Shown in pieces: positions 1 to 64,000 of a stretch of 64,000 bases of DNA; positions within the stretch are counted from its first letter, which is position 1, and each line of letters opens with the position of its first letter. A program made the translations under genes and the position numbers. Origin of the DNA: Candidatus Cloacimonadales bacterium (GTDB taxonomy: Bacteria > Cloacimonadota > Cloacimonadia > Cloacimonadales > JAIOQZ01); assembly GCA_963674825.1 (NCBI GenBank), contig OY771587.1, positions 1,504,001-1,568,000 on the forward strand, written 5' to 3'. Under the pieces are notes generated by a model that did not search any database, was not told the origin of the DNA, and saw only the letters and a program-made list of their open reading frames with translations.

Positions 1-1304
1 GTGATGTAGATCGTCTCGCCCGGTGTGACATCCTGGTCGGATGGCTGGACATCCGAGATCACCGGAACAGTCCCCTGGAAGAGAGCGTGGTCCAGCAGAA
101 AATCGCTTCGGACATCCATCAGTTGAGTGATACCCAAGATATTTCCCTGCGGTCCCGATCCGACAGTCGAGTAGATATTCTGCTGGAAATACACGTATGG
201 ATAGAGTTTGTTGGGATCAGCCTGATAATCCTCGTCGATGATCTCCTGAATCTCGAGCGCACGGTCTTCGTACCATCCATTCTCGAAATTCTCTTCGATC
301 ATGGTTCGCATGTGCGCGATATACTTCTTCTGATAGCGATCGTTGGTCAGAATCTGCGAGATGATTGGGTAATTAGCGCTGTCGATGTTGAACAGGGGTG
401 TAAGCTGCTGCATCTGGGTAAGCGTCAGGTGACTTCCTGACATCACGTTCGCGAAGACGCCAAAGTTCTCGTTGAGGTCCCAGATGATAGGGTTGAACCG
501 TCCGGCCGCATCCTGAAAGATATAATAGTTGTGCCCATAATTAACCGGCGCATCCAGGTTGATGCACAGGATGTCAAAGGCCAGCATCCACAGGTGACGA
601 TCAACGTTCAGAACCGATTCGATCTGCTCCGGTTCGTTGTTGAACGTATCCAGAAAATCGATTAGATCCTCCCAACCTTCATCAGATTCGATTTCGTAGA
701 AATTGTAGTAACTATCCTCGTTCTCACCCAAATATCCCCATACCACCGCTGCACCTGCATTACCGGCGATCTCACCCTTGAAGCGAGGCCTGTCGTTCGT
801 TTGAAAATGGGTGATGCCGAAGTATTTATCCACGTCCTGCACACTAGTATATAGTCCGATCAGCTCATCGTTCACATAGACGTTGGCGTAATTCGCGAGG
901 CTGGAAGGCAGGTATTTTCGTGCGATTTCATAGCTGAGGGCTTCTCGCACAAAAGACGGGTCTTTGAATCCGTTGGAAAGCTTGAGCGTACCGTAATTAT
1001 CGTAAAGCTGGTCGTCGATCACATAGTCGAGCTTGATATTGAATGGGTTCTTCGTCTGGTTGGCCGAATAGCTGCTGTTTCCTTTGTAACGAACGCCAAC
1101 GCTATCGAACTGAACGCCGTTGACAACTGCCGTTCCTAAAAGCCGTTCTTCGTCTCCTGCAGCATAGAGCTGATCCAGAATCTGATCCCAGTTGTCCTGC
1201 TCGAAATAGAGCTCGATTGTGTTGATCTGATCGATGTTATAAAAATCCTGCGCAAACGCGGCAGACACAGAAATAGCGATAAACAGCAGATAAATCCACT
1301 TCAT
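1..1304 (-). CDS. CotH kinase family secreted protein (3' end runs off the window; absent from the ORF track)
   Basis: Manual translation from ATG at 1304 (GGAGG RBS upstream): MKWIYLLFIAISVSAAFAQDFY...VGVRYKGNSS...KNPFNIKLD...LKLSNGFKDPSFVREALSYEI...YVNDELIGLYTSVQDVDK. Signal peptide plus CotH-type motifs. Confidence 0.85.
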   Translation of the reverse strand, partial: MKWIYLLFIAISVSAAFAQDFYNIDQINTIELYFEQDNWDQILDQLYAAGDEERLLGTAVVNGVQFDSVGVRYKGNSSYSANQTKNPFNIKLDYVIDDQLYDNYGTLKLSNGFKDPSFVREALSYEIARKYLPSSLANYANVYVNDELIGLYTSVQDVDKYFGITHFQTNDRPRFKGEIAGNAGAAVVWGYLGENEDSYYNFYEIESDEGWEDLIDFLDTFNNEPEQIESVLNVDRHLWMLAFDILCINLDAPVNYGHNYYIFQDAAGRFNPIIWDLNENFGVFANVMSGSHLTLTQMQQLTPLFNIDSANYPIISQILTNDRYQKKYIAHMRTMIEENFENGWYEDRALEIQEIIDEDYQADPNKLYPYVYFQQNIYSTVGSGPQGNILGITQLMDVRSDFLLDHALFQGTVPVISDVQPSDQDVTPGETIYI

Positions 1305-1447
1305 TGATCCTCCCGTACGATTACGTCCTGATTGTGTAGGCGTATTGTATAAGACAAATCCTAACAGAATATTCTGCGGTCATTCGCACTTTTTTTTCTG
1401 TCACGGAAAAACAGTGTGGATTCTCGATAAAGTGGATGTACATGGGA

Positions 1448-3799
1448 TTACTTGAGAAGCAGCATTTTGCGTTGCAGTACCTGGTTGCGGATCTTCATAC
1501 ACACGAAATAAATGCCTGATGCAACGGAACTGCCATTTTGGTTGCGGCAATTCCATGTCACCTGGTGCAATCCCGCGTCACACTTTCCGGATGCAAGAGC
1601 AGCGACGCGCTGGCCCTTCACGTTGTAGATCGCTACATCCACGTCCGATGCGCTTTTCAGCGAGAACTGGATACCGGTCTGGCTTCTCACCGGGTTCGGA
1701 TACACGGGATAAAGCCTCGCGCTGGGTAGATGGCTGTCAACTTCGTCGATCGACAATCCTTCGACTGGTACCTCGCAGTAGGTGTCGGGTAGATTGTGTC
1801 CACTGACGGCGATGGTGAGGATACCGGGATTCATGGGGGGGGTATCGAAAACAAGAGAAGCCGGCTGACCACTCTGAGTAACAACTTTCCCGATCACCTC
1901 GCCTTCGAAGATAGCGCCCACAAGGATATCTCCCGTAGCGCTTCCTACGGTTGTCACCACCAGTTCAATGGATGTCGAGCCCATGTCGAGGCTATCAGGG
2001 ATTTCAACCGTCACCTGCGCCGGAGCATCAGTCCATAGATCGAGTGTGGAATCACCAAGCAAGGTTGTAACGTAAAAAGCCCACTGGAGCTGGTTTCCCG
2101 GTACGATAAACGGTACGGAATCGTCACGACTGTCGGTTTGCGCCTGTGCGATGCAGGTGATGTTCTCGCCGAACAACGCATCGAAGAACTCCCGCTGGTA
2201 GTGTTGCGAAGCGCCGTTGGTATTGGTGCTGCTTCCCAGCCCGAAACGGGTGTTGCCAATGAAGCAGACGGCCCCTGTTTCGAGAGTCACCCACTGCTCG
2301 GCCATGCAGTCGATCTCGGATTCGTTATTGAAGGCGTCGCGGTTATCGAAGGCACAGGAGTAGCAGCTTTGTGTGTAGATGATGTAGTAGGTATGGTTGA
2401 CGCCGTCATTCGTCAAGTTTTCTGTCGTGATATGCTCCGGGTAGTGGCGTAGCGCGTTGTGAACAGAGCCATGACCGATATGCGACACCAGGTGCATGCC
2501 TCCATTGAGCACCACGCGAAGGTCGTCGCCTCCCCAGTAGTCATCCACATCGTAGAGGGTTGTCACATTAATGTTCTCTGGGACTCCGGCGGTCGTAAAG
2601 CCGTACAGGTCACAACCCTGGTGAATCTCTTCCATGTAATCGCGACCGTTGTTTGTCCAGCCGAGATATTCACCGGCCATCAGCGCGGTGTTGAGATCGT
2701 CAGTAACGGGTTGTGTCTGGTAGAGTATCTGTTTATTCACAAAGTTCTGCGCTTCCTCGACGGTATCCACAGGAGCTCTTGCGCCATAAACTTCGCTGTA
2801 GTAGTCGGTCTCGAATGGCTCCCCATAGATGCCGTCGCCATCGCCATCCCAATCGCCATCCAGATTGAAGAAATAGAGGTCGCAGGGTATATCAGCGTCT
2901 GTAATCGCGCCTGTCCTCAGCCAGAAACCTCGGTGTGGCAGGTTTTCGTCATCACCAGCAATCAACACGTATTGGATTCCACTCTGCTCGTACTGCTCAA
3001 TAATATAGTTACGGATCTTGTCCTGATCGTCAGTTCCCGTCGTGCTTTCGAGAATCTCCTCAGCGCTTGCGATCTGCGTCCGGATTCCGAGCCCGTTCTT
3101 GTAATCTGCAAGTACGGAAAATGCATCCATAAAGGCTTCCGGCGTGATGATAAGATAGTCATAGTAGTCGCGATTCCGCTGGGTAGGGCTGTAGCGCATG
3201 GCATCTTGCGGGTTAATCACCATCTGTGAGAGCCGTCGCAAAGTTTCTTCATCGCCACGTACAGTGGAGAGTGCATTGCGCGATTCCTTGTCGATGCCAG
3301 TTTCGATTGCGATGTCGAGGTTCGGATAAAATGATATTGCTTCTTGCTGTGGAAGATAGCGCGCAGGATAGATCAGCAATGTGTAGATGCGATAGCCGCG
3401 AAAGAATCCCAGATGCGGATTGCCATAAGACTCTTCGGGAAAAGCGTTCATCGAGCGGACATCATCATTCAACGGCGTGAAGCCAGTTCCCATCTGTGAT
3501 AGTGGGTATTGCTGCTGCACGGGATAAATCTCGCCCGGAAGCGCCATCAACATTGCTTTGCCGGTAACAGTCACTCCGGTGACAGCCTGAGATGGCGGAA
3601 GCAGAATCTTTAATGCGTAGGCCGGGAGTGACGGTTCACCGGGGAGCCCTGTGTTGACAAGCCCATCGATGGCTACCATGTATTTACCGGATACCGGTTC
3701 AAGTTTCGGTGATGGGAAATCGAGGTTGTAGTGAAAGGTTTCAGCTATCAGCATCAGGGTCAGGACAGTCAGCAGCAACGAGAGTATCAGCTTCTTCAT
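1448..3799 (-). CDS. C25 family cysteine peptidase (gingipain-like) with propeptide and FlgD-Ig/T9SS-like C-terminal domain
   Basis: Signal peptide; propeptide PGEPSLP; YLIITPEAF, YVLIAGD, CDLYF, DWDGDGDGIYGE; catalytic-type SHIGHG and QSCY motifs; LLGD; tail YPNP...IYNVKGQRV...SGIYF...KMLLLK. Confidence 0.9.
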   Translation of the reverse strand: MKKLILSLLLTVLTLMLIAETFHYNLDFPSPKLEPVSGKYMVAIDGLVNTGLPGEPSLPAYALKILLPPSQAVTGVTVTGKAMLMALPGEIYPVQQQYPLSQMGTGFTPLNDDVRSMNAFPEESYGNPHLGFFRGYRIYTLLIYPARYLPQQEAISFYPNLDIAIETGIDKESRNALSTVRGDEETLRRLSQMVINPQDAMRYSPTQRNRDYYDYLIITPEAFMDAFSVLADYKNGLGIRTQIASAEEILESTTGTDDQDKIRNYIIEQYEQSGIQYVLIAGDDENLPHRGFWLRTGAITDADIPCDLYFFNLDGDWDGDGDGIYGEPFETDYYSEVYGARAPVDTVEEAQNFVNKQILYQTQPVTDDLNTALMAGEYLGWTNNGRDYMEEIHQGCDLYGFTTAGVPENINVTTLYDVDDYWGGDDLRVVLNGGMHLVSHIGHGSVHNALRHYPEHITTENLTNDGVNHTYYIIYTQSCYSCAFDNRDAFNNESEIDCMAEQWVTLETGAVCFIGNTRFGLGSSTNTNGASQHYQREFFDALFGENITCIAQAQTDSRDDSVPFIVPGNQLQWAFYVTTLLGDSTLDLWTDAPAQVTVEIPDSLDMGSTSIELVVTTVGSATGDILVGAIFEGEVIGKVVTQSGQPASLVFDTPPMNPGILTIAVSGHNLPDTYCEVPVEGLSIDEVDSHLPSARLYPVYPNPVRSQTGIQFSLKSASDVDVAIYNVKGQRVAALASGKCDAGLHQVTWNCRNQNGSSVASGIYFVCMKIRNQVLQRKMLLLK

Positions 3800-3887
3800 G
3801 ATGGAATCCTCTGTTATTATTTTAGATAAAAGTTTGCAAGGAATGTTCCATAACCAGCGATATTTGTTTGGATTGTGTTGCTGAGAT

Positions 3888-3915
3888 GAAAAGGCAGGTC
3901 GGGCGACCTGCCTTT
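3888..3915 (-). terminator. Intrinsic terminator downstream of the 4149..6284 gene and its repeat element
   Basis: Inverted repeat AAAGGCAGGTCG / CGACCTGCCTTT ending in a short T-run on the minus strand. Confidence 0.7.
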
Positions 3916-3925
3916 AAATATACAC

Positions 3926-4146
3926 TTCGTTCTCACTTCGTGAAAACCGATGATCCAATCCAACGATCCACTTTCGCTATTTCGCTTCGCGAAAGGAGAT
4001 TGTCGAAAATATCTCCGCTAACATGAATTCGCTGCGCAAATGGTTTTCGTTTTGACTGCGTCAAAGCCGACTATCCACTAACATGACTTCTCTTCGCGAA
4101 GTCACATCGTTCGATGTTTTCGTTTCTGCTGCGCAGAAGCCGAAAA
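3926..4146 (-). repeat. Modular palindromic hairpin repeat, copy A (REP/BIME-like mosaic)
   Basis: Shares a 79-bp block (3963-4041, 1 mismatch) with 27641-27719, a collinear ~101-bp block (4045-4145) with 27824-27924, and an 18-bp module (3926-3943) with 27736-27753. Confidence 0.9.
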
Positions 4147-4148
4147 TA

Positions 4149-6284
4149 TTATTTCATCAGCACCATCTTCTGGGTCATGACCTTGCTGTCGGCATTGAGG
4201 CGATAGAAGTAAACGCCGCTGGAGACGTTCTTTCCTGATTCGTCTGTACCGTTCCAAGTGACCGAGTTGTTACCCTTTTGCGCTCTTCCGTCGAAGAGGG
4301 TCTTGATCTTCTGACCGCGGACGTTGTAAACCGCGAGTTCTGCGTTCATATCACTGGGAACGCTGAAGCCGATGGTTGTTTCCGGGTTGAAGGGGTTCGG
4401 GAAGTTCTGGTCGAGGCTGATTGCCTGGCTTACAGACGGGGCTTCGTCGTCGGTTTCCCACGGGTTGAAATCTACATCGATCGCCATGTAGGTGACGGTT
4501 CCGCCGTTATTATCGCCAAGATTGTTCTGGGCATATGAGCCGAAGCTGTTATCGTTAAAGTACATGATGTGCAGCTTACCGTGGTTGTCGCCGAGGTCTT
4601 CGATCTTATCACCAAGATAGAGATAAACCGGTATCTGATTTTCAAGCTGTTCGATATAGTGTCCATCGGGATCAGTCGGGCAAGCGTTCATCACGATTGG
4701 ATCAGACCAAGTGGTGCCGTTGTCGCCGGAGATCGCGATCATGATCTCAGGTACGGAAGCATAGTCGGTATATTCCTCCCAACCGTATGAGTTGTAGAGG
4801 TATTCTTTGGTTCCATCCGACCATATTGCCGCCATCCAGCTTTTGTCCTCATTGTAAGCGATTTTGTAGTAGTTCTCATGGAAAGCCTGATCTGTATCGT
4901 AGTAATAGATTGGCCAATAACGTACAGCGTTGATGGTTCCTGTATCTTCATAGAATTCGTCCACTACGCCGTCTTCGTTCACATCCCAAGGCAGGAACGG
5001 CATTCCGTCGGTCGGATTAGCGCTCTGCGGGTAGAGGTCATAGTTAAGGAATTCTTCCGTATTCGAATCGTAGATGAAGGTTCTCATCTGGAGATAATCC
5101 GGCCAGTAAACGTTATCGCCACCTGAGTTTCCCTGCATTGAGAAGGGAGCCTGGAAGTGAAGGCAATCTTCGTTGTCCCATATCGCCGTCATGTGTCCGG
5201 AATGGGAGAACGAGAAATAGAGATCGGAAGAATCGGTCGGCCAGTTGCTGCCGTCCTCATTCAGTGGGCTATCGACATACACTTCTGAGTTGACGACATG
5301 ATATTCCCATTCGCCTTCGCAGAAGTTGTTGTTAATCAGAACAAAGTAATCGGAATCTTCATCCAGGAAGTAGTCTTCGCCACCGGCGAGATATCCGAAG
5401 ATCGCGAACTTACCGTCCCAAGTCACGGCTGATGAGAAGAATGGGCGAATCCAGTCGGGATCGGCATTCCATTCGTCCATTTGCGGGATGGTGATGTAAG
5501 TCCAATCGAGTGTCGGGAATACGCCGGTCTCGATATCGGATGTCGAATAATCGGCATACGCGATAACCACATTTTCGGAAGGATTTCCGGCATCGGAGTG
5601 GGCAGCGTTGTTATTAGCCAGAACATAGACGCGGCGCTTTCCGTCCGTATCATAACTGGGAGCCTGGCTGATATAAACATAGGGCCACAGGAACTGGTCG
5701 TCGGAGAATGGCGGTTCGAAATCGATGCCCGACCAATCACTATTGGGGATGATCGTAAACGGTGTACTGAAAAGCCCGGGGGACTGCAGAAGGTGCCATA
5801 CATCCATGCCCAGTGCGCAGTCATAGATCGAGCCAACGCCAGATTCGAAATGCCAGGCATAGATCGGATCCTGCGTCTCGGGATCGATATCGACACCGGC
5901 GTATCCTTCGTACTGGTCCGTCTGGCCAACGTAATTCGTTGAATTGGGTGTTCCATCCGGGTTGATGTAAACAATATACTCACGACGCTCTGAGGCTGCC
6001 GTTTCCTTTCCATGGAACAGCAGATAGACGCCGCCGTTGTCCTGTACTCGGACCGGTTCGCCATTGTAGCTGCCCATCATGTAGTCGAAAAACGAGCTCT
6101 GGATATCCACGGGCTCAACCATGAATTCCCATTCCGGTACCATACGTGAGGCAGCGGCAGTCCGTCCTACTTCGGCACTATTATCGAAACGTGCTTCTTT
6201 CTGCGGTCCAGGCTGCATCGCATTTGCCACAAGCATACCGGCAATCGCGACAAGCAAGACCAAAAATACCATACTTTTGCGCAT
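4149..6284 (-). CDS. Secreted acidic protein of unknown function with FlgD-Ig/T9SS-like C-terminal domain
   Basis: Signal peptide, AGGAGG RBS; Asp-box-like ISGDNGTTWS; Ca-loop-like WDVNEDGVVD; tail QNFPNPFNPETTI...YNVRGQKIKTL...SSGVYFYRL...KMVLMK. Confidence 0.8.
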   Translation of the reverse strand: MRKSMVFLVLLVAIAGMLVANAMQPGPQKEARFDNSAEVGRTAAASRMVPEWEFMVEPVDIQSSFFDYMMGSYNGEPVRVQDNGGVYLLFHGKETAASERREYIVYINPDGTPNSTNYVGQTDQYEGYAGVDIDPETQDPIYAWHFESGVGSIYDCALGMDVWHLLQSPGLFSTPFTIIPNSDWSGIDFEPPFSDDQFLWPYVYISQAPSYDTDGKRRVYVLANNNAAHSDAGNPSENVVIAYADYSTSDIETGVFPTLDWTYITIPQMDEWNADPDWIRPFFSSAVTWDGKFAIFGYLAGGEDYFLDEDSDYFVLINNNFCEGEWEYHVVNSEVYVDSPLNEDGSNWPTDSSDLYFSFSHSGHMTAIWDNEDCLHFQAPFSMQGNSGGDNVYWPDYLQMRTFIYDSNTEEFLNYDLYPQSANPTDGMPFLPWDVNEDGVVDEFYEDTGTINAVRYWPIYYYDTDQAFHENYYKIAYNEDKSWMAAIWSDGTKEYLYNSYGWEEYTDYASVPEIMIAISGDNGTTWSDPIVMNACPTDPDGHYIEQLENQIPVYLYLGDKIEDLGDNHGKLHIMYFNDNSFGSYAQNNLGDNNGGTVTYMAIDVDFNPWETDDEAPSVSQAISLDQNFPNPFNPETTIGFSVPSDMNAELAVYNVRGQKIKTLFDGRAQKGNNSVTWNGTDESGKNVSSGVYFYRLNADSKVMTQKMVLMK

Positions 6285-6396
6285 AATTCCTCCTTACTCG
6301 ATATTATAAACGCATATCAAATTTGCCGGGTTAATAATGCTTGCCGCTGTAAGGTGTTGTCAAAGAAAAAAGTTTGGCGCAAGTTTTTGGCAGTAC

Positions 6397-6430
6397 AAAA
6401 GAAAGCGGCTCCCGGGAATGGGAGCCGCTT
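6397..6430 (-). terminator. Intrinsic terminator of the 6450..10589 gene
   Basis: AAGCGGCTCCC-6 nt-GGGAGCCGCTT followed by TCTTTT on the minus strand. Confidence 0.8.
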
Positions 6431-6449
6431 ATAGTTCGGAAAGAACCGA

Positions 6450-9400
6450 TTATCTGCGTCTTGTAGAAGGTGCTTCGGTGTCTGCGGTGATCTTGTAGAA
6501 GTACTTGGTTCCCACAGCGCCATCGACATCGATGTAATTCGAAGTGGTTGTGCTATCGTACAGTGTCAGCATTTCAGGATTGGTACCACGATAGATATGG
6601 TACTGAGCCGCGTTGGTGACATCTGCCCAATCAAGTTCGACGTTGTTGCCGTTGATTACGATCACGACATCGGTCGGAGCTTCGACGATTCCACCCACAA
6701 CTGAGTTCTCAGCACCAGGTGTACCGTAATCGACAAGGCTGGCAGCCCAGTTTTCTGCGAGGCTGTTGTCGAGGTTGGTTCCAAGGAGTTCAAGTGAAGG
6801 ACCGCTGCCGTCGCAAACGCTCGGCCAGTCACCACCGTCGTCGTATGACACATAGTCGATGACCTGTCCGCTGGCGGTACGAAGCTCGATTGCTTCACCA
6901 CCATTGCTCAGTGCACCGTCAGTCCATTCGAATACCTGATAGCCGTTGCCTTCGTATGTTGCGGCAGTCAGAGCTACGATGATGTATTCACCAACAGCAA
7001 TGGATGCCCCTTCGGGGAATACATAGGTGATACCTGATTCGAAGTACACACCATTGAGGTCAACCGTTTCGGTATCGGCGTTGTAGATTTCCACAAATTC
7101 CCATGGATCGTCTGTGTCGATGGCATTGTAGAGAATCTCGTTGATAACCAGCGCTGGCGGCGGAACATCGTCGTCGATGATCACCAGCTCATACTGGTCC
7201 GGGCTGCCGATAGCAGCGTTGGTTCCACCAGCGATGTTCTGGAGTTCGAAGTACAGCGTATCGGCGTCTTCAACTGCTGAGTCATCGGTGATGGTGATTG
7301 TGACAGTTTGGTCGCTTCCATCGTTAGCCGGGAAGGTTACAGACTGTGTAGTATAGTTATTGACCTGTGCTGCGTCGCCGTAAACCAGTACGACATCGAC
7401 GGTAGTAGCAACGGTTTCGCTGGGGCTGGTGATTGAAAGGACCAGGTCAAACGTTCCCTGATCTTCGTTGTATTCACCGAATCCCGGATTGAAGCGAACC
7501 ACTGTGTCGATATTATATACAGAGTTCTGAGCGCCCGGTGTACCGTAATCGACAGCACTCGGTGACCAGTTGATACCAAGGCTGTTATCAAGGCTCGGTG
7601 CAATGAGCTCAAGTGAAGGGCCATTTCCGTCGGGAAGGTTCGGCCAGTCGCCTGAATCGCTGTAAGTGACTTCATCAACGACAGCATCGTCTGCGCCGAC
7701 AAGGGTGATCGCTTCGCCGCCGTTGCTCAGTCCACCGGAGGTCCACTCTGCGTCAGCCTGGAATCCGTAGAAATTTTCGAAAGCGGTTGCGTTGACTGCA
7801 ACGACGAAATAGTCGTTAGCAGCGACAACGTCGCCACTCAGGAAAGTGTAGGTCACACCAGCGCCAAAGTAGAAGCCTTCAAGGTCAACTTCGCTATCGC
7901 CGGCGTTGTAGATTTCGATGAATTCGAGGGTGTCGGTTCCAGCCTCAGGCGGGTTGTAATTGATTTCGTTGATCACGAGCTCGATCAATGCAGGCTCGGT
8001 GTAGGTGAAGTTGAACGATTCACCATCGGTACCGTTGCCGCTGAGGTCTTCAACGTCATTGATTTCGATGGTGAAGTTTCCGTAGGTAAGGCCTGTCACG
8101 GTCAGAGTCACTTTCGAGTTGTCCACGTCGTCGCGAACAGCATTGGTAACCAGAACGGTACGGCTGTAGATGTAGTAGTTTTCGATTTCCTGTGCTGATG
8201 TTTCTTCGACATCTTCGTTGAAGTCTACAACAACGGTCGAAGCATCGACCACAGTAACATCGTCAACTGTAGGAGGATCTGTATCGGCTACGGAGTATTC
8301 GGTCACGTCGGCTTCGTAGCGCGGTTCGAGCTTGTACTGCTCGTAGCTGAAGTTACCGATACCGATGATATCATAGTCATAGCCAAGAGTGCGAACGTAT
8401 CCGGAAAGCATCTGGTCATCAATTTCCAGAATACCGTTTCCGTCGTCAACCTGCCACTGGCCACTGCCCGAATCGATGCTGACGCATTCCGCGTTGAGCA
8501 CCTTCACCAAGACACCTTCGTATTCTTCAGTAAGGCCGGCGGTGGTGATTGTGATGATTGCGGGAAGCGCGTTGCCGGATGAAACGATATTGAACCCGGT
8601 CACGCTACTGAGTTCAGTAAGTCCAAAGTACTCAGCGACAGTAGCGGTAACCGTTACCATGTCGCCTTCAGCCGGAGCATTTACTGTATCATAAACCCAG
8701 ATACCGTTCCATGCGCCGTCACCATCCTGAAGATAGTAACCATTGTATGCAAGACCGGTAACGATACCACTGGTAGTGACGATCTGGCCAACATACGGAG
8801 AGGTTTCTACTTCACCCTGGATCATATGAATGGTGATGCCGGTCGCGATAGTATAGTTGTATTCAGGACTAAAAGCGTTATCGCTCTGGTCGTCGATCGC
8901 TTCGATCTTGTAATAGACGGTGGTTCCGCCAGCCTGAGCCGGAATCACGGAGTTCGTAACCCAGGTGTTGCCCGTTTCGATACTCATTGCGATTTCGTTG
9001 CCGAGAACACCGGAAGCTGTTCCCCACCAGCACTTGACGGTCGAAACAGAGCGAGCATCGTCAACGACGTCTGCGCGAACGGTTACGGCATCGGATGCAC
9101 CCGGAGCAGCCGGATCGATGCTTACGTTCGAAATCTGCGGCGGAAGGTTTCCACCCTGGAAGAAGCCGAGGATGTTAATATCGTCGATTTCCCAGCGATG
9201 TGCTGCTGATGTTGTTGAAACATATTTAAAGGCTACATAGACTGTTCCACTAAATGCGGAGAGGTCGATGGTTCCGGAGTTGGTCCATGCCCAGCCACCG
9301 GCGGAAAAGGAACACTGTGAGCTAAGATCGGTCCAGGCGAAGCCTGTTGGATCGCTGGTTCCGTCGTAGGTGTTAGAGATCATCACATAGAGGTCGTCTC

Positions 9401-10589
9401 CTGAGTAGCCTTCCGAAGAAGCGGAGATGAAATCAAGGGTTTCGTCAGTATAGCTGTCGAAGTCCAAAGCCGGAGAGATCAGCCAGTCTTCGTTATCGAG
9501 CGCACCGCCAGAGTAACCGTTGGCGTATGCGTAATAATTGCCAGCGTATGAAGCGGCATACCACACCTGGTCACCGGTAACGCTGTAAGCTGTCCAGTTA
9601 CCGAGTGACGCACTTTCGAAGTCTTCACTGTTGATGACATCCGGTTCGGAATCGGTGGTTGCCTGAGCGGTCGGACGAGGATTGGTCAGACCATAAGTCG
9701 TGTTATAGTCGATATCTGTACCCGAATTGGTATAGGCATAGATTGCGTAGTAGTAGGTCACGCCATCGGCAAGGCCGGTCCAGGTGTAGCCGTTGCGTCC
9801 GTGCATGACATTGACTGCGCCTTCACCGTCAGTCATATCGGTATCATCAGCAACAGGTGTTCCGTCAATCGGGTTGGTGATGTCGCCATAGCCTGTTGTA
9901 CTGCATTTGATCAGGTAACCGTCAGCGGGGACGGTACCGTCGTTGTTGTCCCAGCTCAGGACGACTGTATCCCAACCATCGTTGGTTGCAGTGAAGCTTG
10001 CCGGGTGGTTGGAAGGCTCGGGATCCGGACCGCCGGTAGAGGTACCGGTAACAGTAACATCGTCAAACCAGATGTATTCGGAGCCGGAGTTACAGCTTGC
10101 TTCCATATAGATGACAAGAGTGGAACCGCTGAGGTTTGAAGCGGTAAAGGTCGTGGTATATGATGATTCGGGATCGGTAACATTACCGAATTCGACCGCC
10201 GCGCCACCGTCGAGAACGTAGGTTCCGATCAGATAGTCGGTCGCTTCGTAACCGGTAGCTGCAAATGCGACGTCAATCGAGATTGCTACATCTGTGTAGC
10301 CGGAGATGTCGATCGTTTCCGTCCACCATTCGACACCCAGTCCATCCTGCGTATCGTCAACATCCAATCCTTCAAACCGCAGACCATTGACCCACCAATA
10401 GTCACCGCTGACGACCGTTCCGTTTGTCGTGTCGATATTCCATTTTGTCACACCATCCATATCGATAGTGCCTTGATTGTCGCCTTTTCCGTCGATAGCC
10501 GGATCGTCAAAGTTTTCGATCCAGATCGTTTCGGCGCTCATCATGCTAAAAACGAGTAGCAGCGATAGAAATGCGAATAATCTTCTCAT
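6450..10589 (-). CDS. Large secreted multidomain protein (FN3-like, cleaved-adhesin/MAM-like, OB-fold, Ig-like, two lamin-tail domains, Calx-beta-like, FN3-like C-terminal tail)
   Basis: Signal peptide; DNEDWLISP; TIHMIQG...SPYVGQIVTTSGIVT (OB fold like those of extracellular nucleases); LVINEINYN and LVINEILYN with GPSLEL...GTPG (lamin tail x2); TITITDDSAVE (Calx-beta). Confidence 0.8.
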   Translation of the reverse strand: MRRLFAFLSLLLVFSMMSAETIWIENFDDPAIDGKGDNQGTIDMDGVTKWNIDTTNGTVVSGDYWWVNGLRFEGLDVDDTQDGLGVEWWTETIDISGYTDVAISIDVAFAATGYEATDYLIGTYVLDGGAAVEFGNVTDPESSYTTTFTASNLSGSTLVIYMEASCNSGSEYIWFDDVTVTGTSTGGPDPEPSNHPASFTATNDGWDTVVLSWDNNDGTVPADGYLIKCSTTGYGDITNPIDGTPVADDTDMTDGEGAVNVMHGRNGYTWTGLADGVTYYYAIYAYTNSGTDIDYNTTYGLTNPRPTAQATTDSEPDVINSEDFESASLGNWTAYSVTGDQVWYAASYAGNYYAYANGYSGGALDNEDWLISPALDFDSYTDETLDFISASSEGYSGDDLYVMISNTYDGTSDPTGFAWTDLSSQCSFSAGGWAWTNSGTIDLSAFSGTVYVAFKYVSTTSAAHRWEIDDINILGFFQGGNLPPQISNVSIDPAAPGASDAVTVRADVVDDARSVSTVKCWWGTASGVLGNEIAMSIETGNTWVTNSVIPAQAGGTTVYYKIEAIDDQSDNAFSPEYNYTIATGITIHMIQGEVETSPYVGQIVTTSGIVTGLAYNGYYLQDGDGAWNGIWVYDTVNAPAEGDMVTVTATVAEYFGLTELSSVTGFNIVSSGNALPAIITITTAGLTEEYEGVLVKVLNAECVSIDSGSGQWQVDDGNGILEIDDQMLSGYVRTLGYDYDIIGIGNFSYEQYKLEPRYEADVTEYSVADTDPPTVDDVTVVDASTVVVDFNEDVEETSAQEIENYYIYSRTVLVTNAVRDDVDNSKVTLTVTGLTYGNFTIEINDVEDLSGNGTDGESFNFTYTEPALIELVINEINYNPPEAGTDTLEFIEIYNAGDSEVDLEGFYFGAGVTYTFLSGDVVAANDYFVVAVNATAFENFYGFQADAEWTSGGLSNGGEAITLVGADDAVVDEVTYSDSGDWPNLPDGNGPSLELIAPSLDNSLGINWSPSAVDYGTPGAQNSVYNIDTVVRFNPGFGEYNEDQGTFDLVLSITSPSETVATTVDVVLVYGDAAQVNNYTTQSVTFPANDGSDQTVTITITDDSAVEDADTLYFELQNIAGGTNAAIGSPDQYELVIIDDDVPPPALVINEILYNAIDTDDPWEFVEIYNADTETVDLNGVYFESGITYVFPEGASIAVGEYIIVALTAATYEGNGYQVFEWTDGALSNGGEAIELRTASGQVIDYVSYDDGGDWPSVCDGSGPSLELLGTNLDNSLAENWAASLVDYGTPGAENSVVGGIVEAPTDVVIVINGNNVELDWADVTNAAQYHIYRGTNPEMLTLYDSTTTSNYIDVDGAVGTKYFYKITADTEAPSTRRR

Positions 10590-10644
10590 CGATTTACTCC
10601 TTTTGCAGGGTATCTCCCCGTATTATTTTTCAGGATTTGGTACG

Positions 10645-10674
10645 ATATTACAATTAGTGGCTCAGGGCTGTCAA
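10645..10674 (-). promoter_or_regulatory. Candidate sigma70-type promoter for the 6450..10589 gene
   Basis: Minus strand TTGACA-18 nt-TAATAT, 55 nt upstream of the ATG. Confidence 0.4.
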
Positions 10675-10825
10675 TGATTTTGTGTACAGCATTACGTGTT
10701 AACCGATTGTTAATGCGATAATTAATGATGCACTTCACAGCGGGAAAGTAACATAGTACAATTCACGGAAATCTCGTTAACACAAAAAAAACGGAGTCGC
10801 AAGGCATTTAAAAAGATAATGAATG

Positions 10826-12748
10826 TTAATCAATATCGATACAGGGACGTGACTTGGGTTGCTCCAATGGTATAAGTAACATGAATGTAGAGCCCTTACC
10901 TTCTTCCGATTCGATTTTCAGATCACCCTTGTTTGCCATAGCAAGTTCTTTCGAAAGAATCAAGCCCAGGCCGGTACCGGTCTCATTGTCCGTTCCCTTG
11001 CGGGAATTGGTCCGATCGATGATGAACATGTTGTCGAGAACGCTTTTCGACATTCCAATACCATGATCGATCACGGAAATGGAGTAATTCGAGCCGTCCT
11101 GATCGAGACGGATCGTGACAGTAGAGTACGGATAGCTGAACTTGATGGCGTTCGAGACAAGGTTTCGCAAGATTGTATAGACCATATCCGGATCGGCGTA
11201 AACCATACGATCAGTGTTCTGCTCGACTTCGATGCTGACCTTCTTTGATTCTGCGGAATAGAAGTAGAGCTCGCTGATCATGTGAATCAGGTCTATCATG
11301 CAGAACTCTTTGGGGCAATATTTGATTTCGCCGCGTTGCGTTCTGGCCCAGTCGAGTAGATTCTGAAGAAGTGTTGCCAGATTGCTGGCCGAGTGGTCAA
11401 TGATCTTGAGCACTTTTTCAATCTTGGGTTCATTTGAATGTACAGACTGAAGCTTAAGCAACTCTATTCCGCTGATAACACCACTGAGAGGCGTCTTTAG
11501 GTCGTGTGCAATAATGGATAGGAAGCGATCCTTGGCAGCGTTGGCTTTCGTCAGTTGTTCTTCACGCTGCGAGAGTCGTTCCAGCATTTCTTGAAGCTGT
11601 TTTCGCTGAGACTGGATTTCCTCGTTCTTTCGCGAAAGCTCTATATTCTGTTCCTGATGGAATCGCGCTTCCTGCTCGCGCTTCATCACTTCGTAATGCA
11701 CTTCAAGCTCGGCAACTCGCCGGGATGTTTTATCCGAATACAGCTTGGTAATCGCGTCGTTATAGACGTCATATTGCTCGAAAGTCTGTTCGTATGCTTC
11801 GTAAGCCGCACCATGTTGATTTCGTGCAGCCAGTATCTGAGCTTTTTTACGAAAATAGAGTGTCTTTTTCCGGGCAAGCCGCATCTCGGAATGATTACTT
11901 GGCTTTTTTTGGACAATCTCCTCTGCCTTGCGCATATATTCATCGGCTATCTCAATATGGCCAAGGTGGCTATGTGCCTCCATCAGGTTCAGAATGGTGC
12001 TGGTATCGTCTGTATGATCCCCATTCTTTGCCTTGAGCCTTAACGATTCTTGAAGATAATCGATAGCCTGCTCGAATTGATTCTCCTGCATGCAGATGGA
12101 ACCCAGGTTATTCAGGATATAAGCTTCACCGATGATATACTCATGCTCTCTGACCAGATCAAGCGCTTCCCGATAGCATTCGATCGCTTTTTCGGAATTA
12201 CCCATACGCCCATATATAATACCCATGTTATTGAGTGATCGGGAGTGCAGGATATAGTTATCAGTATTTTGCCAATAAGCTCTGACATCCTGTGCAAGCT
12301 CGAGCGCTTTTTCATGATTCTCTAGATCGGAAAATATCCGGAGAAAAGATTCCTTAACGCGGATGATGACCTTGGGATCGTTAAGCTGATTTGCCAGTTC
12401 GAGAGCTCTGACATTGCATTGGGACGCCAGTTCCATATCATTCATTCTCAGGTAATAATTACCCAGGGCATAATGCAACTTGACTTGATGCTCAATCAGG
12501 CCTTCCTGCTCAGCCAGCTCCAGCCCATGCTTGAACATGAGAACAGCGTCAACCTCGTTATTGAGCTGTTCGTAAGCAGTTCCAGCGCCAAGATACCCGT
12601 CGATCAGCGCAGGCTTGAGATCATGTTCTTGCGCGTATTGGATCAGCTCATGGGCAATTTCTAATGCCTTTTCGGGATCCTTCAGCACAATTTGTTCGAT
12701 CTCTCGCATTTTCCGCGTATTCAGATCAATGTCGGCTTTCTCGGTCAT
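10826..12748 (-). CDS. TPR-repeat sensor histidine kinase, apparently cytoplasmic
   Basis: N-terminal TPRs (SLNNMGIIY, ILNNLGSIC), coiled coil, H-box IAHDLKTPL, N-box NLVSNAIKF, G1 DHGIGM, G2 GTGLGL; no obvious TM segment. Confidence 0.9.
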   Translation of the reverse strand: MTEKADIDLNTRKMREIEQIVLKDPEKALEIAHELIQYAQEHDLKPALIDGYLGAGTAYEQLNNEVDAVLMFKHGLELAEQEGLIEHQVKLHYALGNYYLRMNDMELASQCNVRALELANQLNDPKVIIRVKESFLRIFSDLENHEKALELAQDVRAYWQNTDNYILHSRSLNNMGIIYGRMGNSEKAIECYREALDLVREHEYIIGEAYILNNLGSICMQENQFEQAIDYLQESLRLKAKNGDHTDDTSTILNLMEAHSHLGHIEIADEYMRKAEEIVQKKPSNHSEMRLARKKTLYFRKKAQILAARNQHGAAYEAYEQTFEQYDVYNDAITKLYSDKTSRRVAELEVHYEVMKREQEARFHQEQNIELSRKNEEIQSQRKQLQEMLERLSQREEQLTKANAAKDRFLSIIAHDLKTPLSGVISGIELLKLQSVHSNEPKIEKVLKIIDHSASNLATLLQNLLDWARTQRGEIKYCPKEFCMIDLIHMISELYFYSAESKKVSIEVEQNTDRMVYADPDMVYTILRNLVSNAIKFSYPYSTVTIRLDQDGSNYSISVIDHGIGMSKSVLDNMFIIDRTNSRKGTDNETGTGLGLILSKELAMANKGDLKIESEEGKGSTFMLLIPLEQPKSRPCIDID

Positions 12749-12989
12749 CTCTGCAATGCTTCCTTACGTGTTATTTTCCAATATTATAATCTTATATTGG
12801 AACGCATGCGACAATAATGTTCATTACCGGGCTTGTCCACAGAAAAATAAGACATAAAAATTTCTTGGGATATATCAATACACAGAGAGTGATGGATTAA
12901 CACATAGACAAAAAGCTTTACATGATTTCCGCTGCGGAGGAAATGGATAAACCTGACAATATACATGAAATGGAGAATCAAGCTGGAGT

Positions 12990-13961
12990 ATGGCGACAAG
13001 GAAAATACTGATTATAATTGCCGCGATCGTAACGGCGTTGTTGTTTGTTGAAATAACCATTCGGTTTGTTGTAGGATATCCAGTAGCTCCCGATCGGAAG
13101 CAATACATGTTTTTGCCCGGCGACGTCCATTTCAAGCACATATTGCTTTATGAACCATATTCTGTGGGTTGGTCTGTTGAGGGTGGAAACAGGAAATATT
13201 ACAGGAATAATCTTGGATTTCCAGGTTCGGATGTAATCATATCCGATACCCGTCGTCCAATCTTTCTTCTTGGATCTTCCTACATCGAAGCCCTCCAGGT
13301 ATCCCGCGATTCGATCGCGTCATCAATCTTTCAGCACTGCTTGCAATCATCCTCTCAGCCAGACTACCAGATCATCAATCTTGGAGAATCAAGGCTTGAC
13401 CCATATGCCGCATGGTATCGATGTCATTATTTCTCGAAAATATACTCGCCAGACAAGGTCGTACTGGTAATTGAAGGTTTCCATCCAGACTGGCTTCAAG
13501 ACTATGGCGACAAGATCTCATTTGAGATACCGGATAATTTTGGCAAGCCTTTGAATGTCTCTACGCGAAACCGTGTCGCTGAATTGGCGATTAAAAACTC
13601 AGCTTTCTTGAACCTTCTCCGAAAAGGGTCGGGAAACGCTGGCAAAGCCGAAGTTAAACCAGCAGAGGAGCAGCTTGAGGATGGTTCATCTATAATGCCC
13701 CTAACGCTTACCCTGTCGTTATTGAAATTCAAGGAGACTTACGGGAATAACTTTCTTCTAGTCTCGTTCGATAGCGAAAGCAGCGACAATCAGCAACTTC
13801 GTGATTTTTGCAATCAGAACGGTATCAATTTCCAGTGCTCAGAGGAAATCCTCAAGCCCGAATATCGTTTCGGTGGAAACGGTCACCTGAATGTGGAGGG
13901 TAACCGCCTATTGGGAGAGTTCCTCTATACTGCCTTCAGGAACACCTTCAAGCCGGAGTAG
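12990..13961 (+). CDS. Membrane-anchored SGNH/GDSL hydrolase-like protein
   Basis: N-terminal TM helix; NNLGF, LLGSSY (block I variant), IINLG, C-terminal GHLNVEGN. Confidence 0.65.
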   Translation: MATRKILIIIAAIVTALLFVEITIRFVVGYPVAPDRKQYMFLPGDVHFKHILLYEPYSVGWSVEGGNRKYYRNNLGFPGSDVIISDTRRPIFLLGSSYIEALQVSRDSIASSIFQHCLQSSSQPDYQIINLGESRLDPYAAWYRCHYFSKIYSPDKVVLVIEGFHPDWLQDYGDKISFEIPDNFGKPLNVSTRNRVAELAIKNSAFLNLLRKGSGNAGKAEVKPAEEQLEDGSSIMPLTLTLSLLKFKETYGNNFLLVSFDSESSDNQQLRDFCNQNGINFQCSEEILKPEYRFGGNGHLNVEGNRLLGEFLYTAFRNTFKPE

Positions 13962-14056
13962 GCCGGCTGAACCTTACCCAATTTCAAACGCTTCCATCTG
14001 CACAAATATATTGACGCCCCGCGCCCCGCATTTCTTAGTTAGAAAAAGGAGGCTTC

Positions 14057-14344
14057 ATGGATCGTGAAAAGCTCTACCAGAAAGCTCGCCAGAGAGTCGA
14101 GGAGATCAAAGGATTTTACATGCATCTTATTATGTATATTGCTGTGAATGCAGGATTGTTCCTTATCAATCGTCATTCTTCTCCGGGTCACTGGTGGTTT
14201 TACTATCCTCTGTTCGGGTGGGGTATCGGCTTGATTGCCCATGCTGTCAGCGTGTTCGGTATTCCAGGCATTCTGGGCGAGGAATGGGAAGAACGTAAGA
14301 TCGAGAAGCTGGTTAAGAAGATGGAAGAACGCCAGAGTCGTTAG
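14057..14344 (+). CDS. 2TM domain-containing small membrane protein
   Basis: KARQRVEEIKGFYMHL...WFYYPLFGWGIGLIAH...WEERKIEK pattern; AGGAGG RBS. Confidence 0.85.
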   Translation: MDREKLYQKARQRVEEIKGFYMHLIMYIAVNAGLFLINRHSSPGHWWFYYPLFGWGIGLIAHAVSVFGIPGILGEEWEERKIEKLVKKMEERQSR

Positions 14345-14405
14345 CTGGTGAATAACAGATAAGCATCAGAACCGGAAGTTGAAATAGAAAAGGCAGGAAA
14401 ATTCG

Positions 14406-15308
14406 ATGAAACCGAAGTTGATCGTGCACGGGGGAGCCTGGAGCATCCCCAACAAGATGATCGATCCCCATTTACTGGGTGTCGAGCAGGCAATTCGCGA
14501 AATATATCCACTGCTTGAAGACGGTATGTCCGCGCTGGACGCAGTCGAGAGAGCAGTCAATATCCTGGAAGAGGATCCGACGTACGACTCGGGCCGAGGT
14601 GCATTTCTGAACGCGAAGGGTGAGATAGAACTGGACGCGATGATCATGAACGGCGCTGACCTGAACATGGGCGCAGTCGCTTCGCTACAAAACCTACTCT
14701 ATCCCATCTCCGTAGCCCGGATGGTCATGGAAAAAACGGAGCATACGTTTCTGGTTGGCAAAGGAGCACAGGAATTTGCCAGAGCAATGGGATTCGTGGA
14801 GCTTGATCCCAGGGAACTCCTTACCGAACGCGAACTGGAGTTCTGGCACAAAGTTCGGAATGACCCCACGTTTGAAACACGCGATGTATTTCGTCCCCAA
14901 CCCAAAGGAACCTGCGGTGCGGTTGCGATGGACGAAAACGGTAATCTCGCGGTTGCGACATCGACAGGCGGCTCGCCGAGAAAGCTACCCGGAAGAATGG
15001 GTGATTCTCCAATTCCCGGAGCCGGAACCTGGGCGGATAATCATTCTGCGGCATGTTCCGTTACAGGTTGGGGTGAAGCGATTATGCGAGTGGTACTTGC
15101 AAAACACGCCAGTGATCTTTCTACAACCATCGGCGCAATGGAGGCATGCAGGTCGTCCCTGCATATGCTGAAGACGCGTGTGGACGGCGATGCTGGGTTG
15201 ATCATGATTGATCGTCACGGGAACTACGGATTCGCACACAATACTGATCGCATGGCTTTCGCGTACTGGGATCCGGACAAAGGCCTTGTATCGAGGATTG
15301 AAGCATGA
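14406..15308 (+). CDS. Isoaspartyl peptidase / plant-type L-asparaginase (Ntn hydrolase)
   Basis: VHGGAW, LEEDP, ELDAMIM, G-TCGAVA autocleavage site with Thr nucleophile, ATSTGG, GRMGDSPIPGAG, TGWGE. Confidence 0.92.
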   Translation: MKPKLIVHGGAWSIPNKMIDPHLLGVEQAIREIYPLLEDGMSALDAVERAVNILEEDPTYDSGRGAFLNAKGEIELDAMIMNGADLNMGAVASLQNLLYPISVARMVMEKTEHTFLVGKGAQEFARAMGFVELDPRELLTERELEFWHKVRNDPTFETRDVFRPQPKGTCGAVAMDENGNLAVATSTGGSPRKLPGRMGDSPIPGAGTWADNHSAACSVTGWGEAIMRVVLAKHASDLSTTIGAMEACRSSLHMLKTRVDGDAGLIMIDRHGNYGFAHNTDRMAFAYWDPDKGLVSRIEA

Positions 15309-16006
15309 AGACAATCGGCTTAATCGGAGGAACCACCTGGCACTCTACCGCAAAATATTACCAGCTTCTGAATGAAGGCGCAAATACACGCCTCGGTGGA
15401 ACGCACTCTGCCAGAATCGTTCTTGATTCGGTGGAATTCGCGGAATTCAGAGCGTTTCAAGACCAGGCATCCGATGACAAGATCGCGGACTACCTGGTAA
15501 CAAAGGCAAATGGCCTGAGATCCGTGGGGACCGATATTATCCTACTATGCGCCAATACATTACACAAGTACTACGATGCTATTCAGGAGAAGCTGGATAT
15601 CCCGATCCTGCACATCGCGGATGCACTTGGAGAGGAATTGGAGCGCTTTCACGTGAAACGTCCTGGAATCCTGGGAACCGCAATTACCATGTATGAGCCG
15701 TTTTATCGACATCGGCTTTCGAGTCGATATCAGATGGAGCCACAAATTCCGGAACACGAAAACGGCGAAGTGCTCAGCCAGGCGATTTACCAGGACCTTT
15801 CGAGAGGTGAAATCACCGATAATGCTCAAGTGAGCTTCGAAAATAGCGTGGAAGACCTTATAAAGAAAAACGCGGATGCCGTCGTACTAGGCTGTACCGA
15901 GCTTTATATGTTGAGAAAATTGGTGCCGGAAAGTGTGAAGGTATTCGACACACTCGATCTTCACGTAAAAGCGGCACTCAACTGGGCTATCGATACGAAC
16001 GAATAA
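15305..16006 (+). CDS. Aspartate/glutamate racemase family amino-acid racemase
   Basis: MKTIGLIGG, LCANTLH and LGCTEL two-cysteine motifs; ATGA overlap with the upstream gene. Confidence 0.9.
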   Translation: MKTIGLIGGTTWHSTAKYYQLLNEGANTRLGGTHSARIVLDSVEFAEFRAFQDQASDDKIADYLVTKANGLRSVGTDIILLCANTLHKYYDAIQEKLDIPILHIADALGEELERFHVKRPGILGTAITMYEPFYRHRLSSRYQMEPQIPEHENGEVLSQAIYQDLSRGEITDNAQVSFENSVEDLIKKNADAVVLGCTELYMLRKLVPESVKVFDTLDLHVKAALNWAIDTNE

Positions 16007-16019
16007 ACTGGAGGTACCA

Positions 16020-16523
16020 TTGAAACGATTTTTGATGATCATTCTTGCCATTGCTATCGCGATGACATTCGGATGCCAGGGCAAAAAAGCAGCAGATGAA
16101 TCTAGACTCAATCTCACACCGGACGAAGAAGAATCGAAAGAAATAACCCAAAACGCGTACGATTTCCTCTTACCCATGAGTGAATCGAGCGCTACACTTC
16201 GCGAAGGCTTTGAACAACTCTCTGATGACCAGGGGGAATTCCACGAGAAGAACCATTACGTATATGTTTACGACTTCGCAGGCAACTGTGTCGCACATGC
16301 CGGCGATCCGTCGCTTCGCGGACAGAACTTGATCAAATACGCCGACGCTGAAGGCACGCTGATCGTTGAGAAGATGATCGAAAACGCACAGGAAAAGGGC
16401 GAAGGCTGGTTGTCGATCGCACTCAAGAATCCAGACACTGACGAGATTGAATACAGCCACGTTTACTTCAAGCGCCTTGGCGACCTTGACTATGTGATCG
16501 GCAGCGGCTATTTCAGGAAATGA
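16020..16523 (+). CDS. Lipoprotein with a single Cache domain
   Basis: TTG start after GGAGGT; lipobox-like TFGC; YVYVYDFAGNCVAH...GQNL...DAEG...GEGW...VIGSGY. Confidence 0.8.
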   Translation: MKRFLMIILAIAIAMTFGCQGKKAADESRLNLTPDEEESKEITQNAYDFLLPMSESSATLREGFEQLSDDQGEFHEKNHYVYVYDFAGNCVAHAGDPSLRGQNLIKYADAEGTLIVEKMIENAQEKGEGWLSIALKNPDTDEIEYSHVYFKRLGDLDYVIGSGYFRK

Positions 16524-17749
16524 GGATTCTGCATCTTCTGGCACAGCGCCCGGGTAGGACAGGCAGTGGTATCAACCTGCTTTCTACGCTAAGCGCTGGT
16601 GCCGCTCGCGGTCATCAGCAGGCAGTTATCGCCGGAATCCCCCTTTCGGATCGCGATAACGATTTCGGATTTCCAGCGGGTACGGTCTTTGAGCCTGTTC
16701 TGTTCGAGACGGATGCGCTGCCTTTCCACGTGGTGGGAATGAGCGATGTGATGCCCTATCCATCTACCCGCTATCGCGACATGACGCCAGAGATGGTGGA
16801 GGCGTGGAAAAAGGCGTTTACGGGAACGATCGGCAAGATGATCGAGAGTTTTCAACCCGATATCATCCTATCGCATCACCTCTGGCTACTGACAACGCTT
16901 GCTGTAAAGCTGCGCGGCAGTCTGCCCGTCGTGGCATACGCGCACGGAACAGGGCTTCGTCAACTCGAGCTGGCCAAAGGCTTTGTGGAAGAAGTTACCT
17001 CGGGATGTCGCGGTGTTGACCTGGTGCTAGCGCCGAACGCCTTTCAGAAAGCGCGTATCGAGAAAGAATACGGGATCAAGAAGGTCATCGATATCGGAAA
17101 CGGCTATCGTTCGGAGCTATTTTATCGCACGGAGCGTACCTCGAATGAAAAGCTCAGGCTGATCTACGCCGGAAAGCTGAGCGCTTCCAAGGGTGTTCTG
17201 CAACTGATTCACGCTTTCGAGGCCATTGCCGACGAGAGGATGGAACTGACCATTGTCGGCTCTGGAAGCGGTGAAGAGGCTCAAGCGATCCGGCTGGCGG
17301 CTGGCAAATCGCCTGCTCCCATACGAATGATCGACGCGGTACCGCAGGAGAAACTGGCAGCCTATTTCCGTGAAAGCGACCTCTTTATATTACCGTCATT
17401 CTACGAAGGGATGCCGCTGGTTCTGATCGAAGCGGTAGCCTGCGGAATGCATTGTGTATGCACCGATCTTCCTGGTGTCCGGGAATGGCTGGAGCCAATC
17501 AACCCGATGCTGGTGGCGTTTGTTGCGATGCCACGGATGGCGTCTGTCGATTGCCCACACGATGAGTGTATTCCGGCGTTCGAAGCCGATCTCGTCTCAG
17601 CGCTAACGCGCCAAATCGAGGCGATAAGGCATAAACTTCCGATCGATTGGGATCGAACAGATCGTTTCATCCGTACCAAGTCATGGGGCGCAATCTTCGA
17701 GCGTATGGAGGAGCTGATGAAACACTTGACAGACAGGCACGACTCATAA
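16520..17749 (+). CDS. Glycosyltransferase family 4
   Basis: YAGKLSASKG and DLFILPSFYEGMPLVLIEAVACG (EX7E motif). Confidence 0.9.
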   Translation: MRILHLLAQRPGRTGSGINLLSTLSAGAARGHQQAVIAGIPLSDRDNDFGFPAGTVFEPVLFETDALPFHVVGMSDVMPYPSTRYRDMTPEMVEAWKKAFTGTIGKMIESFQPDIILSHHLWLLTTLAVKLRGSLPVVAYAHGTGLRQLELAKGFVEEVTSGCRGVDLVLAPNAFQKARIEKEYGIKKVIDIGNGYRSELFYRTERTSNEKLRLIYAGKLSASKGVLQLIHAFEAIADERMELTIVGSGSGEEAQAIRLAAGKSPAPIRMIDAVPQEKLAAYFRESDLFILPSFYEGMPLVLIEAVACGMHCVCTDLPGVREWLEPINPMLVAFVAMPRMASVDCPHDECIPAFEADLVSALTRQIEAIRHKLPIDWDRTDRFIRTKSWGAIFERMEELMKHLTDRHDS

Positions 17750-17785
17750 AACTCATCTCGAAATTTACAACATACGGAGGATTCT

Positions 17786-18397
17786 ATGAACAAGGTTTTC
17801 ATGATTTTGATGGTTCTGGCAGTGTGTTCGATGCTTGTCGCAGGCCCGAAAGACGAAGCAATCAGTAGTCTTGACACGGCCAAGGGATTTGTCTCGAAAG
17901 AGCAATACTCCAAAGCGGTTGAAGAGATTAACTACGCCCTGGCGAAAATCAATGAAATTCTCGCACAGCGACTTCTGGACCTGATTCCGGCCGCTCCGGC
18001 AGGATACACGCTGGATTCGAAGGATTCCGCAGGTCTTGGAACAGCCGGCTCATTTATGGGCTCAACCAACTCACTGGCAGCCGAAGCAAGCTACAGCAGC
18101 GAAAGCGGCTCATCCCTCTCAATTAATATTGCTGTTGGCGGTCTGATTGGTCAGGCAGCATCATTTGCCAGTATGGGTCAGATGTTCGGTGGTGCAGTAG
18201 CTGGAAGCTCGACCATTCGCATCAAGGGTTACACCGGAACGCTCGAATTCGATAAAGAAAATCAGTCAGGTACGCTGAGCCTGAAGATTGGTCAGGACAA
18301 GAGTGTGATGATCGAAGGTTCGATGATCGAATCTGGCGACATTCTCAAAGCACTGGCTGAAAAGATCGACCTGGCAAAACTGGAATCGGATATCTAA
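17786..18397 (+). CDS. Secreted hypothetical protein
   Basis: Signal peptide, GGAGG RBS, 203 aa, co-oriented with the upstream operon. Confidence 0.7.
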   Translation: MNKVFMILMVLAVCSMLVAGPKDEAISSLDTAKGFVSKEQYSKAVEEINYALAKINEILAQRLLDLIPAAPAGYTLDSKDSAGLGTAGSFMGSTNSLAAEASYSSESGSSLSINIAVGGLIGQAASFASMGQMFGGAVAGSSTIRIKGYTGTLEFDKENQSGTLSLKIGQDKSVMIEGSMIESGDILKALAEKIDLAKLESDI

Positions 18398-19434
18398 ACA
18401 GTCATGCGGAACAACTGAAGAGGCGCTTCTTTGCCTCGTAGCTGCATGGATCCTGCCGGCTCGAACTGCCGGTAGATCTCAAAGCTCAATCTTGAAGCGG
18501 TTGATTCGGAGATGTAAATCATCCCCGGATCAGCTGCTTTTTCTATTCTGGAGGCGGTGTTGACCACATCGCCAATTACGGTTAGATCGCTGCGATCCTT
18601 GGTTCCGATATCGCCCTGCAATACCTGCCCACTATTGATACCGATGCGTATTTGAATTGGTTTTTTATTGTTTTCGATCCGCTGCTGATTGAGCATGGGA
18701 AGCGCGGAATTCATGATTCTGTCTGCTGCGAGAACGGCATCGTTTGCATCGATGAACGTCGCCATAAGTGCGTCGCCAACGAATTTATCGATATCGCCCA
18801 GCGTCTCGCGCGTGATCACATCGCAGATGCCGAAAAGCTCGTTCAGCATGCTAATCGCTTCCTGAGCGCCATATTGCTCGGTATAGCTCGTGAAACCGAC
18901 GACATCCATATACAGGATGGTCAATTCACGCATTTTTGTCTCCGAACTTTTATTGCTTGTAGCAAGTTGCTTGACCTCTTCAAATGTCGCTGTCGAGACA
19001 TAACGCTGTATCAAGCGCTGAAACTTCTCCTGCAGGATCCGGTAGTTCTCTGAATCGGAGATATCACGAAACACTTCGATGGAGGCGACTACATTTCCAC
19101 GTTCGTCTTTGATCGCTGAGATATGCGTTTCCACGGGGAAGCGCTTACCGTTACGATGAAGCGGATAGACTTTCGCCCGTTGCGGTTCAGCTGTAGCGAA
19201 AACCTTCAGGATCGGGCAACTTCCCGTGCAGAGAAGCTTTCCATTCTCATCGATGTGGTTCAGGATGTCGTCTTTACATGATTTCCCTATCACTTCCGCA
19301 CGGCTATAGCCGGTCATCTCTTCCGCACCACGATTCCAGAAAAGGATATTTCTATCGGGATCAACGATGTAAACACCGTCAAATATAGAGTCGAGATATT
19401 TCTCGATATCCGATGTAAGAATATTTTGCCTCAT
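18394..19434 (-). CDS. PAS-domain class III adenylate cyclase
   Basis: PAS (WNRGAEEMTGYS); cyclase motifs YMDVVGFT, DKFVGDALM, RIGINSG, TVIGDVVNTASRIE, LRGK. Confidence 0.9.
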   Translation of the reverse strand: MRQNILTSDIEKYLDSIFDGVYIVDPDRNILFWNRGAEEMTGYSRAEVIGKSCKDDILNHIDENGKLLCTGSCPILKVFATAEPQRAKVYPLHRNGKRFPVETHISAIKDERGNVVASIEVFRDISDSENYRILQEKFQRLIQRYVSTATFEEVKQLATSNKSSETKMRELTILYMDVVGFTSYTEQYGAQEAISMLNELFGICDVITRETLGDIDKFVGDALMATFIDANDAVLAADRIMNSALPMLNQQRIENNKKPIQIRIGINSGQVLQGDIGTKDRSDLTVIGDVVNTASRIEKAADPGMIYISESTASRLSFEIYRQFEPAGSMQLRGKEAPLQLFRMTV

Positions 19435-19569
19435 ATGTAGTCCTCCACAGATATGAAAAATTTACATATCTTCCTCTTTCTTGTCAATTGGAATAGATAG
19501 AATCGCGTGATAAAATTTCTTGCCATGATTTGTAACTGGAATACTTTGCATCATAACAGGGGTGAGCTT

Positions 19570-20934
19570 ATGCAAATCATGATGATTGATGATGAAGCCG
19601 CGATCAGGGCTTCGGTAGGAGAATTCCTGGGTCGCCTGGGACATGGCGTTACCAGCTGTGAAAGTGCAACCAAAGCGCTCGAGCGTATGAACGATTCGCA
19701 ATTCGACCTGATCCTTTCGGATATTCTGATGCCTGTCATGGATGGGATGGAGTTCCTCAGGATCGTCAAAGAGCACGACCCGGATGCGATCGTAGTGATG
19801 ATAACGGGCCACGGAACCGTTCGTAACGCGGTGGAAGCCATGAAAGAAGGCGCGTACGATTACCTCTTGAAACCGCTGGATATGCTGGAAATCAAAGCGC
19901 TCCTGGATCGCGTGGAAGAATACCTCAGTCTGCGCGAGAATAACCGCCGCATGAACCGTATCCTGCGCGAATACTGTGCCAGTGGAGATGAATTCGCCTA
20001 CTTCTGCGACGAAATGCAGCAAATTCACGACTTTGCTCGTAAGCTCCACACCAAGCCCGACATCCCCATTCTGCTCGCAGGAGAAACAGGAACGGGTAAA
20101 GAGATCGTGGCGAGAGAAATTCATCGCGGTGAAAAGGGAGCGCCCTTTATCGCTATCAACTGTGCCGCGATCCCATCCGAGCTCTTCGAGAGCGAGCTGT
20201 TCGGATACGAAGCGGGAAGCTTCACCGGGGGTTCAAGAGATGGCAAGGCCGGTAAGATCGAGTTGGCCGAAAACGGAACGCTCTTCTTGGACGAAATCGG
20301 CGAAATGAACACCGAATACCAGGCGAAGCTGTTACGACTTTTGCAAGAACGAGAATTCTTCCGTGTGGGCGGAACTAGAAAAATCCGCACCAACGCACGG
20401 ATCATCTGCGCTACGAATTGCGAAATTGAGAAATGCATGCAAGATGGAAAGATACGATCGGATCTTTATCATCGATTATCCGTCGGTTTCGTGAGAATAC
20501 CGCCGCTAAGAGAACGCGCCAAAGAGATCGTGCCCTTCGCCAATTACTTCCTGAAGCGGATGCTGAAAGATAAACGCACCACTTTCCAGAGCATTTCCGA
20601 ACAGGCTGAGCAGGTGCTGAACCAGTATAGTTGGCCTGGCAACGTCCGTGAGCTTAAGCACGTGCTGGAGCGTATCTCGCTTCTATATCAGGAAAAGGTT
20701 GTAGAACCAAAGCATATCAATCCGCTCCTGAATCGTGAATATGCCACCAACGACAGGATTTCGGAGGATGAGATTTTCGACCGGGCGGGTTCGGAATTTA
20801 ACTTACGAAGCTGGATTGACCGGATTGTTACAGCTGCACTCGATAAACACGATGGAAACAAATCGAAAACAGCACGCTATCTGGGACTGACACGAAGCGA
20901 ACTCTATACGTATTTGAAGAATATTGACGACTAA
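19570..20934 (+). CDS. NtrC-family sigma54-type response regulator (REC-AAA+-HTH)
   Basis: REC (IDDE, SDILMP); GETGTGKE, ESELFGY, GSFTGG, LFLDEIGE, WPGNVREL; Fis-type HTH. ATG at 19570 preferred over the track start 19507. Confidence 0.92.
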   Translation: MQIMMIDDEAAIRASVGEFLGRLGHGVTSCESATKALERMNDSQFDLILSDILMPVMDGMEFLRIVKEHDPDAIVVMITGHGTVRNAVEAMKEGAYDYLLKPLDMLEIKALLDRVEEYLSLRENNRRMNRILREYCASGDEFAYFCDEMQQIHDFARKLHTKPDIPILLAGETGTGKEIVAREIHRGEKGAPFIAINCAAIPSELFESELFGYEAGSFTGGSRDGKAGKIELAENGTLFLDEIGEMNTEYQAKLLRLLQEREFFRVGGTRKIRTNARIICATNCEIEKCMQDGKIRSDLYHRLSVGFVRIPPLRERAKEIVPFANYFLKRMLKDKRTTFQSISEQAEQVLNQYSWPGNVRELKHVLERISLLYQEKVVEPKHINPLLNREYATNDRISEDEIFDRAGSEFNLRSWIDRIVTAALDKHDGNKSKTARYLGLTRSELYTYLKNIDD

Positions 20935-20941
20935 ACCCCAG

Positions 20942-22099
20942 TTACTTCATAATACTTGTTATCTGACGCTTGACCAGTACTCGATTGAGTATAATGACCA
21001 GTAGCCAGACCGCAACACTGCAATAAATCGTGATCGACTGAATACCTGTGGTGCCATCGAAACCATGCTTCAGCAGAATCGACGCAATAACACGCTGGAC
21101 AAGCATCATTGTCAGAAACGCAATGATCAGCGTCAGCGAGAAGATCGCGCTCAGCCTCCTGAAAAGCCAGCAGAACACCTTATTATACTCGATACCCAGC
21201 AATGAAAGCAGCGCGATATCTTTTTCTGACCGTCGGAAATAGAGCATGATACTCAGGACATACATCCCAAGCGCCATGACGAGAATCAGGCTTCCGAGGA
21301 TACCCGTGAACAGAAAAGCCAGTCCGGTGAAAGAACGTATTTTTGCAGCAGGTGATGCTCCCGAGGCAATCTCAAGACGATGATCGGCAAGAAAACGCAC
21401 GAGTTCCGGTGCATCGGGATTGCTTGTCTTGACGATCAGCTTGCGCACGTCATTGTGTTCACCGGGAGCGTAAGTACTGTTCGCCCATTCGAGGAATCTT
21501 TCGGGTACGAGGATCGACTGGATGCGGTTGGTGAATCCAGAAACGTTTGCGCGGTAGTCGTCGGATTCGATCCGGATACCGATAGGGAATTTTTTCACGG
21601 TATCAGGAGTGATTCGAGGCAAGCCACGCGCAGGTGCGAAGCCGAAATTGTACATGGTGAGAAAATCATTCGGGATGATGATTGGGATTGACTTCGAGCC
21701 CGTATCCCACACCCATTGTTCATCGATTTGATCCATGAAACGATCTGGAACCGATTCGAAAAACATCTCTGTATAATAGCTTCCCAACGCGCCCAGCCGA
21801 ACATACGCGTCCAGCTCGAAAAGGTTCTTACGGAATACACCTACGTCAGTGACGGATGGCAATTCAACGATCGCTTGCACGACCTCGGGCTCAATCTCCC
21901 CCTGTCCCACGACGATGAGCGTCTCGCTGCGATCAAGAGCACTATCCGAGAAGAGAAGCGCGCGGACATCCATATAGAATTCTATCGAGAGGATCATCAG
22001 CAGCATTCCGAGGAATAGCCCGATGACGATGCCGGTGAATTCGCCACCGCGAAACCCACCGGATAAAATTTTTCCAAGCGGATCAGAGCGCCAGGACAT
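20942..22099 (-). CDS. FtsX/MacB-like ABC transporter permease
   Basis: One N-terminal TM, large extracytoplasmic loop, three C-terminal TMs; overlaps the ATPase gene. Confidence 0.75.
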   Translation of the reverse strand: MSWRSDPLGKILSGGFRGGEFTGIVIGLFLGMLLMILSIEFYMDVRALLFSDSALDRSETLIVVGQGEIEPEVVQAIVELPSVTDVGVFRKNLFELDAYVRLGALGSYYTEMFFESVPDRFMDQIDEQWVWDTGSKSIPIIIPNDFLTMYNFGFAPARGLPRITPDTVKKFPIGIRIESDDYRANVSGFTNRIQSILVPERFLEWANSTYAPGEHNDVRKLIVKTSNPDAPELVRFLADHRLEIASGASPAAKIRSFTGLAFLFTGILGSLILVMALGMYVLSIMLYFRRSEKDIALLSLLGIEYNKVFCWLFRRLSAIFSLTLIIAFLTMMLVQRVIASILLKHGFDGTTGIQSITIYCSVAVWLLVIILNRVLVKRQITSIMK

Positions 22100-22736
22100 G
22101 GTCGAAATGCTCCTCGTCCGTCTTCAAGAGTCCGGTCATGATTAGTCCCGCGTTGCGTAGCGAACACTGGTTGCGAATCAGCTCGAAGGCTCGGTCGCGG
22201 TTCGCCTGGTCGAGGTGACTGAAGGGTTCGTCCAGCAGCAGCCATTTGAAGGGCTGGCACATTGCGCGTATGATGGCAAGTCGCTGGCGTTCGCCCAATG
22301 ATAGGTTTCCGCAGGGGTGATCGAGTCGATGCGATATGCCAAGCGCATCAGCCATTTCATGGGCGTTTTGCAGATTAAATCCGGTGAGGTTGGATTTGAG
22401 GGAAAGGTTTTCGATCGCGCTGAGGTGCTCAAACACTTTAAGGTCCTGAAATACGATAGAAAAAATATCCCGGCGAATATCCCGCCAGGCGGCGGCGCTC
22501 ATAGATTGGATATCCTGTTCATCGATGAGAAGTGTACCTCGATGACTTCGCAGCATGCCGTAGAGAATCGAGATCAGAGACGTCTTGCCCCTACCCGAAA
22601 CAGCGTGAACATAGACGCTGCTTCCAGGCTCCAGCACGATCTCCCGATTCCAGACATCGCTGGAATCGGAGGGATCGAGATAATCTGGTGAAAGTGATTT
22701 CAGATGCAGTTTCAAGCTTTTATTTTTCCGAAGCAC
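22083..22736 (-). CDS. ABC transporter ATP-binding protein (true start may be TTG at 22715)
   Basis: Walker A SGRGKTS, Q-loop VFQD, signature LSLGERQR, Walker B LLLDEPF. Confidence 0.9.
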   Translation of the reverse strand: MLRKNKSLKLHLKSLSPDYLDPSDSSDVWNREIVLEPGSSVYVHAVSGRGKTSLISILYGMLRSHRGTLLIDEQDIQSMSAAAWRDIRRDIFSIVFQDLKVFEHLSAIENLSLKSNLTGFNLQNAHEMADALGISHRLDHPCGNLSLGERQRLAIIRAMCQPFKWLLLDEPFSHLDQANRDRAFELIRNQCSLRNAGLIMTGLLKTDEEHFDHVLAL

Positions 22737-24288
22737 TCACGATTGTCTGCACGATCTGATGCAGGCTGTTTTGCGCTGGATCTTTCATGGTGATTTCCAG
22801 GTTCGATTTTTCTTTCGTGCTGTAGGAAGTCATCGTACCCATTATATCGCTAAACGAATCCATCCAGACGCGCGTATCGTCATCGAGATCTTCTTCGAGC
22901 ATCGCGCCAAGCATTCCTGCGAGGTCAAACTGCATGTAGCTTGACGTGGTCTTCATCTTGTCGGTGACCTCTTGCGGGAGCGTTGTTCCATTGACCTTGT
23001 CCAGGAACGATTCAACGTACGTAAAGGTTACGATATCACCATCGACACGGTAGAAGAAATCCACGCCTTTGTATTTGAGAACGTGATAGTCGGCTTTGTC
23101 GCTGATCGGTGCTATTGTGGAGCCGATGGTCTTCATCAGGCGATTAAACGCTTCATGATCGTTGATCTTCATGCGAATGGTCCACTTGCTTTCATCGTCA
23201 GCCATATTGCCCATAACCACGAGGTAATCGCCGCTGAAGGCGTTGTAGATGTCGTCAAATGTTATGCCGTACTGTGTGATGTAGAGCATAGAGAGAGTGA
23301 TAACACCGGCGTATTCTTCACTTTTCTGGAGATCGCCCACAAAAAGAGGAAGCATCTTGGGCAAGCCAAGCGATCCAGACATGATCATCATGGGATTTTC
23401 GGGCGAGTTCAGGTTCTCGAGCATCGCCGGATCGATTCCGTCATGCGTACAGTCCGCATAGCGCGCAACCATCGCTCCCAGCGAGTCGGAGAAATCGTAC
23501 CAGCTATCTGCTACGATCTTGCCGTCTTCGAAATTCATAACGGCTGTGATATAATTATCCGATTTCTTCAGGGAACTCAGATCGAAGATGTCAGCATACT
23601 CCCATGGTTCCGTCGGGATAGCCATGTAGCGAATATTCATCCACATGCGGATATCGTCGTCACGGGTGAGGATTTCGCTGAATTTTTTATCGCGCAACAC
23701 AATCGATTCACCGATACCGTCAAACATCGAGTCCATGAAATTCAGGACATCGTCCTTACCGGCAGCCTGTACGATCTGGAGCTCTTCGTAATTGTCAGGC
23801 ATCAGGATCGCTACAGCGCTTTCGTTGCTCCAGCTAACCCAGACTTCTTCGTCTTCCATGATCGCATACTGGTAGTTATCGCGCTGGACGATGGAATCGG
23901 CTTCAGCAACGGTGGTAAGAACGTTCTTGAACATCTCTGGATCCATCAGCGAGCATGAGACACCCGTTAATACATTGCCGTTAACCGTTGTGCTGAACAA
24001 GCAGGCGTTTTTACTCTGGTCGATACCGGCGATATCGAGATTGATAAGCATCTTCATCGCCTGCGTCTTTTCCTTATCGAACTTGATGTTCTGAATGTCC
24101 ATTTTTTGTAGGATTCCAGGAATGTCGAAGACAACGACGACTCCCGCGCTATCCGGAAGGATGGAGAGTTGCCCGGCCATTTCTTCGACCGGCATCGCGA
24201 GATCTTCGGTGGTGTCGTGCTTGATGATCGCGAGGAAAACGAATCCGACAAGGATCGCTACCGCCAGAATGATCCAGAATACTTTCAT
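22720..24288 (-). CDS. Membrane-anchored extracytoplasmic protein, DUF4836-like
   Basis: N-terminal TM; MNFEDGKI and C-terminal LEITMKDPAQNSLHQI resemble DUF4836; first gene of the ABC operon. Confidence 0.55.
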   Translation of the reverse strand: MKVFWIILAVAILVGFVFLAIIKHDTTEDLAMPVEEMAGQLSILPDSAGVVVVFDIPGILQKMDIQNIKFDKEKTQAMKMLINLDIAGIDQSKNACLFSTTVNGNVLTGVSCSLMDPEMFKNVLTTVAEADSIVQRDNYQYAIMEDEEVWVSWSNESAVAILMPDNYEELQIVQAAGKDDVLNFMDSMFDGIGESIVLRDKKFSEILTRDDDIRMWMNIRYMAIPTEPWEYADIFDLSSLKKSDNYITAVMNFEDGKIVADSWYDFSDSLGAMVARYADCTHDGIDPAMLENLNSPENPMMIMSGSLGLPKMLPLFVGDLQKSEEYAGVITLSMLYITQYGITFDDIYNAFSGDYLVVMGNMADDESKWTIRMKINDHEAFNRLMKTIGSTIAPISDKADYHVLKYKGVDFFYRVDGDIVTFTYVESFLDKVNGTTLPQEVTDKMKTTSSYMQFDLAGMLGAMLEEDLDDDTRVWMDSFSDIMGTMTSYSTKEKSNLEITMKDPAQNSLHQIVQTIVSASEK

Positions 24289-24430
24289 AATATCTCCTTG
24301 GTAAACTGTATTTCAAACATTATCGATATAGTATGCCGCCATCGTGGGAAATGATTTATTTCTGTAAAGAATAATGTTCCCACTCGATCGCTAACCAATA
24401 ACAACGCAGATGTTTCGGTATGTATTCAAC

Positions 24431-24464
24431 AAAAAAATCCCCCTCCCGGAATCCAGGAGAGGGA
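24431..24464 (-). terminator. Intrinsic terminator of the 24486..27290 gene
   Basis: Minus strand TCCCTCTCCTGG-ATT-CCGGGAGGGGGA-T7, with G-U pairs that work only on this strand. Confidence 0.85.
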
Positions 24465-24485
24465 GCTATATGATACAAATCGACG

Positions 24486-27290
24486 CTATTTTAACATCAC
24501 GGCCTTGCGTACACTCGAATAACTGCCAGCCTTCATCCTCACGAAGAAGATTCCGGAGCCAATCGGGCGGTTCTGCGAATCGGTTCCATTCCAGGTCACT
24601 TCATGCCATCCGGCATTGACTCGACCTTCGTCGAACCTCTTCACAAGCTGGCCGCGTAGATTGTAAATTTCCAATACGACCCGTTCTTCTTTCGCGAGGC
24701 CGTACTTGAATGTTGTGGATGGGTTAAACGGATTCGGATAGATATCGGTGAAGGTGTTAACAGCCGGAACTACCGCCGTTTCCGATGATGACAGCCACTC
24801 GTGCTGTATCTCGGTATGGGCAGATTCACCCGTCGTATAGACACAGCTCACGCCCAATGTATGAACGCCCGGCTCAACGTCGATCCAGAGGAACTGTGTC
24901 TGCGTGGTGTTGCCTTGCAGATCGCCGTCCAAATAGACGTTGAAGCTCTCCAGGTTGCGATTCCCGGGAGTATTCCATGTCATTCTGACACCGGCAGCGA
25001 CTTCGACAGCGGCAAGGTTGACCGGTGCAGCCAGCGTCTCGACAAGCTCGACATCGAGCGAGGTATCCTGATCAATCGCGATACCCGTCTGTGAATATTC
25101 ATCGTAACCAGCAAGCGAAACCTGCAGATCATAGGTTCCTTCGACAACACTACCGAACGTCACTGAACCTCCCGCAGGAATATTCGCCGTATAAACGAAT
25201 CCTGGCTCACCATTCTGATTTGTCAGCACAGCCACAGCACCCTCAGGAGATTCTTCACTGTTCAGAGACACGTTCAGTTCAACCGTCAATATCTCATCAT
25301 TGGTAATGATCAACGTTGCAGGAATGTCGATAATCGGGTTGATCGCGTCATTGCTGATGAATCTGATGGTAGCGTGATAGGTGCCTTCCGGGAGATCGCC
25401 GGACGAGAATTCCGCGCCGATATCCATTGTTTCGTTCGGTTCGAGCGTTCCACTCATCGTGTCAAGACTGAGCCAGCTTGGTCCTGATGAAATGGCAATC
25501 GCCATGCCAGGCTGGATGTACTCCTGATTGTACGATACTTCCAGACCAATCGTACCAGCCTGGTTCTCGATACCGACAGTCGCGCTGCTCGAACTACCTT
25601 CGAGTTCCTCGTAGTAGAACACGATACCACCGCCACGACGCAGTACCATCTGCATGTTGACGTGGTCTTCGTCGTAGTTGAAGGTGGCGTTGTCATACTG
25701 TATGATGGTTTCGTTTTCGTTGTACTGAATATAAACGTTGGCATCGATGATACTCAGGTCATCCCAGAACGGTGCGATTACATTTGCGAGATAATGCTGG
25801 TAGGGCAGATGGAAATTCATCGCTCCTGAGAAATGAATCATGGCATAGTTGAAACTCAGAAAGCCATTGCTGGAAAGGTAAAACCAGTTGTACGTCTCAC
25901 CGTAGAATGGGAAATCGAATCCCATCGCAAGCCCTTTGTACCCGTCATCGTACCATGAGCAATTGTCACATTCATGCCAGTCTGTAACGAGTGTGCCGCT
26001 TTCCGATATATCGTTCCAGACGTATTCCGGCCCCTCGGGATCGTTGCTGTCGATCCAGGAATACCCGAACTCGTCAGGACCACCCTGGTCGCGATCGCCA
26101 CCCAGATTATCCAGGTCGATCAGCTGAATAGAGAAATTCAGATCACCGGTACCGTTGTTGAGTAGAGTGAGTTCCTGACTCGAATCGACACCGTATGAGG
26201 GCAAAATCGCATTCAATTGAGACGGATTGATAATCAATCCCGGAGGCTGAATGCACTCTGCATGTAAATCGATGGTATACAGCCCATCCGGATCATTGCT
26301 GTTGATGACAAGCTGTTCGTTATAGTCTTCCTGATGTGTGGCAGTGCAGGTGGCTTCAATGGTAACCGATTCACGCATATCCAGACTGAATGGGCCGTCG
26401 TCGGATATTGTAAAGACACCGTCCGTAGTATAGATATTGCTGATTTCGAGCATGTCCGCACCCTCATTGGTGACGGTGAGGGAGATCGTCTCGGGAAATC
26501 CGACACTGACATATTCGAAATCGATGTTATCCTGATTGACATCGAGAATCGGTATATTGCCGTACATCAGAAACGACATATACCTTCTCATCAGCTCGGT
26601 CCAGGTGTTCTCGTCACCTTCCTCGAGGTACGAAGTAAACATCGTCGTACTACAGATCGTACGATACCCGCTGGGACTGTCGTAATAGACACCACTTCCA
26701 TAGCCCAACGAAGTTGTCTGGCAGAGGATTCCGGCAGCAGCGTCAATCAGATCTACCTGCTGGTAAGCCGGTGCGTTTGTATTGATTACGTAGGAAAGGC
26801 TATTCATGAGTCCCGGACTGATTCCATTGACCGAAGCAATGAACGAATTGTGATCCGCGACAAATTCGGTTCCAAATCGATTGAAAAATTCTGTTCCGAC
26901 GTGATCCGCGCCGAAATCGACGCTCTCAATATAGATGGCCTTACCATCATCCAGAAACTCGACCAATCTGGTTTGATCCTCAGCACCGACCGTGCTGGGT
27001 GGTGTCGCGCTGCAGCCCGTGCGCCATACACCCAATGTGATAAATATCACATCGTAGCCAGACAGATCGGCAGGTAACACGCTGACTGTTTCATGCTCAT
27101 ATCCAAGATCTGTCAGCGACTGTTCAATTCCATGTTCGTATCCATAGTGTGCCGGATCACCGGGGATTGAGATTTGATTTTCATCATCATTATCCCATAT
27201 CAGGATTTCCTGAGCACTGCTAAGCGCTGGAAAGACTCCTAACAAGAATCCAAACACAACGAGGATACCAATACGCGATGTTGTGCGCAT
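24486..27290 (-). CDS. Secreted Ig-rich multidomain protein with FlgD-Ig/T9SS-like tail (paralogue 1)
   Basis: Signal peptide; DLSGYDVIFITLG N-domain; choice-of-anchor-D/ASH-like Ig; GGPDEFGYSW...IAPFWDDL nidogen-like insert; carboxypeptidase-regulatory-like domain; FN3; IYPNPFNP tail. Confidence 0.8.
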   Translation of the reverse strand: MRTTSRIGILVVFGFLLGVFPALSSAQEILIWDNDDENQISIPGDPAHYGYEHGIEQSLTDLGYEHETVSVLPADLSGYDVIFITLGVWRTGCSATPPSTVGAEDQTRLVEFLDDGKAIYIESVDFGADHVGTEFFNRFGTEFVADHNSFIASVNGISPGLMNSLSYVINTNAPAYQQVDLIDAAAGILCQTTSLGYGSGVYYDSPSGYRTICSTTMFTSYLEEGDENTWTELMRRYMSFLMYGNIPILDVNQDNIDFEYVSVGFPETISLTVTNEGADMLEISNIYTTDGVFTISDDGPFSLDMRESVTIEATCTATHQEDYNEQLVINSNDPDGLYTIDLHAECIQPPGLIINPSQLNAILPSYGVDSSQELTLLNNGTGDLNFSIQLIDLDNLGGDRDQGGPDEFGYSWIDSNDPEGPEYVWNDISESGTLVTDWHECDNCSWYDDGYKGLAMGFDFPFYGETYNWFYLSSNGFLSFNYAMIHFSGAMNFHLPYQHYLANVIAPFWDDLSIIDANVYIQYNENETIIQYDNATFNYDEDHVNMQMVLRRGGGIVFYYEELEGSSSSATVGIENQAGTIGLEVSYNQEYIQPGMAIAISSGPSWLSLDTMSGTLEPNETMDIGAEFSSGDLPEGTYHATIRFISNDAINPIIDIPATLIITNDEILTVELNVSLNSEESPEGAVAVLTNQNGEPGFVYTANIPAGGSVTFGSVVEGTYDLQVSLAGYDEYSQTGIAIDQDTSLDVELVETLAAPVNLAAVEVAAGVRMTWNTPGNRNLESFNVYLDGDLQGNTTQTQFLWIDVEPGVHTLGVSCVYTTGESAHTEIQHEWLSSSETAVVPAVNTFTDIYPNPFNPSTTFKYGLAKEERVVLEIYNLRGQLVKRFDEGRVNAGWHEVTWNGTDSQNRPIGSGIFFVRMKAGSYSSVRKAVMLK

Positions 27291-27544
27291 TACATACCTC
27301 CTGTCAATTTACGTGATAGATCAATGATCTGTATCTGTCGACCTCTCGTGTCACCTCGAGACGCCAGATAGATGCATTTTTCTCTAATGCACATTCCGTA
27401 CCGCTTACACAATTTTTTAATGTTTCGTGGATGCTTTTTATGCTTTCTATATGTGTATTTGAGGTTTCTAGATATAAAATCTCAATACTATGAATCAGGC
27501 TCATGAAAAATGTGGTGACAGATGATAAAAAAGAGAAGAGAGAA

Positions 27545-27570
27545 GGGCAGGCATATAGACCTGCCCCCAC
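27545..27570 (-). repeat. GTAG/GTGG-type REP-like palindrome, probably also acting as terminator
   Basis: Minus strand GTGG-GGGCAGGT-CTATAT-GCCTGCCC followed by a pyrimidine/T-rich tract. Confidence 0.55.
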
Positions 27571-27579
27571 AAGAAAATG

Positions 27580-27924
27580 TTTCGTTTTTGCTGAGCAAAA
27601 GCCGACAATCCACTAACATGACTTCTCTTTGTGGAATCTGACGATCCACTTTCGCTATTTCGCTTCGCGAAAGGAGATTGTCGAAAATACCTCCGCTAAC
27701 ATGAATTCGCTGCGCAAATTCACAACGCTCATGTTTTCGTTCTCACTTCGTGAGCCGAAAAAGGCTTTCGTTCGATATTTTCGTTTCTGTTACGCAGAAG
27801 CCGAAAAGCACAACGTTCGACTATTTCGTTTTTGCTGCGCAAAAGCCGACAATCCACTAACATGACTTCTCTTTGCGAAGTCACAACGTTCGACCATTTC
27901 GTTTTTGCTGCGCAAAAGCCGAAA
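27580..27924 (-). repeat. Modular palindromic hairpin repeat, copy B
   Basis: Five TTTCGT-stem-loop-CCGA modules plus other hairpins; internal 52-bp direct repeat (27580-27631 vs 27824-27875, 1 mismatch); blocks shared with 3926-4146. Confidence 0.9.
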
Positions 27925-30798
27925 TTATTTTAGCATCACAGCCTTACGAACACTCGAGTATTTGCCGGCTTTCATCCTCACAAGGAATATACCGGAGCCA
28001 ACCGATCGGTTCCGCGAATCGGTGCCGTTCCATGTCACTTCATGCCACCCGGCATTGACACGACCTTCGTCAAGCCGCTTTACAAGCTGGCCGCGGAGAT
28101 TGTAAATATCCAGCACAACCCGTTCTTCTTTCGCAAGGCCGTACCTGAATGTAGTCGATGGATTGAACGGGTTCGGGTAGATACCGGCAAAGGAATCGAA
28201 CGTTGGAATCATTTCCGGATCTGTTCCCTGCCATTCGAACTCCGTTTCAGCCGGATCGGATTCTCCGGTTGTATAAACGCAGGTCACACCGATAGTATGC
28301 ACGCCTGCTGACGGGGTTTCCCAGAAATAATATGTCTCGGAAACATTCTGCAGCAGCTCACCATCCAGATAGACATTGAAGCTCTGCAAACTGCGGTTCC
28401 AGGGCAATTCCCATCTCACCAGCGCTCCGCCTTCAGCGTTATCAACCGTCAGATTGATGGGCGCGAACAGCGTTTCGATCAGCTCGATATCCATCTCGTA
28501 ATCCTGCTCAATCACGATATTGTTCTGACCAAAGTCGTCGTATAGGTCAAAATCGACTTCAAGATCGTAGGTTCCGTGCGCAATATACGGGAAAATAATC
28601 TCGCCATTTGCTGGAGCGATGGCCGAGTATACGTGGTTGGGATTACCATCCTGGTTGGTGAACGTCAATTCCGCACCCTGTGGTGATTCTCCGCTGTTGA
28701 GCGAGATATTGAAGATCGCCGGGCTGGCATCATCGTTGGATACGGTCATGCAAATCGGAATCTCGACCATCGGAGTTGCCGGGTCGTTGCTCGATATCTG
28801 CGCTACCGCGTCATAAGCTCCAAGCTCCATGCCGATCGAATTGAACACCAGTGTGATATCTGTCGATTCTCCAGGCGCAAGGCTCCCTGAGCTGGTAACG
28901 GCTTCCACCCAACCCGGACCGCAGGAGAGTTCCACAGCCAGACCGCTTGTGACATAATCAGCGTTATAGACAACCTGTAATCCATCGGTGCCCAAAGAGT
29001 TCTCGATGCCGACCGTCGCGGTGTCGAGCGACCCAGTCATCGATTCGTACAGGAAGGTGATCCTGCCACCCTGACGTATCCGGGCTTGCAACGTAATTCC
29101 GCCGGTTCCAGAATAATAGGCCCAGTTATTGAACTGGATGACAAATTCGTTGCCGTCCTGCATCGTGTATGCCGTACCGCCATTACTTCCGTCCATATCG
29201 TCCCAGAACGGGCAGATGATGTTGTTGGGAGTTGATGCGGTAGGAATCGGAGCGTTAGAATACGCCGTCATGTTGACATTTTCGGCTGCGAATCCAATGA
29301 ATCCGTTTGAATTCAGGTAAACCTGATTGTACGTGAAGCCGTAGTAAGTGAAATCGAATCCGAGATCGAATGGACCTGCATAGCCTTCATCCATCGGATC
29401 GAAGGAGGAGGTTGCAATCCAGTTCGTAATCTGGGTGCCCTCGGATGTGATATCCTCCCAGATATACTCGGGACCGTCCGGTTCGTTGCTGTCGACCCAG
29501 GTGTATCCGAATTGATCTGGACCTCCCTCGTCACGGGTTTGAGGCATGCCGGTTCCATGCTCCTCAAAACCCTTGGGCGGAAGAGAAGCTTCCGGCGTGA
29601 TCGGGGCTTCGAGGATCAGCACTTCCCGGTTGAGTTCCACCAGGTCAAGCGCGAATTCGAGGACGCTATTGCCATCGTTGGTGATGGTAATCGTCTGAGT
29701 TTCGTTACCTGTTTCAGGTGGAAGCATCACATTCATCTCGTACGGACCGGCGACAATCACAGGTGGTTCGAGGCAGCTTGCCATGACATCGAGCACAACG
29801 TTGCCGTCGGGATCGTTGCTGTAGATAGTAAGCTGCTCGGAGGCTTCTATCGATGAAGCAGGATCGCAGGTGATCTGTACTGTTGCCGATTCACCCGTAT
29901 CGAGCGTCCAGGGACCTGTCTGGTCAAGCGAGAAAACATCCCCGGAAATGGTGATGTTGCTCACCTCCAGCGGCTGGAGCCCCATGTTCAGGATATCGAG
30001 ACAGAATGTCTGTGGATATCCGATGAAAACGCTCTGGAAATCGACTTCATCGTACGACGTACACAGCGCAGGTACATTGCCCTCTGCCAGAAAAGCAAAG
30101 TAGCGTGCCATAAGCTGCACTTTTGTATTGGCTCCTTCGCCATCGCGATAAGAGCCGAAGATAACAGATGAAAAGATTGTTCGGTAGTCGTTTTCTCCAA
30201 CGTTGTAAACACCGCAACACGTACCGGATTGCGTCTGTTGATATTCCATTCCGCCATCAGCGTTGAGAACATCGACCAGATAATCCGATTCACCGGTGTT
30301 ATCATATTCAAAAGCAAGGTTATTCATGAAACCCAGGGGGGCACCGTTGATACCGGTGACAGTACCTGCGTTATCACTTACGTATTCAGTACCGAAGTAG
30401 CTGAATAGTGTGGTGTTGAAATGATCGGAGCCGAAATCGACTCCTTCGACATAGATGGCATTGCCATCTTCCAAAAAATTGACCAGTCTGGCCTGTTCAG
30501 CGGTGCCGACCGCACCGGGTGGTGTGCTTCCGCATCCTAAACACCACACTCCTAATGTGATGAAAATCACATCATAACCAGACAGATCGGTAGGCAGTGA
30601 GCTGACGTTGGTAAAACCTATTCCAAGGTCCGTCAGCGCGTTCTGCAAGCCAACCTGGCATCCCACCGAGCTTCCCGTCTCCGGATCGGCAATGGTCGAG
30701 CCATTGTCGTTATCCCAGAGCAGCACCTCCTGTGCGTTGCAAACCGCAAGGAGCATCAGAAACCCGATCAGGACACCAACACGCTTCAATGTGCGCAT
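27925..30798 (-). CDS. Secreted Ig-rich multidomain protein with FlgD-Ig/T9SS-like tail (paralogue 2)
   Basis: Same domain order as 24486..27290. Start placed at ATG 30798 (MRTLKRV, AGGAGGT RBS) rather than 30834. Confidence 0.8.
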   Translation of the reverse strand: MRTLKRVGVLIGFLMLLAVCNAQEVLLWDNDNGSTIADPETGSSVGCQVGLQNALTDLGIGFTNVSSLPTDLSGYDVIFITLGVWCLGCGSTPPGAVGTAEQARLVNFLEDGNAIYVEGVDFGSDHFNTTLFSYFGTEYVSDNAGTVTGINGAPLGFMNNLAFEYDNTGESDYLVDVLNADGGMEYQQTQSGTCCGVYNVGENDYRTIFSSVIFGSYRDGEGANTKVQLMARYFAFLAEGNVPALCTSYDEVDFQSVFIGYPQTFCLDILNMGLQPLEVSNITISGDVFSLDQTGPWTLDTGESATVQITCDPASSIEASEQLTIYSNDPDGNVVLDVMASCLEPPVIVAGPYEMNVMLPPETGNETQTITITNDGNSVLEFALDLVELNREVLILEAPITPEASLPPKGFEEHGTGMPQTRDEGGPDQFGYTWVDSNEPDGPEYIWEDITSEGTQITNWIATSSFDPMDEGYAGPFDLGFDFTYYGFTYNQVYLNSNGFIGFAAENVNMTAYSNAPIPTASTPNNIICPFWDDMDGSNGGTAYTMQDGNEFVIQFNNWAYYSGTGGITLQARIRQGGRITFLYESMTGSLDTATVGIENSLGTDGLQVVYNADYVTSGLAVELSCGPGWVEAVTSSGSLAPGESTDITLVFNSIGMELGAYDAVAQISSNDPATPMVEIPICMTVSNDDASPAIFNISLNSGESPQGAELTFTNQDGNPNHVYSAIAPANGEIIFPYIAHGTYDLEVDFDLYDDFGQNNIVIEQDYEMDIELIETLFAPINLTVDNAEGGALVRWELPWNRSLQSFNVYLDGELLQNVSETYYFWETPSAGVHTIGVTCVYTTGESDPAETEFEWQGTDPEMIPTFDSFAGIYPNPFNPSTTFRYGLAKEERVVLDIYNLRGQLVKRLDEGRVNAGWHEVTWNGTDSRNRSVGSGIFLVRMKAGKYSSVRKAVMLK

Positions 30799-30867
30799 TG
30801 CGTACCTCCTGTCCTGTGGGGAGTGTCTTATCAAGGAACATGCATGAAAAGTAATGAGTAAAATATA

Positions 30868-30897
30868 GCTGTCAGTGATTATATAATCACTGACAGC
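30868..30897. promoter_or_regulatory. Perfect 30-bp palindrome in a divergent intergenic region
   Basis: GCTGTCAGTGATTAT|ATAATCACTGACAGC, no spacer; contains TATAAT on both strands. Confidence 0.6.
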
Positions 30898-31023
30898 ATG
30901 GATTTAATGCATGATTTGTACCATCTATTAATCGAATCTGTTCGATATACCCGAAATAAAAAAAACATTTACAGGAATATCTCGATTCGCTTCCATAGCG
31001 AAAAGCACTCTATCGGAGGTTTC

Positions 31024-31353
31024 ATGGAATTCATTACCGATCGCCACGACAATATCGTCATCTTCAAGATTACGGAAAAACTCGACTCTCTTTCAGCTCC
31101 TAAAGCCGAAAAAGCACTCCTTCCAGCAATCGAGGAAAACGGCAAATACATCCTGAACATGGGCCAACTCACCCACATCAGCAGTGCCGGACTTCGCGTC
31201 TTGCTCATGGCTGCAAAGAAGGTTCGCTCCACAAACAGCCGCATGATCCTTTGCGATATGTCTGAAACGATCCACGAGATCTTCGACATCGCTGGTTTCT
31301 CATCCATTTTCGAAATCAAGGGCTCTCAACAGGAGGCAATACAGGCGCTCTAA
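31024..31353 (+). CDS. STAS domain anti-sigma factor antagonist
   Basis: ATG 31024 after GGAGGT; HISSAGLRVLL phosphorylatable-Ser motif; EIFDIAGF. Confidence 0.9.
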   Translation: MEFITDRHDNIVIFKITEKLDSLSAPKAEKALLPAIEENGKYILNMGQLTHISSAGLRVLLMAAKKVRSTNSRMILCDMSETIHEIFDIAGFSSIFEIKGSQQEAIQAL

Positions 31354-33431
31354 TACAGCCTGAACATTGGGATGTCGATTGCACCAAATACACAAGCTCG
31401 ATACGCATCGATATCGGTTCTATTATTCACTTTGCGGAAGTTGGGGAGCATCTGACCTCCAAACCCAAATGTAATAGCCGTATTGGGTAAAGCATAGATA
31501 ATGAACGCCCCAGGTGCAAAGACGGAACTGAACTTCCAGTCCTGTGTCGATACATCTCCTCTGCTTTCAAAGAAGCTCATCTGGGAGTAAGTGCCCAAAT
31601 CGAGAACCGAGATCAGCATACCCAGGTTAACCTTGTTTGCTGGCTGGAATGTGAATTCAAGGCCAATCGGCATCATCAAACCGCATGTTGCATACTTACT
31701 CTCAATTTTTTCGGACTCATATGTTGCCTTTTCCCAACCACCCATTAGTCCGACATAGCTGTTGATGTAACATCCAAAGATCTTTTTATCGTCTGTTCTC
31801 GCATTACGTTTTGCCAGATAGCTTGTCTCAGGTAGAGCATATTTCTCATAAACTTCCCGTACATCATTGGCATCTTTCACACTGGCAAAAGCAGAAAGGA
31901 TTTCGATTGTCCGTTGGAAGTCGGTGTTCAGGAGATTTATATCAATTGACACATCTCCACCATCACTCATGATCTCAAGAATCACAACCAGTTGCCGAAT
32001 CGAATTTTGATAATCCTTATTTCTCAGGCAGGTTGCAAAACGGGACAGCTCACTGGCGTATTTCATGATGTTTTTCAAATCATCGGAAATTGAGGTGCTG
32101 TCATTCTCAAACACATTTATTCCATTACAATAGGTTATGAGGTTCAGGAAATCACTCGAAAGATCGAATGTCAGTTCGCAGATTCGATCGAGACCAGCTT
32201 TGCCTGATTTGATTTCTGCATTGATTTTTTGGGTGGTTTCCGCCACCTGTGTCATCAGATGATAGAGCTTGAGAAGACTATCTGGAGCAAAGAATTTTTC
32301 CGTATTGATTAACGCCTCTATGTCAGTCATCTCGGCGTATTTCAACACAACCAGAGATAGCGCATCACATCGATTCTCGGTGGGTATCGATTCGATATCG
32401 ACTTCGTACAGATATGAAAGCATGCATAGCCATTGCTTTAACGCCTGGTCATTGATGTTGGTACTCCTCCCGAGGATCGCCGAACTGATAGATTTACCTT
32501 CGAGATAGTCTCCCAGAATACCCATCAACTGCATTATATCTCGAACCTTTTCCGCATTAGATGATTCTGTTTTCGAAACGAGATATTCCGTCAGCATCAT
32601 TTCAAGAAATTGCCTGATATCACTCCTCATGAACTCGCTCATCATTTTTGTGTCAGGAAGCTCCCTCAGTGTTCCCGATTCACCACGCTCAAGGCTCTTC
32701 AGATAATTGCCGGTAGCTTTGAAATTACCCTTTAAGACATTAGCGCCCTTGATATCTTTGTCGTATATTCTGCTGAAGAAGCTTATCATGATGGTTTTTT
32801 GAGCACGATCCATCATGAAATCTGCCGTCCCTTCGATGATGATCTCTTCCCAATCCTGAGAGTCACTAACAATCACGGCTTCATCGATGGATTCTTCGTT
32901 CAGATCAGGCTCTGCAAGGCATATGGAACACGGTACATGAGATAGCTCTATATCGTTCCTCTTGAGTACTTCCTTGATCTCATCCCTTTTCAGGGTCTTT
33001 CTGATAGCTCTTTCCACTTTGTCTGTTTTTTCATTTCTCACAGTCTCGTAGATTGAATCCAGGCTCGCCGATGCCTGTCGGGCAGCAATGACATCCAGAC
33101 GATTCTCGATTCTCTTCCGAAAGGAATCCAGACTCTCAGCGCAGAATACAGCTTTGCACCCATTCCCGCTATATAGTGCTTCGATCTTATCAAGAGTCCA
33201 AAGCACTTCGGTCAAATCTTCCGCCCGTAGCAAAACAGAAACCCGCAGCGAATCGTAATAGTTAAGTAATTCCAATAAGTCCAATCGAGCACTTTCGGGC
33301 GATATTGATCCTCTTATTGACAGCGCTTCCTTCCTGATATCTTCGATTGGTTTTGCGAAAAGTGGAGTGCTCAATAGCGACATCAACAAAAGCAGAAAAA
33401 TGAAACAAATTCGGAAATATCCTGTACGCAT
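31350..33431 (-). CDS. Secreted hypothetical protein with helical N-terminal region and beta-rich C-terminus
   Basis: Signal peptide, GGAGG RBS, 693 aa; C-terminal alternating hydrophobic strands ending in an aromatic residue. Confidence 0.7.
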   Translation of the reverse strand: MRTGYFRICFIFLLLLMSLLSTPLFAKPIEDIRKEALSIRGSISPESARLDLLELLNYYDSLRVSVLLRAEDLTEVLWTLDKIEALYSGNGCKAVFCAESLDSFRKRIENRLDVIAARQASASLDSIYETVRNEKTDKVERAIRKTLKRDEIKEVLKRNDIELSHVPCSICLAEPDLNEESIDEAVIVSDSQDWEEIIIEGTADFMMDRAQKTIMISFFSRIYDKDIKGANVLKGNFKATGNYLKSLERGESGTLRELPDTKMMSEFMRSDIRQFLEMMLTEYLVSKTESSNAEKVRDIMQLMGILGDYLEGKSISSAILGRSTNINDQALKQWLCMLSYLYEVDIESIPTENRCDALSLVVLKYAEMTDIEALINTEKFFAPDSLLKLYHLMTQVAETTQKINAEIKSGKAGLDRICELTFDLSSDFLNLITYCNGINVFENDSTSISDDLKNIMKYASELSRFATCLRNKDYQNSIRQLVVILEIMSDGGDVSIDINLLNTDFQRTIEILSAFASVKDANDVREVYEKYALPETSYLAKRNARTDDKKIFGCYINSYVGLMGGWEKATYESEKIESKYATCGLMMPIGLEFTFQPANKVNLGMLISVLDLGTYSQMSFFESRGDVSTQDWKFSSVFAPGAFIIYALPNTAITFGFGGQMLPNFRKVNNRTDIDAYRACVFGAIDIPMFRLY

Positions 33432-33647
33432 GGGATCCTCCCAAAACTTAAAAAGTGTTGATTAGTCATGAAAAGTTGGTGCTGACATTTCACTATTCAA
33501 GGACGTTTTTCACAAAATGCCATAAGCAGCTATAGAATTGACACCCGAACATCTCAGGTCAAGAAATTTTACTAAAATTATTCACATTAATGTATTTGCT
33601 TTAATGAGGTTATTTTTTAGCGTATTTTAAGCATGCTAATCATGTGG

Positions 33648-34991
33648 TCAGTTTATCTTTTTTATTACACCGTACGCATTCTGCTCCATTTTCAGGAATT
33701 CTCTCAGCATGTCCTGCTGCTGGACGCGGCTTTCTTCGGACCAGCTTTCGAACAAATTCTCGTTGACCGGATTCGGGACTTCTTGAAGCATCATGTGCAG
33801 TAGAGATGCTTCTGCAGTGTAGATATCGGCCAATGTATAGATGTCGTCATTCGGTTTGCCGAATCGCTCAATATTATCCCTGAGATAGTTGGCAGTAACA
33901 CCGCGCGCTTCTTTCAAGCTCTGGGTAATCCACCAGTTTGCCAGCATAATCTCGCTTCCGTCCTCTTCGCTCATGTTTTCGAAGAAGTTGGGATTTGTGA
34001 GGGCAGAAATCCAGTACTCAACCGCCTTAAGACCATTGAAATAGTGCTCATAGCGACTGGTTTCATAGAGCATTTTAGCTAACTTCAGGGATTTTCCGTA
34101 TTCTTTATCAAGGGGTTTTTCTTTATAATCATCGATAACGCAGATGACCCAGGGAAATCTTTCAGCGATGTCATACCCCTTGGTATAATCGTAATAGCAT
34201 CTTGTGAAGAGCTCCTGGCCGTCCTTCTGATAACCCGTTATAAGCCCCCATTCAGCATTATTGATCAGGTCAATAGCGATCACAGGATAACCACGATCAA
34301 TGCTATTCTTGATTAGTTTCAACATCGCATTCTGGCTCCGAAAAGAAGTCTCGTATTCCTTCAGTTCATTCGTATCCATATTCGCCTGAATGCCTTCTTT
34401 CCAGTAGAAGCTCACCTTGTACCCTAAAATATCAAGGATCCTGGCTCCACTGTTAAATCCGGTGGTTGCATCTGGTGATGATGGACACCATTGATCGAAG
34501 AAGTGAAGACGGAAACCGTATCCCGAGAGACCTACGATGTCCTCGTATGATATACCCCGTCCGAATCGTTCATCCAACCTGTAAACAGCCCCCAGAAACG
34601 AGTTTTCCATGCCAGATTCCCAGCGAAGCGGTCCAATTTTCTGGATCACTACGGCATCATCGTCAATGGAATGTTCCGGATCCCATTCGGCCAAATATGC
34701 TCCAAGCCTTCCCCTGGGTATTGTTATCTTGATATGACCTTCTCCGCGAACCAGCAGCATCTCCACAGTTTCGGCGGTAATCGCATCCTTTGCCGAATTG
34801 AGCATCCTAATGGATTCCACTGGCTCCTTGTTATAAGCCACGATATAATCGCCAATTTGCGCACCGGCTTTTTCGAGCGGAGAATCCTTCGCAAATTTTA
34901 TGACTTCCAGGCCCTTGCCATCTTTTCGTGCGTTCTGGCAAGCCATCAGAAATGCGATCAGGCCTATAACGAAGAATATCATATACTTCAT
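33648..34991 (-). CDS. Lipoprotein with N-terminal PDZ domain and an uncharacterised C-terminal domain
   Basis: Lipobox LMAC; DSPLEKAGAQIGDYIVAYN (PDZ); IKNSIDRGYPVIA...EWGLITGY resembles BtrH/C39-like folds. Confidence 0.65.
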   Translation of the reverse strand: MKYMIFFVIGLIAFLMACQNARKDGKGLEVIKFAKDSPLEKAGAQIGDYIVAYNKEPVESIRMLNSAKDAITAETVEMLLVRGEGHIKITIPRGRLGAYLAEWDPEHSIDDDAVVIQKIGPLRWESGMENSFLGAVYRLDERFGRGISYEDIVGLSGYGFRLHFFDQWCPSSPDATTGFNSGARILDILGYKVSFYWKEGIQANMDTNELKEYETSFRSQNAMLKLIKNSIDRGYPVIAIDLINNAEWGLITGYQKDGQELFTRCYYDYTKGYDIAERFPWVICVIDDYKEKPLDKEYGKSLKLAKMLYETSRYEHYFNGLKAVEYWISALTNPNFFENMSEEDGSEIMLANWWITQSLKEARGVTANYLRDNIERFGKPNDDIYTLADIYTAEASLLHMMLQEVPNPVNENLFESWSEESRVQQQDMLREFLKMEQNAYGVIKKIN

Positions 34992-35084
34992 AATTCCTCA
35001 CAAACATATAAGGATAATCTTGAGCGATACAAGCAAACCCAGATTACTGAATAATATTCAAGATGGCAAGTTATTTAGTCGTGA

Positions 35085-36014
35085 TCAAATAGCAGAAGAA
35101 GTTTTTTTCTGGCGAATGCCGTTGTGCACTACAAATGAGATCGCACCGAGTATTACATCGACGATGAAATACATTACACGGTGAAGCGTCACACTTAGAA
35201 TAGCGGCTTCGGTAGGAAGAATAGCGGTAAGTCCAAGCACGATCACGCCCTCTCTTACACCAATACCTGCGGGTGCGATGGGCACACAGAAGCCAATCGC
35301 ATAGGCCAGTGCATAGAGTCCCGTAATGTACACGATTTGAGTAGCGTGGAGCGTTTCAGGGAAATAGGTGGATGTCAGCGTAACATAGCTAAGGCCGATG
35401 AAAGTCCAGATGAAAAATGAAATAAGCGCGATGACGATCGAACGGTACCATGTGAGTTTCGGAAAAGATGCGATCGCGAAGCCCCTCTTACGCCATATAA
35501 AAAAGGCTGTTCCAGCAACAACAACTCCCATAAATGCAAAAATAATCAATGCCGTGTGATATCTACCGAAAATTGCGAGTAGTGAAGATGTTCGCACACA
35601 CAGAATCACCGAGATACCGTAGACAAATGCGCTTCCCACAATGAGTGCAAATTCGTAGATCATACTATTACGCATGGTGGTACCGTCTATACCGACATTA
35701 CGGAGCAGCCCGACCCGACCGACAAACATGAAGATCGTTCCCGGTATATATTTTCCAAGCTGAGACATGTTGTAGATATTGATACACTCAGCTGGGTGTA
35801 GCTTTTTCCCGGTTAGTCGAATCGACTGGTACATGTTGGACGCGAGAAAGAATTTCCCAACGATCAGTAGCAGAAAACAGAAGATCAGGACGCGAAGCTT
35901 GATCTCCATAAGCGCAGCACCAATCTGTTCCCTATGCAGGATCGAGTATCGAACGATAAAGATCAGAACCAGCAGCATGAATGCGATATTAAGGATGTGT
36001 CGCAGCTTCTTCAT
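35085..36014 (-). CDS. Lysylphosphatidylglycerol synthase TM domain / UPF0104 flippase-like membrane protein
   Basis: Multiple TMs; SQLGKYIPG, APAGIGVREG, LHR motifs. Confidence 0.85.
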   Translation of the reverse strand: MKKLRHILNIAFMLLVLIFIVRYSILHREQIGAALMEIKLRVLIFCFLLLIVGKFFLASNMYQSIRLTGKKLHPAECINIYNMSQLGKYIPGTIFMFVGRVGLLRNVGIDGTTMRNSMIYEFALIVGSAFVYGISVILCVRTSSLLAIFGRYHTALIIFAFMGVVVAGTAFFIWRKRGFAIASFPKLTWYRSIVIALISFFIWTFIGLSYVTLTSTYFPETLHATQIVYITGLYALAYAIGFCVPIAPAGIGVREGVIVLGLTAILPTEAAILSVTLHRVMYFIVDVILGAISFVVHNGIRQKKTSSAI

Positions 36015-36021
36015 AGCGTTG

Positions 36022-37131
36022 TCAGAGGACCTCGAGCAATTTGATGATATAGAGATAGAGTTTCATGATCTTACGGGGGACCTTAAGAACGAGATGGGAT
36101 CGTTTACCTTTGCTCCACACCCAATTAAATATGAGGAAAAACGCAAGCAAGTCCTCTATTGGATTCGTTCGAATCCGGACTCGATCATGGATATTCATTC
36201 CGAAATGTTTACCCGCTTTGCTTCGCGAAGTTACGTTGTAGTGCAGCCGGATGGACCTCGACTGAGACTCGAGGATAAACTTGATGTTTTTTTGTTCCAC
36301 GACAAGCTTATTTGCATGACTCATCTTCTCAAGTATACTGGCTGCGATATCGTTTTTCGCGATAATACCGTTGTGCTTATGCTCTTTCGATTTCATTTGC
36401 ATAAGCCAGACATCCCCGATACAGAAATCGGCATCGTACCCGAAGTGGTCGTAACATGAAAGGCATTTCTTTTCAGCGAAAAAAAAGAGGTTATGGTACA
36501 GCGTATAACGTGCAGCCGGCGCTTGGATGATCTGCCCGTTTTCGAATTCGGCTTCGAGCTTGCCTCGCCAGCTTCCTTTGCGGAAAACAAAGCGCTTGAT
36601 CCGAGATCCTCCGGCCTGTTTTTCCAGATTGCGAATCGTCTGTTCGATCAACTCCGGTTCATTGTTATGCCCACAGAAAAGCGCGATGGTACAGACGATT
36701 TTCTGCCGTAATTCGTCGTCATTTTCCACCTGTTGCTTCAAAAACGTAAGCTGGCATGGCAGCCCAACAACAGCTACTCTCCCAGCAAAACCTCTGATCA
36801 TCGGCACAGCAACTCTGAAGAAGTCACTTTTCTGGTATTTACTGCCTTGAGCCAGAATGATTTCTTCCCTTGTCTTAGCGATATAATGCGAAACAGTGAG
36901 CCTTCCGTCATTGATTGCTGTAGTACAGACCAACGCGCCGTCGATTGCTCCCGTTTCCAGAAGCCAACCCAGAATAGTGGATGTCACGCCACCGGAAGCG
37001 GCATTGATGCGCATCTCGGGATCTTTTGAATAGGCGATACATGCGGATGAAAAAGGCCCAATGTAACGGTCGATTTTATCTTGAGGCCAAGATTTACTCA
37101 ATATCCGGTCAATCAGCTCGTATTTATTCAC
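36022..37131 (-). CDS. Coenzyme F420 hydrogenase/dehydrogenase beta-subunit (FrhB/FdhB)-like protein
   Basis: ASGGVTS, AQGSKY, VVGLPCQ, IALFC, KCLSCYDH...ADFCIGD. GTG start at 37131 with GAGGT RBS preferred over 37143. Confidence 0.85.
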   Translation of the reverse strand: MNKYELIDRILSKSWPQDKIDRYIGPFSSACIAYSKDPEMRINAASGGVTSTILGWLLETGAIDGALVCTTAINDGRLTVSHYIAKTREEIILAQGSKYQKSDFFRVAVPMIRGFAGRVAVVGLPCQLTFLKQQVENDDELRQKIVCTIALFCGHNNEPELIEQTIRNLEKQAGGSRIKRFVFRKGSWRGKLEAEFENGQIIQAPAARYTLYHNLFFFAEKKCLSCYDHFGYDADFCIGDVWLMQMKSKEHKHNGIIAKNDIAASILEKMSHANKLVVEQKNIKFILESQSRSIRLHYNVTSRSKAGKHFGMNIHDRVRIRTNPIEDLLAFFLIFNWVWSKGKRSHLVLKVPRKIMKLYLYIIKLLEVL

Positions 37132-37149
37132 AGCACACCTCAAGATTGC

Positions 37150-38094
37150 CTATTCGGCTCTACGGTTCATTTCCCGCATCATCTCGAGCATTTTTTCCAT
37201 CAGCTTGCGGTTAGTACTGATCATATCAGCGATAACGCCGATTAAAAAGGTAAAAATTCCCAACGTTATCAATATGGACGACACAATTAATGACTGCACA
37301 CGCCCCGAGGTTCCTGTAGAATAATAGAGATAAACAAAACGAATAATACCCAGGGTACCAAGCGAAAGCATAATTGCTGCAAGGATTGAGTAGATCCGCA
37401 TGGCATAATAGTATGAGTAGCTGCGCACCATGGTCACCATTTGATTTGTGATGAAATGCGGTATGCTGCGCATCAGGCGTGATTTGCGTGTATCCTCATT
37501 CAGATGAATAGGCATTGAGACAATTCTAAGGCGTTCGTATCCGAGCTGGATCAGATTTTCAGTTGTATAGGAGTAATTCGAAAGCGTATTGATTCGTCTG
37601 GCTGCGGAAGCTGAATAGGCTCGAAAACCGCAGACGGCATCGTTTACTGTTGTTCCAGCCATCGCGTTAACGGTCCAGGTGCCGATACGTTGGAGCTTCC
37701 GCTTGACCCAAGAATAGCGCTTGACCTTGTCAGTCTCGCGATCACCAATAACGACATCAGCTGTGTGCTCGACGATAGGTTTGACCAGATTCGGGATAAG
37801 ATTACCAGGAAAAGCGTTATCTCCATCGGTATTGACAATGATGTCAGCACCTTCTTCCAAGCACCTTTTCAGTCCAGCAGAAAATGCCGCCGAGAGCCCA
37901 CGATTCCCAGCAAACGAAACGATATGGTGAATCCCCAACTCCTTCGCAACTTCAACAGTTCGATCCGTGCTTCCGTCGTTGATAATCAGGTATTCGATTG
38001 TATCTATGCCCGGGATTTCATGCGGCAGGTCGGCGTAGGTCAAGGGAAGTGTCTTTTCTTCGTTATAGCAGGGAATTTGTATGATTAACTTCAT
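37150..38094 (-). CDS. Glycosyltransferase family 2 (polyprenol-phosphate glycosyltransferase-like, two C-terminal TMs)
   Basis: IPCYNEE, INDGSTDRT, NRGL, NTDGD (DXD), CGFRAY. Confidence 0.9.
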   Translation of the reverse strand: MKLIIQIPCYNEEKTLPLTYADLPHEIPGIDTIEYLIINDGSTDRTVEVAKELGIHHIVSFAGNRGLSAAFSAGLKRCLEEGADIIVNTDGDNAFPGNLIPNLVKPIVEHTADVVIGDRETDKVKRYSWVKRKLQRIGTWTVNAMAGTTVNDAVCGFRAYSASAARRINTLSNYSYTTENLIQLGYERLRIVSMPIHLNEDTRKSRLMRSIPHFITNQMVTMVRSYSYYYAMRIYSILAAIMLSLGTLGIIRFVYLYYSTGTSGRVQSLIVSSILITLGIFTFLIGVIADMISTNRKLMEKMLEMMREMNRRAE

Positions 38095-38523
38095 CGAGTA
38101 GACTCCATGGAGAATTTCAACTGGTAATTACAGGAACCAGAACAACTCCCGTGCAACGGGTATAATTTATCGGGCTTTTCATCATAATTTCCGGTAACTG
38201 CTTTGATTATGTTTTCAATCGATGCTGGCAATGTCATTTACTATGATGAGCCAACACTTCTCTAATATGTGACCACATAGGCGACCTAGTACAGCATGTC
38301 AAGGAAATAATGGCTTCGACAAGGCTGCGGCTGCCCAGCTCGATTACCGTGACGCAAAGCACATTTTAGTATTCGCTTTCGATAAAATCTTGACAGAAAA
38401 GGAATAAGATAATAAATATAGGCAAATGATTAACTGGACGAAATCCTGTTAATTGTCCACAGGCAAGTAGATTGCCGTATATCATTATATAACATGACCA
38501 ATGATTGAATCAGCGGGGATATT

Positions 38524-40128
38524 ATGAAACGAATCAGCGTGCTTTTTCTTTTGATGACCCTATCACTTTGCTTCGCAGCGCAACCCGTTCTCGAGACCAT
38601 CTATTTCGGTGACTACGGCGAGATTTGCCGGGTGGTTCTCCAGTTTGACCAGAAGCCAGATTTTCGCATCGAACGAGACAACGCAGGGAAATTTGTTCGA
38701 GTCGGCCTGAACGGAGTACTGGCAGGCAGTGAAGTTCAAATGTCGCAAGACACCCCCGACAGCCGTGTTCTCGATCGCATAGAAGTGGTAGCAGGAGCTA
38801 ATGGACTGACCGTCACTATCCGTACCGATGGTTACGCACTTGCCAAAGAATCGTTGCTCCCTGGAAATCCGTACAAGATCGTGCTGGACATATATAACGT
38901 TAAGGTGCCATCCGCAATTCATGAACGGCTCAGTTTCGCCCGGTTTTACTACAAGACCGGCTTCCACAAACAAGCGATCGAGCAATACGAGATCATCGCT
39001 AAAGATGCACCAACTATGACCGGCATCCACTACTACTGGGGTATGATCCTGAAATCGCGCAAGAACACCAAAGGTGCACTCCAGCACTTCAACATGGTGA
39101 AAGACACTGCCTCCGAGTATGCTATGGCACAGGATGAGATCAAGAAGGTGGGCGGTAAAAACACTCCTAAACCTGAACCAAAAGCCACGGAAGAGAAGCC
39201 AAAAACAACCGCTGCAAAACCCGTCGCCGAACCTCCGCTTCCCGTCATGAACGACAACATCGATTCCCTCCTGGTGCAAGCCGCACATAAATCAGTAAAA
39301 GATCCCGACCGGCTGATGCTCGCCGGGATGGCCTATAAATTCGTCGCGGAAAACGTCACTAAAAGCCAGGACGACTACAAGACCGCGATCTCCCTGTTGA
39401 TGCACATCCCCGCAAAATCGGACTATAGCTTCGAGAAATACAAAGCCCTCGCAGAGCTCTACGCAGCAATCGGCGATGCCGAAAACGCAAAGCTTTTCGC
39501 TGGCCTGGCTACCGATACAGGTACACCAGTCGCAGCAAGTTCATCCGGTGGTTTCCTGCAAATCGAGCTCAAACTCTGGATCGCGCTGCTACTGATGCTT
39601 CTCTTCGGCATTATCGTATTCTTCCTTCTTATGATCTACTACCGCAACAAAACTTCTTCGGACGTATTCACCAACGAAGATTTCACTTACCACGAAGACC
39701 TGATAAAGAACGAGATTGAAGACGATAACGCCTCAGAAAATGAAAAAGAAAGCGACCTTGAGGACGAACCGTTTCCTGAAGTTTCGGAATCCGTAATGGA
39801 GCAGGTTCGGGAACCTGAAGATGAGCCCGAAGAACGAGAAAACGAAGCAAAGCTCTATTTCGGTGACGACGAACCAGCTTCACCCAAAGATGTTTTCATG
39901 GAAGAGACCGAGTTAACACAGGAAGAGGAACAAGAATTAATGGAAGACGAAGCTCCCGAAGAGGAAATCGATGGCCTTGACGGATCCGAACCTCGTATCG
40001 GCGATCAGGAATACATTCAGAAAATGATTCTCAAGCTTTCGCAAAATGGGTGGGATACGGAAGCGATCGCCAAGGAGCTGAAAATCTCGGTTCGCGAAGT
40101 GGAATTCGTCTTGAAAACAAACGAGTAG
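38524..40128 (+). CDS. Single-pass membrane protein: AMIN-like and TPR periplasmic part, acidic cytoplasmic linker, C-terminal HTH-like domain (DUF2802/DUF6115-like)
   Basis: Signal peptide; RVVLQFD...NPYKIVLDI (AMIN); TPR helices; TM LWIALLLMLLFGIIVFFLLMIYY; D/E-rich tract; GWDTEAIAKELKISVREVEFVL. Confidence 0.7.
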   Translation: MKRISVLFLLMTLSLCFAAQPVLETIYFGDYGEICRVVLQFDQKPDFRIERDNAGKFVRVGLNGVLAGSEVQMSQDTPDSRVLDRIEVVAGANGLTVTIRTDGYALAKESLLPGNPYKIVLDIYNVKVPSAIHERLSFARFYYKTGFHKQAIEQYEIIAKDAPTMTGIHYYWGMILKSRKNTKGALQHFNMVKDTASEYAMAQDEIKKVGGKNTPKPEPKATEEKPKTTAAKPVAEPPLPVMNDNIDSLLVQAAHKSVKDPDRLMLAGMAYKFVAENVTKSQDDYKTAISLLMHIPAKSDYSFEKYKALAELYAAIGDAENAKLFAGLATDTGTPVAASSSGGFLQIELKLWIALLLMLLFGIIVFFLLMIYYRNKTSSDVFTNEDFTYHEDLIKNEIEDDNASENEKESDLEDEPFPEVSESVMEQVREPEDEPEERENEAKLYFGDDEPASPKDVFMEETELTQEEEQELMEDEAPEEEIDGLDGSEPRIGDQEYIQKMILKLSQNGWDTEAIAKELKISVREVEFVLKTNE

Positions 40129-40137
40129 CATCCCGAC

Positions 40138-41103
40138 ATGATCCGTCGCATCTCCTCAACGCGAGCGACATCGCTGGCCAGTACGAACGTATCGCGACTG
40201 CGCTCCGTTTTACGCGTGGGCGATATCCTGCCGGCAAAGATCATCGACGGACTGGGAGAAGGTCGCTACATCGTCGAGGTTAAGGGACAGCAGGTGCTAG
40301 CCGAATCGCAGCTCAATCTCGACAACAAACGCCACTATATCCAGGTAGAAGCGCTCAAGCCCAAGATCAACCTCCGTCTCGTGTCGCTCAACAGCGGCGA
40401 TACCACGGAGCAGCTTATCGATTCCGCATCCAAATGGGGCATTCCGCTCAATATTTTTAACCAGTATGTGCTCGATCGCCTCTACCGAAGAAACCCAAAA
40501 CGAAGGAAAGATCCCTCCAAACTGCTCTCGTTCCTGCTCGAACTTTCATCCCTGCGCGAGACCGGAGACCTGATCGATTTCGACGACTGGATCGATATTC
40601 TCGACGAAATGGATGAAAGCGATATCCTGCTGCTTCTGGCACATCTACGTGGAGGTATTGAATCAGGAAAAGGAACATCGGATCTCCGTCAGCTCCCAGA
40701 AGAAATAATCTACCTGCTCTATCAGTTATCGGGAAGCGACGACGACAATGTTCTTTCATTCGTGAACCGCTTGCTGGAAAAGAAAAACAAGCGTATCTAC
40801 GGCTGGATGTTCCCTTCCGGACCGGTTACGATCGAAAAAGCGATCAGCAGTGAAAGCGGCTCCATCGTTTATCAGATGAACTACAAATCGAAGATGCTGG
40901 ATCGCATCCGGATTAGGCTGACGTGCCTGGGTCGCGAAAAAGCGTTGACACTCGGTTTCACCAATAGTATTGTATCTGGAGAATTCCAGAAGCGAATCGA
41001 AGCGATCAGACCTCTACTGACGGACATCTCTATGATCCGTACAGAAATCCTGACCGTGCAGATTCCATCCTACCTGATGGATGGAGGGAGTTTCTACCTT
41101 TGA
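40138..41103 (+). CDS. Hypothetical protein, FliK-like
   Basis: N-terminal LRVGDILPAKII...GRYIVEVKGQQVLAES and C-terminal LDRIRIRL...LTLGF beta region resemble FliK-like proteins; remote similarity judged by eye. Confidence 0.5.
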   Translation: MIRRISSTRATSLASTNVSRLRSVLRVGDILPAKIIDGLGEGRYIVEVKGQQVLAESQLNLDNKRHYIQVEALKPKINLRLVSLNSGDTTEQLIDSASKWGIPLNIFNQYVLDRLYRRNPKRRKDPSKLLSFLLELSSLRETGDLIDFDDWIDILDEMDESDILLLLAHLRGGIESGKGTSDLRQLPEEIIYLLYQLSGSDDDNVLSFVNRLLEKKNKRIYGWMFPSGPVTIEKAISSESGSIVYQMNYKSKMLDRIRIRLTCLGREKALTLGFTNSIVSGEFQKRIEAIRPLLTDISMIRTEILTVQIPSYLMDGGSFYL

Positions 41104-41237
41104 CGCAACAAAATCAGCTTGATATCGAGCTTAAAATACGAGAAAAAGAAGAAGTCGAGAAGTTTCCGCTTGCCGATTTCCAGGTCTTGCTGCGTATGTG
41201 GAACTATATTCGCGATCTGGACGAAGAGATATCATGA
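41100..41237 (+). CDS. 45-aa ORF resembling the C-terminal end of FlhB-C/YlqH-like proteins (absent from the ORF track)
   Basis: TTG start overlaps the upstream stop (TTGA), preceded by GGAGGGAG; stop overlaps the next ATG (ATGA); MTQQNQLDIELKIREKEEVEKFPLADFQVLLRMWNYIRDLDEEIS. Confidence 0.65.
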   Translation: MTQQNQLDIELKIREKEEVEKFPLADFQVLLRMWNYIRDLDEEIS

Positions 41238-42094
41238 CAGAGAAAAATCAACAAGAAAACCGGGACATCCTGCTGGACCTCATCGAACTGATTCAGCACT
41301 TTGAATATGAACGTCGTGAAGAAATTTACGAGAAGATATTCGACATGCTGAACCAGCTCATGCCGCATAAATACGCCACCATTTTCCTGCTGGATCCGGA
41401 TGCTAAAAAAATCCAGCTTGTCGCGCAGCGCGGCAAAGCGATCGACTTGATCCGGCTGGTCGAATTCGAATTCGGGCGCGGCTTTTCGGCTTGGATCGCC
41501 AAAGAGCGCAAGACAGTATATCTGAACAATCTCCACAAGGAGAAGCTATACCAGTCGAACACCATGCGGACATTCCTCTCCATGCCGCTGCTGCTTGAAA
41601 ACGATCTGGTGGGTGTCATCAATTTCGGAGCTGACGAGGCTGACGCCTTCGATCAGGGAATATTCCCCCGGCTTAAAATCCTGACATCCCTTCTTGCAGG
41701 GCTGCTTTCTCGCAATCGTCTTATCGACCAACTACGAGCCCAGAATCACAGAATCATGGAGATGAACCGGCAACTCAAGGATACCAGAGAGAAGCTTCTC
41801 GAAGCCGAACGCAAGGCAGCGATTTCCGCTACGGTGGTGAGCCTCAACCACGAAATCAACAATCCGCTCATGATTATCAGCGGAAACCTCGACCTGCTGC
41901 GAAGAGAAGCTTGCGACGCCCGTCAGAAAGCGAAACTCGACATCATCGATAAACAACTCGACCGCATCACATTTTTGATGAAGAAACTTCACAAGATCGA
42001 ACAGCCCCTGCTGGTGGATTACCTTGAAGGGGAGTCGGACAAGATGATAACCTTTGATCACGATGTTAGGGAGAACGACCATGAAGATGAATAA
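41234..42094 (+). CDS. GAF domain plus HisKA phosphoacceptor protein lacking a HATPase domain
   Basis: GAF (GRGFSAWIA...FLSMPLL...VGVINF), coiled coil, H-box LNHEINNPL; ends without N/G boxes. Start placed at ATG 41234. Confidence 0.8.
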   Translation: MTEKNQQENRDILLDLIELIQHFEYERREEIYEKIFDMLNQLMPHKYATIFLLDPDAKKIQLVAQRGKAIDLIRLVEFEFGRGFSAWIAKERKTVYLNNLHKEKLYQSNTMRTFLSMPLLLENDLVGVINFGADEADAFDQGIFPRLKILTSLLAGLLSRNRLIDQLRAQNHRIMEMNRQLKDTREKLLEAERKAAISATVVSLNHEINNPLMIISGNLDLLRREACDARQKAKLDIIDKQLDRITFLMKKLHKIEQPLLVDYLEGESDKMITFDHDVRENDHEDE

Positions 42095-42479
42095 GCGCGA
42101 ATACCGGAGAGTCGCAGCCAATGTCAATATCCGCTTCAGCGGCAGGCAGCACGGAAAACCGCTGGATAAACCATCGATCGAATACATGGAGGGAATCGCC
42201 CAGAACTTTGGCCCTCACGGCATATTTGTCGAAACGGACGAACCCTTCCCGAAAGGCAGCATGGTGATCCTCGACTTCGATTTGATGAACGACGACCGGG
42301 AGATTGAGAATATTCGCGCCAAAGCGCTGGTTAAATGGGTGCAAAAATGGCAGAAACCACACGGTATGGGGCTGCTGCTCGTTGAATTCGAGGGCGTTTC
42401 CCAACGAGGCTTTGCCAAATGGATTACCCAACTTTACGAGAGAGAAGAAGAGGCCGGGAACTCTGTCTTCCACGAATAG
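42081..42479 (+). CDS. PilZ domain protein
   Basis: REYRR (RxxxR), NFGPHGIFV (variant of D/NxSxxG), VKWV...GMGL; ATG 42081 after GGGAG. Confidence 0.85.
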   Translation: MKMNKREYRRVAANVNIRFSGRQHGKPLDKPSIEYMEGIAQNFGPHGIFVETDEPFPKGSMVILDFDLMNDDREIENIRAKALVKWVQKWQKPHGMGLLLVEFEGVSQRGFAKWITQLYEREEEAGNSVFHE

Positions 42480-42503
42480 AAACAACATAGTACAGGAGAT
42501 ATA

Positions 42504-42959
42504 ATGAGATTTATCGTAATCGCGATGATTATCGCTGTCCTGATGGCATGTTCGGCGAACACGTCACAGAAGGAAGAACCGAAAACAAGCAAGGGAGATG
42601 AAAAAGCTATGGAACAAGAATACATCACAACCGATTCAGGATTACAATACATGGTTATCCAGGAAGGCGAAGGAACACCGGCGCAGCCAGGCGATATGGT
42701 CGAAGTTCATTACACCGGATGGCTCATGGACGGAACGAAATTCGACAGTTCGGTCGATCGCGGTCAGCCGTTCGCGTTCAAGCTTGGCATCGGCCAGGTA
42801 ATCAAGGGCTGGGATGAAGGCGTTGCCGGCATGAAGCCGGGCGAAAAGCGCATGCTGATCCTCAAGCCCGAACTTGCATACGGAAAGCGTGGTGCCGGCA
42901 GGGTTATCCCACCGAACGCCACCCTCAAGTTCGAAGTTGAATTCATCCGGGTAAAATAA
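42504..42959 (+). CDS. FKBP-type peptidyl-prolyl isomerase, lipoprotein
   Basis: Lipobox LMAC; VHYTGWL, FDSS, VIKGWDEG, LAYG, IPPNATLKFEVE. Confidence 0.95.
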   Translation: MRFIVIAMIIAVLMACSANTSQKEEPKTSKGDEKAMEQEYITTDSGLQYMVIQEGEGTPAQPGDMVEVHYTGWLMDGTKFDSSVDRGQPFAFKLGIGQVIKGWDEGVAGMKPGEKRMLILKPELAYGKRGAGRVIPPNATLKFEVEFIRVK

Positions 42960-42963
42960 CCCT

Positions 42964-43203
42964 ATGCTGAAAGCCCTTCTCGGTATCCTGTTGTCACTCG
43001 CGGCAGGTGGCGTTATCGGATACCTCTATTACCGGTTCATCGGTTGCCGCACAGGTGGCTGCCCGATCACCTCAAACGTCTGGTCAGTCGTTGTTTTTGG
43101 AGCCATCATGGGCTACCTGCTGCTCTATCCGGTGTGGCAGAAGTACGTCCTGAAACCACAAAAGGAGATCACGCATGAATCCAATTCTTCGCAAACACGC
43201 TGA
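42964..43203 (+). CDS. Small membrane protein, DUF6132-like
   Basis: GYLYYRFIGCRTGGCPITS motif between two hydrophobic helices. Confidence 0.7.
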   Translation: MLKALLGILLSLAAGGVIGYLYYRFIGCRTGGCPITSNVWSVVVFGAIMGYLLLYPVWQKYVLKPQKEITHESNSSQTR

Positions 43204-44275
43204 AGTTTTACTTAAATATTCCATCGACCTCAAGAAGGGCGAATCGATACTCATCACCGGCGAGGTGGCGACGCTACCGTTGATTCGAGAATGCTACGCT
43301 GTCGCGCTCGAACTTGGCGGACATCCCACCACCATGCTGGGCGATCCCACGATCAGCGAACTCTCGCTCAAGCTTTCCAGCGAAGAACAGATGAAGTTCA
43401 TCCAGCCTCACATCATGACGCTTTACGAAAAGGTCGATGCAATCCTCACCATCATGGGAACATCAAACACTCGCAACATGAGTAACATCCCCGCAGAACG
43501 TATTCGGCTCTCCACGCAGTCACGCGGACCGCTTACCAAGATCTATTTCGAGCGGATGAGAACCGGCTCCATGCGTTGGTGCGGAACCCTCTTCCCCACG
43601 CTCGGAAACGCGCAGGAAGCCAGCATGTCCATCAACGACTACGAGGATTTCGTGTTCAACGCCTGCAAGCTTCTCGATGATGATCCAATCCAGCGCTGGA
43701 AGGAAGTCGATGAACAGCAGGAACGCATCTGCAAGATCATGGACGCTAAAAAGACGTTGCACATCAAATCGAAGGATACCGATCTGCGCATGCGCATCGA
43801 TGGACGGAAATGGGTCAATTGCAGCGGACGAGTAAATTTCCCCGACGGCGAAGTCTTTACCGGACCTATCGAGGACAGTGTGGAAGGACACATCCGGTTC
43901 AGCTTCCCGGGAATATTCGGTGGACGCGCGATCGAGGATATCCAGCTCACGTTCGAGAAAGGTAAGGTTGTCAAAGCTACCGCGGCGCAGGGTGAAGACC
44001 TGCTTCTCCAGCTTCTGGACACCGATCCGGGCGCACGCTTCGTGGGTGAAATCGCGGTGGGCACCAACTACAACATCCAGCGCTTCACGCGCAATATGCT
44101 GTTCGACGAGAAGATCGGCGGTACTGTACATCTGGCCGTTGGACGCTCCATCCCGCAATCGTTGGGCAAGAACGAATCATCCATCCACTGGGATATGCTG
44201 TGCGACATGAAAGACGGCGGTGAAATCTACGCCGACGACGAATTGATCTACAAGGACGGAAAATTCCTTATCTGA
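43175..44275 (+). CDS. M29 family aminopeptidase (AmpS/PepS/AmpT-like)
   Basis: NFPDGEVFTGP, GEIAVG, LFDEKIGGTVHLAVG, SSIHWDM. Confidence 0.93.
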   Translation: MNPILRKHAEVLLKYSIDLKKGESILITGEVATLPLIRECYAVALELGGHPTTMLGDPTISELSLKLSSEEQMKFIQPHIMTLYEKVDAILTIMGTSNTRNMSNIPAERIRLSTQSRGPLTKIYFERMRTGSMRWCGTLFPTLGNAQEASMSINDYEDFVFNACKLLDDDPIQRWKEVDEQQERICKIMDAKKTLHIKSKDTDLRMRIDGRKWVNCSGRVNFPDGEVFTGPIEDSVEGHIRFSFPGIFGGRAIEDIQLTFEKGKVVKATAAQGEDLLLQLLDTDPGARFVGEIAVGTNYNIQRFTRNMLFDEKIGGTVHLAVGRSIPQSLGKNESSIHWDMLCDMKDGGEIYADDELIYKDGKFLI

Positions 44276-44307
44276 CAGGAATTGAGTTAGTGATCTATAT
44301 CGCTTCG

Positions 44308-44337
44308 GGGCAGGTCATCGCACCTGCCCATTTTTTT
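44308..44337 (+). terminator. Intrinsic terminator after the aminopeptidase gene
   Basis: GGGCAGGT-6 nt-ACCTGCCC-A-T7. Confidence 0.85.
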
Positions 44338-44339
44338 AA

Positions 44340-44687
44340 TTACCGCATCAGCACATACGTTACGACACCTAGAGCGACCATCACTGCCAGTATCACGACG
44401 ACTATGATTTTAAACTTTCGCTGTTGCGGTGACAATTCGCTCCATCTGGGAGCATCCTTCCACTTCTTACGGTTCACAATTCCGACGATCATATAGATCA
44501 ATCCGAGCACCATCAGCGGGTAATTTGTACTGGGGATTCCCACGACCATGATCGCGATACCGATAATGAAAAGGCTACGGAAGTTAGGCGTTTCTCTATA
44601 GCCTTTTAAACGCATTACAACAAGTGCAATAATTACTCCGACAAGCATAACTGCCGCGAGAATCATGAGAATCAAGGATACTGACAT
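44340..44687 (-). CDS. Small membrane protein (about four TMs)
   Basis: ATG 44687 (MSVSLILM) with AGGAGA RBS; hydrophobic helices. The track's 5' extension to 44888 is probably not translated. Confidence 0.7.
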   Translation of the reverse strand: MSVSLILMILAAVMLVGVIIALVVMRLKGYRETPNFRSLFIIGIAIMVVGIPSTNYPLMVLGLIYMIVGIVNRKKWKDAPRWSELSPQQRKFKIIVVVILAVMVALGVVTYVLMR

Positions 44688-44903
44688 CGTTCTCTCCTGT
44701 AAGTGTGATCGTGACCACATCAATGCATCTCCGCTCGAATATGTCAAAATATAAATTCCATGCGCACAAAAATACCGGACAAGCACGCGTAATTGTATCC
44801 GCTTGAAAATTATAGCAGAAATTAATTGACTGTCATTCGATTTGAATCCAAAATAGAAAAAAGAACTATGATCCTGATAAATATCCAACCACTGGAGGTT
44901 ATC

Positions 44904-47900
44904 ATGCGCCTTAAATCAGGGTATTTTCCTGCTTTATTCACCATCCTGTTACTATCAATCGTCTCGCTATCGGCAGTTGAACACTCAGGCACCATCGGTA
45001 CGGAAACCTGGATGGGAAGTTACACACACTACATCACAGGAACCGTAACTGTCCCCGACGGTGAAACCCTGACCATCGAGCCAGGCGCGACCATTCGATT
45101 CTCACCCAGCACGTCACTGATCGTCTATGGAAAACTGGTGGCTGACGGTACATCTGTCGGAGAAATCCTTTTCTCATCGGGGCAGACACCCGCTCAGGCA
45201 GGCGATTGGGGACAGATCAGCTTTCTTAGCTGTGATCCCGGAACCGTACTCGATCATTGCATTGTCGAATACGGCGGAAACGGCAGCGGAATGCTCTATA
45301 TCCATAACTGCGGCGAGAATATCTCGATTACCAATAGCTCGTTCAATCACGCGAACGGTAGCGGCGCTTTTATACATGATCAGAGCACCGCACCATCGGA
45401 ACCATCGTTTATAAGCTGTAGTTTCGCCAGCAACAGCGTCCACGGACTTGATGCCGGCAGCAACCTTTCCCTTCCGTATGTACAGAATTGTTCTTTCACA
45501 TCGAATCTGCAATACGGAATGTCCGTCTTTACCGGAGGACTCAGTCGCGTCTCAGGTAGCATCAATATGTCATCGAATGGCACCAATGCTATATACGCAC
45601 GAGCGAGTGACGTGGGCACCGGAACATGGTACAACGTTGGTGTACCATGTTATCTCAGCGGTAATTTCAATGTAATAGATGGAAGTACACTCACCATCCA
45701 GGCCGGAAGTGATTTAAGATTCACTGGCAATTACTACATGATGATTTACGGTAAGCTGATAGCGAACGGTACATCCGGCAATCATATCGTATTCACTTCA
45801 GCGGATACGACACCAGGAGCCGGAGACTGGCAATACATCTATTTCAACGGATCCGATCCGGGATCTGTCCTTAACTGGTGCGATTTCTCATACGGCGGCC
45901 ACTCGAACGGGACGATCTATTTCCACAACAACAATACGGATGTGACGGTCTCAAACTGTACTATTACCAATAGCGGGAACGCCGGCATTGCACTAAACGA
46001 CTATAGCACGAACCCATCTACGCCAATCATCACAAACACAACCATAAGTAATTGCGGTGGTGCTGGAATCGACTGTTCCGGCGGCATGTCTCTGCCCTGG
46101 GTTGCAGATTGCGCATTCAACAACAACGGTAGCTATGCTATGAAGTTGTTTTCTACAGGGTTAAACCGCATCACCGGTACTAACACTGGTACAGGAAATA
46201 ATCCTCAGGCTATTCTGGCGATGGGTGGCGACGTGACAACCGGAACCTGGCACAATTTCTTCCTGCCCTTCTATTTTAGTAACGCAACGATCGTAGCTGA
46301 TGGCGAAACACTGACCATTGAACCCGGGACACAAATGCGTTTCACAAACGGTGCAAGCCTGAAAATCGATGGCGCACTGGTCGCGGATGGAACTGAAAGC
46401 GAACACATTACTTTCACTTCAGCAAGTACGACACCCGCTCCAGGCGACTGGCAATACATATATTTCTACCGCGCTGATGCAGGAACATCCCTTTCCTGGT
46501 GTGACATCATGTACGGCGGATCGTCTAACGGAAACCTCAACATCAATGGATGCCCGAACAACATGACCGTCACAAACTGCACCATAACCAACAGTGCTCA
46601 ACATGGCGTTTATATCAACGACTATTACGAATCGCAGTCCAATGTCAGCTTCACGAACTGCGAGTTCAACAATAACACCCTGATGGGACTCGATACCAGC
46701 AGCGGCGTATCACAGCCATATATCACCGATTGCTCGTTCCATAACAACGGCTCTTATGCAGCGCGCGTCTGGGCGACTTATAACAGCAGAGTTACCGGCA
46801 CAATCGACATGAGCGGAAATAACCCCGACGGTATAAACCTCATTGGCGGGGCAGTCGACACCAGCACCTGGCATAACTTCGGCTACCCTTATTACATGGG
46901 CGGTTCTGTGACTGTGAACGACGGCCAGACACTTACCATTGAGGAGGGTTCCGAGTTCCTGTTTACCGGAAACTACAACCTGACAATAGAAGGCTGCCTA
47001 ATTGCAGATGGTACACCAGAAGAGCACATCGTGTTTACTTCCGCACAAGCAACGCCGTCACCGGGTGACTGGACTTATATCTATTTCCATCATACGGACG
47101 CGGGAGCACTTCTCGATTACTGTGATATATCCTATAGCGGTAACAGCTACGGAAGCGTGTTTGTAAACGGAAGCCCTAATGCTTTCACGATCTCGAATTG
47201 TACTGTAACAAACAGTGGTCAAGACGGTATATACCTGTATGACTACTACGAATCCTCTTCGGTTCCGTCGATCTCGAACTGCGAATTTTCCAATAACACC
47301 GGGCAGGGACTCAACGCTGGGGGCGGTGTTTCCTTCCCCACGATAGACAATTGCTCCTTTCTGAATAATGGTTCCTATGCCATGACTCTCTGGGGTAACA
47401 GCGTGCATCTAATGTCGGATACGCAGACGATCAGTGGAAACAGCCCCAATGGCATCAACGTATTGGGAGCCTCCATCGGGACCTGCACATGGTACAATCA
47501 CGACGCGCCTTATTATATTGGCGGCAGCCTTACCGTTTCCAACGCAGCAACTCTCACACTCGAACCCGGCGTGGAATTCCTCTTCAACGGAAACTACGAT
47601 CTTCGTATCGATGGCGCACTAATCGCAGATGGAACACCCGAGGAACACATTGTGTTCACTTCCGCTCAGGAAACGCCTACTCCCGGCTTCTGGCGATTCA
47701 TGTACTTCTATCAGGCAGATGAAGGTACGATGCTCGATTATTGCGACATTTCCTATGGTGGTTCCAGCTCAGGACTTGTCTATATACACAACGGACCGAA
47801 TAACTTCCCGATAACAAACTGCACGATCACCAACAGCGCTACCACAGGCGTTCGTATCAGCGACTATTACACCGCATGGTCGTACCCGACTTTCGAGAAC

Positions 47901-49778
47901 TGCCTTATCAGCGGTAATGCCGAATACGGTGTTGATTGCAGCTCGGGGGGATCAAACCCGTTCTTCAATAATTGTACGATTACCGGAAACGGCTTTGCTC
48001 CACTTCTAATATGGGGATACAATATCGATCGCGTTGCCGAAGACAACACGCTTACAGGTAATGGATTTAACTGGATCCGCGTTCTGGGTTCCGATATCAC
48101 CAACTCTACCTTCCGCAACCACGATATCCCATATAGCTTCAATGGGACCTGCAACCTGCAGGATGAAGGAGTGGTTACAGTCGAGCCGGGTACGGAACTC
48201 AAGTTTGACGACGGAACCGGACTCAATGTCTATGGAACATTCGTCGCTGAAGGCACCGAAAGCGAACCCATCACCTTCACTACGAACCTTTCGACGCCTG
48301 CTCCCGGTGGCTGGCGAGGACTTTATTTCGAGTCCACTCCCGAAGGAACATCCCTCGATTACTGCGTCGTCTCTTATGCGGGAGATTGCGGCGCGAATAT
48401 CTATGTTAACTCAGCAGCGAACGTGGCCATCGACCATTCGGCAGTCACTTGGGGATCGCAGGATGGTATCTATTGCAGCGACTACTACGCCAATCCCTCA
48501 ACGATGACCGTAGCAAACACAACCGTTTCAAATAACGCCAATTATGGGCTCGATCTTACCGGAGGTGGCTCTAATGTCACAATAACCGATTGTACTATCC
48601 AGGCTAATGCTTATAACCCAATCCTTCTCTACCCTTATCAGGTAACGCATTTGGAAGGAACGATGACCTTCGGAGGAAACGGCGAAGAGATGATCCGAAC
48701 GACCAGCAGCAATATCTATAACGGAACTTGGCACAATTTCGGGATTCCATACCTCATGACATCATCGAATACTGTGCTTGCGGATCAGACCCTCACAATC
48801 GAGCCCGGATGTACCTTGCTTTTTGCCGACGATATCAAGCTGATCATCAACGGTAACCTGATAGCCAACGGCACCGAAAGTGAGCACATTGTCTTCGATT
48901 CAGCACAGAATGAACCCTCTGCCGGTGACTGGCAATGCCTCTTCCTGCAAAGCTGTACCGCGGCAAGCAGCATTAAGTATTGCGACTTCGCCAACGGTGG
49001 TGGGGCTGACGCGATGCTCAGACTCAGCGGTTCAGGGGATGTCGAAGTATCCGATTGCACATTCACCAACAGCTCTCTGTGCGGTATCATGGTTCACGAC
49101 CAATACTACGGCCCCAGCTCGGCTACCATCCACGACTGTGAAGTTCAGAATGCCGGTACGAATGGTATCGGGCTTTATGTAACTTCCGGACAAAACATAT
49201 ATGACTGCTATCTGCACGACTGCCAGATCGGCCTCTATAATAGCGGTGGATCGAATCTCTTTACGCACGGAAATGTCGTGACCGGAAACTCAGCGTACGG
49301 TATCCAGCTAAACAGCAATGCTTCTCTGGTGTTTGGCGGCGATATGAACCACTGGAACGATATCTACAACAATGGCACGTACAACTTCTACAACGGTAAT
49401 GCCGATATCGACGCCCGGTTCGTTTATTGGGGTTCCACAGATCAATCTGCAATTGAAGCCGGAATTTACGACGAAACCGATAGCCCATCACTTGGTCTTG
49501 TCAACTTCTGGCCATACCTCGATCAGGCACACCAGACGCAATACAACCAGTCGCTTGACGCACCAATAAACGTCAGTATCAGCGCTACACAGGGTAGCAC
49601 TACGATTTCGTGGAGCGCTGTTACAGGAGCGACTTTCTACCGCGTCTATGCAAGCGAAGATCCGTTCGCGGATTTCAGCCAGTGGACCCTGAAGCAGGAT
49701 AATATTACCGCAACCACCTGGAACGATCCGCTTACGCAAACCTCTACGTACTATCGGATTGTGGCCTGTAGCGAATAG
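44904..49778 (+). CDS. Large secreted right-handed beta-helix repeat protein (7 tandem ~207-aa units) with FN3-like C-terminal tail
   Basis: ATG 44904 after GGAGGT; signal peptide; TLTIEPG...G.L.A.GT....I.FTS...GDW units; Asn/Cys-ladder PbH1-like turns. Confidence 0.85.
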   Translation: MRLKSGYFPALFTILLLSIVSLSAVEHSGTIGTETWMGSYTHYITGTVTVPDGETLTIEPGATIRFSPSTSLIVYGKLVADGTSVGEILFSSGQTPAQAGDWGQISFLSCDPGTVLDHCIVEYGGNGSGMLYIHNCGENISITNSSFNHANGSGAFIHDQSTAPSEPSFISCSFASNSVHGLDAGSNLSLPYVQNCSFTSNLQYGMSVFTGGLSRVSGSINMSSNGTNAIYARASDVGTGTWYNVGVPCYLSGNFNVIDGSTLTIQAGSDLRFTGNYYMMIYGKLIANGTSGNHIVFTSADTTPGAGDWQYIYFNGSDPGSVLNWCDFSYGGHSNGTIYFHNNNTDVTVSNCTITNSGNAGIALNDYSTNPSTPIITNTTISNCGGAGIDCSGGMSLPWVADCAFNNNGSYAMKLFSTGLNRITGTNTGTGNNPQAILAMGGDVTTGTWHNFFLPFYFSNATIVADGETLTIEPGTQMRFTNGASLKIDGALVADGTESEHITFTSASTTPAPGDWQYIYFYRADAGTSLSWCDIMYGGSSNGNLNINGCPNNMTVTNCTITNSAQHGVYINDYYESQSNVSFTNCEFNNNTLMGLDTSSGVSQPYITDCSFHNNGSYAARVWATYNSRVTGTIDMSGNNPDGINLIGGAVDTSTWHNFGYPYYMGGSVTVNDGQTLTIEEGSEFLFTGNYNLTIEGCLIADGTPEEHIVFTSAQATPSPGDWTYIYFHHTDAGALLDYCDISYSGNSYGSVFVNGSPNAFTISNCTVTNSGQDGIYLYDYYESSSVPSISNCEFSNNTGQGLNAGGGVSFPTIDNCSFLNNGSYAMTLWGNSVHLMSDTQTISGNSPNGINVLGASIGTCTWYNHDAPYYIGGSLTVSNAATLTLEPGVEFLFNGNYDLRIDGALIADGTPEEHIVFTSAQETPTPGFWRFMYFYQADEGTMLDYCDISYGGSSSGLVYIHNGPNNFPITNCTITNSATTGVRISDYYTAWSYPTFENCLISGNAEYGVDCSSGGSNPFFNNCTITGNGFAPLLIWGYNIDRVAEDNTLTGNGFNWIRVLGSDITNSTFRNHDIPYSFNGTCNLQDEGVVTVEPGTELKFDDGTGLNVYGTFVAEGTESEPITFTTNLSTPAPGGWRGLYFESTPEGTSLDYCVVSYAGDCGANIYVNSAANVAIDHSAVTWGSQDGIYCSDYYANPSTMTVANTTVSNNANYGLDLTGGGSNVTITDCTIQANAYNPILLYPYQVTHLEGTMTFGGNGEEMIRTTSSNIYNGTWHNFGIPYLMTSSNTVLADQTLTIEPGCTLLFADDIKLIINGNLIANGTESEHIVFDSAQNEPSAGDWQCLFLQSCTAASSIKYCDFANGGGADAMLRLSGSGDVEVSDCTFTNSSLCGIMVHDQYYGPSSATIHDCEVQNAGTNGIGLYVTSGQNIYDCYLHDCQIGLYNSGGSNLFTHGNVVTGNSAYGIQLNSNASLVFGGDMNHWNDIYNNGTYNFYNGNADIDARFVYWGSTDQSAIEAGIYDETDSPSLGLVNFWPYLDQAHQTQYNQSLDAPINVSISATQGSTTISWSAVTGATFYRVYASEDPFADFSQWTLKQDNITATTWNDPLTQTSTYYRIVACSE

Positions 49779-51642
49779 GAAGGAGATCATACTGGCTGGA
49801 GAATCGATCCGGATCAGAACCAACCGGGATTACAACATCGAGCTCGATTTCAGCGTGGACGACCGTAATTTCACTCCTCCGCGCGGGTATCGAGCCGATA
49901 AACCACGGTATCGCCTGATTCGGTCATTACAGTTACGAAATACTTCGAAAAAGATCATTCGCAGCCCAAGGCTGCGCATTAACGGAAGGCCGTTGAATGC
50001 CATCGGTTCGATCGTGCCATTGGATGCCGAGCTCACGCAACGGGAGAAAGCTTTGCGCCTCTATCGTTTCTGGACCAGGAATATCCTGCATTTCCCCGTG
50101 GGCATGAAGGCATGTCGCCATCCATTCATTCTGGTCAACTTCTGGGGCTACAACATCTGCGGTTTCGCTGCGGCGTTTCTCAGCTCCATACTTCAAAACA
50201 TGGGAATAGAAGCCCGGAAACTTCCTGTCCAGGGGCATGTTGTACACCAATACAAGGTTGATGGTCGCTGGGTGATTCTGGATGCGGATCTCAATTGCGC
50301 TTTCAGGACACTGGATAATCGACGTTTGGCCGGATTCGAAGATATCTGTGGCGATCCCCTGCTGGTTCACCGGACAAACACTTACGGCAGACACCGGACG
50401 TTTGATCTGGCGCGAAATCGCTTCTGCGCATCTTTGTATGATCGCAAACCGTCCGGAGTTGCGAAGACACCATCCTACAACTGCGAAGAATTCAAGAAGT
50501 TGACCGATCCCCGCAGAATGTTTCCAGGAGAATCGATAACTTACCGTTTCGATCAAACGGTGATCGAGCCGTTGCGAGAAAAGGGTTCACCGCACCCCAG
50601 GGAAGTTGGTGAAGCATCCCTCATGCAGGTACATTATCTGTTCAAACCATTGCTCAGACCATCGGGAAACAGGGGAGAAAAACACCTATTTACCCGGTAT
50701 CCGATCCGACGCATCATTTTCCAGACATCCGGTCGAGAAATCAAGATACCAGTGGATCAGATCGTTACCAATATCAGCATTCCGAATGATCTTCCAGAAG
50801 ACGTTCTCTGTATTTGCCAGTGCAGTCGTATTTCAGCGCACCCAATCATGAAGGGTGCGAATGCGATCCGTCTCAACAGCCCAGATGGGGACATCGAAGC
50901 CGAGCTGGAAATCACCTGGGATGAGAAGACCGCCGAACTTGAGCCCATACCCATCCCTGTTCTGAGTATTGAAAAAACTTATGAGGATCGCCCTGTGTGT
51001 TTCCAGGTGATGCCGGGTGTTTACTGGATTCAGGTGTTTGGTGAAGATGAATTGCCGCTTCTGGACTATGTTCGGGAGGTTACCGGGGAGATAGCGTTCG
51101 ATCCGCTGGAGCAGACTTTCTTTGATAATGACAGAAGCTACCGGGCGCGGATCAAGCAGGAAGTCGAGGGAATCTGGAGCGAATGGTCGGAATATCTGCC
51201 ATTCAGCGTTATCAAGCCCAATTCACCACACGACATCGAGATTCGCCTGGATGATCACGGAGAGATTGTCTTCACCTGGCAGGGTGAAGATGATTGCGAA
51301 TACCTGATCTTCGGGAGCAACCGGCTCGACTTCGTTCCCGATGTCTATTCCGATCAGCAGCCAACAGGTGGGTTGGATGGTCATCTGAAGATGGAAAACA
51401 TCCAGAATCTTATCATTCGTACGCAAGGAACAGAGGCTCGCGTCGATCGTCCATGTGTCTATTATCGCATGATCGCCATGCGTAACGGATGTTTATCCAA
51501 TCCTTCCAGGCTGATCGATCTCTCTCAAAATCAGGAATGGTGTACGAGATTCAAACTCATACCTACGGTGCTGAACACACGTCACGAGATGGTTAATGAA
51601 TCGAATCGATACAGGTCGGAAGTCGAATCACTCCACCGATAG
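49759..51642 (+). CDS. Transglutaminase-like (Cys-His-Asp) protein with C-terminal FN3-like domains; start uncertain
   Basis: GYNICGFAAAFL...MGIEARK...GHVV....VDGRWVILDAD; WSEWSE FN3-type motif; no signal peptide. Confidence 0.7.
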   Translation: MWPVANRKEIILAGESIRIRTNRDYNIELDFSVDDRNFTPPRGYRADKPRYRLIRSLQLRNTSKKIIRSPRLRINGRPLNAIGSIVPLDAELTQREKALRLYRFWTRNILHFPVGMKACRHPFILVNFWGYNICGFAAAFLSSILQNMGIEARKLPVQGHVVHQYKVDGRWVILDADLNCAFRTLDNRRLAGFEDICGDPLLVHRTNTYGRHRTFDLARNRFCASLYDRKPSGVAKTPSYNCEEFKKLTDPRRMFPGESITYRFDQTVIEPLREKGSPHPREVGEASLMQVHYLFKPLLRPSGNRGEKHLFTRYPIRRIIFQTSGREIKIPVDQIVTNISIPNDLPEDVLCICQCSRISAHPIMKGANAIRLNSPDGDIEAELEITWDEKTAELEPIPIPVLSIEKTYEDRPVCFQVMPGVYWIQVFGEDELPLLDYVREVTGEIAFDPLEQTFFDNDRSYRARIKQEVEGIWSEWSEYLPFSVIKPNSPHDIEIRLDDHGEIVFTWQGEDDCEYLIFGSNRLDFVPDVYSDQQPTGGLDGHLKMENIQNLIIRTQGTEARVDRPCVYYRMIAMRNGCLSNPSRLIDLSQNQEWCTRFKLIPTVLNTRHEMVNESNRYRSEVESLHR

Positions 51643-52812
51643 GATGAAGCACTTGAGGTATTCCGTCTCCGGACAGGAAGGGTTGACGGGATGATCCATT
51701 GATGCACCACGTTGTTCGATGATGCGTGGTGTTCTTCCGGCACGCAATCCGGCGTGCTGCACAATCTCGCGGAACATCTCACGCGTGATACGCCCCGAGC
51801 AGCTGCACGTCACCAGAAAACCATTGGGTCTCAGAATGCGCATCGCCATTTCATTCAACGACTGATACCCGCGAATCGCCTGCGTTTCCGAACCCTTCGA
51901 GCGGGTGAACTTTGGCGGGTCCAGCACGATGAGATCGTAGGTCTGGCCGGCGTTCTTCAGCTCGGGCAAGATTGAAAATGCATCTGCTTTACGCCACGAC
52001 ATCCCGGACAGATGATTGCGCGTAGCATTGCGTTCTGCTATCTCCAGTGCACTCGCTGAGACATCGATTCCCAAGACACTCTTTGCGCCGCCACGCGCCA
52101 TGTTCAGCGCGAAACCGCCGGTGTACGTACACATATCCAGGCAGTCACGTCCCGAAGCGAAATCCCGGACGCGCAGCCGGTTTTCTCGCTGATCGTGATA
52201 GAAACCCGTCTTCTGGCCCGTCGCGAGGTTGACCTCGTATTCGATACCGTTTTCGCTAATCATTACGGTATCATCCGGCGAGCCGCGTAAAACGCCGTCG
52301 GCAATCTCCAGGCCCTCTTCCTGGCGAATCCCCTGCTCAGTTCGCAGCGTAATTCCCTTGGGATGCAACGCCTCTTCAATGATATTGAGGATCGTATCCA
52401 TGCGCCTTGCCAGCGCCAGCGAGGTGAACTGCACCACAAGGTTGTCGCCGTAGCGATCCACGGTAAGCCCGGAAAGACCGTCGCCTTCGCTGAATATCAG
52501 GCGTCCCGATGCTTCACCGGGCAAGCTCTGCCGATAGTTCAGCGCTTGCTGAATCTTTTTTTTCCAGAAGCCGTCGTCGAGTCTTTCCGTTTCTTGCAGG
52601 GAGTACATCCGCACGCGAATCTGGCTGCGGGAATTAAACAGACCCCATCCGGCGAAATCACCTCTGGAGTTTTCTACCCGGACGACATCGCCGTCTGCGG
52701 GATTGCCTTTAATCGTTGCGATCGCACCTGAAAACACCCACGGATGCCCGCCATAAACGGGCCCTTCGCGCTTCGGCTTCAGGCGGATAATTGGTGTGTT
52801 GTTGCTACTCAT
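51628..52812 (-). CDS. rlmI: SAM-dependent rRNA methyltransferase, RlmI (23S m5C1962)-like
   Basis: PUA domain GHPWVF, SEGDGLSGLTVDRY, GQKTGFYHDQRENR, TYTGGF, IVLDPPKF, TCSCS, ETEYLK. Start placed at ATG 52812. Confidence 0.85.
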   Translation of the reverse strand: MSSNNTPIIRLKPKREGPVYGGHPWVFSGAIATIKGNPADGDVVRVENSRGDFAGWGLFNSRSQIRVRMYSLQETERLDDGFWKKKIQQALNYRQSLPGEASGRLIFSEGDGLSGLTVDRYGDNLVVQFTSLALARRMDTILNIIEEALHPKGITLRTEQGIRQEEGLEIADGVLRGSPDDTVMISENGIEYEVNLATGQKTGFYHDQRENRLRVRDFASGRDCLDMCTYTGGFALNMARGGAKSVLGIDVSASALEIAERNATRNHLSGMSWRKADAFSILPELKNAGQTYDLIVLDPPKFTRSKGSETQAIRGYQSLNEMAMRILRPNGFLVTCSCSGRITREMFREIVQHAGLRAGRTPRIIEQRGASMDHPVNPSCPETEYLKCFILSVE

Positions 52813-52988
52813 AAGCTTTCTATAAAGGAAGCCGGTTTGGCTGTCAATGGAAATCGGATGTAGACGAATCGACCGAGGAAAGAAACATACGGTTTGAATC
52901 ATTCATCATTAATACTATACTTGACATGAAACTTGTCTCTTCGTAATTCTCGAACAAATCTACCATCTCAAATTATATCGAGGAGTAT

Positions 52989-54155
52989 ATGAAAAAGACT
53001 TTTACAGCCCTGTTTTTTGCCCTCACAATGTCATGTCTCGTAGCTGTTGATGGCATGATTCTTTTAACAACCGATTTGTATTTTCCCAATAAATTCGACT
53101 ATACCCTGTCGGAAAGTATCCCAAAATCCGATATGATCAGCACGATCCCCCGGGGTCAGTATTATCTGATTTCACCCATGATCGTTGATCCAGCCCTGAA
53201 CGGAGATGGCAATGCGGATGTCGTGCTCGATTTTCACGTTACCAAGCCAGATGGAAGCGTGTATTTCCAGAACAGCGGTACACCTGGCATATCAGGAAAA
53301 GTCGCCTATCCTCAAAACGTGATGCTTACAGCCAGTGTGATCAAGATATGCTTCGATCCCGGTGATCCTGTCGGCACCTACACGATCGCAATTACCGTGA
53401 ACGATCGGGTCAATTCCACCAGCAAAGAGATGACCCGTACAATTACGCTTGTCGAACCCACATGGGAGGAAAAGACGTACGATGAGGAATTATTTCTCTC
53501 ATTTCTCGAGGATTACCAGAAAAACATCAATCCTCAGGATGCCGTATGGGCTCTGATGTATTGCGTGAACTCCGATCTGGTAAAGAATCCGAAATTCAAT
53601 CAGGCCATGCTCTCGTTCTTCGTGGATGTTTTCCGGGACAATCCCTTCGTATTGCCGAAACTGAAGGAACTCTATTCAACTCTGGACGAAGATAAAAAAC
53701 CATATCTTATGATGGTGATCCAATGGGCGGATCAGAGCAGCTATGAATTCTACGAAAGCCTTCCCGAAAAAGAACGAAGAGCCTTCCTGGAAACAATGAT
53801 GGAAATCGGTGATATCTCTGCGCCTGACGGCCCATTAACCCATCCGGTTTATATGGATATGATGTGGCAGGAATTCTATGCACGAGGCAACTACAAACCA
53901 ATCTTGAGACTGGTGGATACGATTTCCTACGTGAGCTACGTCGGAACGATCGATCGCGTAAATGCTGGCGAAGAAAGCGAAGAACTCATGGAAAACATGA
54001 TTCGGGAAGCAATGTATGGTGCAGCCATGTTTTCGATCGGAAGTCATTACCGCACGCATCCATTGGCCAAGGCTTATCTGGATTATATCTACCAGGTCGA
54101 AGAGCTTTCTGACAGCGTTCGGAAAGAACTTGGGAAGATCGTGAACCAAAATTGA
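52989..54155 (+). CDS. Secreted hypothetical protein (Ig-like N-domain plus helical domain)
   Basis: GAGGAG RBS, signal peptide, FDPGDPVGTYTIAITVND Ig-like motif. Confidence 0.7.
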   Translation: MKKTFTALFFALTMSCLVAVDGMILLTTDLYFPNKFDYTLSESIPKSDMISTIPRGQYYLISPMIVDPALNGDGNADVVLDFHVTKPDGSVYFQNSGTPGISGKVAYPQNVMLTASVIKICFDPGDPVGTYTIAITVNDRVNSTSKEMTRTITLVEPTWEEKTYDEELFLSFLEDYQKNINPQDAVWALMYCVNSDLVKNPKFNQAMLSFFVDVFRDNPFVLPKLKELYSTLDEDKKPYLMMVIQWADQSSYEFYESLPEKERRAFLETMMEIGDISAPDGPLTHPVYMDMMWQEFYARGNYKPILRLVDTISYVSYVGTIDRVNAGEESEELMENMIREAMYGAAMFSIGSHYRTHPLAKAYLDYIYQVEELSDSVRKELGKIVNQN

Positions 54156-54248
54156 GGAGTCCCGTTGCCTTTATAGGCTTGATCTCAATTGCGAGTTTAC
54201 GACAATGATGCTTCATATTTAACTGAAAGCACATACGTTAGAAAATCC

Positions 54249-54397
54249 TTGACATTATCGGGGAATCCTTAGGCTTCGTATTCGCACCGGCAGAAAGGCT
54301 GGAAACGCTTTTTACGACGGGGAGTCAGGTAACTGTCTCCCTGTTTGTGTCTCCGATCTTCCCGCCGCAACGAAAGATACGTATCGGAGGTTATCCC
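54249..54397 (+). promoter_or_regulatory. glnA promoter region and structured 5' leader
   Basis: TTGACA at 54249; hairpins CCGGC-AGAAAG-GCTGG and GGGAG-T-CAG-GTAA-CTG-T-CTCCC; CTCCGAT (54351-54357) complementary to ATCGGAG (54383-54389) over the RBS. Confidence 0.45.
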
Positions 54398-55828
54398 ATG
54401 ACTGCAGTAATGGAACGCGTGAACGACCTGATCCTCGAAAACAATATCCAGGCTATCGATCTGAAGTATTCAGACCTGATGGGTAACTGGTATCACATTA
54501 CATTCCCGGCTTATCACCTTAAGAGCGTGCTGGAAAACGGCATCTCTTTCGATGGTTCCTCGATTCCCGGCATGCGCTCGGTCGAATCTGGCGATATGGT
54601 TCTGATTCCCGACCTAAGCACCGCGATCATCGATCCGTTCACCAAGTATCCGACACTCCGGATGTTGTGCTACATCTGCGACGCCGATACACGCATCGGA
54701 TTCATCAAAGATCCGCGCAGCCTCGCAAAACGCGCACAGAAATACATGGAAGAATCAGGAATCGCAGACCAGTCGCTCTGGATCCCCGAATTTGAATTCT
54801 ACCTCTTCAACGAAGCCGAGATCCACAACGGTAAGTACACCGCCGGATTCTCCTTCACTTCCGAAGAGAACAAGGAAGACCTGCCCTTCGGTTACCGCGA
54901 TAAAAACGGAACCGCCGTCGCCAACCGCAAAGGCTATCACATCGACGTTCCGTTCGATAAATTCGCCGACGTACGCCAGGAAATGGTAAACCACATCGAG
55001 AAGATCGGTTGCAGCGTGCGCTATCACCATCATGAGGTTGGACTCTCCGCACAGCAGGAGATCGAAACCTCTCTGCTACCGTTCGAGCAGATTACCGACC
55101 AGATGATGTACATTAAGGATATCATCCACAACACGGCGCTCTCGCACGACCTTACCGCGACCTTCATGCCCAAACCGCTCTACGACGAACCCGGTAACGG
55201 CATGCACTTCCACATCCAGCTCCGCAAGAACGGCAAGAACATCTTCTACAAGAAGGGTAATTACGCAGATCTCTCAGACGAAGCGCTCTGGTTCATCGGC
55301 GGTATCCTGCACCACGGAAGATCGCTCACAGCTCTGACCAACCCCAGCACAAACTCCTTCAAGCGTCTGCTGCCGGGATTCGAAGCGCCGGTGAAACTCT
55401 TCTTCGGACTGGCCAACCGCAGCGCGGCAATCCGCATTCCCAAGTACGCCACCAGCGAAGAAGAGAAGAGGATCGAATTCCGCACCGGTGACGGAACCTG
55501 TAACTACTACTTCGCCATGAGCGCACTCCTGATGGCCGGTATCGACGGCATCAAGAACAAGATCATGCCCACGAAGGAAAACGGCTACGGCCCGTACGAC
55601 GACAACGTATTCTCATGGCCGGAAGAAGATAAGGACAAACTGATCTCCATCCCGACATCCCTCGAAGAAGCGCTCGAAGCGCTCAAAGAAGACCACGACT
55701 ATCTGCTTCAGGGTGGCGTGTTCAACGAAGAGCTGATCCAGAGCTGGATTACCGAGAAGATGAAAGAGGTGGTCGCTGTCCGCAATCGTCCGCATCCATT
55801 CGAGATGAACTTATACTATAGCCTGTAG
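54398..55828 (+). CDS. glnA: Type I glutamine synthetase
   Basis: FDGSSI, ESGDMVL, PEFEFYLF, HHHEV, ATFMPKP, GNGMHFH, NSFKRLLPGFEAP, NRSAAIRIP, RIEFR; ATG 54398 after GGAGGT. Confidence 0.97.
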   Translation: MTAVMERVNDLILENNIQAIDLKYSDLMGNWYHITFPAYHLKSVLENGISFDGSSIPGMRSVESGDMVLIPDLSTAIIDPFTKYPTLRMLCYICDADTRIGFIKDPRSLAKRAQKYMEESGIADQSLWIPEFEFYLFNEAEIHNGKYTAGFSFTSEENKEDLPFGYRDKNGTAVANRKGYHIDVPFDKFADVRQEMVNHIEKIGCSVRYHHHEVGLSAQQEIETSLLPFEQITDQMMYIKDIIHNTALSHDLTATFMPKPLYDEPGNGMHFHIQLRKNGKNIFYKKGNYADLSDEALWFIGGILHHGRSLTALTNPSTNSFKRLLPGFEAPVKLFFGLANRSAAIRIPKYATSEEEKRIEFRTGDGTCNYYFAMSALLMAGIDGIKNKIMPTKENGYGPYDDNVFSWPEEDKDKLISIPTSLEEALEALKEDHDYLLQGGVFNEELIQSWITEKMKEVVAVRNRPHPFEMNLYYSL

Positions 55829-55851
55829 TAACAGCCAATAGATATTCCATG

Positions 55852-55879
55852 AGGTACCCGTTATCGGGTACCTTTTTTT
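55852..55879 (+). terminator. glnA intrinsic terminator
   Basis: AGGTACCCG-TTAT-CGGGTACCT followed by a T-run. Confidence 0.9.
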
Positions 55880-56061
55880 GTTCACATGCTATAACCAAAT
55901 GACTACCACTCATTCATCGTGAGCTAATCAAATACACCGCAACAAAGAACCGCTTCAGATTAAAACGAAAGAAGCTTGACAAATCAGTTACGATTGCACT
56001 TCATTATCTTACGTTGATCAGGTACAATGAAAACCGCAAACAATACCCATCCGGAGGTACC

Positions 56062-57933
56062 ATGAGAAGAGTTGTTCTTGTGCTGTTTATCCTTCTTGCA
56101 TGCAATCTGGTGGCCGACACCATCATGTTTTTCGATTTCGACAACGAATTCGATTTTTTCTTCGACGATTGGACACAGCATCGCGTGCAGGGAATGACTT
56201 CCTGGTGTCTTGCTCAAGGCGGTTATAACGACCACCCACCCTACGCGCACTCGGGTAACCGCAACGCGTTTTTCTTCCGGGACGTCGGCGAGACGGGTAC
56301 ACAAATCACCCAGTTGATCACACCGGCAATGGATGTTCGTAACTACACCTATGTTACACTCTCCATGTGGTTTGGCGGTGAAGCCTGGTTCAACGACATG
56401 GATTGGATGTACGTCTATTACCGCGAATCCGAAGAGGACGACTGGCACTATTTCTGGTACCCCGATTCGGATTCCAACTGGATTTATCGCGAGCATGTCA
56501 TCGGGACATTTCCCGAGGCAGATTCGTTTCAGATTATGTTCGAAGGTTATGCCGACGGTGGATTCGGACTCTGCGTCGATGATGTGCATGTCTTCGGGAC
56601 GCCAATCGGGCCAGGCATGGCCATCGATCCCCTTCCGCTTCGCAGCGCAACAGGCGTCTCACAGGACACCGGCATCTCCTGGACCAACACCGGCCTCACC
56701 ACCGAGGTAGAAGTCCGCTTCGACACCGTAAATCCTCCCCAGAATGTCATCTACTCCGGCACAACAATCGACACACTAACCAGCGCGCAGATCGGCGGTC
56801 CATTCGACTTGGGCACCATAATCTACTGGCAGGTTAATTCCATCAACGACACGCTTCAGACCAACGGAATGGTCTGGTCGTTTACCGTGGTGGAACCACC
56901 ACCGGGCTACCTCGAGACGAGCCCGGATACGATTGCATGCACACTTGCGCAGGGATTGCAGGACGAATGCTCGCTGAACCTATCCAATACCGGTGGACAG
57001 AGTTTGGATTACGAGCTTGTCGTGATGGGAACATCCAGTCGTGCGCTTCTGACCGAAGATTTCGAGAGCGGCGTTTTTCCGCCGGATGGATGGCAGACTT
57101 ACCGTCTGGGCGCGACGGACGATCGTGGGTGGATCGAATCCACCTATCAATATCATTCCTCTTCCCACTCCTGTGTACATCCGGATGACGACTACAATAG
57201 TATGGCGCACGACTGGATCGTGACACCAGCTGTTCAAATCGGCTCAGACAGCCAGCTTCAGTTCTACGAGAGAAACCAGTACGTATATGGAAATTACTAC
57301 ACCTACCACGGCGTATGGATTTCGACCGGCAGCGGTGATCCCGCCGACGGTGATTTCGTCGAGCTGATGGAATTCGGAAACGGAGCGGAAGATTGGGTTC
57401 TGCGGACAATCGATCTCTCGGAATATATGGGTGAGACGGCCTACTTCGGGTTCTACTACCAGGGTGATTACGATTCGCTCTGGCGGATCGACGACGTGAC
57501 GGTAACCGGCGAACCGTTGCCGGATTGGCTGACCGTTGAAGGCTCGCAGAGTCTTTCAGGAACGATTCCGCCGGGTATTACGGAATCCCTCGCTGTGGAA
57601 TTAGATGCCACCGGTATGGATATCGGTACCTATGGCGCGTCGCTGTTGATTACTCCCGCGAATGATCAGGGAACAATCCTGAAGCCGGTCATCATGACCG
57701 TAATCGAACTCCAGCTCATACCGCCGGATGATGTCCTGATCGTTACGGGAACAAACTCAGTGACGCTTTCATGGAATCCCGTGAACGGAGCGACCTCCTA
57801 CCGGGTATATTCCTCTACCGACCCGGAAAGCGGTTGGGATGTTGACGAGACCGGTGTTTTAAACGGTACGACATGGAATGCCCCCGTAACCGCCGGGAAG
57901 ATGTTTTATCGCGTAACGTGTTTGATTGAGTAG
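56062..57933 (+). CDS. Secreted protein with cleaved-adhesin (choice-of-anchor J / MAM-like) domains and FN3-like C-terminal tail
   Basis: ATG 56062 after GGAGGT; signal peptide; LITPAMD, EDFESGVFPPDGW, HDWIVTP, IDLSEYMG, WRIDDV. Confidence 0.8.
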   Translation: MRRVVLVLFILLACNLVADTIMFFDFDNEFDFFFDDWTQHRVQGMTSWCLAQGGYNDHPPYAHSGNRNAFFFRDVGETGTQITQLITPAMDVRNYTYVTLSMWFGGEAWFNDMDWMYVYYRESEEDDWHYFWYPDSDSNWIYREHVIGTFPEADSFQIMFEGYADGGFGLCVDDVHVFGTPIGPGMAIDPLPLRSATGVSQDTGISWTNTGLTTEVEVRFDTVNPPQNVIYSGTTIDTLTSAQIGGPFDLGTIIYWQVNSINDTLQTNGMVWSFTVVEPPPGYLETSPDTIACTLAQGLQDECSLNLSNTGGQSLDYELVVMGTSSRALLTEDFESGVFPPDGWQTYRLGATDDRGWIESTYQYHSSSHSCVHPDDDYNSMAHDWIVTPAVQIGSDSQLQFYERNQYVYGNYYTYHGVWISTGSGDPADGDFVELMEFGNGAEDWVLRTIDLSEYMGETAYFGFYYQGDYDSLWRIDDVTVTGEPLPDWLTVEGSQSLSGTIPPGITESLAVELDATGMDIGTYGASLLITPANDQGTILKPVIMTVIELQLIPPDDVLIVTGTNSVTLSWNPVNGATSYRVYSSTDPESGWDVDETGVLNGTTWNAPVTAGKMFYRVTCLIE

Positions 57934-57940
57934 AGAGAAG

Positions 57941-57964
57941 GCGGACGAGGACGTCCGCGTTCCC
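57941..57964 (-). repeat. Isolated REP-like palindrome between convergent genes
   Basis: GCGGACG-AGGA-CGTCCGC-GTTCCC; perfect 7-bp stem, no T-tail on either strand. Confidence 0.5.
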
Positions 57965-57965
57965 A

Positions 57966-59357
57966 TTATTCGCGTTCAAGTGCGAAATTACCGTAGAAAT
58001 CTTCCGCGCCGTTGAGCCGTACCTTCATTTTGTCGCCATTGATCGTGCAGACCGCTTCCACAATCGCGCCGTTCGGCGTGAAGAAGGTCAGTCGCAGCAC
58101 GTTTCCCATCAAGCTCAGGTGGTCGATCGCGAGGTGATCGCCATTGTTGTTGATAATAACATAACCCGTGACCGCTGCCTGCTTAGTATCCAGCGCTATC
58201 ACAAGCTCCTTATTTTTCTCTTTTCCCCAGATACCCTCAAGCAGCCGATCCGCGATGACCCCATCTGCATCGATGCGATTCACGAAATTATCGACACACG
58301 CTTCGCCGGTGAGCTCTTTCGAGAAGAAGCTATCCGGCAGCTTTGGTACCAGCTTCTCCATCATGAACGATTTATCGGCCTGCTTCGTGTATGCCTCGAA
58401 ACGGCTTATCATGTCCCCGCCGTCCGGTTGATCGATATCGAGCATCAGCGTGGGCGATTGATTGGTAAAATCGATATCGCTGAGTTTCAGTGTCTTGACC
58501 GCGGGATTCAACCGAGTGCGGAAATGCATCGTGCGGCTATCCTCATCGTAGAGAACGGACCACTCGGGGTCGTCGTGCACCCTGAGTGTCTGCATCATCA
58601 TGATCCCGTAATCCACGACATTGTCTGTGGGCTTCATTTCGCGCATTAGACGCTGATAACGCACAAACCTTGGTACACGCGGATCATCCACTTCTGTGGG
58701 GTAATTTCCACCGAATCCCTTGTAGTAGCGCTCCAGCTCCATTTCCCAGTCGTAGGGTGAATTGAACACAGCCGGCACCGGCATGTCAGCGCCGGTACGA
58801 ACCAGTGGTTTTCCGTCCGCAAACGCGATATACGCAGTATTACCCAGTGCATCGCCGACAAAGTAATGCCAACCCCACCCATCGATGGTGACCTCGTTCG
58901 CACGCTGGATGGCGTCTTCAACGTTGAGACAGGTATCCAGAATATACTGCATCCAGTTCATCTGGTTCATCGCCGGTTTTTCGGGATCATTGGGGTACTC
59001 GACATCTTCGCCCATCTCCCAGATGTACAGGCCTTCCTCGTTGACGCCACCGTCGGGAAAATCCCGTCCGAAGATGTTGACGGTTACAGATCCATATCGG
59101 GAAATCCAGGCGTAATCTGTCGCCAAGGTGGGATTCGTGGTGGTAAGTTCGTCCCAGGTGCGGCTTTCCTTGAGTATTCCACGCTTGTTAATGAAGACCA
59201 TCCCGGGAACACCAAGGTCACCCTGATTCATGTTGTGTGCATAGGCGATATGATCTCCCTGGCGCACCTCGAATGTAGAACATCCTTGCATAGTCTGAGG
59301 TATGAAAATCAACATAATCGTAAACAGAAGCGCGATCACTATTCGAATCGTTAGCAT
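57966..59357 (-). CDS. Linear amide C-N hydrolase (choloylglycine hydrolase / penicillin V acylase family) with C-terminal extension
   Basis: Signal peptide then CSTF (N-terminal Cys nucleophile); WISRYGSVT, DGGVNEEGL, WMQYILD, HYFVGD. Confidence 0.88.
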   Translation of the reverse strand: MLTIRIVIALLFTIMLIFIPQTMQGCSTFEVRQGDHIAYAHNMNQGDLGVPGMVFINKRGILKESRTWDELTTTNPTLATDYAWISRYGSVTVNIFGRDFPDGGVNEEGLYIWEMGEDVEYPNDPEKPAMNQMNWMQYILDTCLNVEDAIQRANEVTIDGWGWHYFVGDALGNTAYIAFADGKPLVRTGADMPVPAVFNSPYDWEMELERYYKGFGGNYPTEVDDPRVPRFVRYQRLMREMKPTDNVVDYGIMMMQTLRVHDDPEWSVLYDEDSRTMHFRTRLNPAVKTLKLSDIDFTNQSPTLMLDIDQPDGGDMISRFEAYTKQADKSFMMEKLVPKLPDSFFSKELTGEACVDNFVNRIDADGVIADRLLEGIWGKEKNKELVIALDTKQAAVTGYVIINNNGDHLAIDHLSLMGNVLRLTFFTPNGAIVEAVCTINGDKMKVRLNGAEDFYGNFALERE

Positions 59358-59531
59358 TGAAATCTCCTTCGATATAATCTTTGCTTCTATAATTGCAATT
59401 CGGATGCCATAGTTATTTGTGTATATATTTCAATATGTTACGATATTTCATAACGAGAATTCTTACACCAATTGGATATGCTATATACGGGATTGATATA
59501 AACAGAGTCTGAGGATTGTCGATTCACGCGC

Positions 59532-59565
59532 AAAAAGAAACCGCCCCACAAATGCAGGGCGGTTC
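59532..59565 (-). terminator. Intrinsic terminator of the large adhesin-like gene
   Basis: AACCGCCC...GGGCGGTT stem followed by TCTTTT on the minus strand. Confidence 0.75.
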
Positions 59566-59583
59566 GTTTATAAGCTATTCGCG

Positions 59584-62500
59584 TTAGTTTTTAGCTTTTA
59601 CGATGAAGTAACGCGATGTCTCGGTTACGGTAGTTGACCACACGGTAATGTTTGTCTGACCTACCTGCGTGAATGGACCATCCGGCGAGCCGGACGCATA
59701 GATCACATAGCTGGTCGCATAAGTGGTGGTAGACCACGTCAGGTACGCGGTATTCGATGCAATCTGAATGCTGAGATCGTCAACCATTTCCGGCATGAAG
59801 TTCACATGCACATTGATAGTAACTTCGACAATCGGTTCATTTGGATCGTCGCTCTGTACCTCGATCGTGGACACGTAATTTCCGGCTGTCATACCCGCGG
59901 TATTGACCGTTACGATGATAGCCTGCTGACCGCCAACCTCAACACTGCCCGTTTCCGGTGTGAAGCTGAGCCAGTCCGTACGCTGAAGGTTCTGGCGGAG
60001 ATTATTCTCACTGCTCAGAGCTGCTTCAAGCGTGCTCAATGTGGTTACTTCTCCATCCGCGATTGTATAGGTGAGCAGTCCATCACCACTATTGGAGATG
60101 TAGAAGCTCTTGTTCATCGTCGCATCAGGATCCAGCGTGTAGCTGAGCGCTTGCGGCGTAACCGTGATTTCCGGGAAATCGACATGGATACCGGTACCGG
60201 TTACAGCAAGCAGGTTGCTCGGGTAATTTGTATCGTTGGATGTGATGATGATGTTACCGGCGTACGTCTGTTCCGCTTCCGGTTCGAAGGTAAGGTCGAA
60301 GGTTTGCGAAGAGAACGCCGGGATGTTGTAATCCAGTGAGTTGCGCTCGATTGTCGCGCTGCCAGATTCCTTTCTCGCCGAAGTTGTACGAGTCGTTGTG
60401 ATTTCGCTGACAGTGTAACCCGCAATGGTGGTGATTGTACCGAGCATCGGAGCACTACCGTTGTTCTCGATGGTGAATTGCTGCGTTTCGCTAAGCTGAA
60501 CCGCCACATCGCCGAAATCGAGCGAAGACGGTGTCAGGTTAAAATCAGGATAGGTAACGATGTTGAGCGAAACCGGGATGGTAATCGTCGGTTCGTCCGG
60601 ATCGTTTGAGCTGATGATGATATCCGCGGTATGGGTTTCGCTATCGATCATATCGGCAGTGTTGATCTCGAATATAATCTCGCCAGGACCGCCGTATCCG
60701 GGAAGGCTTCCGCTATCGCCGGTTGTAATCTGAATCCAGGTCGGAGATTCATGCAATTCCATCGCAAAGAAAGTATCCGGATCCGTCTGCGCGACGCCAC
60801 AAAGTGCGACTTTTCCCGGGATCAGATCCGTGCTTAGGCTACATCCACCGGCTGTTTGCGCGGTTGTTGAGCCATTGAGAAGCGGAACGACGATCGATTC
60901 GCCGGTCAGCGCTTCGGTTGCGATATCGTATTGGTAGAATGTGAGTGTTTGGTAGCTGTTCGGACCCGACGAATCGGAAAGCCACAGCGTATGGTCGCTC
61001 GGGTCGTAGGTCGAGCCGTAAACGTTAGAGAGAGTTGATGGGAATGTCAACTCGTCGAGGATATTACCGCTTTCGTCAAACACGATGAAGTTTCCGAACG
61101 TATTATTCCAGTTACCTGAAACAAATCCCAAGGAAGGAACATATGAGAGTGAGCGGAAGCATGTCAGGCCCAGATTGCCCGAGAAGAGCATCGTCTGGCT
61201 TCCATCCGAAGGATTGATCCGGTAGAATCCGTTTTCGTCACCTGCGTAAAGGTACGTTCCGTCATCAGCCATATCACGGAAACCCCATTCGCTTGTGGTA
61301 ATCTGTGTATAGGTGTTGAGAAGGTTACCACTGGTGTCGAAGTGGTAGAGATAGTTTGATTCGCCGGAGGAACTGGAGAGTCCTCCCGCGGTTGCCCAGA
61401 TGTATCCGTTCATTACCTCGTTTCCGATAAGCAAGACCGAGCCTGTGGGCGCATTGAGGTCGATCTGCATAAGGAGATCGCCCTGAGCACGAATACCGCT
61501 GTAGTCCAAACGACGCGATGTCGATGCCAGCGCATCCGATTGGCCATCCAGCGTGCTGCTGCTGAAGAATTCAGAGAATCCAGCATCTACCAGCGTTCTT
61601 GTCGTGTTGGAAACGGTAGCCGTCCAGCTCAATGCGCCTTCATCAAGGTTCATAAGCTGAATGGTTCCCTGATCGATCATATCCGGTTCCATGGTATATT
61701 CGAATGAGAGCGGTGATGCGGAGATATCCGGCACAAGCTCATCCACCGTAAGGGTCACAGGGATCGCTTCGCTCGCATGGTCGGGATCGTTGGATGTCAG
61801 GATGATATTGGCTGTATAAGAGCCAACGGCAAGGCCATTACTATCGAATCCGACGCTAATCACGTCATCCGCGCCTCCGACAGAAATCGTGCCATCGACG
61901 CTTACACCGTTATTGAGCGTAAGCCAGGTTGGTTCAATCGAACCACCCTCACCGTATATCATGACGTTATCAATCGCCCAGTACCACTCGTAGTTCGCAG
62001 CATAGTAGTGGTAGCGGACTTGCAGCGCATCATTGACATAGGATGTAAGATCGTATACTGCATGGGAAGGTGAATTCCATGCTCCTACATCAGAGCCGGT
62101 CATGCTCAGCAGGTTAACCCACTGTGTTCCGTCCCAAACATCGACATCGGCGATCTCGGCCTGATAGGAATTGAAATAGTGATCGAATTCCAGCGTAAGG
62201 CTGGTATAGCCTTCAACATCCAGAACCGGCGTTGCCAGGATTTCATCCATATCGACGCTACCTGCGCCATCGCTATCGATAAACGCGAACGGCGTTCCAT
62301 CGAGCGAATAGCTTGAGTTGTAATAATCAACAACAACCCACGTATCGGTCGTTGCACCACCATCAGTAACCGTCCAATCAGTCGGCATACCGCTGTCGAA
62401 GGTTTCGTTGACGAGGTCTGTACGATTGCGTGTGGGGTACTGAATTGCTGCAGTATAGGTCAATTCGAGCGAGCCATCGTTTCCAATTGTCAGGTTCTGC

Positions 62501-64000
62501 GATGTCTGAAGATCGGTCTCCTGGGTTGCGCTGAAGGAAGCGGGATCCCAGGTAATCGCAGCTGTCGGCGGAACGATACCGGTACCGGTAATTGCGATTG
62601 TTTCGTCGTCACCGGCGTTGTTGGCAATAACCACATTTCCGTTGTATGCCTGTTCGTCAACCGGCTCGAATGTCAGGTTGTATGTGAGAATAGAGCCAGC
62701 AGCAACACTGAACGTAACCGTGTTACGCGACTTGGAACCCAAACGTACTGCTGCATTGGTTCGAGTTGCCTGCGTTACGGTGTAACCATCCGGTGTCGTG
62801 ATGCTACCGTTCAATGTGGCGAGTCCGGTATTCTCGATGGTAAACTGCTGCGTGTCGCTTTGGCCGATAATCACTTCACCAAATGCGATGCTGGCCGGGT
62901 TAACGGCAATTTCCGGTTCCATTTCCGCCATGACGTGCATGGTTACCGGAACGATAACCGTACCCTCATCGGAATCGTTGCTGGTGATGGTGATGTTCTT
63001 GTAGTAGTCACCCTCGGGCATTCCTGTGGCGTCGATCGCTGCGGTAATCGAAACCGCCGGATCACCGGACGGGATCGTTCCGCTGACGCTGGAACTGCCA
63101 TTGAGCGTAAGCCATTCGATGTTCTCGTCGATGCTGAGCATCACGTTATCGATTGCCCAGTAGAAGCCCTGGTTGTTGAAGTCGTTGTACATGAAGCGAA
63201 TCTGCATATTCGCGTTAGCATATTCACTGATATCAAAGATCGGGTGTTCGAAATTGTTGAAGTCCACACCCTGCGTACTGTTCCAGGTCACGATATCCTG
63301 CCAGTCGGAACCATCGTACACAGAAATCTGTGCAAATTCGTTGGTTCTCATGAGGAACAGGTGATCCAGTTCCAGCGAAATCTGGCTAGCGCCTTCGGTG
63401 TTATAGACCGGTGATTCAAGCACTTCAAACAAGGTATATCCTGCAGGAAGAGCGCTACTGTTGACGAGCATGAAATTGGTGCCGTCGAACGAGTTGCCAT
63501 TGTAACCGCTGACATTTGTCCAGGTAATCCCGGCTACGCCGTAGTCATAGATGGTCCAGGTCGTGGGTAAACCCGAATCGAAATCGGTAAGGTTGGTGCT
63601 GCGGCTGCTGACTTCAGTCACTTCCGCGCTCCAGGTAAGATCGAGTCCACCTTCGTTGGCGATGGTAACAATTTTCTCATCTGTATTGCCATTGAGGAGA
63701 CTGACTTCGATCGAAGCCGGTGTAACGGCTATTTCCTGCTCCAACGGTGTATCGGTTACTTCCAGGCTAACCGGGATTTCGACCGATGCCTCGTCCGGGT
63801 CGTTGCTGGAGATATAAATCGTAGCAGTATATGTGCCCAGGCTCAACTCTGACGCGTCGAATCCAACGGTGACATCGACATCAGCTCCACCGGAAATGAT
63901 GCTGCCGGAAGCGCTGTCGCCATCATCAAGCGTAAGCCACTGAGGGCCGCTCTGATCTCCGGTGATCACAACATTGTCGACAGCCCAGTAGTAGTCGTAA
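59584..64000 (-). CDS. Very large secreted Ig-repeat adhesin-like protein with inserted MAM/cleaved-adhesin-like and propeller-like domains, FN3-like tail (5' end outside the window)
   Basis: Frame stays open to the window edge (YDYYWAVDNVV precedes the track start); repeated SNDPD Ig units, WAIDNV domains, choice-of-anchor-D-like units. Confidence 0.85.
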   Translation of the reverse strand, partial: YDYYWAVDNVVITGDQSGPQWLTLDDGDSASGSIISGGADVDVTVGFDASELSLGTYTATIYISSNDPDEASVEIPVSLEVTDTPLEQEIAVTPASIEVSLLNGNTDEKIVTIANEGGLDLTWSAEVTEVSSRSTNLTDFDSGLPTTWTIYDYGVAGITWTNVSGYNGNSFDGTNFMLVNSSALPAGYTLFEVLESPVYNTEGASQISLELDHLFLMRTNEFAQISVYDGSDWQDIVTWNSTQGVDFNNFEHPIFDISEYANANMQIRFMYNDFNNQGFYWAIDNVMLSIDENIEWLTLNGSSSVSGTIPSGDPAVSITAAIDATGMPEGDYYKNITITSNDSDEGTVIVPVTMHVMAEMEPEIAVNPASIAFGEVIIGQSDTQQFTIENTGLATLNGSITTPDGYTVTQATRTNAAVRLGSKSRNTVTFSVAAGSILTYNLTFEPVDEQAYNGNVVIANNAGDDETIAITGTGIVPPTAAITWDPASFSATQETDLQTSQNLTIGNDGSLELTYTAAIQYPTRNRTDLVNETFDSGMPTDWTVTDGGATTDTWVVVDYYNSSYSLDGTPFAFIDSDGAGSVDMDEILATPVLDVEGYTSLTLEFDHYFNSYQAEIADVDVWDGTQWVNLLSMTGSDVGAWNSPSHAVYDLTSYVNDALQVRYHYYAANYEWYWAIDNVMIYGEGGSIEPTWLTLNNGVSVDGTISVGGADDVISVGFDSNGLAVGSYTANIILTSNDPDHASEAIPVTLTVDELVPDISASPLSFEYTMEPDMIDQGTIQLMNLDEGALSWTATVSNTTRTLVDAGFSEFFSSSTLDGQSDALASTSRRLDYSGIRAQGDLLMQIDLNAPTGSVLLIGNEVMNGYIWATAGGLSSSSGESNYLYHFDTSGNLLNTYTQITTSEWGFRDMADDGTYLYAGDENGFYRINPSDGSQTMLFSGNLGLTCFRSLSYVPSLGFVSGNWNNTFGNFIVFDESGNILDELTFPSTLSNVYGSTYDPSDHTLWLSDSSGPNSYQTLTFYQYDIATEALTGESIVVPLLNGSTTAQTAGGCSLSTDLIPGKVALCGVAQTDPDTFFAMELHESPTWIQITTGDSGSLPGYGGPGEIIFEINTADMIDSETHTADIIISSNDPDEPTITIPVSLNIVTYPDFNLTPSSLDFGDVAVQLSETQQFTIENNGSAPMLGTITTIAGYTVSEITTTRTTSARKESGSATIERNSLDYNIPAFSSQTFDLTFEPEAEQTYAGNIIITSNDTNYPSNLLAVTGTGIHVDFPEITVTPQALSYTLDPDATMNKSFYISNSGDGLLTYTIADGEVTTLSTLEAALSSENNLRQNLQRTDWLSFTPETGSVEVGGQQAIIVTVNTAGMTAGNYVSTIEVQSDDPNEPIVEVTINVHVNFMPEMVDDLSIQIASNTAYLTWSTTTYATSYVIYASGSPDGPFTQVGQTNITVWSTTVTETSRYFIVKAKN

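Follow-up and report, generated by a model that had tools for sequence, protein, structure and literature searches.

A dispersed two-hairpin repeat at the stop codons of FlgD/T9SS-tail genes in one Cloacimonadales lineage, a likely non-autonomous REP-like element

The window analysed here, a stretch of 64,000 nucleotides from a Candidatus Cloacimonadales genome (G000; one contig, 3.89 Mb, 99.6% complete), contains two arrays of small hairpins, copy A and copy B, each at the end of a gene for a secreted protein with a FlgD/T9SS tail (Table 1). Tail genes with an array at the stop codon are referred to as filled, and those without one as empty. Both arrays start at an AAA-TAA gene end, copy A 3 nt past the stop codon and copy B directly on it, and a GGCAG hairpin adjoins the far end of each, as the initial annotation of this DNA had described. 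It had furthermore counted eight copies of a main module, here called hairpin 1, and all eight are found, with starts at window positions 3926, 4046, 4119, 27581, 27736, 27780, 27825 and 27898; the stem variants listed for them are present in the sequence. Six of the eight modules have the claimed minus-strand GCA or GAA loop closed by C-G, and the remaining two have one TCA loop and one GTA loop whose closing pair is broken.

Table 1. Features of the two arrays and their surroundings (window positions unless G000:C1 is given)
Feature	Position	Strand	Remark
Empty (element-free) tail gene downstream of copy A, peptidase C25	1448..3799	-	
GGCAG-type hairpin, far end of copy A	3890..3915	.	Flanked by T runs, resembling a terminator; a repeat of its own, overrepresented after filled tails
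Copy A array, including TAA stop (4149-4151) and 3-nt spacer	3926..4151	-	Top covariance-model match in genome, 92 bits
Copy A final hairpin-1 module	3926..3950	-	
Copy A truncated hairpin 2, GGAGAT/ATCTCC hairpin, second-type hairpin-2 module	3967..4041	-	
Copy A second hairpin-1 module	4046..4070	-	TTTGAC/GTCAAA stem
Copy A linker and hairpin 2 (first type)	4071..4118	-	Conserved purine-rich internal loops, cGAAg loop
Copy A hairpin 1	4119..4148	-	cGCAg loop on a 6-bp stem; GC-by-A internal loop above the basal stem
Copy A host gene, 711-aa secreted protein, FlgD/T9SS tail	4149..6284	-	FlgD_ig and Por_Secre_tail matches
Empty (element-free) tail gene downstream of copy B	24486..27290	-	Domains similar to copy B host
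GGCAG-type hairpin, far end of copy B	27545..27566	.	
Copy B array with TAA stop (27925-27927); five modules of hairpin 1, and further ones of hairpin 2	27581..27927	-	
Copy B host gene, 969-aa secreted protein, FlgD/T9SS tail	27925..30834	-	FlgD_ig and Por_Secre_tail matches
FrhB-type (F420 hydrogenase beta-like) gene	36022..37143	-	Within glycosyltransferase cluster
Long imperfect hairpin, example	G000:C1 167572-167681	+	
Long imperfect hairpin, example	G000:C1 2305185-2305268	-	

Read on the gene-sense strand, the basic unit is composed of two hairpins and measures about 72 nt. In hairpin 1, a 2-by-1 internal loop (GC opposite A) separates the basal stem from a 6-bp stem that is capped by a triloop. 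A short linker then leads to hairpin 2, whose 2-bp helix is joined to a variable upper stem through an internal loop that is rich in purines and either 4-by-4 or 3-by-4. Units follow each other head to tail in series of up to eight, with loss of parts, fusion and uptake of extra hairpins, and the modules inside arrays are all direct and none inverted. By eye, the listed arrays have no terminal inverted repeats; their right ends are variable, and they are not closed by an inverted version of the left end.

Covariation establishes this structure. Specifically, the stem covariation that had been noticed in the window holds in an alignment of 33 related copies, in which 91% of cells are paired, and two-sided changes number 74 versus 18 in shuffles (0/500), with the kinship of the 33 copies uncorrected. 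Eleven of 21 pairs vary on both sides, and slid controls drop to 33-46% pairing. Eight different perfect stems are found in hairpin 1, and the basal pair of hairpin 2 is A-T in 34, G-C in 19, G-T in 6 and A-C in 4 of 63 distinct copies. The fold z-score ranges from -4.2 to -4.6, and folding energies do not tell DNA from RNA. The initial annotation could place the element in no known family, which agrees with Rfam: there are 0 matches at gathering score in the window, and the best E-value, 2.3, lies over copy A.

The window holds only a fraction of the copies. A loose module search of G000 returned 47 clusters; 14 single loose matches were dropped and those with several modules, or with one in a clear context, were retained, leaving about 33. 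A pattern blind to the loop finds 50 hairpin-1 modules in G000 versus 0, 0, 0, 0 and 1 in five shuffles, and among 232 genomes of the phylum it counts 47, 37, 26 and 91 in four congeners and one each in four others. A covariance model built from the 33 copies gave 18 further matches in G006, from a sister genus, no match in G004, G005 and G007, which belong to the family of the carriers, and two weak partial matches among 150 genomes. A pattern of a stop codon plus TTCGG, run over the 232 genomes, stays at chance level outside the genus and G006; the 26 such loci examined lack the structure. The repeat is real and lineage-restricted. No publication on this element was found in the literature, of which supplementary repeat and motif tables could still list it. 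In contigs from three sequencing runs (at most two samples, one possibly the source), the element is covered with piled-up depth, and no joint skips it, a comparison that is blind to rare excision.

Hairpin 1 may be an older and wider module, because look-alikes occur in metagenome contigs and in an Oscillospiraceae genome. Thirteen of 24 pattern matches in metagenome contigs retain the upper stem, with a basal stem longer by 3-5 pairs and mostly the same single bulge; three of the metagenome matches are one plasmid-like contig and one lies inside an ORF. Among 251 Oscillospiraceae genomes two are positive, neither offering an enzyme lead, and one has the hairpin within a larger mosaic, while none of 10 matches in viral contigs has full stems. 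A small plasmid-like contig (L133, L136, L140) carries one hairpin-1 module between two putative replication and mobilisation genes.

The choice of site is exceptionally narrow. In G000, the element starts 0-6 nt past the stop codon of 27 of 209 FlgD/T9SS-tail genes versus 0 of 2,637 other ORFs (at least 100 codons), and since the tail profile was built from filled genes, this may affect the denominator, not the contrast. Among non-tail ORFs, 0 of 335 ending in Lys and 0 of 86 ending in a hydrophobic residue plus Lys are filled. The targeting of gene ends that had been proposed thereby stands in a refined form, as a preference for the last codons and stop of FlgD/T9SS-tail genes specifically. 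A 24-nt matrix of tail ends selects 134 tail sites and 0 other sites, and a DNA target therefore suffices. The other six G000 clusters lie about 140 nt past a tail stop behind other repeats (three), 50 nt past one (one), before a TetR-family gene (one) and before a tail gene (one). The same target recurs in related genomes, as 23 of 94 fetched tail ends are filled in G002, where 150 pattern matches exist, and the 12 G006 loci examined all begin on a stop codon, which belongs to a tail gene in 9. Likeness of tail ends to the 3' end of the module was considered as a landing rule and set aside as weak by eye.

The junction itself is built into the structure. Under a bulge rule that was set after the data were seen, the basal stem pairs the final base of the stop codon at 63 of 72 junctions (35 A-T and 28 G-C, with no A/C or G/T). 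The end of the stop codon thus sits in the first stem, and the element therefore overlaps or supplies the stop while the protein stays intact. Other repeat families near tail stops in G000 show modest enrichment at most; a GGCAG hairpin comes after 8 of the 27 filled tails and 16 of the 182 empty ones, and short TCGG remnants are not significantly enriched after empty tails (7/182 versus 47/2,637, p 0.08). The filled genes are unbiased in replication strand (16 leading, 11 lagging), so that movement of the IS200/IS605 type is not matched.

Does the repeat act as DNA or as RNA? The loops speak for DNA: in G000, GNA loops occupy the gene-sense strand in 40 of 50 modules and the other strand in 0 of 50, and 48 of 50 are closed by C-G. 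A GAAA/GAAA internal loop can form a zipper in DNA, in which CTTG loops are stable as well. The loops listed include no UUCG and almost no GNRA tetraloops. According to PMC13037366, only GNA triloops give a very stable DNA mini-hairpin, their RNA counterparts being much less stable. The strand specificity proposed earlier holds through these loops and not through wobbles, because G-T pairs exceed A-C mismatches by only 9 to 5 among 24 distinct stems. A DNA form is favoured over an RNA form, though not decisively, and the element would fold as single-stranded DNA.

The orientation of the element points the other way. When flanking genes and strands are tabulated, it lies in the sense of the host gene at 27 of 27 filled genes, between stop and terminator, as expected of an RNA element, which weakens the reading as mobile single-stranded DNA. 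It is possible, though rather unlikely, that the repeat is a functional 3'-UTR element of secreted-protein mRNAs, with a hairpin on the stop codon that the terminating ribosome meets and that slows termination, triggers decay, protects the 3' end or binds a protein via its internal loops. Consistent with such a role, conservation between the two genera is highest in the linker and at the base of hairpin 2, hairpin 1 is replaceable (as at three G006 loci) and its replacement still contains the stop, and in two cases a copy displaced by other repeats from the stop appears more degraded. E. coli REPs no more than 15 nt from a stop codon are, furthermore, reported to stall ribosomes (PMC12306157). 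Against it, the loops obey the rules of DNA and not of RNA, only 13% of tail genes are filled, orthologues differ, copies also occur within another repeat and before the TetR-family gene, and the look-alike hairpins of distant bacteria lie on either strand relative to genes. If the hairpin does act on the terminating ribosome, it would give one gene family its own control over the output of surface proteins, and few regulators are known from this phylum.

Comparison of orthologous sites reveals turnover. Empty counterparts were sought in 26 pairs of G003 and G002 loci, the G003 side of which was picked for being filled and includes two loci that map twice: 8 pairs are filled in both genomes, 14 in G003 only and 1 in G002 only, 2 have a DUF1670 element in G002 and 1 is empty in both. 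Each genome tends to have its own type of junction, with which the stop codon switches, and a class of junctions with a 3-nt offset exists. No clean filled/empty junction, target duplication or insertion scar was found among these sites, a comparison limited by orthologous spacers that differ wholesale, being either too diverged or replaced.

Arrays are also shared between genes that have little else in common. Two G003 genes whose upstream DNA is 35% identical agree at 92% over 358 nt, a segment that opens 20 nt ahead of the stop and runs across the array and its flank; another pair shares 284 nt at 96%, and two unrelated G000 genes have a 190-nt block in common at 99%. Arrays shared in this way start about 20 nt before the stop. 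Nine of nine G000 pairs with a stop-anchored shared segment and at most 40 nt of coding overlap are filled pairs, and no such pair occurs among empty tails or 1,984 non-tail genes of this genome; these counts represent non-independent events, because the copies are related. Given filled and empty orthologues together with near-identical arrays at unrelated genes, we infer that arrays were likely copied between gene ends. The spread envisaged earlier is thereby refined from clean insertion to the copying of whole arrays. Conversion between sites that are already filled can also yield shared arrays, which explains homogenisation and not first arrival.

As the initial annotation had stated for the window, no cognate enzyme adjoins any copy examined, be it a RAYT/IS200 enzyme, a GIY-YIG nuclease, a tyrosine recombinase, a reverse transcriptase, IS110 or DUF1670. 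The 11 Y1 matches in five carrier genomes have no module within 1.5 kb and have other repeats there, Y1 transposase matches are absent altogether from G001 and G006, and none of 12 GIY-YIG matches in five genomes lies beside a module, the nuclease genes examined each being flanked by their own, different repeat. Around 48 IS110 loci, there is no module beyond a short chance match inside one transposase gene. G000 has no reverse transcriptase (RVT_1), IS110, DUF1670 or integron integrase, and its three tyrosine recombinases all fall far below the TIGR02249 cut-off.

Another element that uses these gene ends is found in G002. This multi-copy DUF1670 element (L367-L386) consists of only two DUF1670 genes with sub-terminal inverted repeats, sits at a Lys-stop end, supplies a new stop and lies at tail-gene ends in 7 of 8 left flanks examined; short remnants of it occur at other tail ends (L445, L450, L028). 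Its presence there shows that the site is a shared landing place. The repeat might accordingly be viewed as the scar or the non-autonomous passenger of an insertion element (DUF1670 or IS110/IS1111) that is specific for tail stops and has since been lost from most of these genomes, a view that draws on its own TAN start, on two loci where a host stop is followed by the TAA of the element, and on one G003 paralogue pair in which one member has the repeat and its partner a DUF1670-like end. We consider this quite improbable: the repeat is unlike DUF1670 or IS110 ends in sequence, it lacks terminal inverted repeats and a fixed right end, and DUF1670 matches are present in only 1 of 5 carriers and IS110 in 2 of 5, with the IS110s of G002 lying inside other repeats.

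Several other elements deserve mention in their own right. The genus has at least five further hairpin-repeat families, several of which flank their own Y1 or GIY-YIG gene (L001-L004 in G000; L152-L159). In G002 (L200-L217), two IS110 families of 7 and 10 copies are seen, one inside a GTAG-type repeat, which has no adjacent RAYT among the loci examined, and the other inside the repeat that flanks small GIY-YIG genes. IS110 copies from four other genomes of the order do not lie at tail stops. In G003 (L160, L163), a small GIY-YIG frame lies inside what is presumably 23S rRNA sequence, possibly as an intervening sequence. A composite transposon suspected in G003 was rejected, its apparent inverted pairs being divergent tail genes. 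In G000, a tRNA-adjacent integrase island (G000:C1 1796734-1812246) is bounded at its end by a tail gene of 1,596 aa that carries a diverged copy of the element, and a related gene with the element lies near G000:C1 3625000.

A second repeat, confined to the same genus, is a long imperfect hairpin of 80-210 nt with fixed G-T pairs, a tandem GA mismatch and a variable tip. Relative to an origin placed by GC skew and dnaA, 31 of 32 G000 copies (one weak match dropped) lie on one replication strand, a bias that the two-hairpin repeat does not have. G001 holds about 100 copies (sampled loci L169-L198), for which no enzyme was found, and a two-hairpin unit, away from stops, occupies the tip of 8 of the 30 copies sampled, 6 of them recognised by pattern and 2 by eye.

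Tail genes also exchange parts. Three G000 genes (G000:C1 1983108-1986323, 2148780-2150084 and 3641516-3643504) differ in their N-termini and are 92-96% identical over about 250 nt of their tails, the whole intergenic region and the first part of the following gene, which reads as recent tail-domain swapping. Could the repeat be a recombination site, attC-like or NIME-like, that shuffles secreted-protein cargo domains onto sorting tails? Five G000 pairs share a whole tail domain (at least about 250 nt) plus 3' flank, two of them filled, and Neisseria NTS/dRS3 repeats cluster at surface-protein genes according to PMC11893778. Such a function nevertheless seems very unlikely, given that 3 of the 5 tail-sharing pairs have no element at the stop, that most filled genes keep orthologous tails, and that the 33 clusters contain no attC frame and the genome no integron integrase.

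Taken together, the best explanation, to which we assign a probability of roughly 0.55, is that this dispersed two-hairpin repeat, which carries no gene, is likely a non-autonomous element of the REP/BIME kind; it would adopt a single-stranded DNA fold and would likely spread by copying between gene ends. Of the earlier proposal of a mobile or recombination substrate, the strand-specific structured repeat tied to gene ends is retained, and the attC-like or RAYT/IS200-linked substrate is not supported. In this model, the conserved last 15-24 nt of tail genes would serve as a left landing arm, and the first stem would take in the end of the stop codon and leave the protein unchanged. The right end would be loose and may carry downstream flank along, and GGCAG hairpins could act as a right arm. 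A copying process that is fixed at the gene end and loose at the far side fits the stop-anchored sharing of arrays, including the one case with flank. Subsequently, arrays would grow by local tandem amplification and modules would recombine. As for the moving enzyme, a structure-specific ssDNA nuclease acting in trans, combined with host repair, would be our guess.

A bolder version, which we regard as unlikely, would be an undescribed homing system in which a new class of enzyme reads folded single-stranded DNA with GA-rich internal loops and writes it onto tail-gene stops, rewriting 3' ends and tuning termination or mRNA fate, with the long hairpin family served by the same machinery.

The origin and spread of REP-like repeats are still an open question. 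In the REP-like family described here, one target is exactly defined, orthologues exist in filled and empty form, and copy events are recent, so that the spreading step becomes testable. The stop codon of tail genes, furthermore, emerges as a shared safe landing site for unrelated mobile DNA, namely the repeat and the DUF1670 element, within one genus.

How does the repeat compare with known systems? Its intergenic imperfect hairpins with a conserved internal mismatch, its mosaic arrays and a copy number that varies between genomes resemble REP, BIME and REPIN sequences as outlined in PMC3333891 and PMC6006769, and its locally homogeneous tandem arrays recall the BIME arrays described in the former. 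In contrast to REPs, for which the latter source gives a GTAG/GTGG tetranucleotide as a feature, such a motif stands 0-2 nt 5' of the hairpin foot in 0 of 33 clusters; the modules are, moreover, direct and not inverted, no RAYT is adjacent and the target is strictly the stop codon of one gene family. With the Neisseria NTS/dRS3 repeats and their Ssn GIY-YIG single-strand nucleases (PMC11893778), it shares oriented ssDNA hairpins at surface-protein genes, but the SRM pattern transcribed from that text occurs in 0 of 33 clusters and the small GIY-YIG gene of G000 is flanked by a different repeat. The target hairpin of diversity-generating retroelements, as described in PMC3240598, likewise forms in DNA immediately 3' of the target gene, has a loop of the G-N-A type and depends more on the structure than on the sequence of its stem; it has a GRNA tetraloop, however, where the repeat has a triloop, and the repeat forms module arrays in a genome without an RVT_1 match.

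Like an integron attC site, the repeat is a folded single strand with unpaired bases, beside the stop codon of a gene. An attC site is defined by its RYYYAAC ... GTTRRRY frame, which is present in 0 of 33 clusters, and there is no cassette array. Unlike a MITE, the repeat has, by eye, neither terminal inverted repeats nor fixed ends. By the features tested, it is thus not a REP/BIME, an Ssn repeat, an attC site, a MITE, a DGR target or a member of an Rfam family, and it works most like REP/BIME sequences with an unusually strict target.
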